From a bacterium (GTDB taxonomy: Bacteria; Patescibacteriota; Minisyncoccia; UBA6257; WO2-44-18), in contig JAUYHP010000008.1 in assembly GCA_030689595.1 (NCBI GenBank), positions 32,589 to 96,588 of the forward strand: a stretch of DNA of 64,000 nt. The letters are read 5' to 3'. The notes beneath the pieces were generated by a model. It saw only the letters and a list, made by a program, of their open reading frames with translations, was not told the origin of the DNA and did no database searches. Positions 1 to 64,000 of the stretch are shown one piece after another. Made by a program: the position numbers and the translations under genes. Every line of letters starts with the position of its first letter. The first letter of the stretch is position 1.

Positions 1-1323
1 GAAGGTCTGCACGTTCCCACTGATATAGAGGATCCAAATCAACCAGAAAATCTTATCTGCAATGTTAGAAAATATACCAGCGGGACTTTGGCTCGCTCAC
101 CAGCTACGACCTATTTTTTAGAAAACTTCGAATATTACGAAAAGCGCGCCAATGTATATGGGTATAACGACGACTCTGTTCGATGGGCGCTCTTGTGCCG
201 TGGTGTTTTAGAATTTTTGCGTCGATCTAAGTGGGTGCCTGATGTGATTGTTTCTGCCGATTGGCAAATTGGCATACTTCCAAATTACTTAAAGACGATT
301 TATAAAGAGGACCAAGTCTTAAGTAAAATTGCTACGGTATTTTCCATACACAATCTTTTTTATCAAGGCCTATTTGATCATCACTTTGTGAACGAAATGG
401 ATGATGACGATGGCAAGTCATCGGTGCCATCATTTTTCGACCCGCGTCTCTTAAAAATTAATGGCATGCGCCGCGGTATAATGTATGCGGATATAATTAA
501 TACTGTTTCGCCAACTTACGCCCGTGAAATTATGACCAAGGAATACGGCGAACTACTTGATGGTCTTTTGCGCGAGCGGAGATCCCGTGTTTACGGAGTT
601 ATTAATGGCATTGACTACGAGGTGTTTAACCCGGAAACCAACCCCCATCTTGCCAAGAGTTTCGATGCCAATTCTTTAAAAAAACGCTCAGCCAACAAGC
701 TGGAGTTGCAAGCTCGTTTTGGTTTGCCGAAAGATGAAAAGGCTTTCGTTGTTAGTATTGTGGCGCGGCTAACTGAACAAAAAGGGCTCGATCTTTTGTT
801 GCCAGTAGCGGAGGCACTGCTTAAAGAAACTCCCATGCAATTGGTTGTTTTGGGGTCCGGTGAAGCAAAGTATATGAGCTTTTTTCAGGATTTGGAGAAG
901 AAACATCCAAAAAGAGTGGCTGCCCATCTTTCTTTCGACTTTGACCTGCCGCATTTGGTTTATGCTGGAGCAGACGTCGTCTTAATACCTTCAAGGTTTG
1001 AGCCATCTGGATTAAGCCAGATGGAGGCGATGCGGTATGGATGCATCCCCATCGCTAGAAAAACCGGTGGGCTAGCCGATACGGTAGAGGACTATGACCC
1101 ACAGAATAAAACAGGTTTGGGGTTTGTGTTTAATTCATTTGATTCTATATCATTGGTTGTCGCTATGATGCGAGCCTATGAGATTTATCGTAATCCGGAG
1201 GTCTGGCAAAAGATTCAGCAACGAGCAATGAATAGAGATTTTTCTTGGAAGCAATCTGCTGCTGATTACGGAAAATTATTTGAAACTGCGAAAGCGATTC
1301 ATGGGCGTGAGGTAAAAGAATGA
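1..1323 (+). CDS. glgA: Glycogen/starch synthase (GT5), 5'-truncated by the window edge
   Basis: The frame is open from position 1, and the first M at 88 is internal. The C-terminal KTGGLADTV and SRFEPSGLSQMEAMRYG motifs are typical of GlgA. A full-length paralog lies 1.4 kb downstream. Confidence 0.7.
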   Translation, partial: EGLHVPTDIEDPNQPENLICNVRKYTSGTLARSPATTYFLENFEYYEKRANVYGYNDDSVRWALLCRGVLEFLRRSKWVPDVIVSADWQIGILPNYLKTIYKEDQVLSKIATVFSIHNLFYQGLFDHHFVNEMDDDDGKSSVPSFFDPRLLKINGMRRGIMYADIINTVSPTYAREIMTKEYGELLDGLLRERRSRVYGVINGIDYEVFNPETNPHLAKSFDANSLKKRSANKLELQARFGLPKDEKAFVVSIVARLTEQKGLDLLLPVAEALLKETPMQLVVLGSGEAKYMSFFQDLEKKHPKRVAAHLSFDFDLPHLVYAGADVVLIPSRFEPSGLSQMEAMRYGCIPIARKTGGLADTVEDYDPQNKTGLGFVFNSFDSISLVVAMMRAYEIYRNPEVWQKIQQRAMNRDFSWKQSAADYGKLFETAKAIHGREVKE

Positions 1324-1324
1324 C

Positions 1325-2728
1325 ATGTATTGGGCGAACTTTTTACATATTTACCAGCCGCCGACACAGAAGCCATTTTGGATACATAAAATTGCTAACG
1401 AGTCATATCGACCGATATTTAAACAACTAAAAGAATTTCCTAATGCCAAGTTGACGCTGAACGTTAACGGGATTCTTTTAGAACATTTTGATAAATATGG
1501 CGAAGACGATATTTTACTATCGATAAAAGAATTGCTGGCCAATGGTCAATTAGAGCTAACCGGTAGCGCCAAGTATCATCCCTTGCTCCCATTTTTGCCG
1601 GAGAAAGAAATAGTTAGACAGGTTAAGCTTAATGAAGAAACACATAGAAAATATTTCGGCGACCTATATAAGCCTAAGGGCTTTTTTCCTCCAGAAATGG
1701 GGTTTTCAAAAGATGTGGCTAAAATTATCAAGAAACTCGGCTATGAGTGGGTTATTGTCGATGAATTGTCTTTCCCTAAGGAAAAATGGCCAGTCGATTA
1801 TTCAAAAATATACACCGTAGAAGGCCTGGGAGACTTCAAAATATTTTTTAGAGAAAGGCGTATGAGTTGGATTATTCTATCTGGCCAAGTGGGCACGGGC
1901 AATTTGTTAGTACAAGGATTGGGCGATCGGTTAAACCGGCAAGAATATCTTTTAACGGCTATGGATGGCGAAACATTTGGCCACCACCGGCCTGGCTTGG
2001 ACCATCTTTTATTCGAGATATACAAGAGCCAAGATTTGCAGACAATTTTAATTTCTGATTTGCTCAACAATTTTTCCGATACTGAGGCAGTTGACCCAAC
2101 TCCATCTACTTGGGCTTTGATGGCTAAGGACTTGGAAGAAAATAAGCCATTTTCTCGGTGGAAAGATGAAAATAATGCGATACATAAGATGCAGTGGGAG
2201 CTGACAGATTTAGCCGTCGATGTAATAGAGAAAACTCCAGAAAATAGTCCAGGCTATGAAGCGGCGCGCATTAAGCTAGACGGCGCATTACACTCCGATC
2301 AATATTGGTGGGCATCCGCCAAGCCTTGGTGGAGCATAGAAATGATCGAGAGAGGAGCCAAAGAGCTCCAGGACTCTATTTTGACTGCGCCGAATGCTAC
2401 CAGCGAAGCTAAGGAAAAAGCTGAAAAACTATATCAAAAAATTATTTTTACTGCCTTTGATTGGCAGCGCGAGGGGGTGGTTGATGCTCTATCTCACTCC
2501 GAAGACGAAGAGATTAGGCAGCGTACTGATACTGGCGTACCACAATTGCCCAAGAAGGAAGTAAATAAGATGATTGTTAATCTGCAAAAAGAAATGACTT
2601 TGCTAGTAGAGCGTCAGGAATTTGAGCGGGCTGCGCAACTTAGGAATCGTATAGCAGAGCTTAAGCAATATAGTGAGCGAGTCGATGCCCCACAATTTTC
2701 GACGGAAGGAGAGCAAGAATGGCAATGA
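1325..2728 (+). CDS. GH57-family glycoside hydrolase (glycogen branching enzyme or amylase-like) with a C-terminal UVR domain
   Basis: All five GH57 signature regions are present: HIYQP, GQLELTGS, FFPPEMGFS (nucleophile Glu), AMDGETFGHH (acid/base Asp), and a downstream W-rich region. The C-terminal QEFERAAQLRNRIAELKQ matches a UvrB/UvrC-type UVR motif. Confidence 0.7.
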   Translation: MYWANFLHIYQPPTQKPFWIHKIANESYRPIFKQLKEFPNAKLTLNVNGILLEHFDKYGEDDILLSIKELLANGQLELTGSAKYHPLLPFLPEKEIVRQVKLNEETHRKYFGDLYKPKGFFPPEMGFSKDVAKIIKKLGYEWVIVDELSFPKEKWPVDYSKIYTVEGLGDFKIFFRERRMSWIILSGQVGTGNLLVQGLGDRLNRQEYLLTAMDGETFGHHRPGLDHLLFEIYKSQDLQTILISDLLNNFSDTEAVDPTPSTWALMAKDLEENKPFSRWKDENNAIHKMQWELTDLAVDVIEKTPENSPGYEAARIKLDGALHSDQYWWASAKPWWSIEMIERGAKELQDSILTAPNATSEAKEKAEKLYQKIIFTAFDWQREGVVDALSHSEDEEIRQRTDTGVPQLPKKEVNKMIVNLQKEMTLLVERQEFERAAQLRNRIAELKQYSERVDAPQFSTEGEQEWQ

Positions 2729-4068
2729 AGATATTATTTGTCGCTTCGGAATTAACACCGTTAGCCAAGGTTGGGGGGTTGGGCGATGTAATCGGGAGCT
2801 TGCCCAAGGCGCTTAATAAAACTGGCCTCAAATTAGCCGTCATCATGCCAAAGTACGCGGCTATTGATAATAAAAAATGGCGGCTTAAAAAGATTCTCGA
2901 ATTTGTAGAAAGTGGCGAAAAGCTCACGGTTTATAAAACAACCATTCCTAAAAGTTTGGTGCCAGTTTATCTAGTTGAAAATAAAAAATATATAAGTCGC
3001 GGACCAATATATTTCCAAAAAACAGCTTTTGCCGGATCGAAAAGAGAGATAGACCGATTTGTATTTTTTTCAAAGGCTGTTTATAAAATGTTAAAAGAGC
3101 GCTTTATCGATGCCGATATCGTCCATTGTCACGATTGGCACACCGGGGCACTAGTTAGATCATTGAGATTTTCTGACGTGGGGCCACAAACTATATTTAC
3201 AATTCATAATTTGGCCAACCAGGGCAAATCAGGCAGATTTAATGGAATGAGGGAGGGTATAAATAATGCCGATATGGTAACTACGGTAAGCCCAACTTAT
3301 GCCAAAGAAATTACAACCAAAAAATATAGCGTTGGGTTGGAGCAGATTTTGAGGAAAAGAGCGCGACAGGGCAAGCTCGTTGGCATTATTAACGGCATAG
3401 ACATAGGATTTTTTGACCCACAAAAGGATAATATGATAGATCACAAATATTCTTCTTCAACACTTGCTAGAAAAAACAAAAATAAAATCACTCTACAAAA
3501 GATCAGCAAATTAAAAGTAGACCATAAGGCCCCGATTTTTGGGTTGGTATCCCGCCTAACAGCACAAAAGGGCATCATGCTAATCCCGCCGATTGTTAGC
3601 GAGCACGTCGAAAAGCATAATGCTCAGTTTGTGTTTTTAGGAACCGGTTCGAAATCCCATGAGGAAAAATTACTAGAGTTGGCCAAAAGATATCCTCAAA
3701 ATGTATCGACGAATATTCTGTTTGATGAGGTCATGGCACATAAAATTTATGCTGGCTGCGATTTTTTTCTTATGCCTTCACGTTTTGAGCCAAGCGGCTT
3801 AGGCCAGATGATTTCAATGCGTTATGGTACTCCGCCAATAGTTCGAGTTACTGGTGGCTTGAAAGATACTGTCAGACATTTGGAGACGGGCTTTATGTTC
3901 CAAAAGGAATCAGCAGCAGCGCTAAAAAAAGCGACCGAAGCTGCGATTGCTATTTTAAGAGACGAGAAACTGTATCGGCAGATGCAGCGGCGTTGCATGA
4001 AGGAAGATTTTAGTTGGGACAAATCAGCAGCTAAATATAAAGAGATTTATCAAAAGATGTTAAAATGA
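2719..4068 (+). CDS. glgA: Glycogen synthase
   Basis: Canonical N-terminus MKILFVASELTPLAKVGGLGDV, with C-terminal FLMPSRFEPSGLGQM and VTGGLKDTV. The start overlaps the previous gene by 10 nt. Confidence 0.8.
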   Translation: MAMKILFVASELTPLAKVGGLGDVIGSLPKALNKTGLKLAVIMPKYAAIDNKKWRLKKILEFVESGEKLTVYKTTIPKSLVPVYLVENKKYISRGPIYFQKTAFAGSKREIDRFVFFSKAVYKMLKERFIDADIVHCHDWHTGALVRSLRFSDVGPQTIFTIHNLANQGKSGRFNGMREGINNADMVTTVSPTYAKEITTKKYSVGLEQILRKRARQGKLVGIINGIDIGFFDPQKDNMIDHKYSSSTLARKNKNKITLQKISKLKVDHKAPIFGLVSRLTAQKGIMLIPPIVSEHVEKHNAQFVFLGTGSKSHEEKLLELAKRYPQNVSTNILFDEVMAHKIYAGCDFFLMPSRFEPSGLGQMISMRYGTPPIVRVTGGLKDTVRHLETGFMFQKESAAALKKATEAAIAILRDEKLYRQMQRRCMKEDFSWDKSAAKYKEIYQKMLK

Positions 4069-4074
4069 TTAATA

Positions 4075-5112
4075 ATGAAGCTTAAAGATCAAAAATCCGA
4101 ATTGCGCAAAGACATAGTTTCTGGCGAATGGGTTCTTGTGGCCGCTGGTAGAGCCAAGAGGCCTCAGGTCAAAAAAGGTGTCGTAGTAAAGGAATCTAAA
4201 AAGGGGTGCCCTTTTGAAAACCCGCAAGCTAAAGGCCAAAATGGGGATCCTTTATTTTGGTTGCCACGACCAAGTGGAGCGAAGACACAAGCCAAAAAAA
4301 CTCTTAAAGATTGGTTTGTGCAAGCTATCCCCAATAAATACCCGGCCGTATTTAATCACCCCACCGAGAGTTGCCCAGAGATATCACCCCAGCACATGGC
4401 GTCGTCAATTGATGGCTATGGGTCTCATGAGGTTGTGATTACCCGAGATCACGATCGCAGTATTGGCAAAATGAATACAGCTGAAGCCCAGTTAGTTATC
4501 GAAACTTATGTGGCCAGATATAGAGCAATCAGCCAAGATACCTGTACTCGTTATGTACATATTTTTCATAATCATAAACGTGAAGCGGGGGCGTCCATTA
4601 TGCATCCACATTCACAAATTATTTCATTTCCCATAGTGCCGCCCGATATCAACCACAGCATAGAGGGATCGAGGCAGTATTTCAAAAAACATAAATCTTG
4701 CGTGCATTGCGCCATGATGGCCTGGGAGAGATCACAAAAAAAACGAATTGTGGCTGAAAACAGAGATTTTATTGCTGTAGCGCCCTATGCGTCTCGTGTT
4801 TCTTTTGAAGTGCGCATATATCCCAGAAAACACGGAGCTCATTTTGAGCGCATATCTAATGCGCAGAAATTTTCTTTGGCAGAGATGATGTCTTGGGTTT
4901 TTGGGTCGCTCCTTAAAGAGCTAAATGATCCAGCCTATAACTTTTTTATTCACACCACACCGGTAGCTGATGGGGCTTCCGATCACTATCATTGGCACAT
5001 TGAGATTTTGCCGGCGATTGGTCACTTAGCTGGGCTGGAATTAGGTACTGGGATTGATGTTGCCACCTTCCCGCCAGAAGAAGTAGCCTCACTGCTTAAG
5101 AAGAGAATATAA
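4075..5112 (+). CDS. GalT-family (HIT superfamily) hexose-1-phosphate nucleotidyltransferase
   Basis: A CPF..Q zinc knuckle near the N-terminus, the HPHSQI (HxHxQ) active-site motif and a second HYHWHIE half-site. Its position beside glgA suggests a sugar-nucleotide salvage or phosphorylase role. Confidence 0.6.
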   Translation: MKLKDQKSELRKDIVSGEWVLVAAGRAKRPQVKKGVVVKESKKGCPFENPQAKGQNGDPLFWLPRPSGAKTQAKKTLKDWFVQAIPNKYPAVFNHPTESCPEISPQHMASSIDGYGSHEVVITRDHDRSIGKMNTAEAQLVIETYVARYRAISQDTCTRYVHIFHNHKREAGASIMHPHSQIISFPIVPPDINHSIEGSRQYFKKHKSCVHCAMMAWERSQKKRIVAENRDFIAVAPYASRVSFEVRIYPRKHGAHFERISNAQKFSLAEMMSWVFGSLLKELNDPAYNFFIHTTPVADGASDHYHWHIEILPAIGHLAGLELGTGIDVATFPPEEVASLLKKRI

Positions 5113-5131
5113 GACTTATTGTTGAATAATA

Positions 5132-5743
5132 ATGACCAGAAACATAAATTTACCAAAGATGCTTTTAACAGTATTTGTTATTGCATTTGTGATTTTGGCC
5201 ATAAGCCCAGCTGATTACGGCGTGTGGTGGCTAGAGAATTTACCAGTTATATTAGTTTTGCCGATACTTATTTGGGGCTATTACAAACATCGATTGTCGA
5301 ATCTGGCCTATCTTTCAATCTTTGTTTACGCCACGTTATGCATATTCGCCGCGCACTATACTTTCAGTGAAGCTCCGCTAGGTGAATGGCTAAGTCAATT
5401 ATTTGGTTGGGAGCGCAACCACTATGATCGACTCGTTCATTTATCATACGGACTCTTGATGACGCCGGTGATTTGGGAAATTTTTAGAAACTATTTACCG
5501 AAAAAAAATTGGGCGAAAGCAATTTTTGTTTTTAGCATAGTAGTAGCTTTGGGGTCGCTATATGAATTAGCTGAATTGGCCGCGGCTGTTATTTTTAATC
5601 CCGAGCTCGGCTTAGATTTCGTGGGTGCACAAGGAGACGTTTGGGACGCGCAAAAAGATATGGCGTTGCAGACAGCTGGATCTATTATGAGCCTGATGTT
5701 GCTTGGAGTATTTAAGGCGAGGCGACTTGTAAAAGCGAGTTAG
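5132..5743 (+). CDS. Integral membrane protein (DUF2238/YjdF-like)
   Basis: Multiple hydrophobic helices. The HYTFSE...ERNHYDRLVHL pattern resembles the YjdF family. Confidence 0.4.
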   Translation: MTRNINLPKMLLTVFVIAFVILAISPADYGVWWLENLPVILVLPILIWGYYKHRLSNLAYLSIFVYATLCIFAAHYTFSEAPLGEWLSQLFGWERNHYDRLVHLSYGLLMTPVIWEIFRNYLPKKNWAKAIFVFSIVVALGSLYELAELAAAVIFNPELGLDFVGAQGDVWDAQKDMALQTAGSIMSLMLLGVFKARRLVKAS

Positions 5744-5784
5744 GGGCGCTGGCGCGCGTTTATTTATCATGCTAGTCTCACAAT

Positions 5785-6024
5785 ATGGAGAAGATGCCAT
5801 TGGAAAATTCGTCGGAAAAAATAGAAAAACAGATCGAGGCACTATTAGAAGCCTTAAGTGGTTTTGGACAAGAGACGCACGATGAGTTAACTCCAGAAAT
5901 GCAAGAAGATTGGTATTTCATTGAAGCCGAAGCTAGATCTGGCCAAGACAGGGCCCAGGCTGAAGGCAGGTTGCGGGAATTTGTTGAATACTTGCAGGAG
6001 CATTTTCCAGCACAAACAGATTAA
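5785..6024 (+). CDS. Small acidic hypothetical protein
   Basis: 79-aa ORF with plausible spacing, rich in Glu and Asp. Confidence 0.3.
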   Translation: MEKMPLENSSEKIEKQIEALLEALSGFGQETHDELTPEMQEDWYFIEAEARSGQDRAQAEGRLREFVEYLQEHFPAQTD

Positions 6025-6036
6025 AACTACCAGCAG

Positions 6037-6558
6037 CTAAACTTGATCCTCTGGCGGCGAATTGTTGGTGCCGCCACTTTTATTTCTATAAAATAGCTTG
6101 GTGGAATATTCGTCTAAGATCCCAGGATTAAATAGTGAGCGGTGCTGGTAAAGATAGGCGAGGATAGCGGCAGGGATTATGGCTAAAAGGGTATTAGCTA
6201 GCAAGGCTATAAAGATAACAAAGCCATAAAGCCAAAGGGACCACCTTTGTTTTTTAACTATGCCATAGGCTATGGCTATGGAGGATAGTCCTATGAGAAT
6301 TCTTAAGACATAGAAAGACAGGGATACAGGTATGGGGTTTATTATGTCGGCGAAGGTGCTACCGATAATACTTAAGCCGCCTATCAACATGAAGGCAGCG
6401 ATTAACTGTATAGCTAGCGGCAAGTCGTGACCAGGCAAATTAAAGCGCAATTCTTTGACCACCTTTTCAGCCTCTTGGGTAACTTTAGTTTCGGTTTCGT
6501 TTGGTTCTATTTTAGGATCCATGATTATATTATATAATAATAGATGATCTATGAACAA
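6037..6558 (-). CDS. Membrane protein, hypothetical
   Basis: Three to four predicted TM helices. The real start is possibly the internal M (MDPKIEP). Confidence 0.4.
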   Translation of the reverse strand: MFIDHLLLYNIIMDPKIEPNETETKVTQEAEKVVKELRFNLPGHDLPLAIQLIAAFMLIGGLSIIGSTFADIINPIPVSLSFYVLRILIGLSSIAIAYGIVKKQRWSLWLYGFVIFIALLANTLLAIIPAAILAYLYQHRSLFNPGILDEYSTKLFYRNKSGGTNNSPPEDQV

Positions 6559-6841
6559 TATCGATTTAATGAAAGAAAAGTTAACGAGTGGGGCTAAGGC
6601 TGTTAGGCGTGAGATTCGTAAAAAAGTATTGACCTACATTGTCGCGGGGTTGGGGTTTGTGGCCGGTCTTGCGTGGAATGACGCCATTAGGTCGCTGATA
6701 AGCTTCTTGCTCCCTGATTTAGGGGATACCGTCAGCGCCAAAATAATATATGCGCTAGCGCTAACTTTGGTAGTGGCAGTAATCTTAATTTATTTGGATA
6801 GGCTGTTACGTAGCGGTGATTCTTCGCAGGATAAAAAATGA
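6551..6841 (+). CDS. Small membrane protein
   Basis: Two TM helices. Its stop overlaps the start of the next gene (ATGA). Confidence 0.4.
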   Translation: MNNIDLMKEKLTSGAKAVRREIRKKVLTYIVAGLGFVAGLAWNDAIRSLISFLLPDLGDTVSAKIIYALALTLVVAVILIYLDRLLRSGDSSQDKK

Positions 6842-7245
6842 TGGTTATCAAAAAATCAGCGCGTATTTTCTTATTGGCATTTGTTGCCAATCTAATTTGG
6901 GAAAACCTACATTCTTTACTGTACGCTCATTATCGTGATGGCGAGATAACACAATTTATTTTATTGCGAGCAACTTTATTTGATGCCGTTTTTATAACTC
7001 TATTGGGGCTATTCTTCTTGGGCGTGCCCTATCTAAGAAAAAATTTATGGTGGTCAATAGTGATTGGCCTAGCTGCGGCCATGCTTATAGAAATTTATGC
7101 CCTGAGCACGGGACGATGGGCTTATAACGATTTAATGCCAATCATCCCGCTATTAGGTATCGGATTGACGCCAACTATACAATTGGGGCTGTTGTCATAT
7201 TTCAGCTATAAGTTGGTTATAAAAAACTCACCGATTTCTCGGTGA
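6838..7245 (+). CDS. Membrane protein
   Basis: Four TM helices. The stop codon sits inside the terminator hairpin. Confidence 0.4.
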   Translation: MMVIKKSARIFLLAFVANLIWENLHSLLYAHYRDGEITQFILLRATLFDAVFITLLGLFFLGVPYLRKNLWWSIVIGLAAAMLIEIYALSTGRWAYNDLMPIIPLLGIGLTPTIQLGLLSYFSYKLVIKNSPISR

Positions 7246-7258
7246 GTGGTTTTCTGTT
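7226..7258 (+). terminator. Rho-independent terminator
   Basis: CTCACCGA-TTTC-TCGGTGAG stem-loop followed by TGGTTTTCTGTT. Confidence 0.6.
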
Positions 7259-8073
7259 CAAGAGATCCTAGCCTGACACGAAGGAAAGCCCCAGTGGGGG
7301 AATCCACAGTCAAGAAAGTTCCCACGAAGCTGTGGCCTACCTTCGTCTAAACATAGCGCGAAGACAGCGCGCAAATTGTGATGACGTTCTCTTTCTCTCG
7401 GGCATGAGCCGATAGCATTGTCAGAGCTTCGTTTGCGTGGTTGCACTCTAAAGCATGAGCCGATAGCATTTATGCCACGATGTTGGAGTACGTCGCTGTG
7501 CGTGCCTAATGCGATAGTTTCAACCTCTGTTAGGCCACGACGACCGCTGCATTTTTTGATCATATCTATTACATCCTCTGGCCGCTCACCAAGCATCTCT
7601 CTACCGTCTTCAACGTCAAAAATATAATAAGGTCTTTGAGGCGTTCTGATTATATGAGCAACATTGTCGGGCGTGAAGCGATCCTTACTATTATTTCCCA
7701 TTTCAGTCCGTCCTTTCGTCTTTGGACAACGAACCATTGTAACTTGGCTATTGGCGTCGCAATATGTTCTGGGAATAACGGGGATGACAATATGAATCCC
7801 GCGCTCAGCCAGAGACAGCAAATTCAAATTATCGCCAGCATATTTTGTTTTCAAAATATTCAATGCCTTCTTAAGCGTTGCGCTCCTTTTGTCTTGAAGC
7901 GCATCTACGATTGATGTGTCGCGTCCGGTAAGCTTTAGAGCTGCGATTTGATCATCAAGTAATTGAGCCAACTCCGAACCAATGGACCGCCTAGACGGAA
8001 GCTCGAGCCTGGTCACGCTCCACCTCTTTGGTGATGTCTGGCCAAAACAAGGTCGCTTTCCGCAGCCACACAC
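7258..8073 (-). CDS. Hypothetical protein with atypically high GC; C-terminal part of doubtful authenticity
   Basis: 271-aa ORF at about 50% GC in a roughly 42% GC background, with no recognisable motifs. The last 60 codons run through two 18-bp direct repeats (GCATGAGCCGATAGCATT at 7402-7419 and 7453-7470) and end at the neighbouring gene's terminator. Confidence 0.35.
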   Translation of the reverse strand: MCGCGKRPCFGQTSPKRWSVTRLELPSRRSIGSELAQLLDDQIAALKLTGRDTSIVDALQDKRSATLKKALNILKTKYAGDNLNLLSLAERGIHIVIPVIPRTYCDANSQVTMVRCPKTKGRTEMGNNSKDRFTPDNVAHIIRTPQRPYYIFDVEDGREMLGERPEDVIDMIKKCSGRRGLTEVETIALGTHSDVLQHRGINAIGSCFRVQPRKRSSDNAIGSCPRERERHHNLRAVFALCLDEGRPQLRGNFLDCGFPHWGFPSCQARIS

Positions 8074-8210
8074 TGCGTAAAGCTTCCAGGGATTGAAATT
8101 AATTTACTAGCGCCACTATAGCATATCCACATTGATTGTCAATGTATTGGGGCACCAGGCGGGCCAGCTAATAAAGAAACGTTTGCAATCATAAAATAGT
8201 TTTAATATAT

Positions 8211-9110
8211 ATGCAAGCATTGATTACCGGTGGTACCGGATTTATAGGATCCAATTTGGCTCTAAAAATGCTGTCTGATGGCCATGACGTCACGATAACT
8301 GGTACAGATAATGAATATAAATTTACCGATGAGCGACTAAAGATTTTGCCGCCTGATTTTGCCAATATTAATTGGGCAAAATTAGGTAGCGTCGATGTCG
8401 TTTTCCACCAAGCTGCTATCAATGACACAACCATTATGGACCGTAACGAGATGTTTCGTGTTAATGTCGAGGCGTCCGAAAAGCTTTTTAATGATGCCAT
8501 TATTCATGGGTGCCGGAAAATAGTCTACGCCTCTTCTACTGCCATCTACGGAGATCTGCCGGCTCCCCATAAAGAAGAAGGGCCATTCAAGCCGCTTAAC
8601 CCTTATGCCGAATCAAAATTGGCCCTGGATGAATTTGCTACAGAATTTGCCAAACAACATCCTGATGTCGTCGTTGTTGGTTTAAGGTATTGCAATGTTT
8701 ACGGACCAGGCGAAACCAAGAAGGGTAAGCGAGCCACCATGATTTATCAACTAGCTCAACAGATGAAAACCGGAAATCCTAAATTGTTTAAATATGGCGA
8801 ACAAAAAAGAGACTACATTTATATCAAAGACTTGGTCCAAGCAAATATTCTAGCCGCCGGTGCCCAAGAAAGTTGTATTGTGAACTGTGGCTTCGGTGAG
8901 GCAGTCGAATTTAACGAACTGGTTAATATATTAAACGACAATTTGGGCGCCAGCCGCACGCCAGAATATATAGACAATCCTTATATTGATAAATATCAAG
9001 CACATACAGAGTGTGATATGTCGTTAGCTAAAGAAAAAATAGGCTTTATCCCAAAGTTTGATATCAAAAAGGGGATAGCAGATTATCGTAATAGCGGTTT
9101 TTTGGTGTAG
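8211..9110 (+). CDS. hldD: ADP-L-glycero-D-manno-heptose 6-epimerase
   Basis: N-terminal ITGGTGFIGSNL Rossmann motif. LRYCNVYGPGE...KLFKYGEQKRDYIYIKDLV closely matches the HldD signature (FRYFNVYGPRE...KLFEGSENFKRDFVYVGDV). Confidence 0.75.
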   Translation: MQALITGGTGFIGSNLALKMLSDGHDVTITGTDNEYKFTDERLKILPPDFANINWAKLGSVDVVFHQAAINDTTIMDRNEMFRVNVEASEKLFNDAIIHGCRKIVYASSTAIYGDLPAPHKEEGPFKPLNPYAESKLALDEFATEFAKQHPDVVVVGLRYCNVYGPGETKKGKRATMIYQLAQQMKTGNPKLFKYGEQKRDYIYIKDLVQANILAAGAQESCIVNCGFGEAVEFNELVNILNDNLGASRTPEYIDNPYIDKYQAHTECDMSLAKEKIGFIPKFDIKKGIADYRNSGFLV

Positions 9111-9119
9111 AATTTAAAT

Positions 9120-10082
9120 ATGAGCGGCCTTAATATAAAACCTGAATCCATAAGCGCCCTAGCCGGAAAAACAGCGCTTGTTGTCGGCGATATAATGTTA
9201 GATCGGTATACGTTTGGTGAAATTACCAGAGTTTCGCCGGAGTCGGCTGCGGCCCCAGTAGTCAAGAAAATAAAAGAAAAGTTTGTTTTGGGTGGGGCTG
9301 CCAACGTAGCAAGTAACATAGTCGGTTTGGGTGCCCAGGTATATTTATGCGGCGTCATAGGCCAAGATCAATACAAAGAGATCGTCATATCATTATTAAA
9401 TGAGCGCGGGATAAATAGCGATAGCATATTATTAAGCCAGGAAAAGCCTACTACTGTTAAGCAGAGGCTTATAGTTAATAATCGTCAAATAGCGCGCATA
9501 GATGATGAGAGCACGGCACCACTGGATAAAGAAGAGGATAGAAAATTATTGGTTTACATAATCAAGGCATTGGAAAAAAGCGATGTGATTATATTTTCTG
9601 ACTATGCCAAGGGAGTTATATCTAAAAATCTTGCCAGCAACATTATCAATCTAGCTAAAAAGAAAAACAAAAAAATTATTGGCGATATAAAGCCGATAAA
9701 CAAATCACTATTTCGTGATATCGATGTCATAACGCCGAATATAAAAGAAGCCGAGGAGTTATCGGGTGAAAAAGATCTATCTAAAATTGGCCCCAAGTTG
9801 GTAAGCGATTTTAATGCTGATGTAATAATTACTCGTGGCGCAGATGGCGCTAGTTTGTTTTGCAAAAATGGCGACATACATCATTTACCCGCTCACGGCG
9901 CCCAGGCTTTCGATGTTACGGGGGCGGGGGATACGTTTGTAGCTACATTGTCGCTAGCCTTAGCTACCGGGCAATCTTTGCCGCAATCAACATTTTTGGC
10001 CAATTGCGCCAGCAGTATAGTAGTCCGCAAAATTGGCACTGATATTGTTTCTTTGGCGGAAATAAAAAAGGAGCTACTTTAG
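9120..10082 (+). CDS. hldE: D-glycero-beta-D-manno-heptose-7-phosphate kinase (RfaE domain I only)
   Basis: TALVVGDIMLDRY...RVSPESAAAPVV...GGAANVASN matches the HldE kinase domain, and the C-terminal GAGDTF is a PfkB-family motif. No adenylyltransferase domain is present. Confidence 0.75.
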   Translation: MSGLNIKPESISALAGKTALVVGDIMLDRYTFGEITRVSPESAAAPVVKKIKEKFVLGGAANVASNIVGLGAQVYLCGVIGQDQYKEIVISLLNERGINSDSILLSQEKPTTVKQRLIVNNRQIARIDDESTAPLDKEEDRKLLVYIIKALEKSDVIIFSDYAKGVISKNLASNIINLAKKKNKKIIGDIKPINKSLFRDIDVITPNIKEAEELSGEKDLSKIGPKLVSDFNADVIITRGADGASLFCKNGDIHHLPAHGAQAFDVTGAGDTFVATLSLALATGQSLPQSTFLANCASSIVVRKIGTDIVSLAEIKKELL

Positions 10083-10086
10083 CTCC

Positions 10087-10407
10087 TCAGTCTGGCTGGA
10101 GGCCGCTGATTTTAGTGAACCAATCATCATAGATTTTCTGGGCTTGAGGCGAAAGGTCGCCTTTGACTTTATACACCTTGACGTCCACGTCCATTATTCT
10201 GATGCGCGGGATATCAAAATTGCTGACCTCGAACTTAATTAAGAATGACACTGGGAATCCGTACGACTGGATTTCATCGCGTAAACGTTTGGCTCTCTCT
10301 ATAGCTGGTGCGGCAGCTTGGCGATCTTTGTGTATATTTGCTTTAAGTATCTTTCGTAACTCAGCGACCAACTTTCTGATCTTGAGCAGTATATCCCGAT
10401 TGGTCAT
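10087..10407 (-). CDS. Hypothetical protein
   Basis: 106-aa ORF, convergent with hldE. Confidence 0.3.
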   Translation of the reverse strand: MTNRDILLKIRKLVAELRKILKANIHKDRQAAAPAIERAKRLRDEIQSYGFPVSFLIKFEVSNFDIPRIRIMDVDVKVYKVKGDLSPQAQKIYDDWFTKISGLQPD

Positions 10408-10456
10408 ACCCCCTCCCTTTCTATGAGCTACTCTTATTTTACCTCTGATTAGATTA

Positions 10457-12124
10457 ATGCGTCAAAGTTGTGCAATAATAAAGACAATGGATTTGGCTGC
10501 TGAAATTAAAAAAATAATTGCTGGTGATGTTTTTGCCGATGAGGCGACTCTTAAAAAATATAGCCGCGACGCCAGCTTGTTTTCGGTTAAGCCGCAAATC
10601 GTTGTCTTCCCTAAAAACATCGACGACATCAAGTCCGTCGTTAAGTTTGTTAACAAAAATAAGACACAATATCCCGGACTTTCGATTACCGCTCGTTCAG
10701 CTGGCACCGATATGACCGGCGGCCCATTAAACGAATCCATCATTTTAGACTTCACCAAATATTTTAATAAACTCAAAAAGCTGGAGGGCGAATACGCCGT
10801 GGTAGAGCCGGGCATGTTCTATAGAGATTTTGAAGAAGAGACGCTCAAGCAAGGCACGATTATGCCTTCATACCCAGCATCTAAAAGCCTTTGCGCCTTG
10901 GGCGGCATGGTGGCTAATAATGCTGGTGGCGAGAAATCTTTGATTTATGGGAAAACGATAGATTATGTCGAGGAATTAAAAGTAATATTGAGTGATGGCG
11001 AGGAATATCGGCTGCAAGATCTTTCAGGCCCTGAATTAAAAGCCAAAATACAACAATCTAATTTTGAGGGTCAACTATACAATCGAGTTCATGCTTTGTT
11101 GGATAAAAATTATGATTTAATTCAAAAAGCTAAGCCGAACGTCTCCAAAAACTCTAGTGGTTATTATCTTTGGGAGGCGGGGGACAGGCAAAGTCTCAAT
11201 CTGGCTAAATTAATGATTGGCGCTCAAGGCACCTTGGGTATTATTACAGAAATAAAAATGCGCCTTGTTAAGACCAAGCAATCCAGTGGCATGGGCGTGG
11301 TTTTCGTGAAAAATCTGTCGCAACTTTCCGGACTAATACAAAAAGTTTTACCACTTAAACCGTCCAGCTTCGAATCTTTCGATTACAAAACACTCAAATT
11401 AGCTATTAGATTTTTCCCACGCCTACTCAAATCTATTGGAGCAAAAAATTTATTTAGTTTAGGGTTAAGCTTTCTACCAGATCTATGGACTATTCTCACT
11501 TTCGGCATGCCCAAGTTGGTTTTGCTGGTTGAATTTGAAGAGAACAGCCAAGAAGAGGTTGCCTCAAAGCTATCCTCGCTTAGCGAAGCCTTGAAAGGAG
11601 CGGGGGTCAAGTTACTTTTAGCCAAAAACAAACAGCAGACTAATAAATATTGGACCATGCGTCGGGAAAGCTTTAACTTGCTACGCCAGAAAGTCAAAGA
11701 CAAAAGCACAGCGCCGTTTATTGACGATGTTATTGTTCTGCCTGAAAAGCTGCCAGAATTTTTGCCTAAATTATATGAAATTCTTAACAAATATAAGTTG
11801 AATTACACCATCGCTGGGCATATGGGCAATGGTAATTTTCATGTTATCCCTCTTATGAATCTTGAAGACGACGAGGAGCTTCAAAAGATACCAGCTGCCG
11901 CCGACGAAGTTTATAAATTGGTTTTGGATTTTAACGGCTCTATTTCAGCTGAGCACAACGATGGGCTCATCCGCTCACCTTATTTGTTAAAGATGTTTGG
12001 CGCTGAAGTATATGAGCTATTTAAACAGACCAAAAATATTTTTGACCCAAATAATATTTTTAATCCCGGCAAGAAGGTGGGGGCTACAATGAAATATGCG
12101 CTGGAACATATTCAACCCAAGTAA
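10457..12124 (+). CDS. FAD-linked oxidase (GlcD/D-lactate dehydrogenase-like)
   Basis: The N-terminal FAD_binding_4-like region (VVFPKNIDDIKSVVKF...ITARSAGTDMTGG) and C-terminal HNDGLIRS are typical of FAD-oxidase C domains. The start may be the internal MDLAAEIKK at 10487. Confidence 0.7.
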   Translation: MRQSCAIIKTMDLAAEIKKIIAGDVFADEATLKKYSRDASLFSVKPQIVVFPKNIDDIKSVVKFVNKNKTQYPGLSITARSAGTDMTGGPLNESIILDFTKYFNKLKKLEGEYAVVEPGMFYRDFEEETLKQGTIMPSYPASKSLCALGGMVANNAGGEKSLIYGKTIDYVEELKVILSDGEEYRLQDLSGPELKAKIQQSNFEGQLYNRVHALLDKNYDLIQKAKPNVSKNSSGYYLWEAGDRQSLNLAKLMIGAQGTLGIITEIKMRLVKTKQSSGMGVVFVKNLSQLSGLIQKVLPLKPSSFESFDYKTLKLAIRFFPRLLKSIGAKNLFSLGLSFLPDLWTILTFGMPKLVLLVEFEENSQEEVASKLSSLSEALKGAGVKLLLAKNKQQTNKYWTMRRESFNLLRQKVKDKSTAPFIDDVIVLPEKLPEFLPKLYEILNKYKLNYTIAGHMGNGNFHVIPLMNLEDDEELQKIPAAADEVYKLVLDFNGSISAEHNDGLIRSPYLLKMFGAEVYELFKQTKNIFDPNNIFNPGKKVGATMKYALEHIQPK

Positions 12125-12129
12125 TAGCC

Positions 12130-12771
12130 ATGGAAGATCTCAAAAAGCGAGCCGCCAAGATAATAGTCATTCTTAAAAAGCTTTTTCCCAAATCCAAAAT
12201 AGCACTTAATTATTCTAATAATTGGGAGCTATTAGTGGCAGTGATTTTGTCGGCTCAATGTACCGACAAAAAAGTTAATGAGGTTACGGCTAGATTATTT
12301 AATAAATATCGCAAGCTAGACGATTATGTAGCAGCTTTCATCAGTCACAAGAAGATCGAAGAATTTGAACAAGACATCCGGTCTACTGGCTTTTATCGTA
12401 GCAAAGCTAAAAATATTTTAGCTGCGGCAAAAATCGTCAAAAATAAATACAAAGGCAAATTGCCACGTACTATGGAGGAGATGCTGGAATTGCCGGGCGT
12501 GGCTCGCAAAACTGCCAATGTAGTTTTGGGTAATGCTTATGGTGTGGTTGAGGGGGTAGCCGTTGATACACACGTTATCCGCCTATCGCAAAAATTGGGG
12601 TTAACTAAATATAAGGATCCGGTTAAAATAGAAAAAGACTTGATGGCAATCCTTCCAAAAAAAGAATGGTTTAATTTTACTTATCGCCTTATTGATTATG
12701 GGCGTAAATATTGCCCAGCAAAGCAAAAAGACCATTCTAAATGTCCGTTAAAGAAATTTTATATTAATTAA
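12130..12771 (+). CDS. nth: Endonuclease III-family DNA glycosylase (HhH-GPD) lacking the full 4Cys cluster
   Basis: Contains LVAVILSAQCTDKKVN, LPGVARKTANVVL and the catalytic Asp region. The C-terminus has only two Cys (CPAKQKDHSKC), not the C-x6-C-x2-C-x5-C cluster. Confidence 0.75.
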   Translation: MEDLKKRAAKIIVILKKLFPKSKIALNYSNNWELLVAVILSAQCTDKKVNEVTARLFNKYRKLDDYVAAFISHKKIEEFEQDIRSTGFYRSKAKNILAAAKIVKNKYKGKLPRTMEEMLELPGVARKTANVVLGNAYGVVEGVAVDTHVIRLSQKLGLTKYKDPVKIEKDLMAILPKKEWFNFTYRLIDYGRKYCPAKQKDHSKCPLKKFYIN

Positions 12772-12780
12772 TAACTTATA

Positions 12781-13101
12781 ATGATCAATTACGAAGAATT
12801 TAAAAAAGTAGAGTTAAAAGTGGCCAAGGTTTTATCAGCCGAGCGTATTGAGGGTTCGGAGAAATTATTGAAGTTGCAGGTTGATATTGGTGCGGAGCAG
12901 CGTCAAATAATTGCTGGCGTCGGCAAGGTGTATGAGCCGGAGGCGTTAGTTGGTAGAAAAATCGTGATAGTTGCCAATTTAGAGCCGCGTTCATTAATGG
13001 GCCTAGAAAGCCAAGGGATGTTGTTGGCGGCTGATAGTGCGGGTGGGCCTGTCTTGTTAATGCCTGACAAGGAAATATCTCCAGGGGCGGGCATTGAATA
13101 G
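12781..13101 (+). CDS. tRNA-binding domain protein (CsaA/Trbp111-like)
   Basis: ELKVAKVLSAERIEGSEKLLKLQVDIG matches the EMAP/tRNA-binding OB fold. Confidence 0.7.
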   Translation: MINYEEFKKVELKVAKVLSAERIEGSEKLLKLQVDIGAEQRQIIAGVGKVYEPEALVGRKIVIVANLEPRSLMGLESQGMLLAADSAGGPVLLMPDKEISPGAGIE

Positions 13102-13205
13102 TATCTCGACAATCATCCTAGCGTTATGTTATATATGTGTTCATATTAGGCACAAGCCCAACATCAATTTACCAATGCAGACTGGGTTTAGTGAATGATC
13201 AATAT

Positions 13206-13238
13206 AAAAACCCCCGACTAAGGTCGGGGGTTATTTTT
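13206..13238. terminator. Bidirectional rho-independent terminator
   Basis: AAAAACCCCCGAC-TAAG-GTCGGGGGTTATTTTT between convergent genes. Confidence 0.75.
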
Positions 13239-13745
13239 AAATCTTTGTTGGCGGCGCTGATCGGCTTCTTGAAAGCGCCTATTTTCGGATTTAGTTTCTG
13301 GAATGACAGGCCTAATCTTTATTGGTCGGTTGTGGCTATCTATTGCCACAAACGTCAGATATGCCGAAACAACATGCCGAACAAAGTCATTGTAAATATT
13401 TTCAGCAAAAACCTTAACGCCGATTTCCATGGATGTATTCCAGACTCTATTTACAGCCACCTTGAAAACCAACACTTCACCAGACTTGGCTGGCTCTAAA
13501 AATCTTAGAGAGTCTAGGCTTAGGGTTACGCAAACCTCTCCGCTATGACGACGAGCCACTGCCCCGGCTAAGCGATCTACTTCCAGCATTATAGCCCCAC
13601 CGAAGACAGTGTTGTGAGCATTCAAATCGTTAGGGAAAACCTCGTAAATATGATCGTTAACAGCTGATTCGCCCACCTTTCTGCCAGTCATATAGCGCCT
13701 CCTAAAGTGCTGCTCGTATGATATCATTAAATGGTATATACTCAA
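13218..13745 (-). CDS. Acyl-CoA thioesterase (hotdog fold, YciA-like)
   Basis: PNDLNAHNTVFGGAIM and VAVNRVWNTSMEIGVKV are hotdog thioesterase motifs. The start is possibly the internal MTGRK. Confidence 0.65.
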   Translation of the reverse strand: MSIYHLMISYEQHFRRRYMTGRKVGESAVNDHIYEVFPNDLNAHNTVFGGAIMLEVDRLAGAVARRHSGEVCVTLSLDSLRFLEPAKSGEVLVFKVAVNRVWNTSMEIGVKVFAENIYNDFVRHVVSAYLTFVAIDSHNRPIKIRPVIPETKSENRRFQEADQRRQQRFKNNPRP

Positions 13746-14534
13746 GCCATGAGCAAAGAATCATTGGTAACCGGCTCTGCCGAAAACCAAGAACATAAAG
13801 AAATAATCGAGCACCATCATGAATCTCTCAAAGTGGCACTGAAAGAACAGGCTGATAAATTGAGGAAGGATGGGTTTGATGTAGATGACGATGCTAGAAT
13901 CTCTGTGCAGAAATTCAAGGATTTTTTTAGCGCTAACACCTTTGATGATGATGTTGAGGCAGTTAGGAAATTGGATGCCTCAATTGATGCCGGGGCTAAG
14001 ACCGAAGAAGGCGCTAGGGTGAGGGGAGAGGTTTTAGAAATGGCCAAAACAATTATTTTTAATAGCGAGATCTTTGGCGGTAGGTTGGTAGCACTTCGAA
14101 CGACAAAGTATGATGATTACAAAAACGGAGTTGACGAGATGATAATTGATCGACAAACAGGCGAAGCCATGGCTGCCCTCGACACTACTACCGATCTAAG
14201 CTCCAAGATGCAAGCTCCAGCGATTATGAAAAGGGTTGCTGGTGGCTGTAGGGTAAAATATGGATTAAAATTAGATGTAGACACAAATCAAATAAGCAGA
14301 TATACTCATAATCGATTGCCGCTATTTATTATATCTGTATCTATTGAGAACTTAGCTAAAGCGGCGCAGAGTATTGTTACTGGCGTCAGCAACGAATATC
14401 GTAAAGAGCTAGAAGAATATTTTAAGAGCTCTTTTGTCGGACAAGCGAAAGCGGCTAGTGATGTCGAGGCGATCAATGTTAATGTCCGTGCTGCCTATAG
14501 CCGAGTAGCCCAAATATTTGATAGTATTAAGTAA
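13731..14534 (+). CDS. Hypothetical cytoplasmic protein
   Basis: 267-aa ORF with no TM helices and no recognisable motifs. Confidence 0.4.
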   Translation: MVYTQAMSKESLVTGSAENQEHKEIIEHHHESLKVALKEQADKLRKDGFDVDDDARISVQKFKDFFSANTFDDDVEAVRKLDASIDAGAKTEEGARVRGEVLEMAKTIIFNSEIFGGRLVALRTTKYDDYKNGVDEMIIDRQTGEAMAALDTTTDLSSKMQAPAIMKRVAGGCRVKYGLKLDVDTNQISRYTHNRLPLFIISVSIENLAKAAQSIVTGVSNEYRKELEEYFKSSFVGQAKAASDVEAINVNVRAAYSRVAQIFDSIK

Positions 14535-14544
14535 TATATAAAAA

Positions 14545-15264
14545 ATGAGAAATCGATTTATGTTAGACAGTAGAGGGTTCCTGACAGTGCCGATGGCTAT
14601 TATTCTGGCCGCACTCATTATTGCGGGGGCGGTAATCTATGCTACGGGTCCTTCGGATAGAGCTAATAATGACCAGCCCGCAAACACGGCCAATGTTTTA
14701 GACAATTTAGCCCCCGTAGACGCCAATGATCACATTTGGGGTAGTCGGGATGCTGCAGTTAAAGTAGTTGAGTTTTCTGATACCGAATGTCCGTTTTGCA
14801 AAAGATTTCATTATACGATGAAGAATATAATGGCCGAATATGCCGAAAGTGGTCAAGTGGCTTGGGTTTATCGGCATTTCCCGATAGATAGTTTACACCC
14901 CAAGGCACGAAAAGAATCTCAGGCATTAGAATGTGCGGCTGATCTAGGCGGAAATGAAAAGTTCTGGCTTTATTTAGATCGCTTATTCGAGGTCACGCCA
15001 TCAAATAATGGGTTAGATTTGAACGAGCTTCCAAACATAGCTAGCTATGTTGGTCTGGATAGATCTAAATTTGAAGCCTGTCTTGGTAGCTCAAAGTTTT
15101 TAGATGTCATACAAGCCGATTATGATGAGGCCGTTAAGTCAGGTGCTCGTGGCACGCCATTTAGCGTTGTTGTCGCGGCCGATGGTCAAAAATTTAGCTT
15201 AGATGGAGCCCAGCCTTATTCGGCCGTTAAGCAGATAATTGATGCGGCACTAAGTGCTAAATAA
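14545..15264 (+). CDS. DsbA-like thiol:disulfide oxidoreductase, membrane-anchored
   Basis: N-terminal TM helix plus a CPFC thioredoxin-fold active site (TECPFCKRF). Confidence 0.65.
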   Translation: MRNRFMLDSRGFLTVPMAIILAALIIAGAVIYATGPSDRANNDQPANTANVLDNLAPVDANDHIWGSRDAAVKVVEFSDTECPFCKRFHYTMKNIMAEYAESGQVAWVYRHFPIDSLHPKARKESQALECAADLGGNEKFWLYLDRLFEVTPSNNGLDLNELPNIASYVGLDRSKFEACLGSSKFLDVIQADYDEAVKSGARGTPFSVVVAADGQKFSLDGAQPYSAVKQIIDAALSAK

Positions 15265-15754
15265 TATCCCAATGAAAGAAACTCTAATAGCTTCACCAAA
15301 GGACATCTTTTTGCACTTACTAGTTATAATAACCCTTTATTTTAGTGCCGGTAGTTTTATGGCTCTTATTTTTCAATATATAAACATCGGCTTCCCGGAT
15401 GCGGTATCGCCAGATGGTTATTACGGCTCACAATCATCTTACAGCACCATACGCTGGTCTATTGCCTCGCTTATAGTAATATTCCCAATATATTTATTCA
15501 CGAGTCGATTTCTTAACAAAAGCTACGAAATAACCCCTGATAAGCGTAATTTGCGAATTCGTAAATGGTTAATATATTTCACTTTATTCATAGCGGCTCT
15601 GATAATTATCGGTGATTTAGTAACATTAATATTCAATTTCCTAGATGGTGAATTAACCACACGCTTTTTGCTTAAAGTCACGACAGTGTTCTTCGTAGCC
15701 GGATCGGCGTTCTGGTACTATTTCTATGACCTAAGAAAATATAAGACCGAATAA
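15254..15754 (+). CDS. Membrane protein
   Basis: Four predicted TM helices. Confidence 0.4.
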   Translation: MLNNIPMKETLIASPKDIFLHLLVIITLYFSAGSFMALIFQYINIGFPDAVSPDGYYGSQSSYSTIRWSIASLIVIFPIYLFTSRFLNKSYEITPDKRNLRIRKWLIYFTLFIAALIIIGDLVTLIFNFLDGELTTRFLLKVTTVFFVAGSAFWYYFYDLRKYKTE

Positions 15755-16240
15755 ATGAAATATTTTGTTTACACCATCATAGGCATTGTGAGCGCCGCTG
15801 TAATAGCCGGGTTCTTTATAGTCGGCTCTCCTGCAGAAGGCAGGTTGCACAAGCTCGATGATCGTAGGGTGCAAGATCTTCAATTTATTCAAAACGAGAT
15901 CGTCAACTATTGGTCAAACAAAGAACGCCTTCCACAAAGTTTTTATGACCTGGAAGCCGATACTTTGCGCGGCGTGGTTGTGCCAAGCGACCCAGAAACT
16001 GGCGAGTTATATATTTATGAAATAAAAGATGCAGATAAATTAGAATTTTCCCTGTGTGCCGTATTTGCTCGACCCAGTCTGGATGCTGATCCATTAGTTA
16101 AACCCACCCACCAACGTGGAGATTATTATTCTAGCCAACAAAATTGGCAGCACGATGTTGGGGCTGTCTGTTTTGACAGGTCTATCGATAAGGACGTCTA
16201 TGGCCAAGATAGGCTCGCCCCAGCTAAGCCCATCTATTGA
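15755..16240 (+). CDS. Membrane-anchored hypothetical protein
   Basis: One N-terminal TM helix. Its start abuts the previous stop codon. Confidence 0.4.
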   Translation: MKYFVYTIIGIVSAAVIAGFFIVGSPAEGRLHKLDDRRVQDLQFIQNEIVNYWSNKERLPQSFYDLEADTLRGVVVPSDPETGELYIYEIKDADKLEFSLCAVFARPSLDADPLVKPTHQRGDYYSSQQNWQHDVGAVCFDRSIDKDVYGQDRLAPAKPIY

Positions 16241-16307
16241 TGGCGTCGCTCGTGTGTGCTATGCTATTTGGATAGGTCGCAGTAATTAAATATTAATTAA
16301 GCTAATT

Positions 16308-17030
16308 ATGATCAAGAATATTTTATCAACCGCGCTTTCTTTGGCCCTAGTTTTGCCAACTGGTGCTAATGTTGTTTTGGCGCAAGAGGTTGACGCTCAA
16401 GCTCACAGCGCTGATCGACAAGCCGCCGCACAGGAAAGGCGAGAGGCTGCGAAAGTCGCCACTACAGAAAAGCGTGAAATGGCTCGCGAAAATATGGAGG
16501 CCGTTAGAGCAGAAGCCAAGGAGAGAGTCGAAGCCAAGAAGGCGGAACTTAAAGAAAGATTACAGAATATTAAAGACGAAAGGAAAAGGCAGGCAGTTGA
16601 AAGAATAAATGATGGCCTAGCCAAATTAAATGATCGCTTCACCCAACATTTATCTAGCTTTTTAGATAAACTAGTCAGCGTTTTGGATAGAATCGGAGAG
16701 CGCGTGCAGAAGGCTTCTGATCGTGGCTTAGATGTAGTTGCTGCTAATACAGCGATTGCCAGTGCTGAAGCTGCCATAGATGCCGCTAAACAAACCGTCG
16801 CCAACCAGGCCGCCATGGTTTATGAGTTGGTGATCAATACTGAAGATACTTTGCGATCCGATATTGGTATGGCTCGTCAGGCGCTTCATGATGACTTGAT
16901 GGCCGCCAGAGAGGCTGTTAAGGCTGCCAAGCAGAGCGTACACGATGCAGCAGTAGCCTTCGGACAATTACATAACCAGGAGCAAGAGGAACAAAGCGAT
17001 AACGGCGAGGCTTCGGAGCCAGCTGAATAA
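16308..17030 (+). CDS. Secreted coiled-coil protein rich in Ala, Glu, Lys and Arg
   Basis: Signal peptide (LALVLPTGANVVLAQE), then low-complexity heptad-like repeats. Confidence 0.5.
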   Translation: MIKNILSTALSLALVLPTGANVVLAQEVDAQAHSADRQAAAQERREAAKVATTEKREMARENMEAVRAEAKERVEAKKAELKERLQNIKDERKRQAVERINDGLAKLNDRFTQHLSSFLDKLVSVLDRIGERVQKASDRGLDVVAANTAIASAEAAIDAAKQTVANQAAMVYELVINTEDTLRSDIGMARQALHDDLMAAREAVKAAKQSVHDAAVAFGQLHNQEQEEQSDNGEASEPAE

Positions 17031-17051
17031 TATAATTAATTAAGTAAAGAA

Positions 17052-17240
17052 ATGAAGAAATCATTAATCCTTTTATTAGTTGTTGCAGTAATAGTAGTAA
17101 TAGTGGTCTGGACATCTAGCTCAGCTCCGACCGATGACCAGGGAGCTCTGGAAGAGATCAGCCAAGACTTAGATAGCCTTGAGTTAAATGATCTTGAGCA
17201 AGAGCTTGAATCCATCGATCAAGAATTAGAGAATCTCTAG
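17052..17240 (+). CDS. Small TM protein with an acidic Leu-Glu-rich tail
   Basis: 62 aa; an N-terminal TM helix followed by LDSLELNDLEQELESIDQELENL. Confidence 0.35.
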   Translation: MKKSLILLLVVAVIVVIVVWTSSSAPTDDQGALEEISQDLDSLELNDLEQELESIDQELENL

Positions 17241-17253
17241 ACTACCATGAAAT

Positions 17254-17282
17254 AGCCCCGCACTGCGGGGTTATTTCCTTTT
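17254..17282 (+). terminator. Rho-independent terminator
   Basis: CCCCGC-ACT-GCGGGG then TTATTTCCTTTT. Confidence 0.6.
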
Positions 17283-17295
17283 CGCGGGACTATAC

Positions 17296-17868
17296 ATGTT
17301 AACAACAAAATATATTCTAATATCACTGCTGATCCCTGCGTTATTATCGGGGGTGGCTTTTGCCAGTGGGAACGATTTTGACCCGGCAATCACGCCAACT
17401 AATCCGCTATATTTTTTAAAAGAGTGGGGTCGTAGTATAAAACTATTTTTCACATTTAGTCCCACTGCTAAAGCAGAATTAGAATTAAAAATTTTGAACC
17501 AAAAAGCAGCCGAGATTATAAAGGTTAAAAAACTCCGTCCGGATGATCTGGAGGCGATTGAAGATGCTTTTGCAAGCTATCAAGAGTCTCAAAAGGCGGT
17601 GGTCGCTAGAATCAATAAGCTGAAAGGCTCGTCTGCCACTTCGGCATTTTTGAATGATTTCATTAGCCAAGCGGCCGATGTATCTACCAAACACTTCAAA
17701 AATTTTAAAAGCGCACTGGTTGATTTAGACAATCTAGTGGGCGCTTCGCAGTTGGTTCGCTCCTCCTTAGAGGGGGCTAGTGACTTAGTTGTATCGGCTT
17801 ACCAAAAACTGCCGGAAGTTTTTGAAGAGTTTGATAAACTGTCAGACAAGCTCAATATACTTGAATAG
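17296..17868 (+). CDS. Secreted hypothetical protein
   Basis: Signal peptide (LLSGVAFASG). Confidence 0.45.
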   Translation: MLTTKYILISLLIPALLSGVAFASGNDFDPAITPTNPLYFLKEWGRSIKLFFTFSPTAKAELELKILNQKAAEIIKVKKLRPDDLEAIEDAFASYQESQKAVVARINKLKGSSATSAFLNDFISQAADVSTKHFKNFKSALVDLDNLVGASQLVRSSLEGASDLVVSAYQKLPEVFEEFDKLSDKLNILE

Positions 17869-17871
17869 CAC

Positions 17872-18315
17872 CTAGGCGGGCGTTGGGCAGTCAACGTCTT
17901 TATTTCCTGAAATAGCATCCTTGATCTCCTCTTTTATCTCCTCGACAATTTTAGCGGTCGCTGTATTAATTGGCCCAGGATCAGTGTTTATGGCCTTAAT
18001 CTTTTCTAATATATTAGTGGATTCTTGTACGCTTGCCCGTAAAGCTTCTCGAAGGGGAGCTGGCAATGATTCTTGCATTTCTGGAGTTAACTCATCGAGC
18101 AACCCCGCCAAGGCACCATCTAGTTTATTAATTAATTTCTCACGTCGTTGAGCCGGCGTCAGTAGGATGTTTTCTGCTTTATCCTTTATGTCCTGTGGCA
18201 AAAACTCCAGATCTGTTATTGAGTCAGAGATTTTTAATTTAGTATCAGGAGGCACTAGATAAACAAAGGCTAGCACCACTAGCACCAGTCCTATGATAGA
18301 GGTCAATAGTCTCAT
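17872..18315 (-). CDS. Secreted or membrane-anchored hypothetical protein
   Basis: N-terminal hydrophobic segment. Convergent with the previous gene. Confidence 0.45.
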   Translation of the reverse strand: MRLLTSIIGLVLVVLAFVYLVPPDTKLKISDSITDLEFLPQDIKDKAENILLTPAQRREKLINKLDGALAGLLDELTPEMQESLPAPLREALRASVQESTNILEKIKAINTDPGPINTATAKIVEEIKEEIKDAISGNKDVDCPTPA

Positions 18316-18378
18316 ATACTAATTATATTATATATTGCAACGGAAATCTAAAAGCTATAAGCTAAAAACTAAAGGATT

Positions 18379-19569
18379 ATGAAAAAAATCTTATTTATCG
18401 GCACTATCGGCATAGTATTAATAGTTTTGGGGTTCGCCTCGGATGATTTGATAACCCCTAAATCTGCCGACGAAAACATCGTCAGCGTTAATATCCCGGA
18501 GGGAATAACTTTTAGTAAGCTTATGGAACAGCTAAATATTCCAACCAGCGTCGCTGCGGCGATACTGGAGAGCGCCAAGCCAGTATACGATCTCTCAACT
18601 ATTGTTAGCGGGCATAAGCTTGCCTTAGTCTTAGCCAACGCCGACTCCTCATTAAGGCGGCTGGTTTATAACATAGACAGCGATCGACAATTGGTCGTTG
18701 TCCAAGAATCGTTGGGCGAAGGAGTAGCTGCCGCCACGACCACGTACAAAGCCGAGGTCCGTCCAATCGATTATGAGGTTGAGATAAACCAGCTCAGCGG
18801 TACAGTCAATACATCGCTTTATGAATATTTCACTGCCAATGGCGAAGACGTTCGTTTGGCATTAAGTTTAGCTGAAATGTTTGCGTGGCAAGTTGATTTT
18901 GCGGCTGATATTCGCACCGGAGACAGCTTTAAGGTCTTATATGAAAAAAGGTTTTTAGATGATAATTACATTATGCCCGGCAGGGTTTTGGCGGCTGAAT
19001 TTATCAACGACAACCAAAGATATCAGGCGTTTTATTTTGAATCCGAAAAAACTAAGGCAAATTATTATGATGAGAATGGCAATTCTTTGCAAAAGCAGTT
19101 TTTAAAATCGCCTCTGCAATATAAATATATTAGCTCCGGCTTTAGTTACGCTCGAGTAAATCCTATAACCAAAAAAACGTCGGCCCATCGTGGTATAGAT
19201 TATGCCGCCAACCATGGCACGCCGGCTGTGACAGTGGGGGACGGAACTGTCACTCAAGCGGGCTGGAATGGTTATTATGGCATTTCGGTTACCATTCGCC
19301 ATAATGATACCTACAGAACAGTTTATGGCCATTTTTCTAGTCTAGCAAAGGGCATAAGAACTGGCGCCAAAGTTAAGCAGGGGCAAGTCATAGGTTATGT
19401 TGGCTCAACGGGTCAATCTACTGGGCCGCATCTTCATTATGAAATGCATAAATTTAACAGTTATGTTAATCCATTTACAGTTGAAATCCCACCAGGCGAC
19501 CCCATTGCTGAGATAGATGGGGCAGCATTTAACGAAGCCAGAGCCGAATTCTTAGATAAGCTGGAATAA
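18379..19569 (+). CDS. M23-family (LytM) metallopeptidase, membrane-anchored
   Basis: HRGIDYAANHGTPAVTVGDG...HLHYEMH matches the HxxxD...HxH zinc signature. An N-terminal TM helix is present. Confidence 0.75.
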   Translation: MKKILFIGTIGIVLIVLGFASDDLITPKSADENIVSVNIPEGITFSKLMEQLNIPTSVAAAILESAKPVYDLSTIVSGHKLALVLANADSSLRRLVYNIDSDRQLVVVQESLGEGVAAATTTYKAEVRPIDYEVEINQLSGTVNTSLYEYFTANGEDVRLALSLAEMFAWQVDFAADIRTGDSFKVLYEKRFLDDNYIMPGRVLAAEFINDNQRYQAFYFESEKTKANYYDENGNSLQKQFLKSPLQYKYISSGFSYARVNPITKKTSAHRGIDYAANHGTPAVTVGDGTVTQAGWNGYYGISVTIRHNDTYRTVYGHFSSLAKGIRTGAKVKQGQVIGYVGSTGQSTGPHLHYEMHKFNSYVNPFTVEIPPGDPIAEIDGAAFNEARAEFLDKLE

Positions 19570-19575
19570 CATCAA

Positions 19576-19911
19576 ATGATCCTATTAAAAGACATCCACA
19601 TAGTTGCGAGCATGGCATTGGCTATAATTGCGCTAATAATAGCGGCGGGGCTCGTCTACGTCAATTTCGCAGACGTTAACCATTTATTGGTAATTCATTT
19701 TGATGCCCATCGTGGCATAGATCTATTTGGTCAAAAAATCAGCGTCTATAATATTTTATGGTCTAATCTGCTCCTTATAATCATAAATTTTTTCCTAGTT
19801 ACGGTTTTTTATAGCCGGGCGCGTTTTATGGCCTATTTATTAGCTTACTCCACCACCAGCTTATCCCTATTGATTTTAGCAGCCATCATGGTTATAATTT
19901 CAGTTAACTAA
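19576..19911 (+). CDS. Membrane protein
   Basis: Three TM helices. Confidence 0.4.
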
Positions 19912-19912
19912 T

Positions 19913-20221
19913 ATGTTGGCAATTATAGAGACCGGTGGCAAGCAGTACAAAGTCGCCGCTGGGCAAAAACTTAAAATAGAGAAGTTGCCTCCCGGAGAAG
20001 GGGAGCCGGTGGTTTTTGATAAGGTCTTATTAACGGCTGATGGCGATAGCGTCAAAGTGGGCGCTCCTTATGTTGGCGGATCTAAGGTAGAGGGCAAGGT
20101 TTTAAAGCAGGGCCGTGGCCGTAAAATCATTGTTTTTAAATATCACTCCAAAACTAGATATCGAAAGAAAAAGGGTCACAGGCAAGAATACACGGAGGTG
20201 GAGATAACTAAGGTGAAATAA
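19913..20221 (+). CDS. rplU: Ribosomal protein bL21
   Basis: [25 protein letters not shown]. Confidence 0.85.
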
Positions 20222-20250
20222 AAAAGAAGCGCGCTGCGCTTCTTTTGTTG
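20222..20250. terminator. Bidirectional terminator
   Basis: AAAAAGAAGCGC-GCT-GCGCTTCTTTTGTTG between rplU and the convergent recR. Confidence 0.7.
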
Positions 20251-20318
20251 TGTCCAAGTGGTATTTTTATATATTTTCTATCTAGGGAAATTAAAAAACT
20301 GTACCCAGAATATGACAA

Positions 20319-20918
20319 CTATCTTCTATTGTCAATGGCGCCGCTCAAAGTATCTTCGTCGGCAAATTCAATTTCGCCACCGGTTGGTAGGCCGCGCCCT
20401 AAGCGGCTTATTTTTTTAGTACAATCTTTAAGCTCCTGCATAATTATTGAAGCATTCAAATCTCCATAGCTGGTTGGGCTCATGGCTAGAATGATTTCTT
20501 CCGCCTGTCCTCCCAGCTCTTTTTTAATAAAACTTTTTAAGCTTGTTAGCCTAAGTTTTTGTAGATTGTCTATGGCGCCGTCTTTTTTTAACTCCCCAAG
20601 TACCAGGTATCGTCCGCTAAACTTTTTAGTCTTTTCTAAGGACATCAAATCGGTTTCTTTCTCAACTAAAGCAATTACGTCCTTGCGTCTTTTGGTGTTT
20701 GAGCAAATATCACAAAATTGGTTAGCGCCCAAATAACTAAAAAAGCACTGCGGGCATACTTTAATTGATTGCAGGCCCTCCACGGTCTTAGCTAAATCTG
20801 CGATATTGGCATCCCCCAAGCTTTTAATATAAAAAGCTAGCCGAGTAGCTTGGCGAGGCCCGATAGATGGAAGCTTGGCAAATAAATCAACAAATTTTCT
20901 TATTGGGTCGGGCAACAT
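20319..20918 (-). CDS. recR: Recombination protein RecR
   Basis: C4 zinc finger (CPQCFFS...CDIC), then Toprim-domain motifs. Confidence 0.85.
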   Translation of the reverse strand: MLPDPIRKFVDLFAKLPSIGPRQATRLAFYIKSLGDANIADLAKTVEGLQSIKVCPQCFFSYLGANQFCDICSNTKRRKDVIALVEKETDLMSLEKTKKFSGRYLVLGELKKDGAIDNLQKLRLTSLKSFIKKELGGQAEEIILAMSPTSYGDLNASIIMQELKDCTKKISRLGRGLPTGGEIEFADEDTLSGAIDNRR

Positions 20919-20924
20919 AATAAT

Positions 20925-22259
20925 TTAGTGGGCCGTATCGATGTTGCGGAAGCTAGCTTTTTCAGGATCGAATTTCAACTTAACAACGCCCAATGGTCCG
21001 TTACGATGTTTGGCCACAATGATTTCAGCGGTGTTTTCCTCTTCTGGAGAAATATTAGTTTTATCTCTATCTTTGCGATAAATAAACATAACTACATCAG
21101 CATCCTGCTCTAAGCTGCCACTCTCGCGCAAATCAGCAAGGCGGGGGACTCTGTTCTCGCGTTGATCAACTGCGCGTGACAGCTGTGATAGGGCTAGTAC
21201 GGGCACGTTCAATTCACGCCCCAACCCCTTCAGGCCGCGTGATATCTCGGTAACTTGGTGAACCATATTATCAGAATGGGTGCGTGGCTGAATAAGCTGT
21301 AGGTAATCGATGACTATTAAGCTTAAGCCATGCTCCATCTGAAGGCGGCGGGCCATAGAGCGAATTTGTAAAATATTGGGAGAGGGAGTGTCATCTATAA
21401 ATAATGGGGCCTGTGATAGTGTGTCGAGAGAATTTTGGATAAGAGCGAAGTCAGATTCATTAGATAATTTACCGGTACGCAATTTCCAAAGTGGTACCTG
21501 GGCTTCAGCCGAAATCAAACGGTCAACGACTTGTTCCCGCGACATTTCTAGTGAAAAGATTCCTACTGGCAACTTTTCCCTAACGGCTATATGCCTAGCA
21601 ATATCCAACATCAAAGATGTTTTACCGAGAGATGGCCGAGCACCAAGCATTACTAAGTCTGATTTTTGTAGACCAGATAGTATATTGTCTAATTGATGAA
21701 ACCCAGTTGGTACGCCGCGAAAATTTGCATCACCGGAGTGAAGCTTCTCGATGCGCTCATAGGCACTCTGTAATTCATCTTTAATTTTTACAAATTTTTG
21801 CAGTTGCGAGTTTTGTGAAATAGCAAAGATTTTTTGCTCAATATCATCAAGCACGTTTTCTATATTGCTGCCTGGCTCAAAAGCTCTTTCGGTTATATGG
21901 GCAGATGCATTGATCAAATCGCGCAATACCCTTTTTTCCCTGACGATTTTAGCATAATGCGCAACGTGAGATGAGGTTGGGACACTATTAATCAGCTTTG
22001 ATAGATAAGTAGAGCCACCAGCCTCTTGGAGCTTTTTGCTTTCTTTCAGCTCAGTTGTAACGCTCAAAATATCAACTGGTTGGTGTTTCTCGTAGAGCCT
22101 TATGATGGCAGCATATATAAGACCATGGGCAGAACTATAAAAATCTTCGGCCGTTAAAAGATCGGCCGCTTTAATAATTGCGTCTTTATCCATCATCAAG
22201 GCGCCCAAAACAGACTCCTCGGCTTCTATGTTTTGTGGTGTGAGTTTAATTACGGACAT
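20925..22259 (-). CDS. dnaB: Replicative DNA helicase
   Basis: N-terminal QNIEAEESVLGALMMD, Walker A GARPSLGKTS, and a RecA-like C-terminus. Confidence 0.9.
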   Translation of the reverse strand: MSVIKLTPQNIEAEESVLGALMMDKDAIIKAADLLTAEDFYSSAHGLIYAAIIRLYEKHQPVDILSVTTELKESKKLQEAGGSTYLSKLINSVPTSSHVAHYAKIVREKRVLRDLINASAHITERAFEPGSNIENVLDDIEQKIFAISQNSQLQKFVKIKDELQSAYERIEKLHSGDANFRGVPTGFHQLDNILSGLQKSDLVMLGARPSLGKTSLMLDIARHIAVREKLPVGIFSLEMSREQVVDRLISAEAQVPLWKLRTGKLSNESDFALIQNSLDTLSQAPLFIDDTPSPNILQIRSMARRLQMEHGLSLIVIDYLQLIQPRTHSDNMVHQVTEISRGLKGLGRELNVPVLALSQLSRAVDQRENRVPRLADLRESGSLEQDADVVMFIYRKDRDKTNISPEEENTAEIIVAKHRNGPLGVVKLKFDPEKASFRNIDTAH

Positions 22260-22275
22260 GATTTAAAATTAAGAT

Positions 22276-23658
22276 TTAATCCTTGGGCACAGCTAGCAAT
22301 ACCAATTGCCCCAGCGGAGTGTCTTCTACTGTATATCCTAACTGTTCTATCTGCTTGCGCAAGAGGTCTGACTGGACAAACTGTTCATTATGTCTGAATA
22401 ACTCACGCTTTTTGGCTAGACGCCTTATTTTAAACGGTATTTTGGCCACATTGAGGCTCAACTTTAACATTGCTGCCTTATCAAAAACCCATTTACCTAT
22501 ATTCTCAGCAGAGCCTCTGTCAAATCGCCATATATTTTGGTTGGCATCATTTATCAGGATAAAGATGGCCGCCAATGCTTCGGGAGTATTAAAATCATCG
22601 TTCATAGCCGAAACGAATTTTTCCTCGTAGGGCTTAACATCAAACCTCACATCACCAGAATTTTTAATAACCAGACTTATCTTGGCTAAAAATTCTTCTA
22701 TGCGCGCCAATGATTTAATTGCTTCAACGACAAGGCCTTTTGAATAATTTAATGGAGAGCGATAGTGATGTGACAAGACGATATAGCGCAATATTCTAGC
22801 GTCGTGCTTTTCTAAAAAGTCATGCGCCATAATGATATTGCCCAAGCTTTTTGACATTTTTTTGCCGTCAACTACTAATGATCCAACATGTGTCCACAAT
22901 CGAACCAGCGGCTTTTTCCCCGAGGCAGACTCTTGTTGAGTTATTTCCGCTTCATGATGTGGAAATTTAATATCCACGCCACCACCATGCCAATCATATT
23001 GCGGGCCAAAATGATGCTCGGTAATAGCTGTATCTTCTATATGCCAGCCTGGTCTGCCATCACCCAGGTGAGTCTTCCACGATGGTTCGCCAGATTTAGA
23101 AAACTTCCATAATACAAAATCACCCTTGTTGCGCTTGGCAACGTGGTCATCTATATGAGAAACTCCGTCCTCGGCCTGTAAAGCCGTACGTTTAGCTAGC
23201 TTTCCATATTCTTTGAACTTAGAAATGTCGAAGTAATAACCATCATCAAGTTTATAGGCATAACCCTTATCAATCAGGTTTTTAACCTGGTTAATTATTT
23301 GTTTAATATACTCAGTGGCCGGCGCATATTTGGTTACCATATTTATACCTAGTTTTTTTTCATCTCGGTGATAGATTCTGGTATATTTTTTAGCCAACGC
23401 CTTAGGAGTTAAGCCAGCTTCTTTAGAGCGGTTGATAATTTTATCATCAATATCGGTGATGTTTTGCAAATAAAAAATTTTGTGGCCGGTGGCGCGCAAA
23501 TAATGCACCAACGTATCAAAAACTAAGTAGGTCCTAGCGTTGCCTATATGAATATCCCCATAAACAGTCGGCCCACACACAAATAGCTTGATATCGCCGC
23601 TTGGCGGCTTTGGTAGCTCTTTCTTTTGTTCGCTTAAGGTGTCGTAAAGCAACATAGT
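22276..23658 (-). CDS. cysS: Cysteinyl-tRNA synthetase
   Basis: HIGNARTYLVFD (HIGH) and KMSKSLGN motifs. The true start is taken at MLLYDTL, because the upstream in-frame extension is non-homologous. Confidence 0.9.
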   Translation of the reverse strand, partial: TMLLYDTLSEQKKELPKPPSGDIKLFVCGPTVYGDIHIGNARTYLVFDTLVHYLRATGHKIFYLQNITDIDDKIINRSKEAGLTPKALAKKYTRIYHRDEKKLGINMVTKYAPATEYIKQIINQVKNLIDKGYAYKLDDGYYFDISKFKEYGKLAKRTALQAEDGVSHIDDHVAKRNKGDFVLWKFSKSGEPSWKTHLGDGRPGWHIEDTAITEHHFGPQYDWHGGGVDIKFPHHEAEITQQESASGKKPLVRLWTHVGSLVVDGKKMSKSLGNIIMAHDFLEKHDARILRYIVLSHHYRSPLNYSKGLVVEAIKSLARIEEFLAKISLVIKNSGDVRFDVKPYEEKFVSAMNDDFNTPEALAAIFILINDANQNIWRFDRGSAENIGKWVFDKAAMLKLSLNVAKIPFKIRRLAKKRELFRHNEQFVQSDLLRKQIEQLGYTVEDTPLGQLVLLAVPKD

Positions 23659-23752
23659 GAGATCTCTTCTGCCTATCGGCAGGAATAATACGAATAATAA
23701 CAAAAAACACCGACCAACTCAAAGCCTCCAGCGACATTATTTGTTTGCTACT

Positions 23753-24694
23753 CTATAGCCAGCCCTTTTTCTTAAAGACGATAATTAACGCGATGACCAC
23801 GATTACAGACCCAATCGATATAGACCAAAAGCTGAATGGCAGCGAAGACATCAAATTATTAACATAGTCTATCTGTAGAACTGATACTACCAGAAAAACT
23901 GGGAACGTAAGAAAGGCAAAGATGGTAAATCGTTGCATAACCCGATTAGTCTTAGCGCTAAGTAGCTGGCCATTAGTTTCTTCTAGAGACTCTATTACTT
24001 GGCGATAATTTTCTAGATTTTGCGCAGTTTTAAGATGATCGCCAACCAAGTCATTAAGATATATTTCTGCGCCGTGACTCCAAAATTTATTACCAACGTC
24101 TACTAACGAACTTAATAATATTTCTTGCGGTCGGTTAATAATGCTGTAATCCATGACATCGCGCTTAACATACGATATGCGCTGAAGCATTTCTTCTTCG
24201 CGACCTTTAAAAATTTCTTGAGTGATATAGCTAAGGCTTTCTTGGACGTGATGCAGTTGCCTCATCGAAAAGGCAATCATTTCTTGGATAATGTAATAGA
24301 TTAAGCGACTAGTGTCGTGTTTGAGAGCTAGCTCCTTTACGTGAACGTTGTTGCTGAGTGATCGAAAGAAAATATCTAATGGCTCCAGGTCTTCATAGTG
24401 TACCGTGATGACATGGGTCTTAGTTATCAAAAAATCCACCTCGGCCCGGCGAGAGGTCTTCATAGATTCGTCATATACTGGCAAATGATAGGTTAAAAAT
24501 AGGTAGCTAGAATGCGCCTCTACTCTAGAGCGAGTAGAGAAGTGGAGTAGCTCATCCAGGATAATGGGGTGAAATTTATGGAGCTTTTTTAAAAAGTCCA
24601 AGTCGTCTCTGGTAGGCCGCCTTATATCGATCCAGGTGACTTTACCCTTAACAGTTCTCACATCTTTATTATAGCTCTTTTGATGGTTTGACAA
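23753..24694 (-). CDS. CorA-family divalent cation transporter with a non-canonical selectivity motif
   Basis: CorA N-domain and two C-terminal TM helices ending KKKGWL. The position of the universal GMN motif reads QID(YVNN). Confidence 0.65.
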   Translation of the reverse strand: MSNHQKSYNKDVRTVKGKVTWIDIRRPTRDDLDFLKKLHKFHPIILDELLHFSTRSRVEAHSSYLFLTYHLPVYDESMKTSRRAEVDFLITKTHVITVHYEDLEPLDIFFRSLSNNVHVKELALKHDTSRLIYYIIQEMIAFSMRQLHHVQESLSYITQEIFKGREEEMLQRISYVKRDVMDYSIINRPQEILLSSLVDVGNKFWSHGAEIYLNDLVGDHLKTAQNLENYRQVIESLEETNGQLLSAKTNRVMQRFTIFAFLTFPVFLVVSVLQIDYVNNLMSSLPFSFWSISIGSVIVVIALIIVFKKKGWL

Positions 24695-24737
24695 AAGCTA
24701 GAAAAATAGCCCCCGACATAGTCGAGGGCCAATAAAT

Positions 24738-25862
24738 TTATCCAGGAATTTCTTCTCTAATATATTTTACACCGCGCTCCCACAGATAATCCATAATAGA
24801 CTTGAAGCATTCATGGCTGGTGCCAATATATTCAGGTGGACAAATTCCTCTGTGTTGAATTTCGTCTCGCAGAATAAGATTAGCCATGGCAGTTGCCGCA
24901 TAGCCCGTGACCCTAGCCATAGAAGTGATCCCACTGTCATGATCGTATTCGTCATAAAGGCTATACGTGACTACCGATTCATCCTTGCGCACAATTGTGA
25001 TACGCATAACAGTAAATTCTTCCTCACCTGGCTCGAGTCGCCAATTTCTCAAAAGCACACCAGAAGTAAAATCGATCGGCTTCATCATTTTAGAACCAAT
25101 TTTAGTTGGGCTCTTATCAAAAAAGCCGAGTGCTTGTAGGGCTTTAATCAAATCAATGTGTCCTGGATAGCGAAGCGTTTGCTCGCGCATATTTGGTACA
25201 CTGCCCATGGTTTTAAGAAGAGTGCGCAAACCATCAGTATTGAATGCCTCCAAGGTTCCGATGCCATCAAATTCTATCATCGCAGAATCCGAAAGAGCCG
25301 GCTTAGTAACAATTCTACCGCCCTCCATCAATCGCGCTGGACGCGTGTATTCCTCGATTACATCAATGGGGGAGAATGGCGCCTTATATTGAAGTGGCCA
25401 TTGTCTATTTTTAGGCAAACCACCAACCAGGCATTCAAATGATTCAACCTCGCCCTGTATATTCTCAAACCCCAAAATTAGATTGCTCATCCCAGGAGCC
25501 ACGCCACAATCAACGCCGGCCACGACCTTATTTTTTTCCGCCAAATCCTGTAGAGAAAATGGGTCCTGGCCGAAAAAAGAAATATCCACTACATTTTTGC
25601 CAGCTTCGATAACGGCACGCAAGGTCGCATAGCCCATAAACCCAGGCACAGCACTGATTACCAAATCGGCGTTTCTAACAGCAATTTTAATGGCATCCTC
25701 TCTTGAGAGATCGGCTTCAATCGTTGTCGCTCCGGCTATATCTTTCAAAGCGGCGCGGCTTCTGTCAATAGCTATTACCTTATGTTGGACGCAAAGGTCG
25801 GCTATAATTGCTTTGCCAACCATCCCAGCCCCAAGGACAACAATCTTTTTCTGTGTTTTCAA
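24738..25862 (-). CDS. Saccharopine dehydrogenase-family NAD(P) oxidoreductase
   Basis: N-terminal KIVVLGAGMVGKAI Rossmann motif and Sacchrp_dh-like architecture. Confidence 0.6.
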   Translation of the reverse strand: MKTQKKIVVLGAGMVGKAIIADLCVQHKVIAIDRSRAALKDIAGATTIEADLSREDAIKIAVRNADLVISAVPGFMGYATLRAVIEAGKNVVDISFFGQDPFSLQDLAEKNKVVAGVDCGVAPGMSNLILGFENIQGEVESFECLVGGLPKNRQWPLQYKAPFSPIDVIEEYTRPARLMEGGRIVTKPALSDSAMIEFDGIGTLEAFNTDGLRTLLKTMGSVPNMREQTLRYPGHIDLIKALQALGFFDKSPTKIGSKMMKPIDFTSGVLLRNWRLEPGEEEFTVMRITIVRKDESVVTYSLYDEYDHDSGITSMARVTGYAATAMANLILRDEIQHRGICPPEYIGTSHECFKSIMDYLWERGVKYIREEIPG

Positions 25863-26016
25863 AGTGCACTCTCCCTATCGGGTTATTAAAATCTCATGAC
25901 TATATTCACACAAAAACTATTAATTGGCAACTGCTTGAGCATCAATATTGTTTTTGCTAATATCGTAGCGTTCGTTTAAAATTAACTTTTGCCTCAATGA
26001 AGTTTTTGACTTTATT

Positions 26017-26835
26017 GTGGCAAACCCTTTTAAGGAGGTGTCAGCTATGAGCTTTAAATTGGATTGTGCTATAGGAGCTGAGATTGAAAGGGTGTTGGCG
26101 GCGGCGGGATGGACCAAAAACGATATTAAGTTGTTTTGCTGTAGCGATCGGCTCGATAGCTTTATTGATGTTTTGCGTGGCTATTCTGTAGTAACGTCAG
26201 CCACGAATGGAACTCCGGCGCGCAGGAATAAGAAGACTACGGGCGGGAGACAGCCGTTGGTCATGAGAATGCAAGATGGCATTCTATTGGAATCAGCATT
26301 TAACAAGTTCGGTTGGGGCGTGCCCAATATTAATCTTTTGCTCCGAGCCAACCCGCGTAGATTAAGACTCGTTAGAGATATTATGAGAGGGGAATCGGTA
26401 ATTAGTAAGACTGATGTGATTAGCTCTTTAGCAAAACCATGCGTGCATAATCCTAGCATGAGCCCCTGGGCCTCCCCCTGGCAAATTATTAGGCACGATA
26501 AACATCGCACATTTCAGTGGGACGAAAGACTGGTAGAAGTTGTCCCAATAACAAACGTTGATGAAATCAAGGGCTTACCCCATCTTAATGCTTGTGTGTT
26601 TGATTTTCTGTGGGACCATCAAAAAACGATTCCTCCTAGCTGGTCTGAGAAGCTTGATGAGCGAGATCGGCACAGTGCTCCGAAAATCGCATTTTTTGGC
26701 ACCGTACTTCATGATCATTTCAGTTTTGTTCGCAGTCTGCATTTTGATGGCCATTCCTGGTGGAATAGTGAAGTACGGCTAGACTATGGTCTTAAGTATA
26801 GAAACATATTTGCAGCCGTCTTCAAAGATGGCTAG
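26017..26835 (+). CDS. Hypothetical protein (orphan)
   Basis: 272-aa ORF, rich in Trp and His, with no recognisable motifs. Confidence 0.35.
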   Translation: MANPFKEVSAMSFKLDCAIGAEIERVLAAAGWTKNDIKLFCCSDRLDSFIDVLRGYSVVTSATNGTPARRNKKTTGGRQPLVMRMQDGILLESAFNKFGWGVPNINLLLRANPRRLRLVRDIMRGESVISKTDVISSLAKPCVHNPSMSPWASPWQIIRHDKHRTFQWDERLVEVVPITNVDEIKGLPHLNACVFDFLWDHQKTIPPSWSEKLDERDRHSAPKIAFFGTVLHDHFSFVRSLHFDGHSWWNSEVRLDYGLKYRNIFAAVFKDG

Positions 26836-26842
26836 TTTAAGC

Positions 26843-26873
26843 AAAAACCCGTCATTATGACGGGTTTTATTTA
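26843..26873 (+). terminator. Rho-independent terminator
   Basis: ACCCGTCAT-TA-TGACGGGTTTTATTT. Confidence 0.7.
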
Positions 26874-26880
26874 TAATTGT

Positions 26881-27177
26881 TTATAATAATGCGCTGATAA
26901 GCGCCCTTCCTAGGCTGGTAGCCAAGAATGTTATCAGAGCCATAAACCACATGAGAGATAGGGCAGAAATAACTGGTGCCCAAATTTCAAATTTGGATAT
27001 TTCTTGAAATTTAGCTTTCGTACGTCGAGATGTGTATATGGCAATCGAAATAATCGCCACAACAGTAATTAATAGCAGATCTGGCCACTGCCAAAAATAA
27101 CCAGCTACTAGCCCAAGAGCTGACAGCAACATCAACCAAGCAACTTGTGCAGCGCCACGCATAGCATCCCTCCTCAA
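26881..27177 (-). CDS. Small membrane protein
   Basis: Three TM helices; 98 aa. Confidence 0.4.
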   Translation of the reverse strand: MRRDAMRGAAQVAWLMLLSALGLVAGYFWQWPDLLLITVVAIISIAIYTSRRTKAKFQEISKFEIWAPVISALSLMWFMALITFLATSLGRALISALL

Positions 27178-27332
27178 GGATCTAGTTTAAGTATAGCAAA
27201 TTGAGATATTCAAAACAGCGCTAATAATTATGTTGTTGACAAAAAATATATAACATGATAAGGTGTCTGGGTTCTTTGTAATCAAATATCGGGCGCTTTT
27301 TACCTGCCCATCTACCGCACAAGGAGGAGCAC

Positions 27333-27884
27333 ATGTGTAGAGCTCGAGGTGGACGCAAATCCAAGCCCACTGGCTATACTGGCAAACTACTAGAAGCCGA
27401 CATATTCGGCGTATGCCGCGCAGAATGTACTGGTGGCCAAAATGAATATGTCGAATTCTGGCCCGCCGTAATAGAGGTCGAACGCAACCAGCCAGGAGAC
27501 CCTACCAGTCCGCACTCACGGCCCATCAACGCGCTGCGAGTCTTAATAGCAGACGAGCTTGGAGTTGAAGAACGGGAAGTCGGCTTTTTCACCGCAGTTG
27601 GTAGCGCGCTGGATCTGTTTCACAAGGTTGATGGCTTTTTCAAGTGGGGGCGGGTTGTTGCCTTCATCGATATCACCCTTGATCTCGAGGGCAAGAAACC
27701 ACACGGCACCAAATTCTTTGTGACAGAAAGCGATTTCTACACAGAGGATCACGAGATCAATGCGAAGCGGCTCCGTGAGCTTGCCTACGGCATCGCCACC
27801 TTTCTGCAACAAAGGCGGCCAGACAAACAATCCGAAACTGAGATTCACCCCAATCGTTTGCGCATGCAGAGCGCAATCAAGTAG
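27333..27884 (+). CDS. Hypothetical protein, GC-rich orphan
   Basis: AAGGAGG RBS 7 nt upstream of the ATG; about 52% GC; no motif recognised. Confidence 0.4.
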   Translation: MCRARGGRKSKPTGYTGKLLEADIFGVCRAECTGGQNEYVEFWPAVIEVERNQPGDPTSPHSRPINALRVLIADELGVEEREVGFFTAVGSALDLFHKVDGFFKWGRVVAFIDITLDLEGKKPHGTKFFVTESDFYTEDHEINAKRLRELAYGIATFLQQRRPDKQSETEIHPNRLRMQSAIK

Positions 27885-27890
27885 TACAAT

Positions 27891-27930
27891 GCCCCCACCG
27901 AGATAATTTCGGCTGGGGGCGTTTTTATTT
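27891..27930 (+). terminator. Rho-independent terminator
   Basis: GCCCCCA...TGGGGGC stem then GTTTTTATTT. Confidence 0.6.
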
Positions 27931-28362
27931 AAACCTTATCGAAATTTCTAAGGCGTTATCATGCTCGGTCAAACCGGATGGGTTATCCTTTTGCAAAATT
28001 AACGAACCGCGCTCACCATAAATGGGTTGCTCAAATTCTAATATCGCCTCAAATGGGACAAAGTCTTCAGTCATCCATGTTGAATTTTCATCGTTAGGAT
28101 CAAGTTGGGCCTCTGCATAATGTTGGGCTATGATTTTTCCGTCCCAATCTGTGAGCACGACAGGAAAAGTTGCTTCAAAAAACCAATAACCCCTAGCTTC
28201 GCCGGTAATTTTTAACGGGCTTTTAATGGCCTCATTTGGCAAAGGAGATGTGAGTCGTATTAAGTTCGGTAGCTCGGCAGACATAGTTGAATCATCTAGA
28301 TTTAAATAATATACAACACCAACTAGCAAAGCCAACACAATTAATATATATAAATATTTCAT
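27925..28362 (-). CDS. Secreted Gmad2 Ig-like domain protein
   Basis: Signal peptide, then ITGEARGYWFFEATFPVVL...WMTEDFVPFEAILEF...LILQKDNPSGL, which matches the Gmad2 pattern. Confidence 0.5.
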   Translation of the reverse strand: MKYLYILIVLALLVGVVYYLNLDDSTMSAELPNLIRLTSPLPNEAIKSPLKITGEARGYWFFEATFPVVLTDWDGKIIAQHYAEAQLDPNDENSTWMTEDFVPFEAILEFEQPIYGERGSLILQKDNPSGLTEHDNALEISIRFK

Positions 28363-28385
28363 CAGTTTAATTATACAGCAACACC

Positions 28386-29042
28386 TTACGGCCTAACCAC
28401 AACCAATCTTTTTTTCCAGACCTTCATAAAGTCATCAATAGATATTTTGCCGCCATCAGATGATCCAGCTGGGTCATTGTAATAAACAGTGCCGTCGTCT
28501 ATCCCAGTAATGACTGCCAAATGGGGGATAGGATTAGCTGGATCAAAAGTATAATGAACTGACGCAATAACCGGCCCCTCATTAATTATTGCCACAAAGC
28601 GCTCAAGAGCATCTTGATCGCTTAAGCCAGAAAAATCATAAGTATTGCCCTCAAGGCCATGGTTTTTTGCCAGTAAAGCCAGACCGTTATGAGACCAGCC
28701 TGCGTTATAAATATAAGCTCCGGCCTTGATGCCTTCATCAAGCAAACTATTTACCGATACAGTATTTAGATCATAAAAATCTATAATCATAGCCAAGCTA
28801 GCTATACCACAGCTGAGTTTTTTCCATTCCGGATCGCTGATATCATTAAATTGCGAATAAAAGGGGACATCTGGGATGTTGATTGCCGGCCTAGTAGCTA
28901 TGGCCGCCTCGGACGCGCTAGTATTCAAAATGAAGCCCGAAACAGCAATTAGCGCTATCATAAACAGCCATATCAAAAAAAGCATATATTGTTTCATCGG
29001 GCCAAATATGCCAGATGTTGTGGGTGATTGCAAACCCGTCAA
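28386..29042 (-). CDS. Peptidase C39-like (papain-fold cysteine peptidase) secreted protein
   Basis: TM/signal segment and a CGIASLAMIIDFY catalytic-Cys context, with a His further downstream. Confidence 0.5.
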   Translation of the reverse strand: MTGLQSPTTSGIFGPMKQYMLFLIWLFMIALIAVSGFILNTSASEAAIATRPAINIPDVPFYSQFNDISDPEWKKLSCGIASLAMIIDFYDLNTVSVNSLLDEGIKAGAYIYNAGWSHNGLALLAKNHGLEGNTYDFSGLSDQDALERFVAIINEGPVIASVHYTFDPANPIPHLAVITGIDDGTVYYNDPAGSSDGGKISIDDFMKVWKKRLVVVRP

Positions 29043-29084
29043 CCCACGCTATTTTGGTCCGGGGCTTTTTCTTTATATATATTG

Positions 29085-29969
29085 TCAATCCTGCACAATA
29101 ACTTTGGTGCCGACATCAGCCCAGGCATAAAGCTCCTTAGCTTTTGATGGAATAAGATTTACGCAGCCATTGGAGGAGGGCTTACCAAAATTTTGGTGCC
29201 AATATGTGCCGTGTATTACCGCGCCTTGACTAGTGAAATATAAATTCCAAGGCACGCCCGGAAGATCGTAATATTTTTCACTTATACCAGGTATCGGACC
29301 TTGCATATAACGACTGGGTGTTTTTTTAAAAACTGTAAAAATACCTCGTGGCGTAGGCGTGAGCTCTAGTCCCGTCGAGATGGATTCCTCTATAAATAGC
29401 TCATCACCATCATAAGCATAAAGTTTTTGCTCCAATCGGCTCACTATTATTTTTTTATTAGTTTTATCTGATCTAGCCGTTAAATTTTGCACACCTTCAT
29501 CAAGTAGAGCGATGACATAATCAGCTGCCACATACCAATCATCTTCTATGCGTTCAGGGTAGCGAATCCATTCATCAAAAACTATTTTATACCAAACTCG
29601 ACCGTCTCGCTCAACTTGGCCGCCAACTTTCAAGACAGCACCGATTCTCAATCGGGCTATTTTTTCATAATCTTCTCCCGGCCCAGATCTTACATTCAAA
29701 CAAGTGCCCACAAAATAAGCATCGCAACTATCAACCACCTCGATATATTCAAAAAGGACTTTTTCAATCGGAAGGATAATTTCCTCTCCACCACTTTCGG
29801 AGGCAATAACCACCGCCTCCTTACTCTGTAAATATGGATTAGTAATTGGTGAATTGGCTATAAACCAATTGGCTTGCAATATCACTATCGCCAACACTAT
29901 CACTAGCGCAATAAGTGCTCCAACCAATATCCCTACAACTTTTTTATGATACCCCAACGGCACGTGCAT
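29085..29969 (-). CDS. L,D-transpeptidase (YkuD) with N-terminal TM helix and SH3-like region
   Basis: HGTYWHQNFGKPSSNGCVNL matches the catalytic His/Cys signature. Confidence 0.75.
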   Translation of the reverse strand: MHVPLGYHKKVVGILVGALIALVIVLAIVILQANWFIANSPITNPYLQSKEAVVIASESGGEEIILPIEKVLFEYIEVVDSCDAYFVGTCLNVRSGPGEDYEKIARLRIGAVLKVGGQVERDGRVWYKIVFDEWIRYPERIEDDWYVAADYVIALLDEGVQNLTARSDKTNKKIIVSRLEQKLYAYDGDELFIEESISTGLELTPTPRGIFTVFKKTPSRYMQGPIPGISEKYYDLPGVPWNLYFTSQGAVIHGTYWHQNFGKPSSNGCVNLIPSKAKELYAWADVGTKVIVQD

Positions 29970-30005
29970 AATTTGATTATATCAGAAAAGCCTACCCCAT
30001 ACTCA

Positions 30006-30041
30006 CAACATTCTCACATTCTCGAGAATATGAGGTTGAGA
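30006..30041. repeat. Degenerate copy of the 36-bp palindromic element, followed by a second 18-bp palindrome (GTTGAGAGATCTCTCAAC)
   Basis: CAACATTCTCACATTCTCGAGAATaTGAGgtTGaG; the left arm is intact, and the right arm has about four mismatches relative to the copies at 60843 and 62971. Confidence 0.7.
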
Positions 30042-30056
30042 GATCTCTCAACAACA

Positions 30057-30093
30057 AAGCCCCCAAGTAGCTTTGGGGGCTTTGTTTATTTTA
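30057..30093 (+). terminator. Rho-independent terminator with no ORF upstream
   Basis: AGCCCCCAAG-TAGC-TTTGGGGGCT then TTGTTTATTTTA. Confidence 0.6.
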
Positions 30094-30301
30094 TGACTTA
30101 AGTTTTTCAAAAAACGTTCTTAGCTGTCTAAATGCTTTAGCTCGGTGACTGATGGCGTTTTCTTCCTCGAGTGTCATTTCGGCCAAAGATTTGTCGTAGC
30201 CATCTGGTCGAAATATGTCGCGGTGAAAATACAGAAGAGCTAGTCGCACAGCTAAAACAAGAGGGCTACCCGATTACGTAGTACGAGCCACAAAGAAGCC
30301 G

Positions 30302-30335
30302 ACCACCTTAACAATCGTTGAGGTGGTTTTTTATT
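30302..30335 (+). terminator. Rho-independent terminator with no ORF upstream
   Basis: ACCACCTTAAC-AATC-GTTGAGGTGGT then TTTTTATTT. Confidence 0.6.
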
Positions 30336-30400
30336 TAGACAACGCCAAAAAGGTTTGACTATCTAGTATTTTATTGGGTTATGTGCTACAATGATGCCTT

Positions 30401-31666
30401 ATGACAGAAAGTAAAAAAGGTTTTTATGGCTTGGGTATTGCCCCAGGGATTCTAGAGGTTTTGGCAAAGCTTCGCTTTGAGATACCCACGCCGATTCAAG
30501 AGCAAGCAATTCCAATTGGAATCGAAGGCAAAGACGTCATGGGCATCGCCCAAACGGGAACTGGCAAAACGTTAGCCTATGGCATACCGCTTATTCAGCG
30601 TATCCTTGGAAGCGGCAATCTTGGTTTTGTGATTGCTCCCACTCGCGAACTAGCATTACAGATAAATGAAGCTTTAGTAAAAATTGGAGCACCGCTAGGG
30701 CTCAAAACAGCAACCCTAATAGGTGGCGAAGCTATATCACGCCAACTTTATGATCTTCGCCGTCATCCTCAAATCATCATCGGAACTCCAGGCAGAATTC
30801 TTGATCACTTAAAGCAAAAAACTGTTTCGCTGGGTAAGGTTGGCGTCTTGGTATTAGACGAAGCCGATAGAATGTTAGACATGGGTTTTGCGCCGCAACT
30901 TAAGCAAATCTTGGCCGTTATCCCACACAATCGGCAAACTATGCTTTTCTCGGCAACTATGCCAGAACAAATTATTAAAATAGCGCGCGATTATCTTAAA
31001 CTTCCCATAAGGGTAGAAATCGCCAGATCAGGTACGGCGGCTAAAAACGTTTCTCAAGAAGTTTTCTTTGTAGCCCAAGAGGATAAAGCCAGATTACTAG
31101 AAAAGGTATTACAACAATATCCGGGATCCGTTTTGATATTTTCGCGAACCAAACACGGTGCCAGAAAGATAGCCTCGTTAGCTAGAAATTTGGGGCATGC
31201 TGCTGCTGAAATTCATTCAAACCGCTCGTTGAACCAAAGGCGAGAAGCGCTTGGAGGTTTCAAAACTGGGAAATATAGAATACTAGTCGCCACTGATATT
31301 GCTTCTCGTGGTATCGACGTGAACAACATTGAGTTGGTAATAAATTACGACCTGCCCGAAAACGTAGAAGATTACGTTCATCGCATCGGACGCACAGGCA
31401 GAGCCGGAAGTAGCGGCCACGCCATTTCCTTCGCACGGCCAAACCAAAAAAGAGACATCCGCACCATCGAGGGATTGATTCGAGCTACTTTGCCAGTTTC
31501 TAAGTTGCCAATTTTACCAGCTCCTCACGGTCTTCACTCCATTACCAACACTCCCAGAAAATCAGAAAGATTTTCTTCGAGAGCTGGCGACCGTCCTCAT
31601 GGTCGATTTGAAAGAGGTCGATCTAGATTTAAATCACGAGGTAAGCGCCAAAGATTTTCAAGATAA
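30401..31666 (+). CDS. DEAD-box ATP-dependent RNA helicase with an RG-rich C-terminal tail
   Basis: Q-motif, AQTGTGKT, DEAD, SAT and HRIGRTGRAG motifs, with a C-terminal RGRSRFKSRGKRQRFSR tail. Confidence 0.85.
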   Translation: MTESKKGFYGLGIAPGILEVLAKLRFEIPTPIQEQAIPIGIEGKDVMGIAQTGTGKTLAYGIPLIQRILGSGNLGFVIAPTRELALQINEALVKIGAPLGLKTATLIGGEAISRQLYDLRRHPQIIIGTPGRILDHLKQKTVSLGKVGVLVLDEADRMLDMGFAPQLKQILAVIPHNRQTMLFSATMPEQIIKIARDYLKLPIRVEIARSGTAAKNVSQEVFFVAQEDKARLLEKVLQQYPGSVLIFSRTKHGARKIASLARNLGHAAAEIHSNRSLNQRREALGGFKTGKYRILVATDIASRGIDVNNIELVINYDLPENVEDYVHRIGRTGRAGSSGHAISFARPNQKRDIRTIEGLIRATLPVSKLPILPAPHGLHSITNTPRKSERFSSRAGDRPHGRFERGRSRFKSRGKRQRFSR

Positions 31667-31711
31667 AAAACGTTGGGTCAAAAGCCCTCGTCAGAGGGCA
31701 TTTTATTTATT

Positions 31712-33556
31712 ATGCAATTACGAAATATAGCAATTATCGCGCACGTAGATCACGGCAAGACAACGCTAGTTGATTCGCTGTTAAAACAGTCTATTAGCTT
31801 TTCTGCTAAAGCTGGTGGCAACGACCATGCGGCAAGCACCAAATATCAATTTGAAGAATTGATTATGGATTCCAACGAGCTTGAGAGAGAGCGCGGCATT
31901 ACAATTTTTTCTAAAAATGCTTCTGTAAAATATGGCGATGTTAAAATTAATATCGTTGATACTCCAGGTCACGCTGATTTTGGCGGTGAAGTAGAGCGTA
32001 TCATGCGCATGGTTGATGGCGTGCTTTTATTGGTAGACGCCAAAGAGGGCCCCATGCCTCAAACCAAATTCGTTTTGCGAAAAGCCATACAGGCAGGACA
32101 TAAAATAATTGTTGTTATTAATAAGATTGACAAACCAGATACGCGCGCTAAATGGGTTCTAAATGCTGTTTATGATTTATTTTTCGAGCTTGATGCGAGC
32201 GCAGAGCAAATTGAATTTCCAGTTATTTATGCTTCAGCGGCACAAGGCAAGGCTGGTTTAGATGATAATTTAGCAGCTATGCAGAACGTTCAGCCAATCT
32301 TCGAAACTATTTTAAAATACATACCGACGCCAACAATCGACAAGTCCAAGCCGCTTCAAGCCCTAACGGTTAATTTGGCTTACGACAACTATAAAGGCAA
32401 AATTGCCATTGGCCGTCTTTATTCTGGCATATTAAAAAAGGGCATGGCGGTTGCTCATATTAATCGCGCTGGCGAAATAAAGCGCGCCGCCTTAAGTTCT
32501 GTAATGCTTTTTGATGGGCTTAGCAGAATTGATGTTGATGAAGCGCACCCAGGGGATATAGTGGCAGTCGCTGGCATCCCAGATATTTCCATCGGTGAAA
32601 CCATCGCTGATTTAGAAAATCCAATCGCACTGCCAACTATTCAAATTGATGAGCCAACCATAAAAATGACTTTTGGAGTTAATACTTCAACCTTCAAGGG
32701 TAAAGAAGGGGAGTACACCACTTCAAGAAACATCAAGGAGCGCCTCATGCACGAGCTAGAAACCGACGTCGCCCTCTCCGTGGCTGATACTTCGTCGGCT
32801 GATCGCTGGGTGGTAGCTGGACGAGGCGAATTGCACTTGGCGATTTTGATTGAAAAAATGCGTCGCGAAGGATTTGAGCTAGAGGTTTCCAAGCCACAAG
32901 TAATTTTTAAAGAAGTGGCTGGCAAAAAAATGGAACCCATGGAGCTAGCCTCAATTGAGGTTCCTGAAATATATGCCGGTGTCGTTATCGAGATGATGGG
33001 GAAGTGCTCTGGCATTATGAAAGACATGCACGTTGATAATGGAACCAGTTATATGGATTTTGCCGTCCCAACGCGAGGCCTAATAGGCACACGTGGAGCT
33101 TTCGCAACTAATACCAAAGGCACTGGTATTATCAATACAATATTTTTAGGATACGAAGAATATAAAGGCGAAATTCGGCCAGAAACTAGGGGATCAATTG
33201 TATCTACTGAAACTGGGATATCCAACAACTTCGGCCTAGTAGCGGCACAGGGGCGTGGTAAATTATTTATCGGAGCCGGCGTTGCGGTCTATGAGGGCAT
33301 GGTGGTGGGTCAAAACGCCAAGGCTGGAGACATCCCAGTTAATGTCTGCAAAACAAAAGAATTGACCAATTTTAGAGCCAAGAATGATGGGCTACAAGAA
33401 CAACTTGAAGTGCCACTAGCACTCACACTCGAAGACGCCCTTAGTTATATTAGCGATGATGAAATGGTGGAAATTACACCTAAAAACCTTCGCATCAGAA
33501 AAACCTTACTTACAGATAACGAACGCCGCAAGGTCAAGAAACAGGAAAAGAATTAA
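31712..33556 (+). CDS. typA: Translational GTPase TypA/BipA
   Basis: [17 protein letters not shown] and DTPGHADFGGEVER. The start is taken at MQLRN; a terminator-like hairpin lies just upstream. Confidence 0.85.
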   Translation: MQLRNIAIIAHVDHGKTTLVDSLLKQSISFSAKAGGNDHAASTKYQFEELIMDSNELERERGITIFSKNASVKYGDVKINIVDTPGHADFGGEVERIMRMVDGVLLLVDAKEGPMPQTKFVLRKAIQAGHKIIVVINKIDKPDTRAKWVLNAVYDLFFELDASAEQIEFPVIYASAAQGKAGLDDNLAAMQNVQPIFETILKYIPTPTIDKSKPLQALTVNLAYDNYKGKIAIGRLYSGILKKGMAVAHINRAGEIKRAALSSVMLFDGLSRIDVDEAHPGDIVAVAGIPDISIGETIADLENPIALPTIQIDEPTIKMTFGVNTSTFKGKEGEYTTSRNIKERLMHELETDVALSVADTSSADRWVVAGRGELHLAILIEKMRREGFELEVSKPQVIFKEVAGKKMEPMELASIEVPEIYAGVVIEMMGKCSGIMKDMHVDNGTSYMDFAVPTRGLIGTRGAFATNTKGTGIINTIFLGYEEYKGEIRPETRGSIVSTETGISNNFGLVAAQGRGKLFIGAGVAVYEGMVVGQNAKAGDIPVNVCKTKELTNFRAKNDGLQEQLEVPLALTLEDALSYISDDEMVEITPKNLRIRKTLLTDNERRKVKKQEKN

Positions 33557-33559
33557 AAG

Positions 33560-34537
33560 CTATTCGGCTGACGCGATTTTTTCAGATTTGATCTTATCTA
33601 AAATCTTTCTTACCGACTTTAAGCTTTCGTCGTCATATATGGAAATCGCTATTGCGCTCGGGTTAATCTTTTTCAAAGTTTTCAAAGCGTTTTTTGATTG
33701 CTCTTCCGATACCGCGTCGCTTTTTGAAAGGAAAAGATATTCCGGCTTGGCCAGCAGCGGCTTTTTATAATCGCCTAATTCTTTGCGGATTGTTTTATAG
33801 TCTTTTTCGGGGTCGGGGGATTCGGCTGAAATAAAATGAAACAACATTTTAGTTCTTTCAATGTGTCGTAAAAATTTTATACCCAATCCTTTGCCAGTAG
33901 CCGAGCCCTCGATAAGCCCAGGTATGTCGGCAATGATCAATTCGTAATAAACGCCAAGGTTCGGCTCTAGTGTGGTAAAAGAGTAATTCGCCACCTTGCT
34001 ATTCGCGTTGGTCAATTCATTTAAAAGGCTGGACTTGCCAACGTTGGGGAGCCCAACAAAGCCTACGTCGGCTAGAAATTTAAGCTCTAATCTCAACTCA
34101 AAAGATTGGCCCGGCAAGCCGAATTGAAATTTTTTGGGGCTGGTGTTAGTGGGGGATCGGAAATGAAAATTGCCCTTGCCGCCCCTGCCGCCACTGGCCA
34201 AAAGTATCTGTTCGCCGATTTTAATAATCTCTGACTCGTCTTCTGTCGTTAGATTATGAATCACAGTTCCAACAGGTAGTTTTAGTAATAAATCTTTACC
34301 GTCGTGACCGTCTCTAAATTGACCACGGCCATCTAGGCCGTTTTCAGCCAAAATTTCTTTTTTGAAACGAAACTGATTGAGTGCGCTAAGGTCTGATACG
34401 CCTTCGGCATAAATACTGCCGCCTTGGCCGCCACTGCCACCAACAGGACCTAAGCTCATCATGTTTTTATTAAAAGACACGGCGCCTTTACCGCCGTCTC
34501 CTGCCGAAATTTTAATTTTTACGTCATCAATAAGCAT
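33560..34537 (-). CDS. obg: GTPase Obg/CgtA (no C-terminal OCT/TGS extension)
   Basis: The Gly-rich Obg fold (GDGGKGAVSF...GGSGGQGGS) and a [12 protein letters not shown]-domain. The start is taken at MLIDDVKI. Confidence 0.8.
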   Translation of the reverse strand: MLIDDVKIKISAGDGGKGAVSFNKNMMSLGPVGGSGGQGGSIYAEGVSDLSALNQFRFKKEILAENGLDGRGQFRDGHDGKDLLLKLPVGTVIHNLTTEDESEIIKIGEQILLASGGRGGKGNFHFRSPTNTSPKKFQFGLPGQSFELRLELKFLADVGFVGLPNVGKSSLLNELTNANSKVANYSFTTLEPNLGVYYELIIADIPGLIEGSATGKGLGIKFLRHIERTKMLFHFISAESPDPEKDYKTIRKELGDYKKPLLAKPEYLFLSKSDAVSEEQSKNALKTLKKINPSAIAISIYDDESLKSVRKILDKIKSEKIASAE

Positions 34538-34565
34538 AAGTTTTAGAACCACAATAATACCATGT

Positions 34566-34871
34566 ATGTTTGAGCTTGACAAATCTAATAGGTTTGATAA
34601 TGATGCGCTCGCTCATCTCTTAACACGTTTATATACAAATACCGTCATTACCTGTATTGATTCGTACAGTGTGGAGGTCCAACTTCCGGATCCGTTATCC
34701 TCGCGGATAATGTACAATGGAGAATATGAGCGTATGTGGCTGCTTGTAAAGCTTGGCAAGCTTTACATCCTAGCGCATCCTAAGCTTCACGGCGATAAGG
34801 TCATGAAGTTCGCCGACACCGAAGCTGGTGTACGACATTTCAGTGCCGATGGAATCGAGTTGGAGCAGTAA
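34566..34871 (+). CDS. Small hypothetical protein
   Basis: About 101 aa from MFELDK. It is divergent from obg and followed by a strong terminator. Confidence 0.35.
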   Translation: MFELDKSNRFDNDALAHLLTRLYTNTVITCIDSYSVEVQLPDPLSSRIMYNGEYERMWLLVKLGKLYILAHPKLHGDKVMKFADTEAGVRHFSADGIELEQ

Positions 34872-34879
34872 TCCACCAA

Positions 34880-34922
34880 GGCCCGTTCAAAGTTTTTATC
34901 CTGAACGGGTCTTTTTTATTTT
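34880..34922 (+). terminator. Rho-independent terminator
   Basis: CCCGTTCA-loop-TGAACGGG then TCTTTTTTATTTT. Confidence 0.7.
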
Positions 34923-35013
34923 AACTTTGCTTCTACACTGTTGCTTGAAAATCATGTTTTGACAATGTGGGGGGTATATAGTAGAGTGCATCTTTGGCGG
35001 AGGAATCAATAAT

Positions 35014-35520
35014 ATGACTAATTGGTTAAAACAAAATTGGTTTAAAATAGGCATGATAGTTGCCGTTTTATTGGCGGCATATATTATTTCTATCGCCGTT
35101 TATTTAATTGATCCGCAGTCAGTATCTGGTAAAAACCAAAAATGCGCCAACGGAGTATCAAGAATCCAAAGAGAAATGAGAAAAACGGCTACGCCAACCT
35201 GGAACGAACAGTTGCAGGAAATCTTCTATTCACCAGATTATGGCACTTGTTTATATGTTAGTGATGTTGATAATAGGACCAACTACGGTATATCTTGGCG
35301 GATATTAAAACGATTGGTTGACTATCGTTCAGGAATTCCTGGGAGTCCATTGGAAAGCTGCCAATATCCAGTTGAATCTTTGATGGTTATTGCCGAAACT
35401 AGAGCTATAGAAATGAACAACGAAGATGTGTTAAATCTTATCGCAGAAGATAGAAGTAAGCCATACGAGATGTGGTGCGGATCATTTGAGGCAGAGCTTT
35501 ATAGACTTAAATATCATTAA
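35014..35520 (+). CDS. Membrane-anchored hypothetical protein
   Basis: One N-terminal TM helix. Confidence 0.4.
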   Translation: MTNWLKQNWFKIGMIVAVLLAAYIISIAVYLIDPQSVSGKNQKCANGVSRIQREMRKTATPTWNEQLQEIFYSPDYGTCLYVSDVDNRTNYGISWRILKRLVDYRSGIPGSPLESCQYPVESLMVIAETRAIEMNNEDVLNLIAEDRSKPYEMWCGSFEAELYRLKYH

Positions 35521-35815
35521 ACTTATTAATAGAGAAGTATTCGAAAAATCAGTAAGCAGAGACGCAGTTATTTGGCACATTTCAGATGCCGTAGGCGTAG
35601 TATATTCAATTTGGGCCTTATTTTTGTTTATAGACGGTGGAAGAATTGTTACTTCGATAATCGTGATTATTATAGGCATTACCATGCCCGTAGTTGCTTC
35701 ATGGGGAATGCCGTCAGGGATGCGCTCAGTTGGCCTTCAACGATTTATGATAGTTAGCGGTTTAATCATCTTATATCTACCAACTGTTTTATTGTTATTA
35801 CTGATAAAAAAATAA
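35486..35815 (+). CDS. Small membrane protein
   Basis: Three TM helices. Overlaps the end of the previous ORF. Confidence 0.35.
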   Translation: MRQSFIDLNIIKLINREVFEKSVSRDAVIWHISDAVGVVYSIWALFLFIDGGRIVTSIIVIIIGITMPVVASWGMPSGMRSVGLQRFMIVSGLIILYLPTVLLLLLIKK

Positions 35816-35889
35816 TTTCAAAAGTTTGCTAAGTAGGGGACTTGTTCTCTTTCGGGTCTTTTCCATTGTATCCGAATTTTAATTTTCCA

Positions 35890-35934
35890 CCAGAGAAATA
35901 AAAAGCCCTCGGCGCGATGTTGCCACGCCGAGGG
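35890..35934 (-). terminator. Rho-independent terminator of the tRNA-Gln transcript
   Basis: Read on the minus strand: GCCCTCGGCG-11 nt loop-CGCCGAGGGC then TTTTTATTTCT. Confidence 0.7.
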
Positions 35935-36090
35935 CGAACGATTCCAAGGAGCAAAGGTTCCCAAAGGATTCAGAAACCAAGGTCCTAAGGATCGAAGCTA
36001 CTTGCGGACGGCCGCGAACCGTTCGCCTTCCACCCAGTCGCGTCGCGTTGCGACGCTCCGAAATTTGGCGAAAACGGCGATTATATTTTT

Positions 36091-36164
36091 TGGCTGCCGG
36101 GCAGGGACTCGAACCCCGATACCACGCTCCAGAGGCGTGTGTCCTACCGTTAGACGACCCGGCA
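36091..36164 (-). tRNA. tRNA-Gln (anticodon CUG)
   Basis: The minus-strand sequence TGCCGGGTCGTCTAACGGTAGGACACACGCCTCTGGAGCGTGGTATCGGGGTTCGAGTCCCTGCCCGGCAGCCA folds into a 7-bp acceptor stem, a GGTTCGAGTCC T-arm and a CUCUGGA anticodon loop. CCA is encoded. Confidence 0.8.
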
Positions 36165-36226
36165 TCATTAGACTCAATCTTAATGTTATAATACAATTAT
36201 GGCTAGAAGCAAAAGCAAATAATTTT

Positions 36227-36841
36227 ATGCAAAAAGACTATCAACCAGAAAAATTAAAAATTGATAAAGATCTTCCAGGCTTCAGCCTTAAGGGCATCAA
36301 GGAGCATTTTAAACTTTATGAGGGTTATGTCAAAAAAACTAACGAGATCCAAAAGAAAATTGAAGATGCCGATAAGTCAGAGGCCAATGCTGTTTACAGT
36401 TATATCGGCGAATTGAAGCGCGAAGAAGTCTTTGCCATAAACGGCATTAAACTTCATGAAATTTATTTTGATCACCTTGGCGGCGATGGAAAGCCAAGTG
36501 GTGAGCTAGTAAAAATGATCGAAAGAGATTTTGGCTCGGTTGATAAATGGCGCGAAGATATGATCGCCACCGGCTTAAGTGCTCGTGGTTGGGCTATAAT
36601 GGCCTACGACCTTAAAGATAGCCAGCTCCATAATTATGGAGCTGATGCCCAAAACATTGGCGCAGTCTGGGGCGCTATTCCTATTATAGCCCTGGATGTT
36701 TATGAGCACGCTTATTTTATGGATTATGGAACCGATCGAAAATCTTATGTTAATGCCTTTTTTGAAAATCTGGATTGGAGCGTCGCCAATGCCATGATGA
36801 CTAAATATGTCACGCCATGGGAAAAGACAAAGAACCAGTAA
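36227..36841 (+). CDS. sodA: Fe/Mn superoxide dismutase
   Basis: LDVYEHAYFMDYG (the D-x-W/Y-E-H-A-Y motif) and the conserved His ligands (EHF..., LHEIYF). The start is taken at MQKDY; the longer upstream frame overlaps the tRNA. Confidence 0.8.
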   Translation: MQKDYQPEKLKIDKDLPGFSLKGIKEHFKLYEGYVKKTNEIQKKIEDADKSEANAVYSYIGELKREEVFAINGIKLHEIYFDHLGGDGKPSGELVKMIERDFGSVDKWREDMIATGLSARGWAIMAYDLKDSQLHNYGADAQNIGAVWGAIPIIALDVYEHAYFMDYGTDRKSYVNAFFENLDWSVANAMMTKYVTPWEKTKNQ

Positions 36842-38070
36842 AAAATTCGGAGCGAGAGGATGTTGAAACCGAAAAGGATCTACTACAGGGCGGTGAAGCT
36901 TCGATAATAAAATTGATAGATGCCTTAATCGAAAGCGCCTATACGGCTCGCGCTTCTGATATTCATATCGATCCGGAACAGGACCAAGTCCGAGTGCGCT
37001 TCAGAGTTGACGGAACCTTGCATGACACTTTTGTCTTTTCAAAAGACTCCCATTCAGAAATCATCACTCGCCTGAAAGTACTTTCTGGCTTACGCACTGA
37101 CGAACATCAAATGGCCCAAGATGGACGTTTTAAAATTTCCGTCAGTGACGGTCTTTTTGTAGATGTACGCCTTTCCATAGCTCCAACCTATTACGGGGAA
37201 AATGCCGTGATGAGATTATTGGCACAAAAATCTGAAACAGAATTTACTTTAGAGGCCTTGGCATTTTCCGAAAAAAATCAAAAAATAATTCAAAAATCAA
37301 TTAAAAAACCTTATGGCATGATTTTGGCCACTGGGCCCACCGGCTCTGGCAAAACCACCACTCTGTACACGATCATAAAAATGTTGAACAAGCCAGAAAC
37401 TTCCATCATCACCATAGAAGATCCCATTGAATATTCGGTTGATGGCGTTGAGCAAATTCAAGTTAACACACAAACAGGGCTGACCTTCGTCAGCGGTCTA
37501 CGCTCGATCTTGCGACAAGATCCTAATATCATCATGGTCGGTGAAATACGCGATCAAGAAACAGCTGGCATTGCCATTAATGCCGCTTTGACAGGTCATC
37601 TTTTGCTTTCAACCCTACACACCAACGACGCCGCCACAACATTGCCGCGGTTGGTAGATATGAAGGTAGAGCCGTTTTTAATTGCATCCACCGTAAATAT
37701 TGCCATGGGCCAGAGATTGCTACGCCGTGTTTGCCAAGATTGTAAAATCGAAAAAAAGATTACAGCCACCGACATTAAGAGTTTGTCCACAGCGTTACGC
37801 CCAGGAGCAATAAATGAAGGTGCTATTTTCTATGCTGGCGAAGGTTGTGATGTGTGTGACCACACCGGCTACAAAGGACGCATTGGAGTACATGAGGTTA
37901 TGGAGGTTACGGATGCTATCAGAGAAGCTATAATGAAAAGAGCCGACGCCGCCATGATTCAAGAATTAGCAATCAAAGAAGGCATGGTGCCTATGCTTGA
38001 AGACGCGCTTCAAAAAGCATTGGCCGGGCTAACCACGATCGAAGAAATTTTACGCATTATACATGAATAA
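36817..38070 (+). CDS. pilB: Type IV pilus/T2SS assembly ATPase (GspE/PilB family), minimal form
   Basis: Walker A ATGPTGSGKTTTLY, Asp/His boxes and a C-terminal tetracysteine (CQDC...CDVC). Only about 417 aa. Confidence 0.85.
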   Translation: MGKDKEPVKNSEREDVETEKDLLQGGEASIIKLIDALIESAYTARASDIHIDPEQDQVRVRFRVDGTLHDTFVFSKDSHSEIITRLKVLSGLRTDEHQMAQDGRFKISVSDGLFVDVRLSIAPTYYGENAVMRLLAQKSETEFTLEALAFSEKNQKIIQKSIKKPYGMILATGPTGSGKTTTLYTIIKMLNKPETSIITIEDPIEYSVDGVEQIQVNTQTGLTFVSGLRSILRQDPNIIMVGEIRDQETAGIAINAALTGHLLLSTLHTNDAATTLPRLVDMKVEPFLIASTVNIAMGQRLLRRVCQDCKIEKKITATDIKSLSTALRPGAINEGAIFYAGEGCDVCDHTGYKGRIGVHEVMEVTDAIREAIMKRADAAMIQELAIKEGMVPMLEDALQKALAGLTTIEEILRIIHE

Positions 38071-39133
38071 TTTTTTAAAGAACTTATCTCTTAGCGTTTC
38101 TTTGCAAGAGAAAATCATTTTTGCTAAACATCTGGCTATCATGATAAAAGCTGGCATGCCACTCTTGGATGCAATAAACATGTTGCAACAACAAACTAGG
38201 TCGCGCTCCATGTCTAAAATTTTAGAATCAGTAGTCAAAGATGTCAGCAACGGCCAATTTCTTTCAAAAAGTCTAGAAAAATATCAATCGGTTTTCGGCG
38301 ATTTGTTTATTCAACTTATCAAAGTTGGCGAAACCGGTGGCATACTGTCAGAAAATTTAGTTTATTTGGCTGACGAGCTTAAAAAGAAAGCCGAACTTCG
38401 TCGCAAGGTGGTGGGCGCATTAATTTATCCATCAATTATTTTATTAGCCACCCTGGGTATAGCCGGTTTTTTGACCATATATATATTCCCCAAAATAATC
38501 CCGGTATTTTCTAGTCTTAAGGCGGAATTACCGATCACCACCAAAATATTGATAAGCATCAGCAATCTGTTAACCCAACATGGTGGGCTCGCTATGCTGG
38601 CCTTGTTAATAATAGTAATTGTCATATGGTTTTTGCTCAAAGTTCGTACCATTCGTTTTTATTGGCATCGAGTATTGCTGTCGCTACCAATTGTTGGCAA
38701 AATAGCTCGGAGTGTTAATATGGCCAACTTTTCCAGAGCCTTAGGATTGCTGTTAAAAAGTGATGTAAAAATCGTTAACGCTATTAATATCACTGCTGGC
38801 ACATTGTCTAATCTGGTTTATCGCGATGAACTAGCTAAATCAAGCTCAAATATAGAGAAGGGTGAATATATATCCAAATATTTAATGACTCGCGGAGACC
38901 TTTTCCCAATTATGTTTGCTAACATGATTGCGGTAGGGGAGCGCACAGGAAATTTAAGTGAAACGCTGTTATATTTGGCCGAATTTTATGAAAACAGCGT
39001 GGACGATCTCACTAAAAACTTATCAAACGTTTTAGAGCCAGTGCTAATGGTTGCTATGGGTGTCATCGTCGGATTCGTCGCGATTTCTATCATTACCCCG
39101 ATCTATGGTGTCACCCAAACCCTTAGCCGCTAA
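38063..39133 (+). CDS. pilC: Type IV pilus platform protein (GspF/PilC family)
   Basis: Two T2SSF repeats and three TM segments. Confidence 0.85.
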   Translation: MNNFLKNLSLSVSLQEKIIFAKHLAIMIKAGMPLLDAINMLQQQTRSRSMSKILESVVKDVSNGQFLSKSLEKYQSVFGDLFIQLIKVGETGGILSENLVYLADELKKKAELRRKVVGALIYPSIILLATLGIAGFLTIYIFPKIIPVFSSLKAELPITTKILISISNLLTQHGGLAMLALLIIVIVIWFLLKVRTIRFYWHRVLLSLPIVGKIARSVNMANFSRALGLLLKSDVKIVNAINITAGTLSNLVYRDELAKSSSNIEKGEYISKYLMTRGDLFPIMFANMIAVGERTGNLSETLLYLAEFYENSVDDLTKNLSNVLEPVLMVAMGVIVGFVAISIITPIYGVTQTLSR

Positions 39134-39560
39134 AAAAGCCCTCGGCTTCACGATGGTGGAGTTGGCAGTTGTGATTGGAGTGCTAGCATTATTAGCTGCT
39201 ATTTTTTTACCCATAGGTATTGATTTTTATATTAGCTATCAGTTTCGAGCAGAATCCAATATGTTGGTGTCGCTACTAGAACAATCACGCAGTTTGGCCA
39301 TGACTAACAACGGCGAATCTTATTGGGGTCTTTATGTCGATGCCAATGATTTTGTTGTTTTTCAGGGGTTAAACTATGCTAGCCGCGATCAATCAGCTGA
39401 CAAAATCTTTGCGCGAACTGAAAATATAGGCATAAGCGGCCCGTCTGAATTAGTATTCGCCAATTTGTCTGGCACAACGACGCCTGCAACTTTCGACATC
39501 GTCTCAGATGAAAAATCGGCCACGGTCGGAGTGAACAGCCAGGGCGTTATAAGTTATTAA
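39105..39560 (+). CDS. Type IV prepilin / pseudopilin
   Basis: Class III signal KKALG|FTMVELAVVIGVLALLAAIF (G-F-T-x-x-E). The start, chosen at MVSPKP, is uncertain and overlaps the end of pilC. Confidence 0.6.
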   Translation: MVSPKPLAAKKALGFTMVELAVVIGVLALLAAIFLPIGIDFYISYQFRAESNMLVSLLEQSRSLAMTNNGESYWGLYVDANDFVVFQGLNYASRDQSADKIFARTENIGISGPSELVFANLSGTTTPATFDIVSDEKSATVGVNSQGVISY

Positions 39561-39564
39561 ATAT

Positions 39565-40971
39565 ATGAGTAGCAAATCCGGGCAGTCGATAATTGAATTA
39601 TTAATAGCCATCGGTGTTTTTGTGTTGATGGCCTCGGCGGCTTTGTTGTTATTCTTTGGCGGGCAATCGCTTTCGATCGATAGCAGCAACGCACAACAGG
39701 CGCTAGATTATGCGTCCGAGGGTCAAGAAGCGGTACGTTCAATTGCTCACCGTGATTGGGACGGATTGGTTAACGGCGAATATGGATTAATTTATCAAAA
39801 TGGCCAATGGGAATTCTCAGGCTCGTCTAACATCAAAGAGCTCTTTACGCGCACCATCTTTATAGATGACGTTGACCCAAACACTAAGCGCGCCAGCACT
39901 ACTGTGACTTGGCAGCTTAGTCCAGCGCACATACAAAACATTGAATTAGTACAATATCTAACTCAATGGGAAAATCCATTGGTGGGTGGTTGTAAAACCG
40001 ACCCAATTTCTGGGGACTGGTATAATCCGGTAGTCTTGGGCTCAATCAATCTAGGCCCAGGCAATGAAGGGACCGATGTAGTCGCCGACCTGCCCTATGT
40101 ATATATGAGCGCCGAAGCTTCGGCGGCGAATAAGCCAGATGTTTTTGTTGTTGACGTTAGTGACGTATCTAATCCTCAAGTTATACGATCGGTTGATATA
40201 GGAGCCAGTGGAGTTAATTCCATTTATCTTAATGGAGATTTTTTGTACGCCGCTTCCGGTAATAATGGTCGTGAGTTTATTGTTTTTGATGTTAGTAATC
40301 CACCCAACATGATTGATGTCGCCAGCATTAATCTATCTGGGCAAGAAGATGCTATTTCTATACGAGGCGTGGAAGATACTGTATATGTTGGCAGAGTAAG
40401 TGGCTCTGATAAAGAGTTGGCAGTTATTGATGTTTCGGATCCGCTTAACCCATCTGTGGCAACCTCATTTGAAATCGGCGGCGATGTTAATAGCTTGATG
40501 ACTACCAGCCATAAACTGTATGTTACGACCGATATTCCCGATAAAGACGTGTGGATTTATGATATTGAAAATCCCAATGCGCCCGTATTGTTGGATATAT
40601 ATGATTTGCCCGTGGGTGGCGAAATTATTGGCATTGGCTTGCGATTGCCGGGCGATATACTAGCTGGCGGCACTAATGAGCTTTGGGTTTTGGGGGCGAC
40701 CACCACTGACCAAATTTATGTTCGTAGTTCGCTCGAAATCGGTGGCGCTAGCAATGACGTGGCTTGCGTGGCCGACAACTTGGCGTTTTTGGCCACCAAT
40801 AATAGCACTAAGGAGTTTTTAATCGTTGATATTTCTAATCCTGATGATATTAAAGAGGTGGCTTCGTTTAATTTCCCGCAGATCGGCACCGGTATGGATT
40901 TTGCCGAAAATAAAGTGTTTTTATCGGTACGCAGTAATGACGCCTTGAGAATTATCGGCCCGGGGCCATAG
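39565..40971 (+). CDS. Prepilin N-terminus fused to a large LVIVD-repeat beta-propeller domain (candidate pilus-associated adhesin)
   Basis: N-terminal SGQSIIELLIAIGVFVLMA prepilin-like helix. After it come repeated blocks (VVDVSDVSNPQV, IVFDVSNPPNM, AVIDVSDPLNPSV, WIYDIENPNAPV, LIVDISNPDDI) that match the LVIVD repeat. Confidence 0.6.
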   Translation: MSSKSGQSIIELLIAIGVFVLMASAALLLFFGGQSLSIDSSNAQQALDYASEGQEAVRSIAHRDWDGLVNGEYGLIYQNGQWEFSGSSNIKELFTRTIFIDDVDPNTKRASTTVTWQLSPAHIQNIELVQYLTQWENPLVGGCKTDPISGDWYNPVVLGSINLGPGNEGTDVVADLPYVYMSAEASAANKPDVFVVDVSDVSNPQVIRSVDIGASGVNSIYLNGDFLYAASGNNGREFIVFDVSNPPNMIDVASINLSGQEDAISIRGVEDTVYVGRVSGSDKELAVIDVSDPLNPSVATSFEIGGDVNSLMTTSHKLYVTTDIPDKDVWIYDIENPNAPVLLDIYDLPVGGEIIGIGLRLPGDILAGGTNELWVLGATTTDQIYVRSSLEIGGASNDVACVADNLAFLATNNSTKEFLIVDISNPDDIKEVASFNFPQIGTGMDFAENKVFLSVRSNDALRIIGPGP

Positions 40972-41110
40972 GGCTTATATATGCCTGACAAGCCGTGGCT
41001 ATCCATGCTACAATAGTTCGCAGTTGTTTGAAAGTGTTTTCCCCAAATCTTCAAGGAGGGGATTTTTTTATTAGGAGTTGGTGCGCCGAAAAAGCTTATC
41101 CACAGAGGTG

Positions 41111-41139
41111 TTGACAAAAACTGGCCAACTAGTATAAAA
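41111..41139 (+). promoter_or_regulatory. Sigma70-like promoter upstream of tuf
   Basis: TTGACA, then a 17-bp spacer, then ATAAAA(T). A second candidate (TGACAA-17-TACAAT) lies at about 40986-41014. Confidence 0.5.
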
Positions 41140-41209
41140 TCTGATATATTGTCTTTACGACGAAAGGTTCGAAAAAACAAAAATAATAATAAATAATTTT
41201 TAAATAAAC

Positions 41210-42409
41210 ATGGCAGAAAAAGAAAAATTTGAACGCAGTAAGCCACACGTTAATGTTGGTACTATCGGTCACGTTGACCACGGCAAAACCACTTTGACCG
41301 CCGCTATTACTCACGTTCTACACCTAAAAGGTCTAGCTAAGAAGTCAGAAGAGGTTTCCGACATTGATAATGCCCCAGAAGAAAAGGCTCGTGGCATTAC
41401 CATTGCTATTCATCACTCTGAATACGAGTCAGAAAACAGGCATTATGCTCACATCGATGCCCCTGGTCACGCAGATTATATCAAGAACATGATCACTGGT
41501 GCTGCTCAGATGGACGGCGCTGTGTTGGTAGTTTCCGCCGCCGATGGCCCCATGCCTCAAACCAGAGAGCACATTCTATTGGCTCGTCAAGTCGGCGTGC
41601 CAGCTATCGTGGTGTTCTTAAATAAAGTTGACCAAGTTAGCGACCCAGAATTAATTGATCTAGTTGAGTCCGAAGTTCGCGAGTTATTAAAGAAATATGA
41701 ATATCCAGGAGACCAAACCCCAGTTATTCGTGGTTCAGCACTAAAAGCCTTGGAAGCCGCTTCCGGAGATGACGAAGTCGCCAAGCCAATCCTAGAATTA
41801 GTTAAGGCTTTGGATGAATTTATCCCAGAGCCAGTTCGTGACATTGATAAGCCATTTTTGATGCCTATTGAAGACATCTTCTCTATTGAGGGCCGCGGCA
41901 CAGTAGTAACTGGCCGAGCTGAAAGAGGCATCGTTAAAGTAAACGAGGAAATTGAAATCGTTGGCTTAAAGCCGACACAGAAGACCGTAGTTACCGGTAT
42001 CGAAATGTTTAACAAGCTTTTGGACGAAGGCCGAGCTGGTGATAACGTAGGCATCTTGCTGCGTGGTCTTAAAAAGGAGGACGTAGAGCGCGGTCAGGTT
42101 ATCTCTAAAACAGGTAGCGTCAGCCCGCACACTGAATTCGAGTGTGAAGTTTATATCTTAAGCAAAGAAGAAGGTGGCCGACATACGCCATTCTTCAAGG
42201 GGTATAAGCCACAATTTTATATCCGCACTACCGACGTTACTGGCGAAGTTATATTGCCGGAAGGAACCGAAATGGTTATGCCAGGCGATACAATTAAATT
42301 GAATGTTAAATTAATTGCTCCCGTAGCCTTGGAAGAAAAACAGCGCTTCGCTATTCGCGAAGGTGGTAAAACCGTAGGCGCCGGAGCAGTAACCAAAATT
42401 ACCAAATAA
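41210..42409 (+). CDS. tuf: Elongation factor Tu
   Basis: [10 protein letters not shown] and DAPGHADY motifs; full-length at 399 aa. Confidence 0.95.
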
Positions 42410-42440
42410 ATTTGGTTGCTAACTTCGCATAAGTAATTCT

Positions 42441-42770
42441 ATGCCGAAAAAAAAGGAAGTTGAAAAAGAAAAATTAAGACTACGCATTAAGGCTTATGAT
42501 AATAAGCTGATTGATAATTCCGCTAAACAAATAGTGGAGATAGCCAAAAGGCAGGACGCCGAGGTTGTCGGCCCAGTGCCATTGCCTACTGAAGTTCACA
42601 AATACACTGTGAACCGATCAACTTTTATCGATAAAAATTCTCGAGAGCAGTTTGAGTTGCGGGTTCACAAAAGATTAATAGACATTTTGAACCCCAACCA
42701 AGCGCTAATCGAAGCTTTGTCCCGCCTTAATCTACCAGCAGGTGTAGACATCGAAATAAAGATGGTGTAG
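42441..42770 (+). CDS. rpsJ: Ribosomal protein uS10
   Basis: [20 protein letters not shown]...VGPVPLPT. Confidence 0.9.
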
Positions 42771-42841
42771 AATACTCGAGAGGATTAAGCCAATATATTA
42801 AAAAATAACCGTGGCTATCCCGGTTATTTTTTAAAATCAAA

Positions 42842-43270
42842 ATGGAAAAAATTATCGGCAAAAAAATGAAAATGGATCAGATTTGGAAAGACGATGAGGC
42901 CATGGGCATTACTCCAATTCAGTTGGATGCTAAGGCCGATTTATCAACCCTAAAAGTAGGGGACATCGTAAAGATCAGTGGTATCACCAAGGGACATGGT
43001 TTCCAGGGCGTGGTCAAAAGACACGGCTTTAGAGGCGGGCCCAAATCTCATGGCCAAAAAAATCGTCTACGCGCACCTGGTTCTATTGGTAGCACGGCCC
43101 CACAACGAGTAGTGCCAGGCCGACGTATGGCTGGACATATGGGCGTAGATAGAGTCACGGTTAAAAATCTAAAAATAGCCGATCTTAATAATGACAACAA
43201 AGTTGTTTTTTTGAGGGGCTCTGTTCCGGGCACTATTGGAAGTCCAATAGAAATTGTAGCTCCCAAATAA
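42842..43270 (+). CDS. rplC: Ribosomal protein uL3, shortened (142 aa)
   Basis: GKKMKMDQIW N-terminus plus the KGHGFQGVVKRHGF and GSVPGTIGS blocks. It lacks about 60 aa of the usual N-domain. A hairpin lies in the S10-L3 spacer. Confidence 0.8.
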   Translation: MEKIIGKKMKMDQIWKDDEAMGITPIQLDAKADLSTLKVGDIVKISGITKGHGFQGVVKRHGFRGGPKSHGQKNRLRAPGSIGSTAPQRVVPGRRMAGHMGVDRVTVKNLKIADLNNDNKVVFLRGSVPGTIGSPIEIVAPK

Positions 43271-43279
43271 AAAATCTAT

Positions 43280-43897
43280 ATGAAAACGGATGTGCACAAT
43301 TTGGATGGTAAAGTTGTTGGGTCGGTTGATCTTCCCGACCGTGTTTTTGCATATCCATGGAATTCCGACTTGGTTCATCAGGCGCTCCAGACACAGGCGG
43401 CTAATAAACGCCTACCTTGGGCTCATGCCAAGGATCGCTCTGAAGTAAGGGGCGGTGGTAGAAAACCGTGGAAACAGAAAGGCACCGGCCGAGCTAGGCA
43501 TGGATCCATCCGATCACCAATTTGGATTGGTGGTGGCACAACTCACGGACCGCTTAAATCTCGAGACTATACTAAAAAGATAAACAAGAAAATGTTGCGA
43601 GCTGCTATTTATAGTTCTATTTCCAAAAAGCTCAGCGACCAAGAAATAACAGTCATCGATTCATTGGATTTTAAAACTCCCAAGACTAAAGAAGTGGTTA
43701 AATCACTTAAAAGTTTATTCAAAAAGCCTTTCGGCAGCGTTTTGATAATCCCTGCCAAAGACAACAAATTAGTTTATCGCATCTCGCGAAACATCCCCAA
43801 AGTAAAAAGCCTCCACCCAGAATCTCTAAATGTTAGAGAGATTTTGCAATATAAAAATATATTAATAGATCAAAAAGCTGTAACAGAGATCAAATAG
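43280..43897 (+). CDS. rplD: Ribosomal protein uL4
   Basis: GGGRKPWKQKGTGRARHGS. Confidence 0.9.
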   Translation: MKTDVHNLDGKVVGSVDLPDRVFAYPWNSDLVHQALQTQAANKRLPWAHAKDRSEVRGGGRKPWKQKGTGRARHGSIRSPIWIGGGTTHGPLKSRDYTKKINKKMLRAAIYSSISKKLSDQEITVIDSLDFKTPKTKEVVKSLKSLFKKPFGSVLIIPAKDNKLVYRISRNIPKVKSLHPESLNVREILQYKNILIDQKAVTEIK

Positions 43898-43899
43898 AT

Positions 43900-44181
43900 A
43901 TGATAAATAAATTTCTAGTAAAACATCCGCTGATTACCGAAAAAGTTACCGAGATTAGCAAGCAGGGTAAGTATGCTTTTCTGGTAGATAAGAAGGCCAC
44001 CAGCCCTGAGATTAAGAAAATTATACACAGTATATACAAAGTGGATGTCACCAAGGTCAACATAATTAACGTCAAGTCCAAAACTAGACGCCTCGGGCGG
44101 ACCGTCGGCACAAAGCCGGGATATAAAAAGGCTATAGTTACCCTAGCCTCAGGCCAAAAATTGGACGTATTACCACAATAG
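43900..44181 (+). CDS. rplW: Ribosomal protein uL23
   Basis: Position and KYAFLVDKKATSPEIKK. Confidence 0.85.
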   Translation: MINKFLVKHPLITEKVTEISKQGKYAFLVDKKATSPEIKKIIHSIYKVDVTKVNIINVKSKTRRLGRTVGTKPGYKKAIVTLASGQKLDVLPQ

Positions 44182-44208
44182 TTCGGCCAAGCTCACTAAA
44201 TTAAATGT

Positions 44209-45039
44209 ATGAAAAAATATAAACCAACATCACCATCGCGTAGACAGATGACCACCGTTGATTATTCGGTGCTGACTACTGATAAGCCATATAAGCCACT
44301 AACCACTAGGCTTAAAACTCATGCTGCTAGAAATAATCGTGGCGTTATTACGGTCCGTCACCACGGCGGTGGCAATAAAAAGCTATATCGCTTAGTTGAT
44401 TTTAAACAGAACAAGCTCGATGTATCGGCTAGAATAGAAACCATCGAATACGACCCATATCGTTCTGCTTTTATTTCTAGAATAGTTTATGTTGATGGGC
44501 AGAGGAGTTACGTTTTGGCTGTCGACGGCCTAAAAGCTGGCGATAAAATAGTCACCTCAGAAAAAGCGCCGCTAAAGCCAGGCAATCGACTACCGTTAAA
44601 TAAAATCCCTATCGGATATCATGTCCACAACGTAGAGCTAAGGCCTGGTGCTGGTGGCAGAGTCGCTCGCTCAGCTGGCTCTTATGTTGAAGTCTTGGGG
44701 CACGACAGTGGCTACACTGATATAAAAATGGCGTCTAAAGAAGTGAGAAAGATCCTTTCAAAAGGGCTAGCGACGATTGGACAAGTTTCTAATACTGATT
44801 ATAATCTAGTAAATCTAGGTAAGGCTGGCCGATCGCGTTGGTTGGGTATCAGACCAACCGTTCGAGGCACGGCCATGAACCCAGTTGACCACCCACATGG
44901 AGGCGGTGAAGGTAGGCAACCTAGGGGCACGCGAAGACCGAAGACAAAGTGGGGCAAGGTGACCGGTGGGCGCAAGACTCGCAACAAGAAGAAGTGGTCA
45001 ACTAAGCTTATTACCAAAAGACGACCAACTAAAAGATAA
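44209..45039 (+). CDS. rplB: Ribosomal protein uL2
   Basis: [13 protein letters not shown]. Confidence 0.95.
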
Positions 45040-45044
45040 ACCAT

Positions 45045-45380
45045 ATGTCTAGAAGCTCTAAAAAAGGCCCATACGTATATGAAAAGCTATTAAAGAAAAT
45101 AGCTAAGTTAAAGCCGGCTGATGGAGTAGTTATAAAAACCTGGGCGCGCCACTCATCAATAGCCCCCGAAATGGTTGGTTTCACCTTCGGTGTACATAAC
45201 GGAAAAAGCTTCATAGAGGTAAATGTTAAAGAAGACATGGTAGGTCATAAATTGGGAGAATTTTCACTTACTCGTAAATTTACAAAGCACGGTGGCAAAA
45301 TGCAGCGCGAGTTAGAGGCTTCACAAAAAGCCTCTGAGATAGCCAAAGCCCAAGCTTCTTCAACTGACAAAAAGAAATAA
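45045..45380 (+). CDS. rpsS: Ribosomal protein uS19
   Basis: [18 protein letters not shown]. Confidence 0.9.
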
Positions 45381-45382
45381 TT

Positions 45383-45892
45383 ATGAGCAATACGCAAATA
45401 GCCAAAGTTAAATATCTGCATATAGCGCCACGCAAAGTGAGGCTAGTTGCTAATACGCTCAAGGGACTATCGGCACATGAGGCTGAAGCCCAGCTATTAC
45501 TTAGGCCACATCGAGCGGCCAAGGCACTTTTGACATTGTTAAGATCTGGAGTGGCCAATGCTAAAAATAATAAAAAACTAAACGCTGAAAAACTAGTGGT
45601 CAGTAACTTAATGGTAGACCCAGGCCCCATGATGAAAAGATTCATGCCACGAGCTATGGGACGAGCCACTCCTATACAAAAAAAGATGAGTCACGTTACT
45701 TTAGTGTTGGAGGAATCAAATAAAATTACTACAAGACGCTTTACTATTAACCCACCGGTTAAGAAAGACAAAAAGCCCGCTAAGGCTACCAAGGCAAAAA
45801 CCACGCCAAAACCACAAGCAGACATAAAAGAAATTCCAAAAAAAGAAAGGCCGGGATTCTTTAAGAAAATTTTCCAACGTAAAAGCGTATAA
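45383..45892 (+). CDS. rplV: Ribosomal protein uL22 with a Lys/Ala/Pro-rich C-terminal extension
   Basis: An L22 core followed by a roughly 50-aa basic tail. Confidence 0.85.
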   Translation: MSNTQIAKVKYLHIAPRKVRLVANTLKGLSAHEAEAQLLLRPHRAAKALLTLLRSGVANAKNNKKLNAEKLVVSNLMVDPGPMMKRFMPRAMGRATPIQKKMSHVTLVLEESNKITTRRFTINPPVKKDKKPAKATKAKTTPKPQADIKEIPKKERPGFFKKIFQRKSV

Positions 45893-45894
45893 CT

Positions 45895-46575
45895 ATGGGA
45901 CAAAAGATAAGACCAGATTCATATAGACTAGGCATCATCCGAGATTGGCGCTCTCGCTGGTTTCCTAAAAAACTAAGCTACGGAGCACAGCTCGAGGAAG
46001 ATGCTTTAATTCGCAAGCTAGTGCAAGAAAAGCTAAATCAAGCTGGCTTAGTTGATATACAAATTGAGAGAAGCGCCAACGATGCCTATATAGTCTTCAT
46101 CAAAGCTGCTCGGCCAGGATTAATAATCGGACGTGGCGGCAAGGGAGTAGAGGATATGTCTAAAACCATTGAGTCCTCTTTAAAGAAATTGTTGCGCAAA
46201 AGAGGCATAGATAGCCCAAGCATAAATCTTAGACTGAACATTGAGGAGTTAAAGCGCTCAGAGATCGCTGCTCAATACTTAGCCCAAAGCATTGCTTGGG
46301 ATCTAGAGAGGCGTCTTCGGTTCAGAAGAATCGTCAAGAAGGCCATAGAAAACACATCTCAAAATAAAGAAGTTAAAGGTGTAAAAATAAAGCTATCTGG
46401 TAGACTAGATGGTTCAGAAATTGCCCGCAAAGAATGGTTGTTCAAAGGGCGCATGCCTCTGCAGACATTGAGGGCCAATATCGATTACGGCCAAGCTACT
46501 GCTTTTTGTACCTATGGAGCCGTTGGCATAAAGGTTTGGATATACAAAGGCGACGTGTTTACTAAAAAAGCCTAA
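45895..46575 (+). CDS. rpsC: Ribosomal protein uS3
   Basis: KH domain ([13 protein letters not shown]) and an S3 C-terminus. Confidence 0.9.
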
Positions 46576-46577
46576 TC

Positions 46578-46988
46578 ATGCTAGCTCCAAAGAAAGTAAA
46601 ACATAGAAAATGGCACAAAGGACGATCACGAGGTCGTCTAGTTGAAACACGTGGCACGAAGTTATCTTATGGTAACTATGGCCTCAAGGCTGAGACTGCC
46701 GCTTGGGTAAACTCTAGGCAAATCGAAGCGGCCAGAAGGGCCATCACCAATTCACTTAACCGAGCCGGCAAGGTTTGGATTAGGATTTTTCCAGACAAGC
46801 CGATCACTAAAAGACCACCTGAAATAACCATGGGTGGCGGTAAGGGTGCTGTTGACCACTATGTTTTTCCCGTAAAACCTGGTAGAATTCTTTTCGAAAT
46901 CGATGGCGTAACTATCGATCAAGCTAAGCGCGCCTTGGTCTTGGCTGGGCATAAGCTACCAGTTAAAGGCAAGTTCGTATCAAGATAA
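46578..46988 (+). CDS. rplP: Ribosomal protein uL16
   Basis: [15 protein letters not shown]. Confidence 0.9.
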
Positions 46989-46989
46989 T

Positions 46990-47199
46990 ATGAAACATAA
47001 AGAATTTTTAGAACTGAAAACTGGACCCATCGAAGAGCTAGAGCAAAAAGCTGGCGATCTTCGCGACCGCCTGCATGCTCTGAAAATGGATCTAGCTGCT
47101 GGCAAAGTAAAAAACGTTAGAGAAATCAAAGGCACCAAGAAGGATATTGCTAGAATATTAACGATTCTAAGCGAAAGAGCAAATAGCCCAAATAATTAA
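46990..47199 (+). CDS. rpmC: Ribosomal protein uL29
   Basis: Position and a coiled-coil L29 pattern. Confidence 0.8.
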   Translation: MKHKEFLELKTGPIEELEQKAGDLRDRLHALKMDLAAGKVKNVREIKGTKKDIARILTILSERANSPNN

Positions 47200-47201
47200 T
47201 T

Positions 47202-47450
47202 ATGGAAACCAAAGAAAAAATCACTAGACGCTTAGAAGGCATAGTTGTCTCTGATAAAATGACCAAAACACGAGTTGTGGCTATTACACGCATGCGCAAG
47301 CATCCTAAGTACCTTAAGTATTACAAACAGACCCAAAGGCTGAAAGCTCACGATGAAAAAAACGAGTATAAGTCTGGAGATAAGGTAGTTGTCGAAGCAT
47401 CGAGGCCATTATCAAAGGGCAAACGCTGGACAATAACTGCTAAATTATAA
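47202..47450 (+). CDS. rpsQ: Ribosomal protein uS17
   Basis: GIVVSDKMTKTRVVAITR. Confidence 0.85.
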   Translation: METKEKITRRLEGIVVSDKMTKTRVVAITRMRKHPKYLKYYKQTQRLKAHDEKNEYKSGDKVVVEASRPLSKGKRWTITAKL

Positions 47451-47454
47451 ATTC

Positions 47455-47823
47455 ATGATTCAAGCAAGATCCATATTAAAAGTAGCCGACAACAGTGGCG
47501 CCAAAATAGTGCGTTGCTTTAAGGTGCTGGGTGGGAGCAAGAGGCGATACGCTGGGATTGGCGATATTGTAGTGGCCTCGGTAAGATCAGCTGAGCCGCG
47601 CAAGTCGGTTAAGAAAAAAGACATCGTTAGGGTCCTAATTGTTAGGCAGCGCAAGGCCTTGCGAAGGCCAGACAATTCTTTTGTAAGATTTGATGAAAAT
47701 GCCGTGGTATTAGTGAACGAAAAGAAGGAACCCTTGGCCACTCGAGTTTTCGGCCCCTTGCCAAGAGAGATAAAAGAAATGGGATTTGAGGCAGTTATGT
47801 CGTTAGCGGAAGAAATCGTATAG
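47455..47823 (+). CDS. rplN: Ribosomal protein uL14
   Basis: MIQARSILKVADNSGAK. Confidence 0.9.
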   Translation: MIQARSILKVADNSGAKIVRCFKVLGGSKRRYAGIGDIVVASVRSAEPRKSVKKKDIVRVLIVRQRKALRRPDNSFVRFDENAVVLVNEKKEPLATRVFGPLPREIKEMGFEAVMSLAEEIV

Positions 47824-47837
47824 AATAATCACCAATT

Positions 47838-48143
47838 ATGAATATCAAAAAGGGGGACACAGTTAAAATAATGTCTGGCAAAGATCGGACTAAAACCGGC
47901 AAGGTTATTTCCGTTTACGCCGAACGAAATGCTGTTTTGATAGACGGCCTTAATTTGTTTAAAAAACATCGCCGACCACAGAAACAAGGAGAGAAAGGCG
48001 AAATAATCACAGTGCCCAGGCCCCTGTCTGCATCAAAGGTTATGATAGTATGCAGTAATTGCGGCGAAGCATCTAGGATGGGTCATAAATTTGAAGGCGA
48101 TGTTAAATTGAGGTATTGCAAAAAATGCCAAGGCACAATTTAA
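47838..48143 (+). CDS. rplX: Ribosomal protein uL24 with a C-terminal Cys4 extension
   Basis: KOW N-terminus (KKGDTVKIMSGKDRTKTGKV), then CSNCGE...CKKCQ. Confidence 0.85.
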   Translation: MNIKKGDTVKIMSGKDRTKTGKVISVYAERNAVLIDGLNLFKKHRRPQKQGEKGEIITVPRPLSASKVMIVCSNCGEASRMGHKFEGDVKLRYCKKCQGTI

Positions 48144-48144
48144 A

Positions 48145-48630
48145 ATGGAAAATTTATTTAAACAAATAGATAAAGCGGTTGTAAATGTTGGCGTTGGTAA
48201 GTTGTCTAGCCAAGCAAATTTTGCTGAAAAAATATTACCAGAAATCGCTAAAGAATTAGCCTCGATCACTGGACAAAAACCATCTGAAAGACCAGCTAAA
48301 AAATCTATCGCCAGCTTTAAGCTCAGGCAGGGGACTATTGTGGGCCTTCAAGTTACGCTTCGCGGTCAACGCATGGAACATTTTATACAAAAAGTTAATA
48401 ATGTAGTTTTGCCGCGCGTAAGAGACTTTCGTGGAATAAGTTTGAAAAAAATCGATGAAAATGGTAATCTAAGCATCGGCATCAAAGAGCATGTTGTATT
48501 CCCAGAAGTTAAAGCCGACGCCACTAATGTAAATTTTGGTTTACAAATAACAATTGCACTGAAACAAAGAAAAGACCAAGACCAGGCTATCGAGTTTTAT
48601 AGAAAAATAGGTGCGCCTCTTAAAAAATAA
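48145..48630 (+). CDS. rplE: Ribosomal protein uL5
   Basis: L5 blocks (GQKPSERPAKKSIASFKLRQG). Confidence 0.9.
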   Translation: MENLFKQIDKAVVNVGVGKLSSQANFAEKILPEIAKELASITGQKPSERPAKKSIASFKLRQGTIVGLQVTLRGQRMEHFIQKVNNVVLPRVRDFRGISLKKIDENGNLSIGIKEHVVFPEVKADATNVNFGLQITIALKQRKDQDQAIEFYRKIGAPLKK

Positions 48631-48656
48631 ATTTGTAAATCATTCTTTAAATTACC

Positions 48657-48842
48657 ATGGCAAAAACATCAGTCATAGCAAGAGCAAAAAAGAAGCCGAA
48701 ATTCTCAACCCGAAAAGTCCGACGTTGTTTTCGCTGTGGCAGAAAGCACGGCTATATGAGGGCCTTTAATATTTGCCGCATTTGCTTCCGCGAATTAGCC
48801 AGTCGGGGCGAAATACCAGGTGTTAAAAAATCGTCATGGTAG
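48657..48842 (+). CDS. rpsZ: Ribosomal protein uS14, Zn-binding type Z
   Basis: 61 aa; [20 protein letters not shown]. Confidence 0.9.
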
Positions 48843-48872
48843 CTCAGCTATGCTCACTATAAAGAACTCATT

Positions 48873-49253
48873 ATGTACACAGACCTATTAACTAAAATTA
48901 AAAACGCCCAGCAAGCCGAAAAAGAAAAGCTGAAAGTTCCATATAATAAAATGGACTCTTTTATCGCCGATATTTTGGTCAAAGAAGGCTACATAGAATC
49001 CGCATCTAAAAAGGGTAGGTTGCCTAAGCGTATTTTAGATATTAAGTTAAAATATCAAGACGGCAAGGGGGTCATAAATGGCGTAAAGTTTGTTAGCAAG
49101 CCGTCACGCCGCATCTATGCTGGCTATCATGACCTTAGAGCGGTAAAGCAGGGCTATGGCTCTGGATTGATATCTACCTCCAAAGGAATAATGACCATAG
49201 CTGAAGCTCGCAAAGCTAAGTTAGGCGGCGAATTATTATTTCAAATCTGGTAA
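48873..49253 (+). CDS. rpsH: Ribosomal protein uS8
   Basis: DLLTKIKNAQQ...LFQIW C-terminus. Confidence 0.9.
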   Translation: MYTDLLTKIKNAQQAEKEKLKVPYNKMDSFIADILVKEGYIESASKKGRLPKRILDIKLKYQDGKGVINGVKFVSKPSRRIYAGYHDLRAVKQGYGSGLISTSKGIMTIAEARKAKLGGELLFQIW

Positions 49254-49269
49254 ATTTTAAACCTTATTT

Positions 49270-49821
49270 ATGAGCAAGATTGGCAAAAAACCTATAATCA
49301 TCACAACCGGCATCGAAATGTCTCTTAAAGACGGTTTTTTTGAAATTAAAGGAAAGCTTGGCACTATTAAACTAAAAGCCCTTCCATATATTAAAGCCGA
49401 TATTCAGGATGGGACTATCACCTTAACTCCACAAGCAAAACACAAACAAGCTAGAGCTAATTGGGGGACTATGGCTGCATTATTGAAAAATGCCATTCTT
49501 GGAGTGAGCGAAGGATTTACTAAAGAACTCGAAATAAAAGGCATCGGTTTTAGCGCCGTTATGGAGGGCGATACCTTGGTCTTAAAGGTAGGATTTTCTC
49601 ATCCAGTAAAATTCAGACCAGCTGATGGCGTCAAGGTCACTTCTGAAAAAGGATTAATAACTGTAACCGGCATTGATCGTGCTGTGGTTGGGGAAGTGGC
49701 TGCGCAAATAAGGCGCATAAAGAAGCCTGAGCCATATAAGGGCAAAGGCATAAAATATAAAGATGAGATCATTAGACGTAAGGCCGGTAAAAAAGTAGCT
49801 GGCGCTACAGCTGGATCATAA
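49270..49821 (+). CDS. rplF: Ribosomal protein uL6
   Basis: Two-repeat L6 architecture (SKIGKKPI...). Confidence 0.9.
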
Positions 49822-49825
49822 AATT

Positions 49826-50167
49826 ATGAGATCACAAGCATTAAAAACAAAACTTAGGAAACGACGAACCCGAGCTAAACTATCAGGCACAGCCAAGCGC
49901 CCTAGGCTTTCGGTATTTCGTAGCAATAAGTTTACTTATGCACAATTGATAGATGACGAAAGCATGAAAACCGTAGTATCGGTTTCAACTCGATCGATTG
50001 ATGGAAAAGGAAAGACCGAAAAAGCTAAGTCAGTGGGCGAGGCTCTAGCCGCTGAGGCCAAAAAAGCCGGCATAAGCACGGTCCTATTCGACAGGGGCCA
50101 CTATAAATATCATGGTCGCGTTAAAGCCGTAGCCGAGGGCGCAAGAGCCAGCGGATTAAAATTCTAA
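49826..50167 (+). CDS. rplR: Ribosomal protein uL18
   Basis: [20 protein letters not shown]. Confidence 0.9.
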
Positions 50168-50176
50168 ATTAAATTT

Positions 50177-50668
50177 ATGATCAGAAGACCAATTCACAAG
50201 AAAGTGGACGACTTTAAAGATAAGGTACTAGATATCAGGAGAGTTACTAGAGTTGTTAAGGGTGGTAAGCGCATGCGCTTTAGGACGGCCATAGTTGTTG
50301 GTGACGGGCGTGGGCGAGTCGGCGTTGGCTTAGGCAAAGGGGCTGATGTCGCTCAATCTATCGCGAAAGCCAAGCTAGATGCCAAAAAACACGTTCTTTT
50401 TATAGATCTAAAAGATCAAACCATCCCTCACGAAGTAGAAGCCAAATTTAGTGCTGCCAGAGTACTGCTTAAACCGGCCAAGCCCGGCCATGGCCTAAGA
50501 GCCGGTGGGCCCGTTCGTGTTATTTTGTCGCTACTCGGTGTTAGTGATGCTACTGCTAAAATATTGGGCCGCACACCTAACAAGCTAACCAATGCATTGG
50601 CGACCATCGAAGCCTTGAAGAAGTTAAAAACGCGCAATATCACTAAAACCAATCAGGCAACCAAGTAA
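50177..50668 (+). CDS. rpsE: Ribosomal protein uS5
   Basis: VTRVVKGGKRMRFRTAIVVGDGRGRVGVGLGKG. Confidence 0.9.
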   Translation: MIRRPIHKKVDDFKDKVLDIRRVTRVVKGGKRMRFRTAIVVGDGRGRVGVGLGKGADVAQSIAKAKLDAKKHVLFIDLKDQTIPHEVEAKFSAARVLLKPAKPGHGLRAGGPVRVILSLLGVSDATAKILGRTPNKLTNALATIEALKKLKTRNITKTNQATK

Positions 50669-50673
50669 CTAAT

Positions 50674-51075
50674 ATGCAATTACATCAACTTAGACCAAAA
50701 CATGCCCCGACCCGCAAAAAGACTCGCGTTGGACGAGGTGGCAAGCGCGGCACTAGCTCTGGACACGGCACCAAAGGGCAAAAATCAAGAGCCGGTCATC
50801 GTATTAGGCCTGCTGAGCGCGATTATATCCAAAGGCTCCCTAAATTAAGGGGTCATAGAAATAATCCTAAAAGCCCAAAGTTAGCTGTTGTTAATGTTAG
50901 TGATCTGGAAAAATTGATTGACGGTAATGTCGTTGACGCTTCTGCGTTGCCTAAGACAAAGATATTGGGGAATGGTAACGTCAAGAAAGCTTTTGAGATA
51001 AAAGGTGTGCCACTATCAGAGTCGGCCAAGAAAAAGATAGAAGCGGCCGGCGGTAAAGTTCATGAATCCCGCTAA
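50674..51075 (+). CDS. rplO: Ribosomal protein uL15 (directly after S5, so no L30 gene)
   Basis: LRPKHAPTRKKTRVGRGGKRGTSSGHGTKGQKSRAG. Confidence 0.9.
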   Translation: MQLHQLRPKHAPTRKKTRVGRGGKRGTSSGHGTKGQKSRAGHRIRPAERDYIQRLPKLRGHRNNPKSPKLAVVNVSDLEKLIDGNVVDASALPKTKILGNGNVKKAFEIKGVPLSESAKKKIEAAGGKVHESR

Positions 51076-51210
51076 AAATAATCTATCAAGGCATCTTACT
51101 AAACCTTAAATATACGGAAGCGCTACCAAATTATATGGAAAAGAATAAAACAATAATTAATCTACTAGACAGCATCCCAGATCACCTGGGCGCTTCCTAT
51201 TTCTAACGGG

Positions 51211-52482
51211 ATGAATAAATTCTTACAAATTTTTAAAATTCCTGATCTGCGCAAAAAGATATTTATAGTTGTCTTTTTGCTTTTGGTTTTCAGATTATTG
51301 GCCGCCATACCAACTCCGGGCATCGATGCAGATAGATTAAAGGGCTTGCTAGACTCCAGTCAATTGTTGGGATTTTTTAATATATTTTCCGGTGGCTCCT
51401 TGGCAAATCTTTCCATAATGATGTTGGGTGTATCGCCCTATATCACCGCTACCATCATCATGCAGCTATTGACCATGATTTTCCCGAAATTAAAGACTCT
51501 TTATTATGAAGAGGGGAATGCCGGCCGAGCTAAATTCAATAGATATTCGCGCTATATAACGGTGCCCTTGGCTGCCCTGCAGGGTTATGGCTTTCTAAAT
51601 CTTCTGATCAGCCAACAAGTTTTACCGCCTCTACCCGGGCTGGATATGTTGCGTAACGTTTTAGTAATAACCGCCGGCTCCATGATTCTAATGTGGCTTG
51701 GCGAACTTATGAGTGAACAAAAAATCGGCAATGGCATTTCTTTAATCATCTTTGCCGGTATCGTCAGCGGCCTACCTCAAATAGTGAGATCATTAGTTGT
51801 GTCCTATGACCCAACTAATGTGCCGGTGTATGTTGCCTTCGCTATATTGAGCGTCATCATTACTGCTTGCGTGGTATTCATAAACGAGGGTGAACGAAAA
51901 ATACCAGTTTCTTATGCCAAAAGAATCAGAGGTAGTCGCATGTACGGCGGATCGTCTAGCTACTTGCCGCTGAAAGTAAACCAAGCCGGCGTTATCCCAA
52001 TCATCTTCGCTATTTCAATTTTGTTATTCCCACAGTTTTTTGCCCAAATTGCCTCAGCCGTATCGCCTGGTTTTGGAGCCACTTTGAATGATTGGGTCAA
52101 TAGAATATTTAGCAACCAAGTTATTTATGGTCTGATATATTTCGTATTAGTTGTTGTCTTCACTTATTTTTATACGGCCGTTACCTTCGACCCCAAAGAA
52201 ATAGCCAAAAACCTCCAGCGCAGTGGGGGGTTCGTCCCGGGCATTAGGCCGGGTGATCCAACTGGAGAATTTTTACAAAAAGTTATTTATCGTATCACTT
52301 TGTTCGGCGCCCTCTTCTTGGGTGTAGTTGCGGTTTTGCCTAACATTACACAAATATTAACCGGCATACAAACTTTATCCATCGGTGGTACAGCCTTGCT
52401 GATTGTTATTGCTGTGGCCCTAGAAGTTATGCGCCAAATTGACTCTCAATTGGTTATTCGAGAATACGAGGGGATACAGTAA
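51211..52482 (+). CDS. secY: Preprotein translocase SecY
   Basis: Ten TM helices and the GGSLANLSIMMLGVSPYITATII and QAGVIPIIFA blocks. Confidence 0.95.
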   Translation: MNKFLQIFKIPDLRKKIFIVVFLLLVFRLLAAIPTPGIDADRLKGLLDSSQLLGFFNIFSGGSLANLSIMMLGVSPYITATIIMQLLTMIFPKLKTLYYEEGNAGRAKFNRYSRYITVPLAALQGYGFLNLLISQQVLPPLPGLDMLRNVLVITAGSMILMWLGELMSEQKIGNGISLIIFAGIVSGLPQIVRSLVVSYDPTNVPVYVAFAILSVIITACVVFINEGERKIPVSYAKRIRGSRMYGGSSSYLPLKVNQAGVIPIIFAISILLFPQFFAQIASAVSPGFGATLNDWVNRIFSNQVIYGLIYFVLVVVFTYFYTAVTFDPKEIAKNLQRSGGFVPGIRPGDPTGEFLQKVIYRITLFGALFLGVVAVLPNITQILTGIQTLSIGGTALLIVIAVALEVMRQIDSQLVIREYEGIQ

Positions 52483-52496
52483 AAATTCTAAACAAA

Positions 52497-52530
52497 GTCC
52501 TCTGGCGCCCCGCCTCGGAGGACTTTTTTA
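52497..52530 (+). terminator. Rho-independent terminator after secY, the first of four GC-rich hairpins
   Basis: AGTCCTC...GAGGACT stem then TTTTTT. Further hairpins lie at about 52600-52625, 52668-52692 and 52710-52740. Confidence 0.6.
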
Positions 52531-52754
52531 CTAGACGTCTTAATTTTAATTACGACTAATATAATATCGCCGGTGGGCGATTCTTATCTAGCAAAAAAGC
52601 CAGGTTCCTCCGATGACTATCGGAGGGGTTTTTACTACGTTGTCCAAATTCTATTTGGACGCATAATAATCGCCCCGCGGTGGCGGGGCACATATCGGAG
52701 CAAAACCCCTGGTGTCCCGCTTCGGCGGGACGGTTTTATGTTACAATTATAATT

Positions 52755-53147
52755 ATGGAACCAGTAAAAAGTTTTGAATTTAGCCACGAATCCCTAGAAA
52801 AGGACATGGAGCGTCTGGCTGGCGAGGTTCAAGAAAGGGCAGCAGCCGAGTCGCCAACAGCTCACAAGGAAGCTATTAAATCCACCGTAGGAGAGCAGAT
52901 AAAGAAAATGGCACCCGTCGCTCCAGACCCCAACGAGCACCAATCTTCGACCGTGCCAAATTATCTCCAAGCAGCCGACAACTCGACTAAGTTACAAGTT
53001 GAACAGCTGATAGAATTAGCTTGGCACAAGGGGTTGCCTGCGGCGATTAAGGAGGCTAAAAAGGCTGGGCCTTTATATGTGGACGCCCTACACGACGCTT
53101 TAACCGATAAACTTTACGACGAATTCAAAAGACGTAAGTTGTTATGA
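52755..53147 (+). CDS. Hypothetical soluble protein, first gene of a three-gene operon
   Basis: About 130 aa from MEPVKSF. Its stop overlaps the next start (ATGA). Confidence 0.45.
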   Translation: MEPVKSFEFSHESLEKDMERLAGEVQERAAAESPTAHKEAIKSTVGEQIKKMAPVAPDPNEHQSSTVPNYLQAADNSTKLQVEQLIELAWHKGLPAAIKEAKKAGPLYVDALHDALTDKLYDEFKRRKLL

Positions 53148-55477
53148 AAATAGCGCTAGTAGTTATTTTTGCTGTAATATTTGTGGCAATCGTAATAGCT
53201 ATTATTTTGTATGCTAAGAAATCATCGTTGCGCAATCTTTTAAAAAAATCTTTAAATCTTAAGCTGCTATCTATCAGGCTGCCTCAGCCCGTTGAGAAAG
53301 AGCAACAAAAATTTCAAGATGAAATTAATACTTCTGGTCAATTAATAAGCATTTTAGCCGGGCTTAAGCAGCCATTTACCTTTGAAGTTGCTAAACCAAA
53401 CAACAGCGAAGAAATCCATTTTTACATTGCAGTCCCACAAGATTCTGTAGAGTTTACCTCTAGGCAAATACAAGGCCTCTGGAGCGATGCTCAGATAGAC
53501 CATATAGATGATTATACGATTTTTAATACGACTGGCGCCGCCGGAGTGGCCTATCTTAAGCAAAAGAGTCACAGCGCTATTCCAATTAGAACTTTTGCCG
53601 AGGCTGAAAACGATACCTTTTTACCAATCATCAGCAACCTAACTAAAGTTGAGGGGATAGGTGAGGGGGCCGCCATCCAAATAGTTGTTAAGCCAGCGCC
53701 AGATTCGATAAAAAACAATGTTGATAAAGTTATTAATAAATTGCGCCAAGGAATGTCTCTTAAAGACGCACTAGCTGGCAAAGTCATCAAAACCAACAAA
53801 GACAAAAACGCCCCAGTCCAACCAAGGGTTGTTGATGAAGAGTCGGTTAAAATATTGAGTAGCAAGATAGCTAAGCCGATATTTTCAGTTAATGTTCGCC
53901 TGGCAACTTCAGCGTCCAGCCCAGAAAAAGCAGATGCACTATTAAATGGTTTAGCGGGTTCTTATAATCAATTTTCAGCCCCAGGCAGAAATGAATTTAA
54001 AATAGTCAGCCCCAAAGATAGCAGAGAATTAATATATCAATTCGTTTTCAGGCAACATGATAATCGCCAGAATATGATATTGGGCGCCGATGAATTGGCG
54101 AGTATTTTTCATTTACCAACCAGTGCTACCAGAATTCCTAAAATTCATTGGCTGAAATCTAAAGAAGCCGCACCGCCGCCGAATTTACCAGATGCAGGCG
54201 TAACGATAGGAAAAAGCACTTTTAGAAATGATGACAAATTGGTGAAAATCACCGACGATGATCGTCGACGACATTTATATGTTATCGGCCAAACTGGCAC
54301 TGGTAAATCTAGTCTATTAATTAATATGGCCGTTGACGACATCCGCCAAGGCAAGGGCGTCGCCATAATAGACCCTCACGGCGACTTAATCGACGCGGTA
54401 TCTGGCCTTATTCCAGCTGAAAGACAAAAAGATGTTATCGTTTTCGACCCTGGCGATATCTCTAAACCATTGGGCCTTAACATGCTTGAATATGACGTTA
54501 ATCGTCCCGAAGAAAAGACCTTTATTGTCAACGAAATGCAGAGCATTTTTAATAAGTTATTTACGGCCGAAACTATGGGGCCTATGTTCGAACAATATAT
54601 GCGCAATGCCTTGTTGCTATTGATGGAAGATATGCCACACTCTCCTTCGACGCTAACGGAAGTGCCTCGTATTTTTACTGATGCAGATTTCCGCCGAGAA
54701 AAAACTAGTCGCGCCCTCAACCCGACAGTCGTAGATTTTTGGGAAAAAGAGGCCGCGAAAGCAGGCGGCGAAGCATCTCTAGCCAACATCACCCCCTATA
54801 TAACTTCTAAATTTAACAATTTCTTGGCTAACGATTATGTGCGGCCGATTATTGGCCAAGTGCGGTCGTCGTTTAATTTCCGCAAGGTGATGGATGATGG
54901 CAAAATATTGTTGGTCAATCTTTCCAAGGGGCGCATCGGTGATATAAATGCTGGACTTTTAGGTATGATTGTCGTCGGTAAATTGTTGATGGCGGCTTTA
55001 TCGCGAGTAGATCTAGCCCAAGAACAGCGTCGCGATTTTAATTTATACATCGATGAGTTCCAAAACTTCACTACCGATTCTATCGCCACGATTTTATCAG
55101 AAGCTCGTAAGTATAAATTAAATCTTGTCATTGCTCACCAATTTATTGGTCAGCTAACTGAAAAAATTCGTGATGCTGTTTTTGGCAATGTGGGCTCGAT
55201 GGCTGTGTTTAGGGTCGGCGCTGACGACGCTGAGTTTCTAGCTAAACAATTTGATCCAGTATTTTCTAAAACCGACCTCATCAACATTGACAACTTCAAC
55301 GCCTACCTTAAATTATTGATTGCCGGTCAAACATCCAGGCCATTTAATATGATAACTATTCCACCGGAGCAGGGTGACGAAAAAATTAAAGAAGCTTTAA
55401 AAGAATATTCACGCAACACCTACGGCCGTGATAGGGGAGAGGTAGAAGCCGAAATACTTAAGAGATTAAGGGCCTAA
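53144..55477 (+). CDS. Membrane-anchored TraG/VirD4/TrwB-like (type IV coupling protein / FtsK-HerA superfamily) ATPase
   Basis: N-terminal TM helix and a roughly 400-aa unique middle region. Walker A YVIGQTGTGKSSLL is followed by IIDPHGD. The C-terminal YIDEFQNF...ARKYKLNLVIAHQFIGQL...GNVGSMAVFRVGADDAEFL follows the TraD/TraG Walker B-to-C-terminus pattern. Confidence 0.65.
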   Translation: MKIALVVIFAVIFVAIVIAIILYAKKSSLRNLLKKSLNLKLLSIRLPQPVEKEQQKFQDEINTSGQLISILAGLKQPFTFEVAKPNNSEEIHFYIAVPQDSVEFTSRQIQGLWSDAQIDHIDDYTIFNTTGAAGVAYLKQKSHSAIPIRTFAEAENDTFLPIISNLTKVEGIGEGAAIQIVVKPAPDSIKNNVDKVINKLRQGMSLKDALAGKVIKTNKDKNAPVQPRVVDEESVKILSSKIAKPIFSVNVRLATSASSPEKADALLNGLAGSYNQFSAPGRNEFKIVSPKDSRELIYQFVFRQHDNRQNMILGADELASIFHLPTSATRIPKIHWLKSKEAAPPPNLPDAGVTIGKSTFRNDDKLVKITDDDRRRHLYVIGQTGTGKSSLLINMAVDDIRQGKGVAIIDPHGDLIDAVSGLIPAERQKDVIVFDPGDISKPLGLNMLEYDVNRPEEKTFIVNEMQSIFNKLFTAETMGPMFEQYMRNALLLLMEDMPHSPSTLTEVPRIFTDADFRREKTSRALNPTVVDFWEKEAAKAGGEASLANITPYITSKFNNFLANDYVRPIIGQVRSSFNFRKVMDDGKILLVNLSKGRIGDINAGLLGMIVVGKLLMAALSRVDLAQEQRRDFNLYIDEFQNFTTDSIATILSEARKYKLNLVIAHQFIGQLTEKIRDAVFGNVGSMAVFRVGADDAEFLAKQFDPVFSKTDLINIDNFNAYLKLLIAGQTSRPFNMITIPPEQGDEKIKEALKEYSRNTYGRDRGEVEAEILKRLRA

Positions 55478-55536
55478 TATTGACGCCTTATATAAAATTT
55501 GCTAATCTGTTAGAAGCTCATTTCAAGGAGGTTATT

Positions 55537-55791
55537 ATGAGCCGAGAAAAGCTACGCAGAGCATTGTGCGGCCGTAAGATTATTTTTGTTAATGTTAATG
55601 ACGACGGGAATGATTTTATGACCTTAACCCTTGATGACGGCTCTAAAATTGTTTTCACTCATGGGGCAGATCCTGGTCAGCCAGTTTGGACCAAGATTGT
55701 TAAACGTAACCTCGATGAGCATGATGATTATGTTTGTACTGATGAGTTGTGGTCTACCAGCGGTGGCAGTGGGCGCGTAGGGATGCTTTGA
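55537..55791 (+). CDS. Small hypothetical protein, third gene of the operon
   Basis: AAGGAGG RBS before the ATG at 55537; 84 aa. Confidence 0.4.
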   Translation: MSREKLRRALCGRKIIFVNVNDDGNDFMTLTLDDGSKIVFTHGADPGQPVWTKIVKRNLDEHDDYVCTDELWSTSGGSGRVGML

Positions 55792-55835
55792 GAGGACAGC
55801 TCTGACCCGTGTTTCCGGTTCGGGATTTTAAAATA

Positions 55836-55873
55836 AAATTAATGGCGTGACTTAGGTCACGCCATTTTTATTA
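55836..55873. terminator. Bidirectional terminator
   Basis: AAAATAAAATTA-ATGGCGTGAC-TTAG-GTCACGCCAT-TTTTATTA. Confidence 0.7.
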
Positions 55874-55876
55874 AGA

Positions 55877-56659
55877 TTATTTTAAATAGCCAATTTTCTT
55901 CAGCCAATATTCATTGTCCCACTCCCACAATTTCTTGGCCGCCAAAAAAGCTTCAAAATCTTCTTTCCAATAGGGATCTTCTTTTATAGCTGTTACGCCA
56001 GTTAATGGGCCCCATTCATGTTGATCTTCTGGACAAACCTTTAGCCCACGAATTGAGGGATATGGTTTGCGAATTTTTTCTCGCCCGCCCTTAGGGCGCA
56101 AGGTTGATTTACATTTTGGACAAGTTTTAATCTGATCAACTCTCAATATCCATCTTGTTTGTGGATCAACTACCGAAGGATCTTTAGTCAGAGCATCCAT
56201 ATAAGCCGCTGTTTGCAAATTATAATCTCGATAAAAATCCATCGAAGTTTTAATATCCATAACGCCAAATTTACCGCCAATCAGAGCCATAGCATCAATC
56301 GTGCCGGCATAGCTATGATCTAGATTCATAATTCGCTTTTCAATTGATTGCGGATCAACTTGAATATTATTCCGATCAATAAACTCTATACACGAATTAA
56401 CTGCCGGCGCTATGCTTTCATCAATATCTCTCTGTTTTCCCAAAAGAATATCTTGAACGGTTTCGTGTACTAGCGTGCCTTCTTCGGCCGATTTTTTTGT
56501 TTGCGCTTCTGCCGCCGCAAAACTAGTAGCGGAAGCATAATATCTATATAAAGCCGGTTTAGATTTTACGCCAATGATCTTAGTAACACGCGGATACCAA
56601 AAACCGTTGATATCATAACCGCATTGTTCTTTAAATTGTTCGGGCGTGGAGTAGTACAT
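55877..56659 (-). CDS. PD-(D/E)xK nuclease-family protein (Cas4/RecB-like fold) with a Cys-rich C-terminus
   Basis: HETVQD..., then D-x13-MDIKT (the D...D/E-x-K arrangement: GTIDAMALIGGKFGVMDIKTS). CPKCK...C...C may be a zinc ribbon. Confidence 0.5.
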   Translation of the reverse strand: MYYSTPEQFKEQCGYDINGFWYPRVTKIIGVKSKPALYRYYASATSFAAAEAQTKKSAEEGTLVHETVQDILLGKQRDIDESIAPAVNSCIEFIDRNNIQVDPQSIEKRIMNLDHSYAGTIDAMALIGGKFGVMDIKTSMDFYRDYNLQTAAYMDALTKDPSVVDPQTRWILRVDQIKTCPKCKSTLRPKGGREKIRKPYPSIRGLKVCPEDQHEWGPLTGVTAIKEDPYWKEDFEAFLAAKKLWEWDNEYWLKKIGYLK

Positions 56660-56842
56660 TAAAAAATTATTAAGAAATTAATCTATTTAGCCATTAAGTA
56701 ATAAATAAATTGTAGTACGTAGCAGTCGTTAAGTACAGGATGTTGTTGTGCGTGATGCTAAAATTTTAGAAGACGCTAACACGGCCTTAAAGGATGTGTC
56801 TATTAAAGGAGTCGTTTATTATATACTCCGCGGACACAGATT

Positions 56843-56903
56843 AGCGCTGCTTTCACATGTGAAAGCAGCGCTGCTTGACGTATTGATGGGTTATTGTTAT
56901 CAT
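56843..56903 (+). promoter_or_regulatory. 30-bp perfect palindrome abutting a promoter-like -35/-10 pair
   Basis: AGCGCTGCTTTCACATGTGAAAGCAGCGCT (56843-56872), immediately followed by TTGACG, a 17-bp spacer, and TATCAT. Confidence 0.45.
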
Positions 56904-56947
56904 ATTCAGAAGTTCTTTGACGTTCACCTGATAAGGAGCATAGAGCG

Positions 56948-57106
56948 ATGAACAGAAAAACGCTGGACATGATTACCATTCTCGTTGCCTCTCTTGGCGT
57001 GTGTGTGGCACTTTTCATTATTGCCACCATGCCCGGCAATGAGACTGTAGGACTGTGTCTTATTGGGGGAGCCCTAACCGCGGCACTTCTCACGATACTG
57101 ATTTAG
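56948..57106 (+). CDS. Unannotated 52-aa two-TM hydrophobic peptide (toxin- or holin-like small protein)
   Basis: AGGAGC RBS and the ATG at 56948. The sequence is MNRKTLDMITILVASLGVCVALFIIATMPGNETVGLCLIGGALTAALLTILI. It falls below the 60-aa cutoff of the ORF track. Confidence 0.4.
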   Translation: MNRKTLDMITILVASLGVCVALFIIATMPGNETVGLCLIGGALTAALLTILI

Positions 57107-57436
57107 ACGCGCAACACCAGAAAAAAGTTTTAAGGCGGCTGGCCATCTTCCCGATGGCAGCTAATGTCTAGTATTTAGGTGATTTTGACGATATTCAGAA
57201 GGCCAAGCTGGTTGCCGCTAAAAAAGGCACTGGTTGTACCGGAAGCGCTATTTTTGCCGCAGGTGTATATGACCATGCGGGTAAACAGATCCATTTCTTT
57301 CGCCGTAGACCGTCTACAATTGCTAAGGATTAAGCTTGATAAATATAGCCGCCATCTTTATTAATAAAGTTGGCGGTTTTTTCTTTTTACGCATTTATCA
57401 ACAGGGTAGGGCTACCAAATATTTGCTCGATATAAT

Positions 57437-57468
57437 AAAGTGAGTGTAAGGGATATTATACTCACTTT
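57437..57468. other. 12-6-12 inverted repeat, candidate tyrosine-recombinase core site
   Basis: AAGTGAGTGTAA-GGGATA-TTATACTCACTT, with 11 of 12 positions matching between arms, 75 bp upstream of the recombinase gene. Confidence 0.4.
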
Positions 57469-57542
57469 GGTATATGTGAGAAAATAATGGTAAAATTGGT
57501 AAAAAGCACTCCCCTAACACTATTTTGTAGAAATTATCAATT

Positions 57543-58514
57543 ATGACAAAAGCTGACAGCGATAATAAAAAAGTTACAATTCTTCCTCATCTAGATGACT
57601 TTTTATTACACCTACAGAGTAATAACTATTCACCCAAAACCGTATATAATTACGAACGCGACCTAATAGTATTTGATGGCTTCCTACAGGATGACCTAGG
57701 CCTAAAAGACTTCCAAGATGCCTCAAAACAGGCTCTAGAACGGTATAAGGCGTATCTGATGTCTACTGACCGTAAAACAGCCCGTAAAACGCAAAATAAG
57801 GCCAATTTAGGGGCCTATTCACGCAACCGACACCTATCAGCCCTCAGGAGCTATCTTAAGTACTTAATTGACGGGGACTATAAGACCCCGATCGTCCCAG
57901 AGAACATAAAGCTAATCAAAACTGACAAAAAGATAGCCAAAGTGGCCGAGCTGCAAGACTTAATCAAATTGATTGAATCCCCCACCAAATTTGAAAAAAA
58001 TCCAATCATAGCTAAGCGCAATCGCGCCATGTTAGAAGTTTTATTTGCTACCGGTTTACGTATTTCCGAATTAGTTAATCTCAAAAAAAATCAGATCGAT
58101 AGGGAAGGCAAGATTTTTGTTTTGGGCAAAGGCAAAAAAGAAAGATTTGTTTATTTGACCCCTAGAGCCATAAAATATTTAAAAATATATTTAACCGAAC
58201 GCAACGATGACTCCCCTCACCTATTCATTTCTTATCGCGGCAAAAGAGCGCCAACGCAAGATCATCATGTGTCGCCAAATTATTTACAAGAAAAAATAAA
58301 AAAATACCGAGAGATTCTTGGCATCAATGTGCCAACTAGCGCCCACTCACTCCGCCACGGCTTTGCCACCTATCTGGCCGAAAAAGGCGCCAGCCCTGCC
58401 GCCATTCAAATACTTTTGGGTCACGAGTCTTTAGACACTACCACTCGCTATGTCCACGCCTCGCATCGCTTCGCCAAAAAAACTCACCAGAAATTTCATC
58501 CACTGAAAGATTAA
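57543..58514 (+). CDS. Tyrosine site-specific recombinase (XerC/XerD/integrase family)
   Basis: C-terminal HSLRHGFAT...LLGHESLDTTTRYVH (R-H-R-Y catalytic set), and N-terminal SAM-like core-binding domain. Confidence 0.85.
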   Translation: MTKADSDNKKVTILPHLDDFLLHLQSNNYSPKTVYNYERDLIVFDGFLQDDLGLKDFQDASKQALERYKAYLMSTDRKTARKTQNKANLGAYSRNRHLSALRSYLKYLIDGDYKTPIVPENIKLIKTDKKIAKVAELQDLIKLIESPTKFEKNPIIAKRNRAMLEVLFATGLRISELVNLKKNQIDREGKIFVLGKGKKERFVYLTPRAIKYLKIYLTERNDDSPHLFISYRGKRAPTQDHHVSPNYLQEKIKKYREILGINVPTSAHSLRHGFATYLAEKGASPAAIQILLGHESLDTTTRYVHASHRFAKKTHQKFHPLKD

Positions 58515-58550
58515 AATAAAAATCCCATAGTAGTGTGAATAATGGTATAT

Positions 58551-58580
58551 AAAAAAAAACCCGAACCACTTGGTTCGGGG
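58551..58580 (-). terminator. Rho-independent terminator for the minus-strand gdh-ychF-adk-map transcript
   Basis: On the minus strand: CCCGAACCA-AG-TGGTTCGGG then TTTTTTTTT. Confidence 0.65.
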
Positions 58581-58690
58581 TTGATGCTACTTGGCCGAGG
58601 TTGTCATCAGAAACAAGCTCAACCAGTGCCGTTTCTGGTGCCCCTTCTGGAGCACGACGACACCTGCCCACTGCTCCACCGCCTTTCCTG

Positions 58691-58795
58691 TCTGCCAGGC
58701 AAGGCCGAGGAACTGAACGACATCCCCGCCAGCTTTCTGCCAGGCAAGGCCGAGGCCCTGCACGGCATCCGCACTAGCACTCTGCCAGGCCATGA
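58691..58795. repeat. GC-rich 45-bp tandem repeat (about 2.3 copies)
   Basis: CTGCCAGGCAAGGCCGAGG recurs at 58691 and 58736, and a partial copy at 58781. Local GC is about 60%, against a roughly 42% background. Confidence 0.6.
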
Positions 58796-58901
58796 CTACC
58801 TCCAATACAACGGTGGACAGTGAAGTGATTAAACTTTGTTTAGGTACTGGGGCTAGTATATCATAAATATGTGAGGTTTGTCAAGGGGGACAAGTATTAA
58901 C

Positions 58902-59660
58902 TCACTTAGTTAATATCTCGACACCATTTTTAGTTATGGCTACTGTATGTTCAAAATGAGCCGATAAGCTACCATCGGCAGTAGCATAACTGTCGTCGTC
59001 TAGTTGGATAACTTCAGAGGTGCCAATGGCTACCATGGGTTCTATGGCAATCACCAAGCCAGGCTCAATTTTAAAACCACTCCCCTTTTGGCCCTCATTG
59101 AAAACTGATGGCTCCTCGTGCAGTTCTTTGCCAATTCCATGACCAGTTAACCCCTCCGATATATGCAATCCTTGAGCTTTAACATAACTACTTATGGCAT
59201 AGCCAATATCGCCCAACTTATTACCTACTTTTGCGGCGGCCACTCCCCTGTTCAATGCTTCGCGGGTAGTGTCAATTAATTTTTGTGCCTCAATAGAGAT
59301 TTCACCTATCGGTACAGTCCAGGCGGCATCGGCATTATAGCCATCGTAATTAACGCCAAAATCTAATTTCAAGATATCACCTGGCTTCAATAAATGCTCT
59401 CGCGGCACACCATGAACAATAACCTCATTGACTGAAGCGCAGATAGAACAGGGGTACGGCTTGATGGCGCCATAAGGCTGATAATTTAAGAATGACGGTT
59501 TGGCGCCGGCTTTTTCTATAAGATTTCTGGCGATAGTATCTAGATATTTTAATTTCACACCCGGCTTAGCCAATTCCAATATCTGCTTGGCGGTTGCGGC
59601 CAGAATCCTCCCGGCCTTTCTCATAATTTCAATCTCTTCTGGGGTTTTAATATGAATCAT
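58902..59660 (-). CDS. map: Methionine aminopeptidase type I
   Basis: Metal ligands are in the expected context (D...D...H...E...E; HGIGKELHEEP). Confidence 0.9.
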   Translation of the reverse strand: MIHIKTPEEIEIMRKAGRILAATAKQILELAKPGVKLKYLDTIARNLIEKAGAKPSFLNYQPYGAIKPYPCSICASVNEVIVHGVPREHLLKPGDILKLDFGVNYDGYNADAAWTVPIGEISIEAQKLIDTTREALNRGVAAAKVGNKLGDIGYAISSYVKAQGLHISEGLTGHGIGKELHEEPSVFNEGQKGSGFKIEPGLVIAIEPMVAIGTSEVIQLDDDSYATADGSLSAHFEHTVAITKNGVEILTK

Positions 59661-59679
59661 ATATTTTTATAATCCCACT

Positions 59680-60369
59680 CTAAAGTTTTAGTTTCTTGGC
59701 AACAGAAGCATGCACCTTAAACGGCAATGGCATGCCATTAACTTTTGTGATTTTGTAGCCACGCTTTTTTAATCCAGCCAAAATAGGAAAAGTGCGCTCT
59801 TGATACTCTTTTATCCTTGTCTTGAAAACTGATGGATTGTCCACTGTACGCTTGATCAACTTACCACCACATAACGGACAAGTTTTGTGTTTATGTAATG
59901 CATCGCTATATAAAACTGCCGTAGCACACACCGAACAAACCATCCGATATTTATTTCTTTTGATAGAGGCGTTGGGGTCAATATCTAAGAAAACTGGATA
60001 AATGTTCTGCTTGCCATAAGCTTTCTCCAAAACGCGCACTAGGCCAGTATGTTTATTATCGCCAAAGGCCTCAAACATTGTTCGTGGAGAACCACTAAAT
60101 ACAATATTAAATCCGGCCCTAGCTATCTCCTTAGCTTTGTTGGCCGTAACTTTTAATACAAAACTTGGCGTCATTAAAGCGCCGGAGTCAAATAGCTTGC
60201 CCTCACGTTGAATAATTCTATTTTTTTTATTACTCGGGTCGTGGACTAACTGCTCCAAATAGCGGCCAGTATCAAAATGGGTAAAGCCTTTTCGCCCAGT
60301 CAAAAGATTGGCTTGAGTGCCTTTCCCTGCCCCCGGTGGGCCATAAAATATAACTGCTATCTTCGCCAT
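59680..60369 (-). CDS. adk: Adenylate kinase with Zn-lid
   Basis: GPPGAGKGTQA P-loop; lid CSVCATA...CPLCGG. Confidence 0.9.
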   Translation of the reverse strand: MAKIAVIFYGPPGAGKGTQANLLTGRKGFTHFDTGRYLEQLVHDPSNKKNRIIQREGKLFDSGALMTPSFVLKVTANKAKEIARAGFNIVFSGSPRTMFEAFGDNKHTGLVRVLEKAYGKQNIYPVFLDIDPNASIKRNKYRMVCSVCATAVLYSDALHKHKTCPLCGGKLIKRTVDNPSVFKTRIKEYQERTFPILAGLKKRGYKITKVNGMPLPFKVHASVAKKLKL

Positions 60370-60409
60370 GTTCTATTTATTATATCTCTAATTGGATGAT
60401 TAACCAATT

Positions 60410-61417
60410 TTATCCGTGTCGGATCTCCATCACGTCCCCATCCTCAGCGACATATTCTTTGCCTTCGATTCTTAAAAAGCCCTTTTGGCGCGCTTGTGCC
60501 CAAGAACCGACTTCTAATAATTTTTGCCAATTTACAACCTCGGCTCGGATAAACTTCTTTTCAAAATCAGTATGGATAACTCCGGCGGCTTGCGGCGCTT
60601 TACTCCCCTGTCTGATTGTCCAGGCCCTGGTCTCATCTTTGCCAGTAGTGAAGAAGCTTATGAGCCCCAAGATCTCATACGACTTTTTGATTAGGGCCGA
60701 AAGATCTACGGATTGTGATAGGTCAGCAACTATATAATCGGCTCCAGAAGTTTTAATTTTTTCTATTAATTCTGGTGGCACATCGCCTTCTTGGCCATTT
60801 AATAAATACAGCTGTTTTTTAGTGGTCAAAAGGCTAAGACCCAACATTCTCACATTCTCGAGAATGTGAGAATGTTGCCACAAAGGTTCGCCCTTTTCTA
60901 AAAGCGACCTGGTCTCCCGTATGGTCTCTAAATCTTTCTTGGCTTGTTTATCGCCCGTCTTGGCCTCGCCCTCAACTCGCTTTAAAACTTTTTCAACGGT
61001 ATCCAAGTCTTTAAGAGCCAGCTCGGTATTGATTATTTCCATGTCCCTAATTGGATCAACTGAATTTTCTACATGAATAATCTCGCCGCTTTGAAAACAG
61101 CGCAAGACCATGATTATGGCATCAACCTCTCTAATGTGTGATAAAAACTGGTTGCCCAAACCTTCGCCTTTATTGGCCCCCCTAACTAAACCCGCAATGT
61201 CATAGAATTCTACAACCGCAGGGATTTTTTTGGCCGATTGGCTAAGCTCTGCCAATTTATCCACTCGCTCATCAGGCACAGGCACTATGCCGATATTGGG
61301 GTCAATGGTGGCAAATGGATAATTGGCAATATTAATCTCCAAATCTGTTATAGCCTTAAAAAGCGTCGATTTCCCGACGTTTGGCAGCCCGACTATACCG
61401 ATTGAAATATTAGCCAT
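60410..61417 (-). CDS. ychF: Ribosome-binding ATPase YchF, carrying an in-frame 36-bp palindromic insert
   Basis: [15 protein letters not shown]1 motif and a TGS-like C-terminus. Codons [13 protein letters not shown] are encoded exactly by the palindrome at 60843-60878. Confidence 0.85.
60843..60878. repeat. 36-bp perfect palindrome, intragenic copy
   Basis: CAACATTCTCACATTCTCGAGAATGTGAGAATGTTG. Confidence 0.9.
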
Positions 61418-61525
61418 AGATTATGATACTTTAGCAGAAAATATTGAATAAAAAAACTCCCATCCGCGCTTATGGATGGGAGTTGGGGTGCTACTTGTCA
61501 TATGGGAACCCGCTTACATGATTTG

Positions 61526-62893
61526 TCAAGCTAAATGCTTCGCTTCGAAATGCGGCTTAGCGCGTTCGATAGACACAACGTAAGCAGCTTTGCGAAGATT
61601 TGTATCGAGTTGTTCGGCGCGACTAGTTACTTGCGTGGTAGCCTTATGCAACATATCACTCATAGCTGCCAATACTGCATCTTTGTCGGCCATTGGAACT
61701 CGGTCATCACGAATATTAACATTATGCGCCCATTCGAAATATGACACCACTACGCCACCGGCATTGGCCAAAATATCTGGCACAACAATGACGTTGTGTC
61801 TTTCTAAAATATCGTCAGCACGATTAGTCGTCGGCCCGTTAGCGCCTTCCAAGACAAATTCACAATTATCACCGATCACATCGGCATTGTTCTTATCAAT
61901 CACATTTTCTAAAGCCGCTGGTACAAAAACGTTGCACTTCAATGACATAAACTCCTCATGATTGATGCCAGAGGCATCAGCATAGCCATTAACACTGCGT
62001 AGTGTATTGTTGGGATTGTCATAAACGTATTGCCAAAGCTTATCAACATCAATTCCGCTCGGGCTATGGATAGCTCCATGCTCGTCGGAAATAGCAATAA
62101 CTTTATAACCGGCTTCTACAGCAAACTTGGCAAAATGCGCGCCAACATTGCCGAAGCCCATTACTTTAACCTCGCAACCATTTCTATCTTTGCCATAGAC
62201 ATCCAAAATCTTATTAAGCACTTGCACCAAGCCATAGCCAGTAGCTTCGGTTCGGCCCGGGATGCCGTCCAAATCTTCGCCAATTGGCTTACCAGTAACA
62301 ACTCCGGCAAAGCGAGCATCTTCGCGAGAACGACGCAGCCTAGCATAATACTGGCGGATCCAGTTCATAACCGTAGCATTAGTGCCAATATCAGGTGCTG
62401 GCACATCACGAAATGGCCCCAGAATATTTCTTTCATTCATAGCCTCAACTAAGGCCTCGGTAACCTTTTTGAGTTCTTGCGCGGAAAGTTCACGCGGATT
62501 GACGGCTACGCCGCCCTTGGCGCCACCCCATTTAATACCTAATAGCCAACACTTCAAGCTCATTTCCATAGCGTGGCCTTTCATCATCTCAACATTTACA
62601 GCCGGATGATACCTTAAACCGCCTTTGTGTGGCTTATCAGTGTGCGGCGATCTATGCCAAACTCGCACAGCTCGAAACTCTCTCAAGCTACCATCGTCCA
62701 TACGAACTTCAATATCGGACGCCCATTCCATTTTCACGCTACACAACTTATGTACCAGCCAATCATCTAAGTCTAAGATATTGGCCGCATCTTTAATGCG
62801 ATCAATGATATGATAGACATCGTTGTTTTCTTGAGCCATAGCAGACTCCCATTGCCGCGCCGTAGCCATGCCTGCCGGTAGGTAGTATGGCAT
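61526..62893 (-). CDS. gdhA: NAD(P)-specific glutamate dehydrogenase
   Basis: KWGGAKGGV (the GGxKGG lysine motif) and the GFGNVGAHFA Rossmann motif. The start is possibly an internal M. Confidence 0.85.
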   Translation of the reverse strand: MPYYLPAGMATARQWESAMAQENNDVYHIIDRIKDAANILDLDDWLVHKLCSVKMEWASDIEVRMDDGSLREFRAVRVWHRSPHTDKPHKGGLRYHPAVNVEMMKGHAMEMSLKCWLLGIKWGGAKGGVAVNPRELSAQELKKVTEALVEAMNERNILGPFRDVPAPDIGTNATVMNWIRQYYARLRRSREDARFAGVVTGKPIGEDLDGIPGRTEATGYGLVQVLNKILDVYGKDRNGCEVKVMGFGNVGAHFAKFAVEAGYKVIAISDEHGAIHSPSGIDVDKLWQYVYDNPNNTLRSVNGYADASGINHEEFMSLKCNVFVPAALENVIDKNNADVIGDNCEFVLEGANGPTTNRADDILERHNVIVVPDILANAGGVVVSYFEWAHNVNIRDDRVPMADKDAVLAAMSDMLHKATTQVTSRAEQLDTNLRKAAYVVSIERAKPHFEAKHLA

Positions 62894-62970
62894 AGGCGGG
62901 ACACAATTGAGTTATTTAAATATCAAGCTTCTGCCCTCATTCAATAAAATTAATGGGGGTGCGTCAACCC

Positions 62971-63018
62971 CCCACACAACATTCTCACATTCTCGAGAAT
63001 GTGAGAATGTTGTGTGGG
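62971..63018. repeat. 48-bp perfect palindrome (the 36-bp element extended by 6 bp on each side), preceded by a GGGGGT...ACCCCC hairpin
   Basis: CCCACACAACATTCTCACATTCTCGAGAATGTGAGAATGTTGTGTGGG, in the gdh upstream region. Confidence 0.9.
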
Positions 63019-63133
63019 AAGGCCGACTTGCTCCGTCACCTTAGCTTCGTGAAAGTTCATGGCAGGCCTCTAAGCAAAAATATCGGGGAAATAAAAAGGC
63101 CCCTCCGATGTTAATCAGAGGGGCCTACTCGGT

Positions 63134-63322
63134 ATGTATATAGGCGACCAATTGGGAGACGTAGTTGCTGCCAATAACGCCGGCTGGGTATCAGTCGCCT
63201 TTACCAAGGGCCTACACACTCGCGATAAGCTGGCCGAAGGACAACCCGATCATTGGATCAAAAAGCCTTCTAATATTTTGGGCCTACCGATTTTGAAAAA
63301 AGAAACTACGGATGACAAGTAA
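63134..63322 (+). pseudogene. C-terminal fragment of a HAD-superfamily hydrolase
   Basis: Only HAD motif IV (MYIGDQLGDVVAANNAGW) is present; the 62-aa ORF has no N-terminal catalytic motifs. Confidence 0.4.
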
Positions 63323-63335
63323 TTAACCATAAAAA

Positions 63336-63371
63336 TAACACCCGCGCTCTTAAAAGCGCGGGTGTTTTCTT
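63336..63371 (+). terminator. Rho-independent terminator
   Basis: ACACCCGCGC-TCTTAAAA-GCGCGGGTGT then TTTCTTG. Confidence 0.65.
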
Positions 63372-63434
63372 GATAAAATAATGTATTTGGGGTAGTCTAT
63401 GTTACGTACTTTAACAAAACTTTTAGGAGGTTCG

Positions 63435-64000
63435 CCATGCCCAAGCGTATTGTTTTGACCGGTGGCCCATGTGCAGGCAAAACTACTGCTAGAGCTTTCC
63501 TGTCTCGTAAGCTGGCTGATATGGACTGGAAGCCTATACTTGTTCCCGAGGTGGCAACTTTTATTATTGGAGCTGGCCTAAAGCCATGGGAATTAGAAAA
63601 TCATAAGATGCCCAGGTTTCAAGAATTGCTTTTGAATACACAGCTTATTTTTGAAAACTCAATTTTCAAAGACGTGACTGATATTTGGAATAATGACAAA
63701 AGAACGGTTGTTGTCTGTGATCGAGGCTGTATGGACGGTAAGGCATATATGGATAATGAAAATTTTGTAGCGATGTTGAGACACATGAAATTGGATGAAG
63801 TGGCTTTGCGAGATAGACGTTATGATGGCATCTTTCATCTAATCACCGCCGCCGATGGCGCAGAGAAGTTTTATAATCTTGATAACCCAGCTAGAACTGA
63901 TACGCCTGAACAAGCTCGCGAATTAGATAAAAAGACTCAAGCCGCTTGGACCGGAGCACCTCATTTGGTGGTAATCGATAACTCCACAGATTTTGATAAA
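63435..64000 (+). CDS. P-loop NTPase (AAA_28/NadR-kinase-like), 3'-truncated by the window edge
   Basis: AGGAGG RBS, then MPKRIVLTGGPCAGKTT Walker A. The frame is open to the end of the window. Confidence 0.55.

Follow-up and report, generated by a model that had tools for sequence, protein, structure and literature searches.

REPs are extragenic palindromes that usually occur in hundreds of copies per genome, bear a GTAG or CGTC tag and are tied to a Y1 transposase. The intragenic operators and roadblocks of regulators such as CcpA (cre), CodY and PurR measure 10-18 bp and are not known to keep a fixed codon position in deeply separated lineages; DNA uptake sequences come in thousands of copies. 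Rickettsia palindromic elements (RPE), of about 100-150 bp, occupy intergenic DNA and also lie in frame within unrelated conserved genes, where the peptide that they encode is tolerated (PMC10969869). In CPR bacteria, the stems of TIGR arrays lie in frame in tas genes, and between the stems a tigRNA unit requires a pair of spacers together with box C/D motifs (bioRxiv 10.64898/2026.09.09.750476). Finally, template switching creates perfect stems and makes apparent compensatory substitutions in one step (PMC8794818).

The palindrome considered here lies in the coding sequence of ychF, within a 64-kb stretch of DNA that we call the window. The original prediction had described it as a perfect 36-bp palindrome inserted in frame, with two identical non-coding copies in the same stretch. 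The perfect palindrome, CAACATTCTCACATTCTCGAGAATGTGAGAATGTTG, is real and occupies positions 60842-60877, one base lower than first given, with a 32-bp core at 60844-60875. Its host gene (60410-61417, minus strand) encodes a 335-aa protein with the Pfam domains MMR_HSR1 and YchF-GTPase_C, whose sequence exactly matches that of a MAG entry annotated as redox-regulated ATPase YchF. As had been proposed, the palindrome is translated without stop or frameshift: on the minus strand it fills codons 181-192 and is read, after W180, as the twelve residues Q181-L192. On the same strand, adk (59680-60369) follows directly downstream and map (58902-59660) comes after it, and the gene order ychF-adk-map recurs in a further ychF locus (L119).

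Only one of the two other copies is identical to this palindrome. It forms the central 36 bp (62977-63012) of a 48-bp perfect palindrome (62971-63018) located 78 bp upstream of the start of the glutamate dehydrogenase gene gdh (61526..62893, minus strand), between a terminator-like hairpin (63097-63126) and that start. The other (30006-30041), 37 bp upstream of the start of a YkuD-type L,D-transpeptidase gene (29085..29969, minus strand), is half-degenerate, with a perfect left arm and a right arm mismatched at 6/18 positions; 4 mismatches fall in the 32-bp core. A block-pattern scan of the 64 kb returned these three sites only, one of them genic. The 36-bp palindrome had zero matches among 100 dinucleotide-preserving shuffles, and MAGs of many independent projects contain its core, which rules out chance or an assembly artefact.

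The proposed insertion into ychF did not survive comparison with other YchF proteins. The 335 aa of the window protein compare with 330-349 aa in its 70-80% identical orthologs, the chains of the PDB YchF structures 2DBY and 1JAL align across the palindrome-coded peptide with no gap, and the same codons are palindromic in many orthologs. YchF orthologs had been thought shorter or unrelated in this region; they have the same length there, as do the solved structures, and even the palindrome-free orthologs possess a homologous segment of equal length (xxEILxEPVIKE). An ortholog alignment, proposed at the outset as the way to confirm a lineage-specific insertion, reveals instead an old, orthologous segment of unchanged length. 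A similar segment encoded without palindromic symmetry, which the original prediction had named as evidence against itself, was in the literal sense not what emerged: close orthologs carry the segment with its symmetry. The AlphaFold model of YchF is poor overall (mean pLDDT 55), and its use was therefore limited to residues 120-230 (pLDDT 70-92); there, residues 181-200 (pLDDT 81-85) are predicted to form short helices at 183-187 and 189-194, followed by a strand at 201-207. The palindrome in the ychF gene of the window is not an insertion and overlies a pre-existing segment.

Beyond the window, the 32-bp core takes the form (ACATTCTC)2(GAGAATGT)2, that is, four ATTC/GAAT blocks at 8-bp spacing. 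It was found at 31 loci in about 20 CPR MAGs from independent studies, and genomes of the Saccharibacteria, Parcubacteria and Moranbacteria types have it in identical form. The flanks of these loci are unrelated, as are those of 50 copies compared, so that the shared unit amounts to 32-36 bp. One MAG yielded at least 6 exact matches to a half-site over about 0.9 Mb. Sites lie in both orientations relative to genes, and five stand between convergent genes, where there is no promoter position. In other genomes, promoter-proximal copies precede msrA, DNA-repair, Nudix and P-type ATPase genes. Boxes resembling a -10 element accompany 38% of the sites vs 17% in the background; a consensus promoter scan gave counts no higher than in shuffles, and did not call the TATAAT-like promoters of the regulator loci described below. 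None of the parS, dif, Ter, NrdR, Fur, LexA and CIRCE sites is known to fit the four-block ATTC/GAAT pattern. A literature search for the palindrome sequence returned unrelated shRNA constructs only, and a search for CPR regulons or palindromes found nothing relevant.

The palindrome is associated with a gene. Searches by tblastn and hmmsearch demonstrated that 11/31 palindrome loci encode one small family of ArsR/HlyU-like winged-helix proteins of 88-109 aa, with matches to Pfam HTH_5, MarR and HVO_A0114 and to HlyU in the PDB (4k2e, E = 3e-6); Pfam detected no catalytic domain in them. In 10/11 of these loci a palindrome lies 14-75 bp upstream of the start of the winged-helix gene, and in most of them a second one lies 2-32 bp past its stop. 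In 9/10 adjacent regulator loci, a gap of 0-13 nt separates the upstream site from a TATAAT-like box that follows it. This placement, one site before the start and another after the stop, is typical of an autoregulated repressor with its operator. At one further locus (L121), a diverged homolog follows a 12-2-12 palindrome centred on ATTCG..CGAAT, which is also the centre of the ychF palindrome of that genome. No homolog was found by tblastn and the family HMM, applied to all ORFs of at least 50 aa, in the 64-kb window or in the ychF loci L112-L120 and L122, and the presence of this gene in the genome of the window is consequently hypothetical.

From these data, the explanation that we prefer, and to which we give an even chance, is that the palindrome would be a CPR-wide 32-bp recognition site for a winged-helix protein, embedded in coding DNA and evolving in both arms together. 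The small ArsR/HlyU-like protein is the most likely reader of the site, its binding being suggested by the layout of the sites around its gene. Probably acting as two dimers, it would bind inside ychF, where the site overlies the pre-existing short helical stretch that links the helical domain to the G4 strand. The site was already present at these codons before a large group of Parcubacteria-type lineages diverged.

The evolution of the ychF site can be followed at the DNA level. Among 50 anchored ychF ortholog DNAs, 16 have 0-8 self-mismatches out of 32 at the same codons and the remainder have 14-30. These 16 near-palindromes of 32 nt differ from the window core at no more than 12/32 positions and display compensated changes: in a formal pair count, 12/16 pairs (45 cells) changed on both sides, a value reached by 0/500 shuffles, while slid controls gave 4-7 pairs. 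Tests on the protein alone agree: a peptide of 10 residues that a perfect palindrome could encode throughout is present in 25/102 YchF orthologs (null 5e-5), and 42/102 score at least 13/15 for reverse-complement compatibility (null 2%). Per-position conservation in the ychF arm correlates with that of intergenic arms not ascertained by exact match (r = 0.66); G3-A4-A5 and G11-A12-A13-T14 are conserved in both, and positions 1, 7, 9 and 15 are variable in both. In both genomes that allow the comparison, the ychF copy has the sequence of an intergenic copy from its own genome (36/36 in the window; the shared variant ACATTCCAACATTCT in L117). Judged by the ortholog sequences, the ychF copy is old and orthologous rather than recent. 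The palindrome has nonetheless decayed in many ychF lineages, as it has in many tspO lineages.

A competing explanation, which we consider unlikely, is that the palindrome is a mobile or copy-and-paste short repeat comparable to RPE or REP-RAYT units, which spreads to new loci, reading frames among them, and survives where its peptide is tolerated; the winged-helix gene would then belong to the element's own machinery and not be a host regulator. In-frame copies are indeed present in no fewer than four unrelated gene families, and YchF has them at two places. Besides ychF, the palindrome is in frame in 42/113 CPR tspO orthologs, in a Wzy_C/O-antigen-ligase-like gene (L016), where a different frame yields 11 residues, and in a PMT_2 glycosyltransferase gene (L115), whose orthologs lack it. 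The second ychF position, in another genome (P0075/L117), adds 8 residues. The original prediction of behaviour like that of Rickettsia elements is borne out by these copies as regards in-frame occurrence in unrelated genes; membership in an RPE family is not. Mobility would also suit the fact that most sites are far nearer to the perfect 32-mer than recognition by a protein demands, and that genome-specific variants are common to the copies within one genome (L117). A gene flanked by repeats that it may recognise likewise recalls REP-RAYT units. Against mobility, the ychF gene of the window shows no change in length, nothing beyond the 32-36-bp core is common to the copies and no target-site duplication was seen at them, and in ychF as in tspO the copies are ancient and orthologous. 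Fast-evolving selfish repeats would not be expected to keep an identical core across Saccharibacteria-, Parcubacteria- and Moranbacteria-type genomes, no transposase-like gene was noticed next to the repeats, the winged-helix protein lacks a catalytic domain, and only 3 copies are present in 64 kb. Exact matches were likewise absent from 2.9 million viral contigs, and a phage origin was rejected on the same result.

The strong compensatory covariation also evokes an element acting as RNA, a 16-bp mRNA hairpin serving as a signal for processing, stability or translation pausing, for instance an RNase III site. The stem is predicted to be very stable (a 16-bp stem in the fold of the 161 nt surrounding the ychF copy, z = -5.1), and some upstream copies, 14-17 nt before a start codon, could be transcribed. 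However, mismatched pairs on the sense strand comprise 4 G-U vs 12 A-C (6 within the 14 core pairs), and G-U pairs make up 4/272 cells. This lack of any G-U excess points to Watson-Crick symmetry at the level of DNA rather than to an RNA stem. Furthermore, the copy before the winged-helix gene usually stands just upstream of the TATAAT-like box and would therefore not be transcribed from that promoter, and the occurrence of sites in both orientations and between convergent genes fits an RNA signal poorly. Rfam at gathering thresholds matched a single tRNA in the window and assigned the palindrome to no RNA family. All in all, an RNA-level element seems distinctly unlikely.

A very unlikely alternative, in our estimation, is that of a functionless, self-perpetuating quasi-palindrome in which template switching copies or reverts mutations between the arms, and which persists neutrally wherever the protein tolerates it. 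Such stems are a documented product of the process (PMC8794818). Compensated changes are common in intergenic sites not ascertained by exact match (12 compensated vs 19 uncompensated changed pairs), and the decay in ychF and tspO lineages is in keeping with neutrality. This explanation nevertheless leaves unaccounted for the fixed ATTC/GAAT blocks amid variable positions, the 36-bp identity of the window copy to a superphylum-wide consensus despite protein divergence, and the tight linkage to the winged-helix gene. As for a functional protein motif, HSxILENVRM, with the DNA symmetry as a by-product, its probability is close to negligible although YchF and TspO share the palindrome-coded peptide: identical DNA lies untranslated in intergenic regions, L016 uses another frame, and the amino-acid changes paired in reverse-complement fashion (S-R to P-R, T-G or A-S; H-M to Y-I or D-I) effectively refute it, as no constraint on the protein predicts them.

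Returning to an embedded recognition site, the two arms of each site co-evolve, the ATTC/GAAT blocks staying fixed while the positions in between change in compensated pairs. Drift of a genome-specific binding specificity was ruled out as the cause, as canonical and compensated variants share single loci. Several variants also coexist within one genome (L003, L020, L029, and in L115 the ychF and glycosyltransferase copies), so that the covariation goes beyond drift in protein specificity and a second process is needed. We infer that symmetric recognition of the blocks would be combined with arm-to-arm correction by replication template switching at quasi-palindromes. Constraint on the site as DNA would in turn dictate the peptide H-S-x-I-L-E-N-V-R-M. 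Binding within the gene may modulate transcription through ychF and adk-map, as a roadblock or an internal operator, and adk and map are possible co-transcribed targets of any block of this kind. The ychF site and the promoter-proximal copies at gdh and the YkuD gene, together with those at msrA, DNA-repair, Nudix and P-type ATPase genes elsewhere, would then form a loose regulon.

Several observations weigh against a recognition site. A perfect match over 32 bp is much more than a transcription factor needs, and binding does not require compensated changes at positions that are not contacted. New copies in unrelated ORFs (tspO, Wzy_C, PMT_2 and the second ychF position) resemble the outcome of copy-and-paste. 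The sites between convergent genes are not in promoters, the enrichment of -10 boxes is modest, and the targets of an operator in the middle of ychF are putative. More tentative, and to our mind somewhat doubtful, is the broader proposal that palindromes of about 32 bp have been placed superphylum-wide in conserved reading frames (ychF, tspO, membrane glycosyltransferases) and promoters, and have long kept their symmetry through co-evolution of the arms that forces paired amino-acid changes, as docking sites of a dedicated winged-helix protein. If true, a regulatory or semi-selfish DNA code would overlie the protein code, and no counterpart of such size and depth of conservation has been described.

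Gene regulation in CPR bacteria is almost unknown because nearly all of these organisms are uncultured. The present work provides a concrete candidate pair, a small winged-helix family and a long, highly conserved DNA site, along with first candidate targets: ychF, tspO, gdh, msrA, base-excision and alkylation repair, Nudix and P-type ATPase genes and cell-envelope enzymes. It also offers an unusually clear case of a DNA signal dictating protein sequence, with ten codons of two unrelated conserved proteins evolving in reverse-complement pairs. This constitutes a natural experiment on how much linker or loop sequence a protein can cede to a nucleic-acid constraint, and a case on which the template-switch explanation of hairpin maintenance can be tried. 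The peptide common to YchF and TspO does not reflect protein homology and for that reason calls for caution in annotation and phylogenetics.

Compared with known systems, the palindrome and its presumed reader are reminiscent of the ArsR/SmtB-family repressors SmtB, CzrA and HlyU. They share a small winged-helix protein (about 90-110 aa), a palindromic site close to the putative promoter of its gene, further copies before other genes and a site long enough for two dimers, and the diverged homolog of L121 even has a textbook 12-2-12 inverted repeat. They differ in the four-block 32-bp palindrome with its 8-bp periodicity, near-perfect in most copies, in its superphylum-wide conservation and in its in-frame placement in conserved genes. 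With intragenic operators and with uptake sequences that shape peptides, the palindrome has in common a DNA-level signal overlaid on a reading frame and constraining the protein sequence. TIGR arrays likewise place palindromic stems in frame in CPR coding sequence, but here the arms abut, with a loop of 0-4 nt, and the hosts are ychF, tspO and other genes rather than tas; a TIGR-Tas stem-loop guide was ruled out, as spacers are absent and visual inspection of the core revealed no box C/D motif.

The resemblance to RPE is behavioural only, a palindromic repeat residing in intergenic DNA as well as in frame in ychF, tspO, Wzy_C-like and PMT_2 genes. RPE are genus-specific, add residues and have no known dedicated binding protein, whereas here the ychF copy is orthologous and brings no gain in YchF length, the core is common to CPR phyla, the hosts are Patescibacteria/CPR MAGs and not Rickettsia, and lengthening is confined to the P0075/L117 copy (+8 aa). 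The palindrome is not a member of an RPE family, because it measures 32-36 bp, its copies share nothing beyond the core and its conservation is superphylum- rather than genus-wide. REP/BIME repeats and their RAYT genes offer dispersed palindromes of 20-40 bp, a range that includes the 32-bp core, and a gene flanked by the repeat that it presumably recognises; the core, however, ends in (C)AACATTC...GAATGTT(G), without a GTAG or CGTC tag, and the flanked gene encodes a plain winged-helix protein. Hairpins maintained by template switching (Monttinen and Loytynoja 2022, PMC8794818) are likewise kept perfect through apparent compensatory substitutions. They were described for RNA genes, whereas here the same pattern affects protein-coding DNA and drags paired amino-acid changes along, and the conserved blocks suggest that an additional binding constraint acts on this palindrome.

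The ychF gene of the window (60410–61417, minus strand; 335 aa, Pfam MMR_HSR1 and YchF-GTPase_C), whose product has an identical counterpart in a MAG, annotated there as redox-regulated ATPase YchF, contains a perfect 36-bp palindrome, CAACATTCTCACATTCTCGAGAATGTGAGAATGTTG. As the original prediction had stated, the palindrome is translated in frame, here as the 12 residues Q181–L192; its true position is 60842–60877, one base lower than proposed. None of 100 dinucleotide-preserving shuffles gave a match to it. In its core, a directly repeated 8-mer precedes two inverted copies of itself, (ACATTCTC)2(GAGAATGT)2. Identical copies had been announced in two non-coding places. This holds for 62977–63012, which agrees with the ychF copy at 36/36 bp, lies 78 bp upstream of the start of glutamate dehydrogenase (gdh) and forms the middle of a 48-bp perfect palindrome (62971–63018), but not for 30006–30041, where, 37 bp ahead of a gene for a YkuD L,D-transpeptidase, the left arm is perfect and the right arm degenerate. 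A block-pattern scan of the 64-kb window found no copy beyond these three. Within the gdh upstream region, the copy is flanked on both sides by hairpins, a short G+C-rich one abutting it on the gdh side (62955–62972) and a strong terminator-like one of 13 pairs with a T-run, 80 bp away on the other side (63097–63126).

The window also holds an unrelated perfect palindrome of 30 bp, AGCGCTGCTTTCACA/TGTGAAAGCAGCGCT (56843–56872), within about 800 bp of ORF-poor DNA upstream of ORF 57543–58514, and two more inverted repeats are found nearer to this ORF (57349–57376 and 57430–57475). Another perfect palindrome, of 22 bp, CAGCTCCATAATTATGGAGCTG (36623–36644), is read in frame as QLHNYGA. From sequence alone, we take the first ORF to be a XerC/D-like tyrosine recombinase and the one around the 22-bp palindrome to be an Fe/Mn superoxide-dismutase-like gene. 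Palindromes of the latter kind are expected by chance about 0.015 times per 64 kb, and with this one the window may have a second coding palindrome. The mechanical dismutase-like ORF (36002–36841) begins upstream of tRNA-Gln(CTG), carried by the opposite strand at 36091–36164, and crosses it, so its true start must be further downstream.

An in-frame insertion into ychF, behaving like a Rickettsia palindromic element (RPE) and housed in the helical insert of YchF, had been proposed. For this gene, insertion of a mobile element is refuted by protein lengths, alignment and solved structures. The best 120 YchF homologs measure 328–370 aa and the closest (63–80% identical) 330–349 aa. In an alignment of 23 YchF sequences, the palindrome-coded peptide adds nothing to the length of the window protein, and the Thermus (PDB 2DBY) and Haemophilus (1JAL) chains run ungapped across the 15-residue palindrome region, where the window protein is if anything one residue shorter. 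More distant orthologs carry an equal-length non-palindromic segment of the type xxEILxEPVIKELNLL. The location in the helical insert fails as well: a structural model, poor overall and with a local pLDDT of 81–85 at the peptide, places it after the two long helices (residues 122–152 and 157–174), as short helices 183–187 and 189–194 right before the strand carrying the G4 motif.

The ychF DNA was compared with that of 80 metagenomic relatives and of 11 database orthologs from among the closest. Over the homologous 32 nt, 16 of 50 anchored sequences have 0–8 self-mismatches and all others 14–30, for a chance expectation of 24; where ychF does not have the feature, its most symmetric 32-nt stretch at any position has 8–14. 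The palindromic sequences stay symmetric though up to 12 of 32 positions differ from the window core. Symmetry is perfect in the ychF of locus L122 (TTATTCTAATGTTCTT/AAGAACATTAGAATAA), extends to 15/16 pairs in L121 (CTATTCTCTTATTCGC/ACGAATAAGAGAATAG) and to 14/16 in both L119 (TGATTCTGGTATTCTG/CAGAATACCAGAATAC) and L120 (ACATACCAACATACTG/GAGTATGTTGGTATGA). Across 17 ychF sequences both sides have changed in 12 of the 16 pairs (45 cells), a count equalled in 0 of 500 shuffles and reduced to 4–7 pairs when the structure is slid by 1–3 columns. Because the symmetry centre is a codon boundary, amino acids change as reverse-complement pairs: S-R to P-R, T-G or A-S; H-M to Y-I or D-I; I-N to V-N or I-Y; and L-E to L-K, L-Q, R-A or R-T. 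In a test using proteins only, 25 of 102 YchF orthologs have a 10-residue peptide encodable by a perfect 30-nt palindrome (null 5e-5 per window) and 42 score at least 13/15 (null 2%). Palindromic and decayed forms are intermixed on a rough neighbour-joining tree of YchF, which we read as pointing to an old feature of ychF, repeatedly lost. An intergenic variant of a type otherwise known inside ychF, TTATTCCAATGTTCTCAAGAATATTGGAATAA, occurs at L084:4046–4077, and the ychF of that locus is itself non-palindromic.

A search for the exact 19-mer half-site, with one genome per species, returned 31 loci in about 20 MAGs from many projects, labelled Parcubacteria, Saccharibacteria, Moranbacteria, Nomurabacteria, Staskawiczbacteria and Paceibacterota, a few contigs being probably mis-binned. 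What the copies, spread across the CPR, have in common is the 32-bp core alone, in many cases plus one or two bases, and their flanks are unrelated. Allowing up to 6 mismatches gave 53 sites (the 31 loci, ychF loci L112–L118 and the window), the majority between tandem or divergent genes and 5 between convergent genes. The genes downstream are varied, with roles in stress and repair prominent among them: MsrA, an HhH-GPD glycosylase, a DNA-alkylation repair protein, diacylglycerol kinase, a PLD-type enzyme, a YgjP-like metallopeptidase, metallophosphoesterase, HAD and PHP hydrolases, TyrRS and, in the window, GDH and the YkuD enzyme; judged by their sequences only, others are presumably a Nudix-type protein, a heavy-metal P-type ATPase and LepA. 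At L022:5046–5131, merely 54 bp separate two palindromes.

Other reading frames also carry the palindrome. The canonical form lies in frame, as 12 residues, in TspO of L005 (labelled Saccharibacteria), in a loop past the second transmembrane helix, and 42 of 113 anchored CPR TspO homologs have a fully reverse-complement-compatible peptide there (null 2e-4), with the same variant repertoire as YchF (HSNILENVRM, HPYILENVRM, HSLIRANERM, HSNILQNVGM and others). It is found in a different frame, as an 11-residue peptide, inside an O-antigen-ligase-like (Wzy_C-like) gene in L016, and a variant, CTATTCTAATATTCTTAAGAACATTAGAATAG (L115:12159–12190), is read as YSNVLKNIRI within a PMT_2 glycosyltransferase loop; three orthologs (L113, L120, L122) lack it, with a length difference of only about 2 residues. 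In the ychF of L117 (protein P0075), the usual position lacks symmetry and a perfect variant palindrome stands 57 codons downstream, with 8 additional residues and a near-identical copy in nearby intergenic DNA. New copies therefore arise in reading frames, mostly with little length change. This part of the original prediction survives, and the likeness to RPEs in behaviour is partly supported; a selfish repeat spreading by copy and paste we consider unlikely. Two TspO proteins (P0244 and P0245, alignment A3) have a 12-residue insertion exactly mid-peptide, HSSI-FLKSEQARLPAY-GGNERM, as though the tip of the hairpin had taken up an insert.

Among mismatched ychF pairs, G-U on the sense strand occurs 4 times versus 12 for A-C (6 within the 14 core pairs), and G-U pairs are rare overall in the alignment. 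That G-U is not commoner than A-C speaks against selection for an mRNA stem and argues for a constraint that would be strict Watson-Crick symmetry in DNA; an RNA hairpin is more doubtful still than a selfish repeat. Conservation along the arms is correlated between ychF and those intergenic arms that the search had left free (r = 0.66): both keep the GAA(T) blocks of arm positions 3–6 and 11–14 and vary at positions 1, 7, 9 and 15. This shared pattern supports one candidate factor that would read ychF and intergenic sites alike through four ATTC/GAAT blocks.

Such a factor may be at hand. One family of 88–109-aa proteins is encoded near the palindrome in 11 of the 31 loci. Its domain is a winged helix-turn-helix (Pfam HTH_5, MarR, HTH_24, HVO_A0114), its closest solved structures are HlyU and other ArsR/SmtB proteins, and its database relatives, about 200, are uncharacterised and, as far as their source is named, belong to Staskawiczbacteria or Patescibacteria. 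The palindrome ends 14–75 bp ahead of the start codon in 10 of the 11 loci, often directly abutting TG-TATAAT, and most of these loci have a second palindrome 2–32 bp past the stop codon, ahead of a different gene in each genome. By analogy, this is the layout of a putative autoregulated repressor with its operator. No homolog was found among the genes of the 64-kb window, a section of a contig with a listed length of 184 kb. A diverged homolog of 93 aa (L121:1400–1760; hmmsearch E = 1e-12) has a 12-2-12 palindrome, AAGAATCATTCG TG CGAATGATTCTT, ahead and a half-site behind; the centre of this site, ATTCG..CGAAT, matches that of the ychF palindrome of L121.

Protein recognition does not demand compensated changes at the variable positions. 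Canonical and compensated variants stand together in single loci (L003, L020, L029), and ychF and the glycosyltransferase carry differing variants in the L115 genome; symmetry is therefore upheld at each site separately. Template switching at quasi-palindromes during replication creates and maintains perfect stems (PMC8794818), and such copying of changes from arm to arm is the simplest known process for this, the alternative being that extrusion of a hairpin or cruciform is needed for function. A quasi-palindrome that perpetuates itself neutrally is slightly more doubtful than an RNA hairpin. Binding, its effect on regulation and what causes the covariation are inferred, and we give an even chance to the following reading: the ychF palindrome is a protein-recognition site, probably one that serves the small ArsR/HlyU-like protein as operator; it would have been part of ychF from an early point in this lineage and would be kept symmetric by arm-to-arm correction.

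In the literature searched, we found no counterpart for so large and perfect a site, for its conservation across a superphylum, or for long residence at fixed codons of conserved genes with paired amino-acid covariation. RPEs occur as in-frame copies inside unrelated genes and as intergenic copies (PMC10969869), and the present family does likewise; however, RPEs differ by their length of about 100–150 bp, full-length consensus, lengthening of host proteins and restriction to one genus. REP/RAYT systems are similar in repeat size and in having a gene flanked by its repeats, but they carry a GTAG/CGTC tag and are restricted to extragenic DNA, and their flanked gene encodes a transposase where a winged-helix protein is encoded here. 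Mechanistically, the nearest known system is an ArsR/SmtB-type repressor whose operator is a long inverted repeat, and the L121 homolog has a classical 12-2-12 site.

Follow-up and report, generated by a model that had tools for sequence, protein, structure and literature searches.

The closest known counterparts of the regulatory system considered here are the autoregulated repressors of the ArsR/SmtB family, among them SmtB, CzrA, and CadC. Like these proteins, which also provide its best structural matches, the regulator that we describe is small and is predicted to adopt a winged-helix fold, and like them it appears to have a palindromic site over its own promoter as well as additional sites at other genes. 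It differs from them in that it falls below the curated family thresholds and shows, on inspection, no CXC or alpha5 His/Asp/Glu metal site among its invariant residues, and in that its operator consists of four GAATGT hexamers spread over 32–40 bp, a second operator being placed over the regulator's stop codon. Its predicted targets are broad and variable, whereas the targets of the classical repressors are metal-efflux operons. A second point of comparison is HlyU of Vibrio, an ArsR/SmtB-family protein that attenuates a repressive cruciform at a palindrome (PMC10325908). The two systems share inverted-repeat or palindromic DNA that could form a cruciform and, as at the gdh site described below, a site located upstream of the core promoter; HlyU, however, is an anti-silencer/activator at a few Vibrio virulence loci, whereas the motif of the Patescibacteria/CPR consists mostly of imperfect palindromes.

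To our knowledge, hardly any study has addressed how transcription is regulated in Patescibacteria/CPR. Full-text literature searches returned no description of the palindrome motif or of the regulator, the matches being to shRNA loops and unrelated ArsR papers, and no published regulon for CPR organisms was found. An information-rich operator whose partner protein can be identified, found in lineages that range from Saccharibacteria to Parcubacteria, offers a testable regulon model. On the comparative evidence set out below, we consider it probable that the palindrome is the binding site (operator) of a small ArsR/SmtB-like winged-helix factor that is widespread in Patescibacteria/CPR and is uncharacterised. 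Autoregulated winged-helix regulators are themselves well known; what sets this one apart is how widely it occurs among CPR lineages, together with the conserved dual-coding site in ychF.

The stretch of DNA that was analysed, hereafter the window, is 64 kb long. A half-site search combined with PWM scoring identified three sites in it, which scored 59.5, 54.1, and 37.3 bits, the next best score being -10. The sites and the genes that lie at the first two of them are as follows.

Site 1, positions 30004–30032, no strand assigned: half-degraded copy, absent from the preliminary description of the element, with the left arm intact and the right arm ending after GAGAATATGAG; PWM score 37.3 bits.
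L,D-transpeptidase (YkuD/SH3) gene, positions 29085–29969, minus strand: Pfam YkuD; its start lies 54 nt from the centre of the upstream site 1.
Site 2, positions 60842–60877, no strand assigned: 36-bp perfect palindrome within ychF; PWM score 54.1 bits.
ychF, positions 60410–61417, minus strand: redox-regulated ATPase YchF (Pfam MMR_HSR1 and YchF-GTPase_C), which carries site 2.
Site 3, positions 62971–63018, no strand assigned: 48-bp perfect palindrome upstream of gdh.
Conserved 32-bp core of site 3, positions 62979–63010: (ACATTCTC)2(GAGAATGT)2.

Site 3 is the longest of the three. As the preliminary description had stated, it is perfect over 48 bp, with two arms of 24 nt each (62971–62994 and 62995–63018) that are 100% complementary and have no spacer between them. 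The CACAAC/GTTGTG sequences that flank its core are an extension typical of the family, and the outermost CCC/GGG is found only locally. Its PWM score is 59.5 bits, whereas shuffled sequence reached 4.8 at most; two exact occurrences of the 32-nt core ACATTCTCACATTCTCGAGAATGTGAGAATGT were found in the window and none in 100 shuffles; and the predicted DNA hairpin has a free energy of -24.8 kcal/mol (z -10.9). Site 3 is a genuine member of the operator family. The gap between true sites (37–60 bits) and both the next best score (-10) and the shuffles (at most 4.8) offers a means of reconstructing regulons in MAGs. Window positions 63000 to 60848 are matched with 100% identity by an independent Logan assembly (run SRR13727534, L119), and both ends of its contig terminate within the two palindromes. 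This contig confirms positions 62971–63000 of site 3, the outer 18 nt (63001–63018) coming from the window's own assembly alone, and it demonstrates that at least one assembler ends its contigs at the palindrome repeat.

A scan with the central 20-mer, restricted to one genome per species, yielded 33 loci from approximately 25 MAGs, nearly all of them from Patescibacteria/CPR of many classes (Saccharibacteria, Parcubacteria, Moranbacteria, Staskawiczbacteria, Nomurabacteria, and Paceibacterota). Three of the 33 loci are labelled as other phyla. Since the regulator gene described below is present at one of the three (L022), mis-binning of the non-CPR-labelled loci is possible. A 16-mer search of viral contigs returned four matches, none of them a full site and none with the regulator. 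The preliminary description had called for a search for further copies in the genome, and copies are in fact found by the hundreds across CPR genomes. The sequences flanking the palindrome are unrelated between loci, such that the conserved unit is confined to approximately 32–40 bp and is not part of a larger surrounding element. In one genome, three copies (L019, L023, and L026) are flanked by A- and T-tracts and resemble bidirectional terminators.

The 234 distinct sites, when pooled, give the consensus nACAACATTCynACATTCTy|rAGAATGTnrGAATGTTGTn. Each site is made up of four GAATGT hexamers in an 8-bp register, of which two are direct and two inverted. The hexamers (ACATTC) are rich in information, whereas two variable positions in each arm and the central pair of bases (0.5 bit each) contain little. 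Most family members are imperfect palindromes, with 2–9 asymmetries when 20 nt of each arm are scored (40 nt in all, the 6 nt that flank the core on either side included), and certain asymmetric sites are recurrent, with ATTCCAAC on one arm and CTCAC on the other, identical in several loci. This distribution of information bears directly on the proposal, made in the preliminary description, that the XhoI-type centre of the palindrome marks a restriction-modification or nicking target. A system recognising the central CTCGAG would account for its presence in all three window copies. Across the family, however, this centre is the least conserved part of the site, at 0.5 bit per position, and CTTGAG, CTCAAG, CTGCAG, and CTATAG are common in its place; the conservation lies in the flanking hexamers, and most of the 14 occurrences of CTCGAG in the window fall elsewhere than in the sites. 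We accordingly see practically no chance that the element is such a target. The same description had also proposed an insulator or a recombination hotspot, and nothing was found in favour of either.

The main evidence that links the palindrome to a particular protein is a reciprocal association with one gene. Inspection of open reading frames around 38 exact copies of the palindrome revealed a recurring protein of approximately 90–100 aa, with the pattern ..KQLERHLKGVANHRRIEIL..CNFKTISGHT.KLV.AGLV.K.Y.GR.V.H.LSPYG.., in 15 of the 33 loci found by way of the palindrome. A small helix-turn-helix partner had been anticipated in the preliminary description, and this winged-helix protein is a candidate that matches it. 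A 28-mer scan allowing up to 7 mismatches, with no hits in shuffled sequence, showed the gene to be bracketed by two palindromes. The converse sampling took the protein as its starting point: 80 metagenome loci were fetched through a regulator peptide on the basis of a protein alignment (A1), the palindrome not being consulted. In all 75 loci that could be assessed, the 150 bp upstream of the regulator gene contain a site, and in 69 of 77 a site lies at or just after its stop codon; the shuffled controls gave none in either position. Both sites are present in 64 of the protein-first loci, and 39 further sites lie nearby. The paired sites are 330–400 bp apart, and the downstream member often encodes the C-terminus of the regulator itself (..TFSHS*), with the TGA stop codon at the centre of the site. 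It is because the association holds in both directions that we take the palindrome and the protein to belong together.

Sequence comparisons place the regulator only at the margin of known families, and public sources label it either as hypothetical or as a predicted transcriptional regulator. Against Pfam it scores 25.3 bits with MarR (cut-off 24.6) and 21.6 bits with HTH_5 (cut-off 22), and against the NCBIfam model NF033788 (HTH_metalloreg, ArsR/SmtB) it reaches 36.3 bits, below the cut-off of 55. The nearest solved sequences are those of HlyU, CzrA, and ArsR (E = 0.003 to 0.03), HlyU being the closest (E = 0.003). An AF2 model built from 38 homologues has a pLDDT of 93.3 and contains helices at residues 4–27, 34–41, and 45–57, strands at 61–66 and 69–74, and a final helix at 76–90, that is, a long N-terminal helix, a helix-turn-helix, a beta-hairpin wing, and a C-terminal helix (H-H-H-beta-beta-H). 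The top PDB matches to this model in Foldseek are CzrA, SmtB, CadC, HlyU, and SqrR, with a full-length TM of about 0.75, and weaker matches are to AspA, Sul12a, and Lrs14. From the sub-threshold or borderline sequence scores, the confident model, and the Foldseek ranking taken together, the regulator is predicted to be a divergent ArsR/SmtB-like winged-helix protein rather than a called member of the family. In the 38 sequences, by inspection only, H51 and H72 are invariant and C43 is nearly so; inspection for the canonical metal-site motifs found no CXC and no acidic/His cluster in the C-terminal helix (alpha5).

A further link between protein and DNA emerges from the recognition helix. Regulators of a Gly type (K-T-[IV]-S-G-H) are accompanied by ATTCT in 29 of 30 half-sites (6/6 loci), and those of a Glu type by ATTCC in 145 of 304 half-sites (38/61 loci), with T in 155. 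The covariation between the recognition-helix residue and the operator base has a Fisher p of 0.005 when counted by locus, a value not corrected for phylogeny. Loci found by way of the palindrome, which were selected for a T-type site, carry the Gly-type regulator in 12 of 14 cases, and protein-first loci in 6 of 76. No regulator gene was found by tblastn in the 64-kb window. As the window sites are of the T type, a Gly-type regulator is predicted for the host genome, where its gene would be expected between two palindromes of the ATTCTCAC type.

The position of the upstream sites suggests how such a regulator might act. Hexamers resembling a -10 box and oriented towards the regulator gene are enriched at +18, +21, and +25 from the palindrome centre in 14, 15, and 7 of 86 cases, respectively, often with a TG extension. 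By these offsets the palindrome spans approximately -48 to -15 of the regulator promoter, the -35 region included, a geometry that would correspond to classical repression by occlusion. The relation between the type of palindrome centre and the -10 offset, with TTGAGA as a possible -35 box, showed a trend only and is not relied on here. Sites are also depleted from coding sequence: 18 of 246 (7%) lie within the interiors of long open reading frames, which make up 62% of the bases; intragenic sites include those in ychF and in pduL-like and argS-like genes. A working scheme can be drawn from these data in which the regulator, of approximately 88–110 aa, would bind the four-hexamer palindrome and repress its own gene by occluding the promoter at the upstream site, while the second site, over the stop codon, might control or block entry into the next gene. 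Further sites lie ahead of other genes, which vary and often encode enzymes of nucleotide or DNA hygiene or accessory functions, and in the window site 1 precedes the L,D-transpeptidase gene. The operator was one of several options listed in the preliminary description, and the comparative evidence, namely the 75 upstream sites in 75 loci, the -10 offsets, and the covariation, speaks for it.

The same sites invite a reading at the level of RNA, in which the transcribed palindrome forms a stable hairpin with a role in termination or stabilisation or as a substrate for cleavage, RNase III being one candidate enzyme, and in which the 3' end of the regulator mRNA, the interior of the ychF mRNA, and the gdh leader would all be covered. 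A hairpin of this kind is predicted to be very stable (-57.3 kcal/mol with flanks, z -8), and the regular overlap of one copy with the regulator stop codon, the A-/T-tract-flanked copies at L019, L023, and L026, and a symmetric compensated change in a relative's ychF (L117, described below) are all compatible with it. Elements that act through structure alone, however, drift in sequence, whereas the hexamers are conserved across very distant CPR classes, and many sites are asymmetric, with the ATTCCAAC versus CTCAC arrangement recurring. The -10 boxes are located downstream of the upstream sites, so these sites are probably not transcribed, and an operator base covaries with a residue of a DNA-recognition helix. 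Terminator scans call other hairpins in the region and not the palindromes, whose stem is A+T-rich and whose window copies lack a T-tract, and an Rfam scan of the whole window returned a single tRNA and no match to the palindrome. An RNA element is, in sum, distinctly improbable, although such a role may apply to the transcribed copies, at the 3' end of the regulator gene and in ychF.

One feature of the window is less readily explained by protein recognition. The window copies are perfect over 36–48 bp, which is more than recognition by a protein needs; this excess of perfection, together with the symmetric compensated change in L117, hints that the potential to form a hairpin or cruciform has additionally been selected for or homogenised. 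Extrusion of a cruciform would be physically plausible for a 48-bp perfect palindrome without a spacer. It is conceivable that the winged-helix protein is no classical transcription factor but binds or suppresses cruciforms, or organises DNA in the way that AspA/Lrs14-type proteins organise chromatin, and acts by way of structure or looping. Spacer-less perfect palindromes of 36–48 bp can extrude (-24.8 kcal/mol as DNA), the nearest solved sequence relative, HlyU, attenuates a repressive cruciform (PMC10325908), the weak matches to AspA, Sul12a, and Lrs14 accord with such a role, and the pairing of sites 330–400 bp apart around the regulator gene would suit looping. The 2–9 asymmetries of most family members would nevertheless make for poor extrusion, and the fixed -10 offset points to ordinary promoter occlusion. 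Since this alternative invokes the same protein and the same site as the operator and differs from it only in mechanism, it concerns how the regulator works rather than what the palindrome is; as the principal mode of action we judge it very unlikely.

Operators within coding sequences are well documented, classical examples being lac O2 in lacZ, gal OI in galE, the PurR site in purB, and the roadblock sites of CcpA and CodY. Site 2 shares with these an operator-like sequence inside a gene and conservation at the DNA level, and looping or roadblock action would follow by analogy; it differs from them in that a palindrome of 30–36 bp shapes a conserved peptide of 10–12 residues in a near-universal ATPase across a clade. 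The site comprises exactly 12 in-frame codons (ychF codons 181–192), and no gap is needed to align the encoded peptide with solved YchF structures, so that there is no net insertion. The motif HS[HND][IV]L[EK]N[VI]RM occupies this position in many of the 120 closest YchF homologues. The window's organism belongs to the Parcubacteria side; its YchF is 100% identical to an NCBI MAG protein, and the nearest named relatives are Candidatus Harrisonbacteria. At the same codons, relatives with 80% (L114) and 77% (L115) identity carry the variant palindromes CATTCTCACATTCTTGAGAATGTAAGAATA and CATTCCAACATTCTCAAGAATGTCCGAATG, and a Harrisonbacteria relative with 75% identity (L117) carries CATTCTGACGTTCTTGAGAACGTAAGAATG, in which the two arms have changed symmetrically (ATT to GTT and AAT to AAC). 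These variants are of operator types also seen at regulator genes, for example CCAAC and CTCAAG. Since relatives have the site at identical codon positions and the protein gains no length from it, the site is old and vertically inherited rather than a recent insertion, and it is constrained at the DNA level. It is a clear case of dual coding, in which a putative regulatory DNA motif constrains a protein sequence. In a distant lineage that lacks the ychF site (L019), a site is found instead upstream of the operon that contains ychF. If the analogy with classical intragenic operators holds, site 2 could serve as a roadblock or as a looping partner.

The history of site 2 also weighs on the idea of a mobile or selfish repeat. 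REP sequences, Rickettsia palindromic elements (RPE), and MITEs are likewise short palindromic repeats that can sit in frame within genes, and a repeat of this sort, spreading by insertion even into coding regions, would explain why identical copies occur within one genome, why some copies lie in open reading frames with the frame kept (two of the three frames of the core are open), and why an assembler breaks contigs at the copies. What sets the present element apart is that the ychF copy is orthologous and has descended vertically, occupying the same codons in relatives of 75–80% identity with diverged sequence, and that it adds no length relative to solved YchF structures. Copy number is also low, with only three copies in 64 kb and none of intermediate score. 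The flanks have nothing in common beyond approximately 40 bp, no target-site duplication was seen on reading, and the constant partner is the gene for a winged-helix DNA-binding protein, no transposase being present among the flanking open reading frames listed and annotated. The chance that the palindrome is a mobile repeat is, in our estimation, very slim indeed. Beyond the operator itself, one can imagine a phylum-wide CPR system in which a dual-coded ychF operator has imposed the peptide HS[HND][IV]LEN[VI]RM on YchF across a whole clade, recognition depends on structure (a cruciform or hairpin), paired sites bracket the regulator, and a global nucleotide and DNA hygiene or stress regulon is governed; this fuller proposal strikes us as rather unlikely.

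At gdh, in front of which site 3 lies, the arrangement is less typical. The relevant features are as follows.

Intrinsic-terminator-like hairpin with T-tract, positions 61455–61484, minus strand: between gdh and ychF.
gdh, positions 61526–62893, minus strand: Glu/Leu/Phe/Val dehydrogenase (Pfam ELFV_dehydrog), a candidate target of site 3.
G5-N8-C5 'hairpin' GGGGGTGCGTCAACCCCC, positions 62955–62972, minus strand: overlaps site 3 by 2 nt.
C-terminal fragment of a HAD hydrolase, positions 63134–63322, plus strand: Pfam Hydrolase_like (5e-07), 116 bp to the right of site 3.

The preliminary description had pictured a ychF-gdh operon bracketed by two copies of the palindrome. This picture does not survive: the second copy lies inside ychF, and the strong terminator-like hairpin between the two genes makes a single operon doubtful. 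It had further singled out a G5/C5 hairpin beside the palindrome. The sequence is indeed present at 62955–62972, but its stability is not beyond chance (-4.7 kcal/mol as DNA, z -1.8), with 10 of 200 shuffles at least as good, and a simple scan gave it only a weak terminator-like flag; as a separate element it was rejected. On the minus strand, reading from site 3 towards gdh, three further G's are followed by TTGACG (62967–62962), which falls in the loop of the supposed hairpin, and then by 17 nt and TTGAAT (62944–62939). In L012, the one other locus checked among those with the adjacent TGCGTCAACC motif, the G5/C5 hairpin is absent, and only the embedded TTGACGCA recurs beside the palindrome, followed by 17 nt and TATAAA, ahead of a divergent gene. 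Given this recurrence and the lack of significance of the hairpin, the segment is best read as a -35-like box, TTGACG, amid chance runs of G and C, with a putative role in a promoter. The likely true start of gdh is at 62839, approximately 100 nt beyond TTGAAT, with GGGAG located 7 nt upstream and a 437-aa product identical to P0241.

On this reading the centre of site 3 would lie near -62, approximately 62 bp upstream of the putative gdh transcription start and beside the HAD remnant, and thus upstream of the core promoter rather than on it. Such a position, off any recognisable core promoter and upstream of the -35-like TTGACG, is more typical of activation than of the occlusion proposed for the regulator gene. 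At four gdh homologue loci from other CPR (L120–L123, 54–59% identity), no site was found within 3 kb at up to 9 mismatches. It follows that gdh is not a conserved target, and an effect of site 3 on gdh is uncertain. Site 3 may therefore either exert present control over gdh or be a leftover from a degraded divergent gene. The HAD fragment may be the remnant of a former target gene on the plus strand. At another locus (L018), a complete HAD gene lies 42 nt from the palindrome centre; a BLASTP comparison found no similarity between its product and the window fragment, and homology of the two was set aside.

The genes that start just downstream of the non-autoregulatory sites are heterogeneous, and the only theme seen to recur among them is that of nucleotide or DNA hygiene together with accessory genes. 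One group, of hygiene, nuclease, and restriction-type genes, encodes NUDIX proteins (4 loci), an HhH-GPD glycosylase, MsrA, HAD, metallophosphoesterase, His_Phos_1, and CYTH proteins, SNase, a PD-(D/E)XK nuclease, NYN, REase_MTES_1575/DUF559 (6 loci), DpnI, and DNA methylases. The remaining targets include genes for GNAT and radical SAM proteins, a Mur ligase, LepA, and, at L019, a class-I tRNA synthetase followed by YchF.

At many loci in other CPR genomes and metagenomes, the palindrome that follows the gene for the small winged-helix regulator reaches into the coding sequence: its left arm encodes the final residues of the regulator (..TFSHS*, ..TFQHS*), and the TGA stop codon lies at its centre. 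This 3'-end arrangement is seen in L003, L012, L020, L064, L080, L085, L096, and others, and at some loci translation read through past the 3' end yields ..SRECENV.., the in-frame reading of the palindrome. Further copies lie within genes, at the following approximate positions in loci from the same collection:

L021, 5093, and L027, 5083: intragenic palindromes
L029, 1244: intragenic palindrome
L015, 1032: intragenic palindrome
L016, 5142: intragenic palindrome

Two Staskawiczbacteria genomes carry an intragenic copy at the orthologous position of a pduL-like gene, and others fall in ORFs resembling arginyl-tRNA synthetase and PP2C and in an ORF of 517 aa; the pduL-like, synthetase-like, and PP2C-like identities were assigned by reading N-termini alone.

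Apart from the regulator, the commonest neighbour of the sites is a gene for a protein of about 250 aa, found in L032, L064, L065, L101, L104, and L108, which begins ..VLVGVLKxKRDLxILLxExWYRIPV.. and carries a C-terminal REase_MTES_1575/DUF559 domain.

The surroundings of site 1 (30004-30032) include the following:

29967-29985, minus strand: TGATATAAT, with the ATG of YkuD/SH3 (gene at 29085-29969) 6 nt downstream
30033-30050: a separate perfect 18-bp palindrome, GTTGAGAGATCTCTCAAC, at the expected continuation of the right arm of site 1
about 30057-30083: terminator-like hairpin following GTTGAGAGATCTCTCAAC
30091-30249, minus strand: 52-aa ORF, putative Ham1p_like (ITPase/RdgB) remnant by profile match

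As TGATATAAT stands only 6 nt ahead of the start codon, the distance suggests a leaderless YkuD/SH3 transcript, in which case the centre of the site 1 palindrome would lie near -55. The Ham1p_like profile matched the 52-aa ORF over the last 34 positions only; judged from this match, what remains here is a truncated 'house-cleaning' gene, the second such remnant to adjoin a palindrome site.

Beyond the right edge of site 3 (62971-63018) lie two features:

63097-63126, minus strand: terminator-like hairpin with no obvious gene for it, between site 3 and the next ORF
63134-63322, plus strand: 62-aa ORF, HAD hydrolase C terminus (Pfam Hydrolase_like)

The HAD ORF is missing its N-terminal two thirds, and, taken with the hairpin in the gap, it has the appearance of a former neighbour that has decayed. 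On the other side of site 3, gdh taken as the longest ORF would begin at 62893. The true start is probably 62839: from this position the 437-aa product matches database protein P0241 exactly, and GGGAG lies 7 nt upstream.

An independently assembled Logan contig (L119, SRR13727534) is identical to positions 63000..60848 of the window. Its two ends fall within palindromes, one in each of two copies, and the repeat breaks this assembly; run SRR13727534 also contains a second, related organism (L116). Directly after ychF is a further pair of genes:

58902-60369, minus strand: putative adk and map, identities read from translations

Usually adk and map close the ribosomal-protein spc cluster, a position that the putative pair here does not have.
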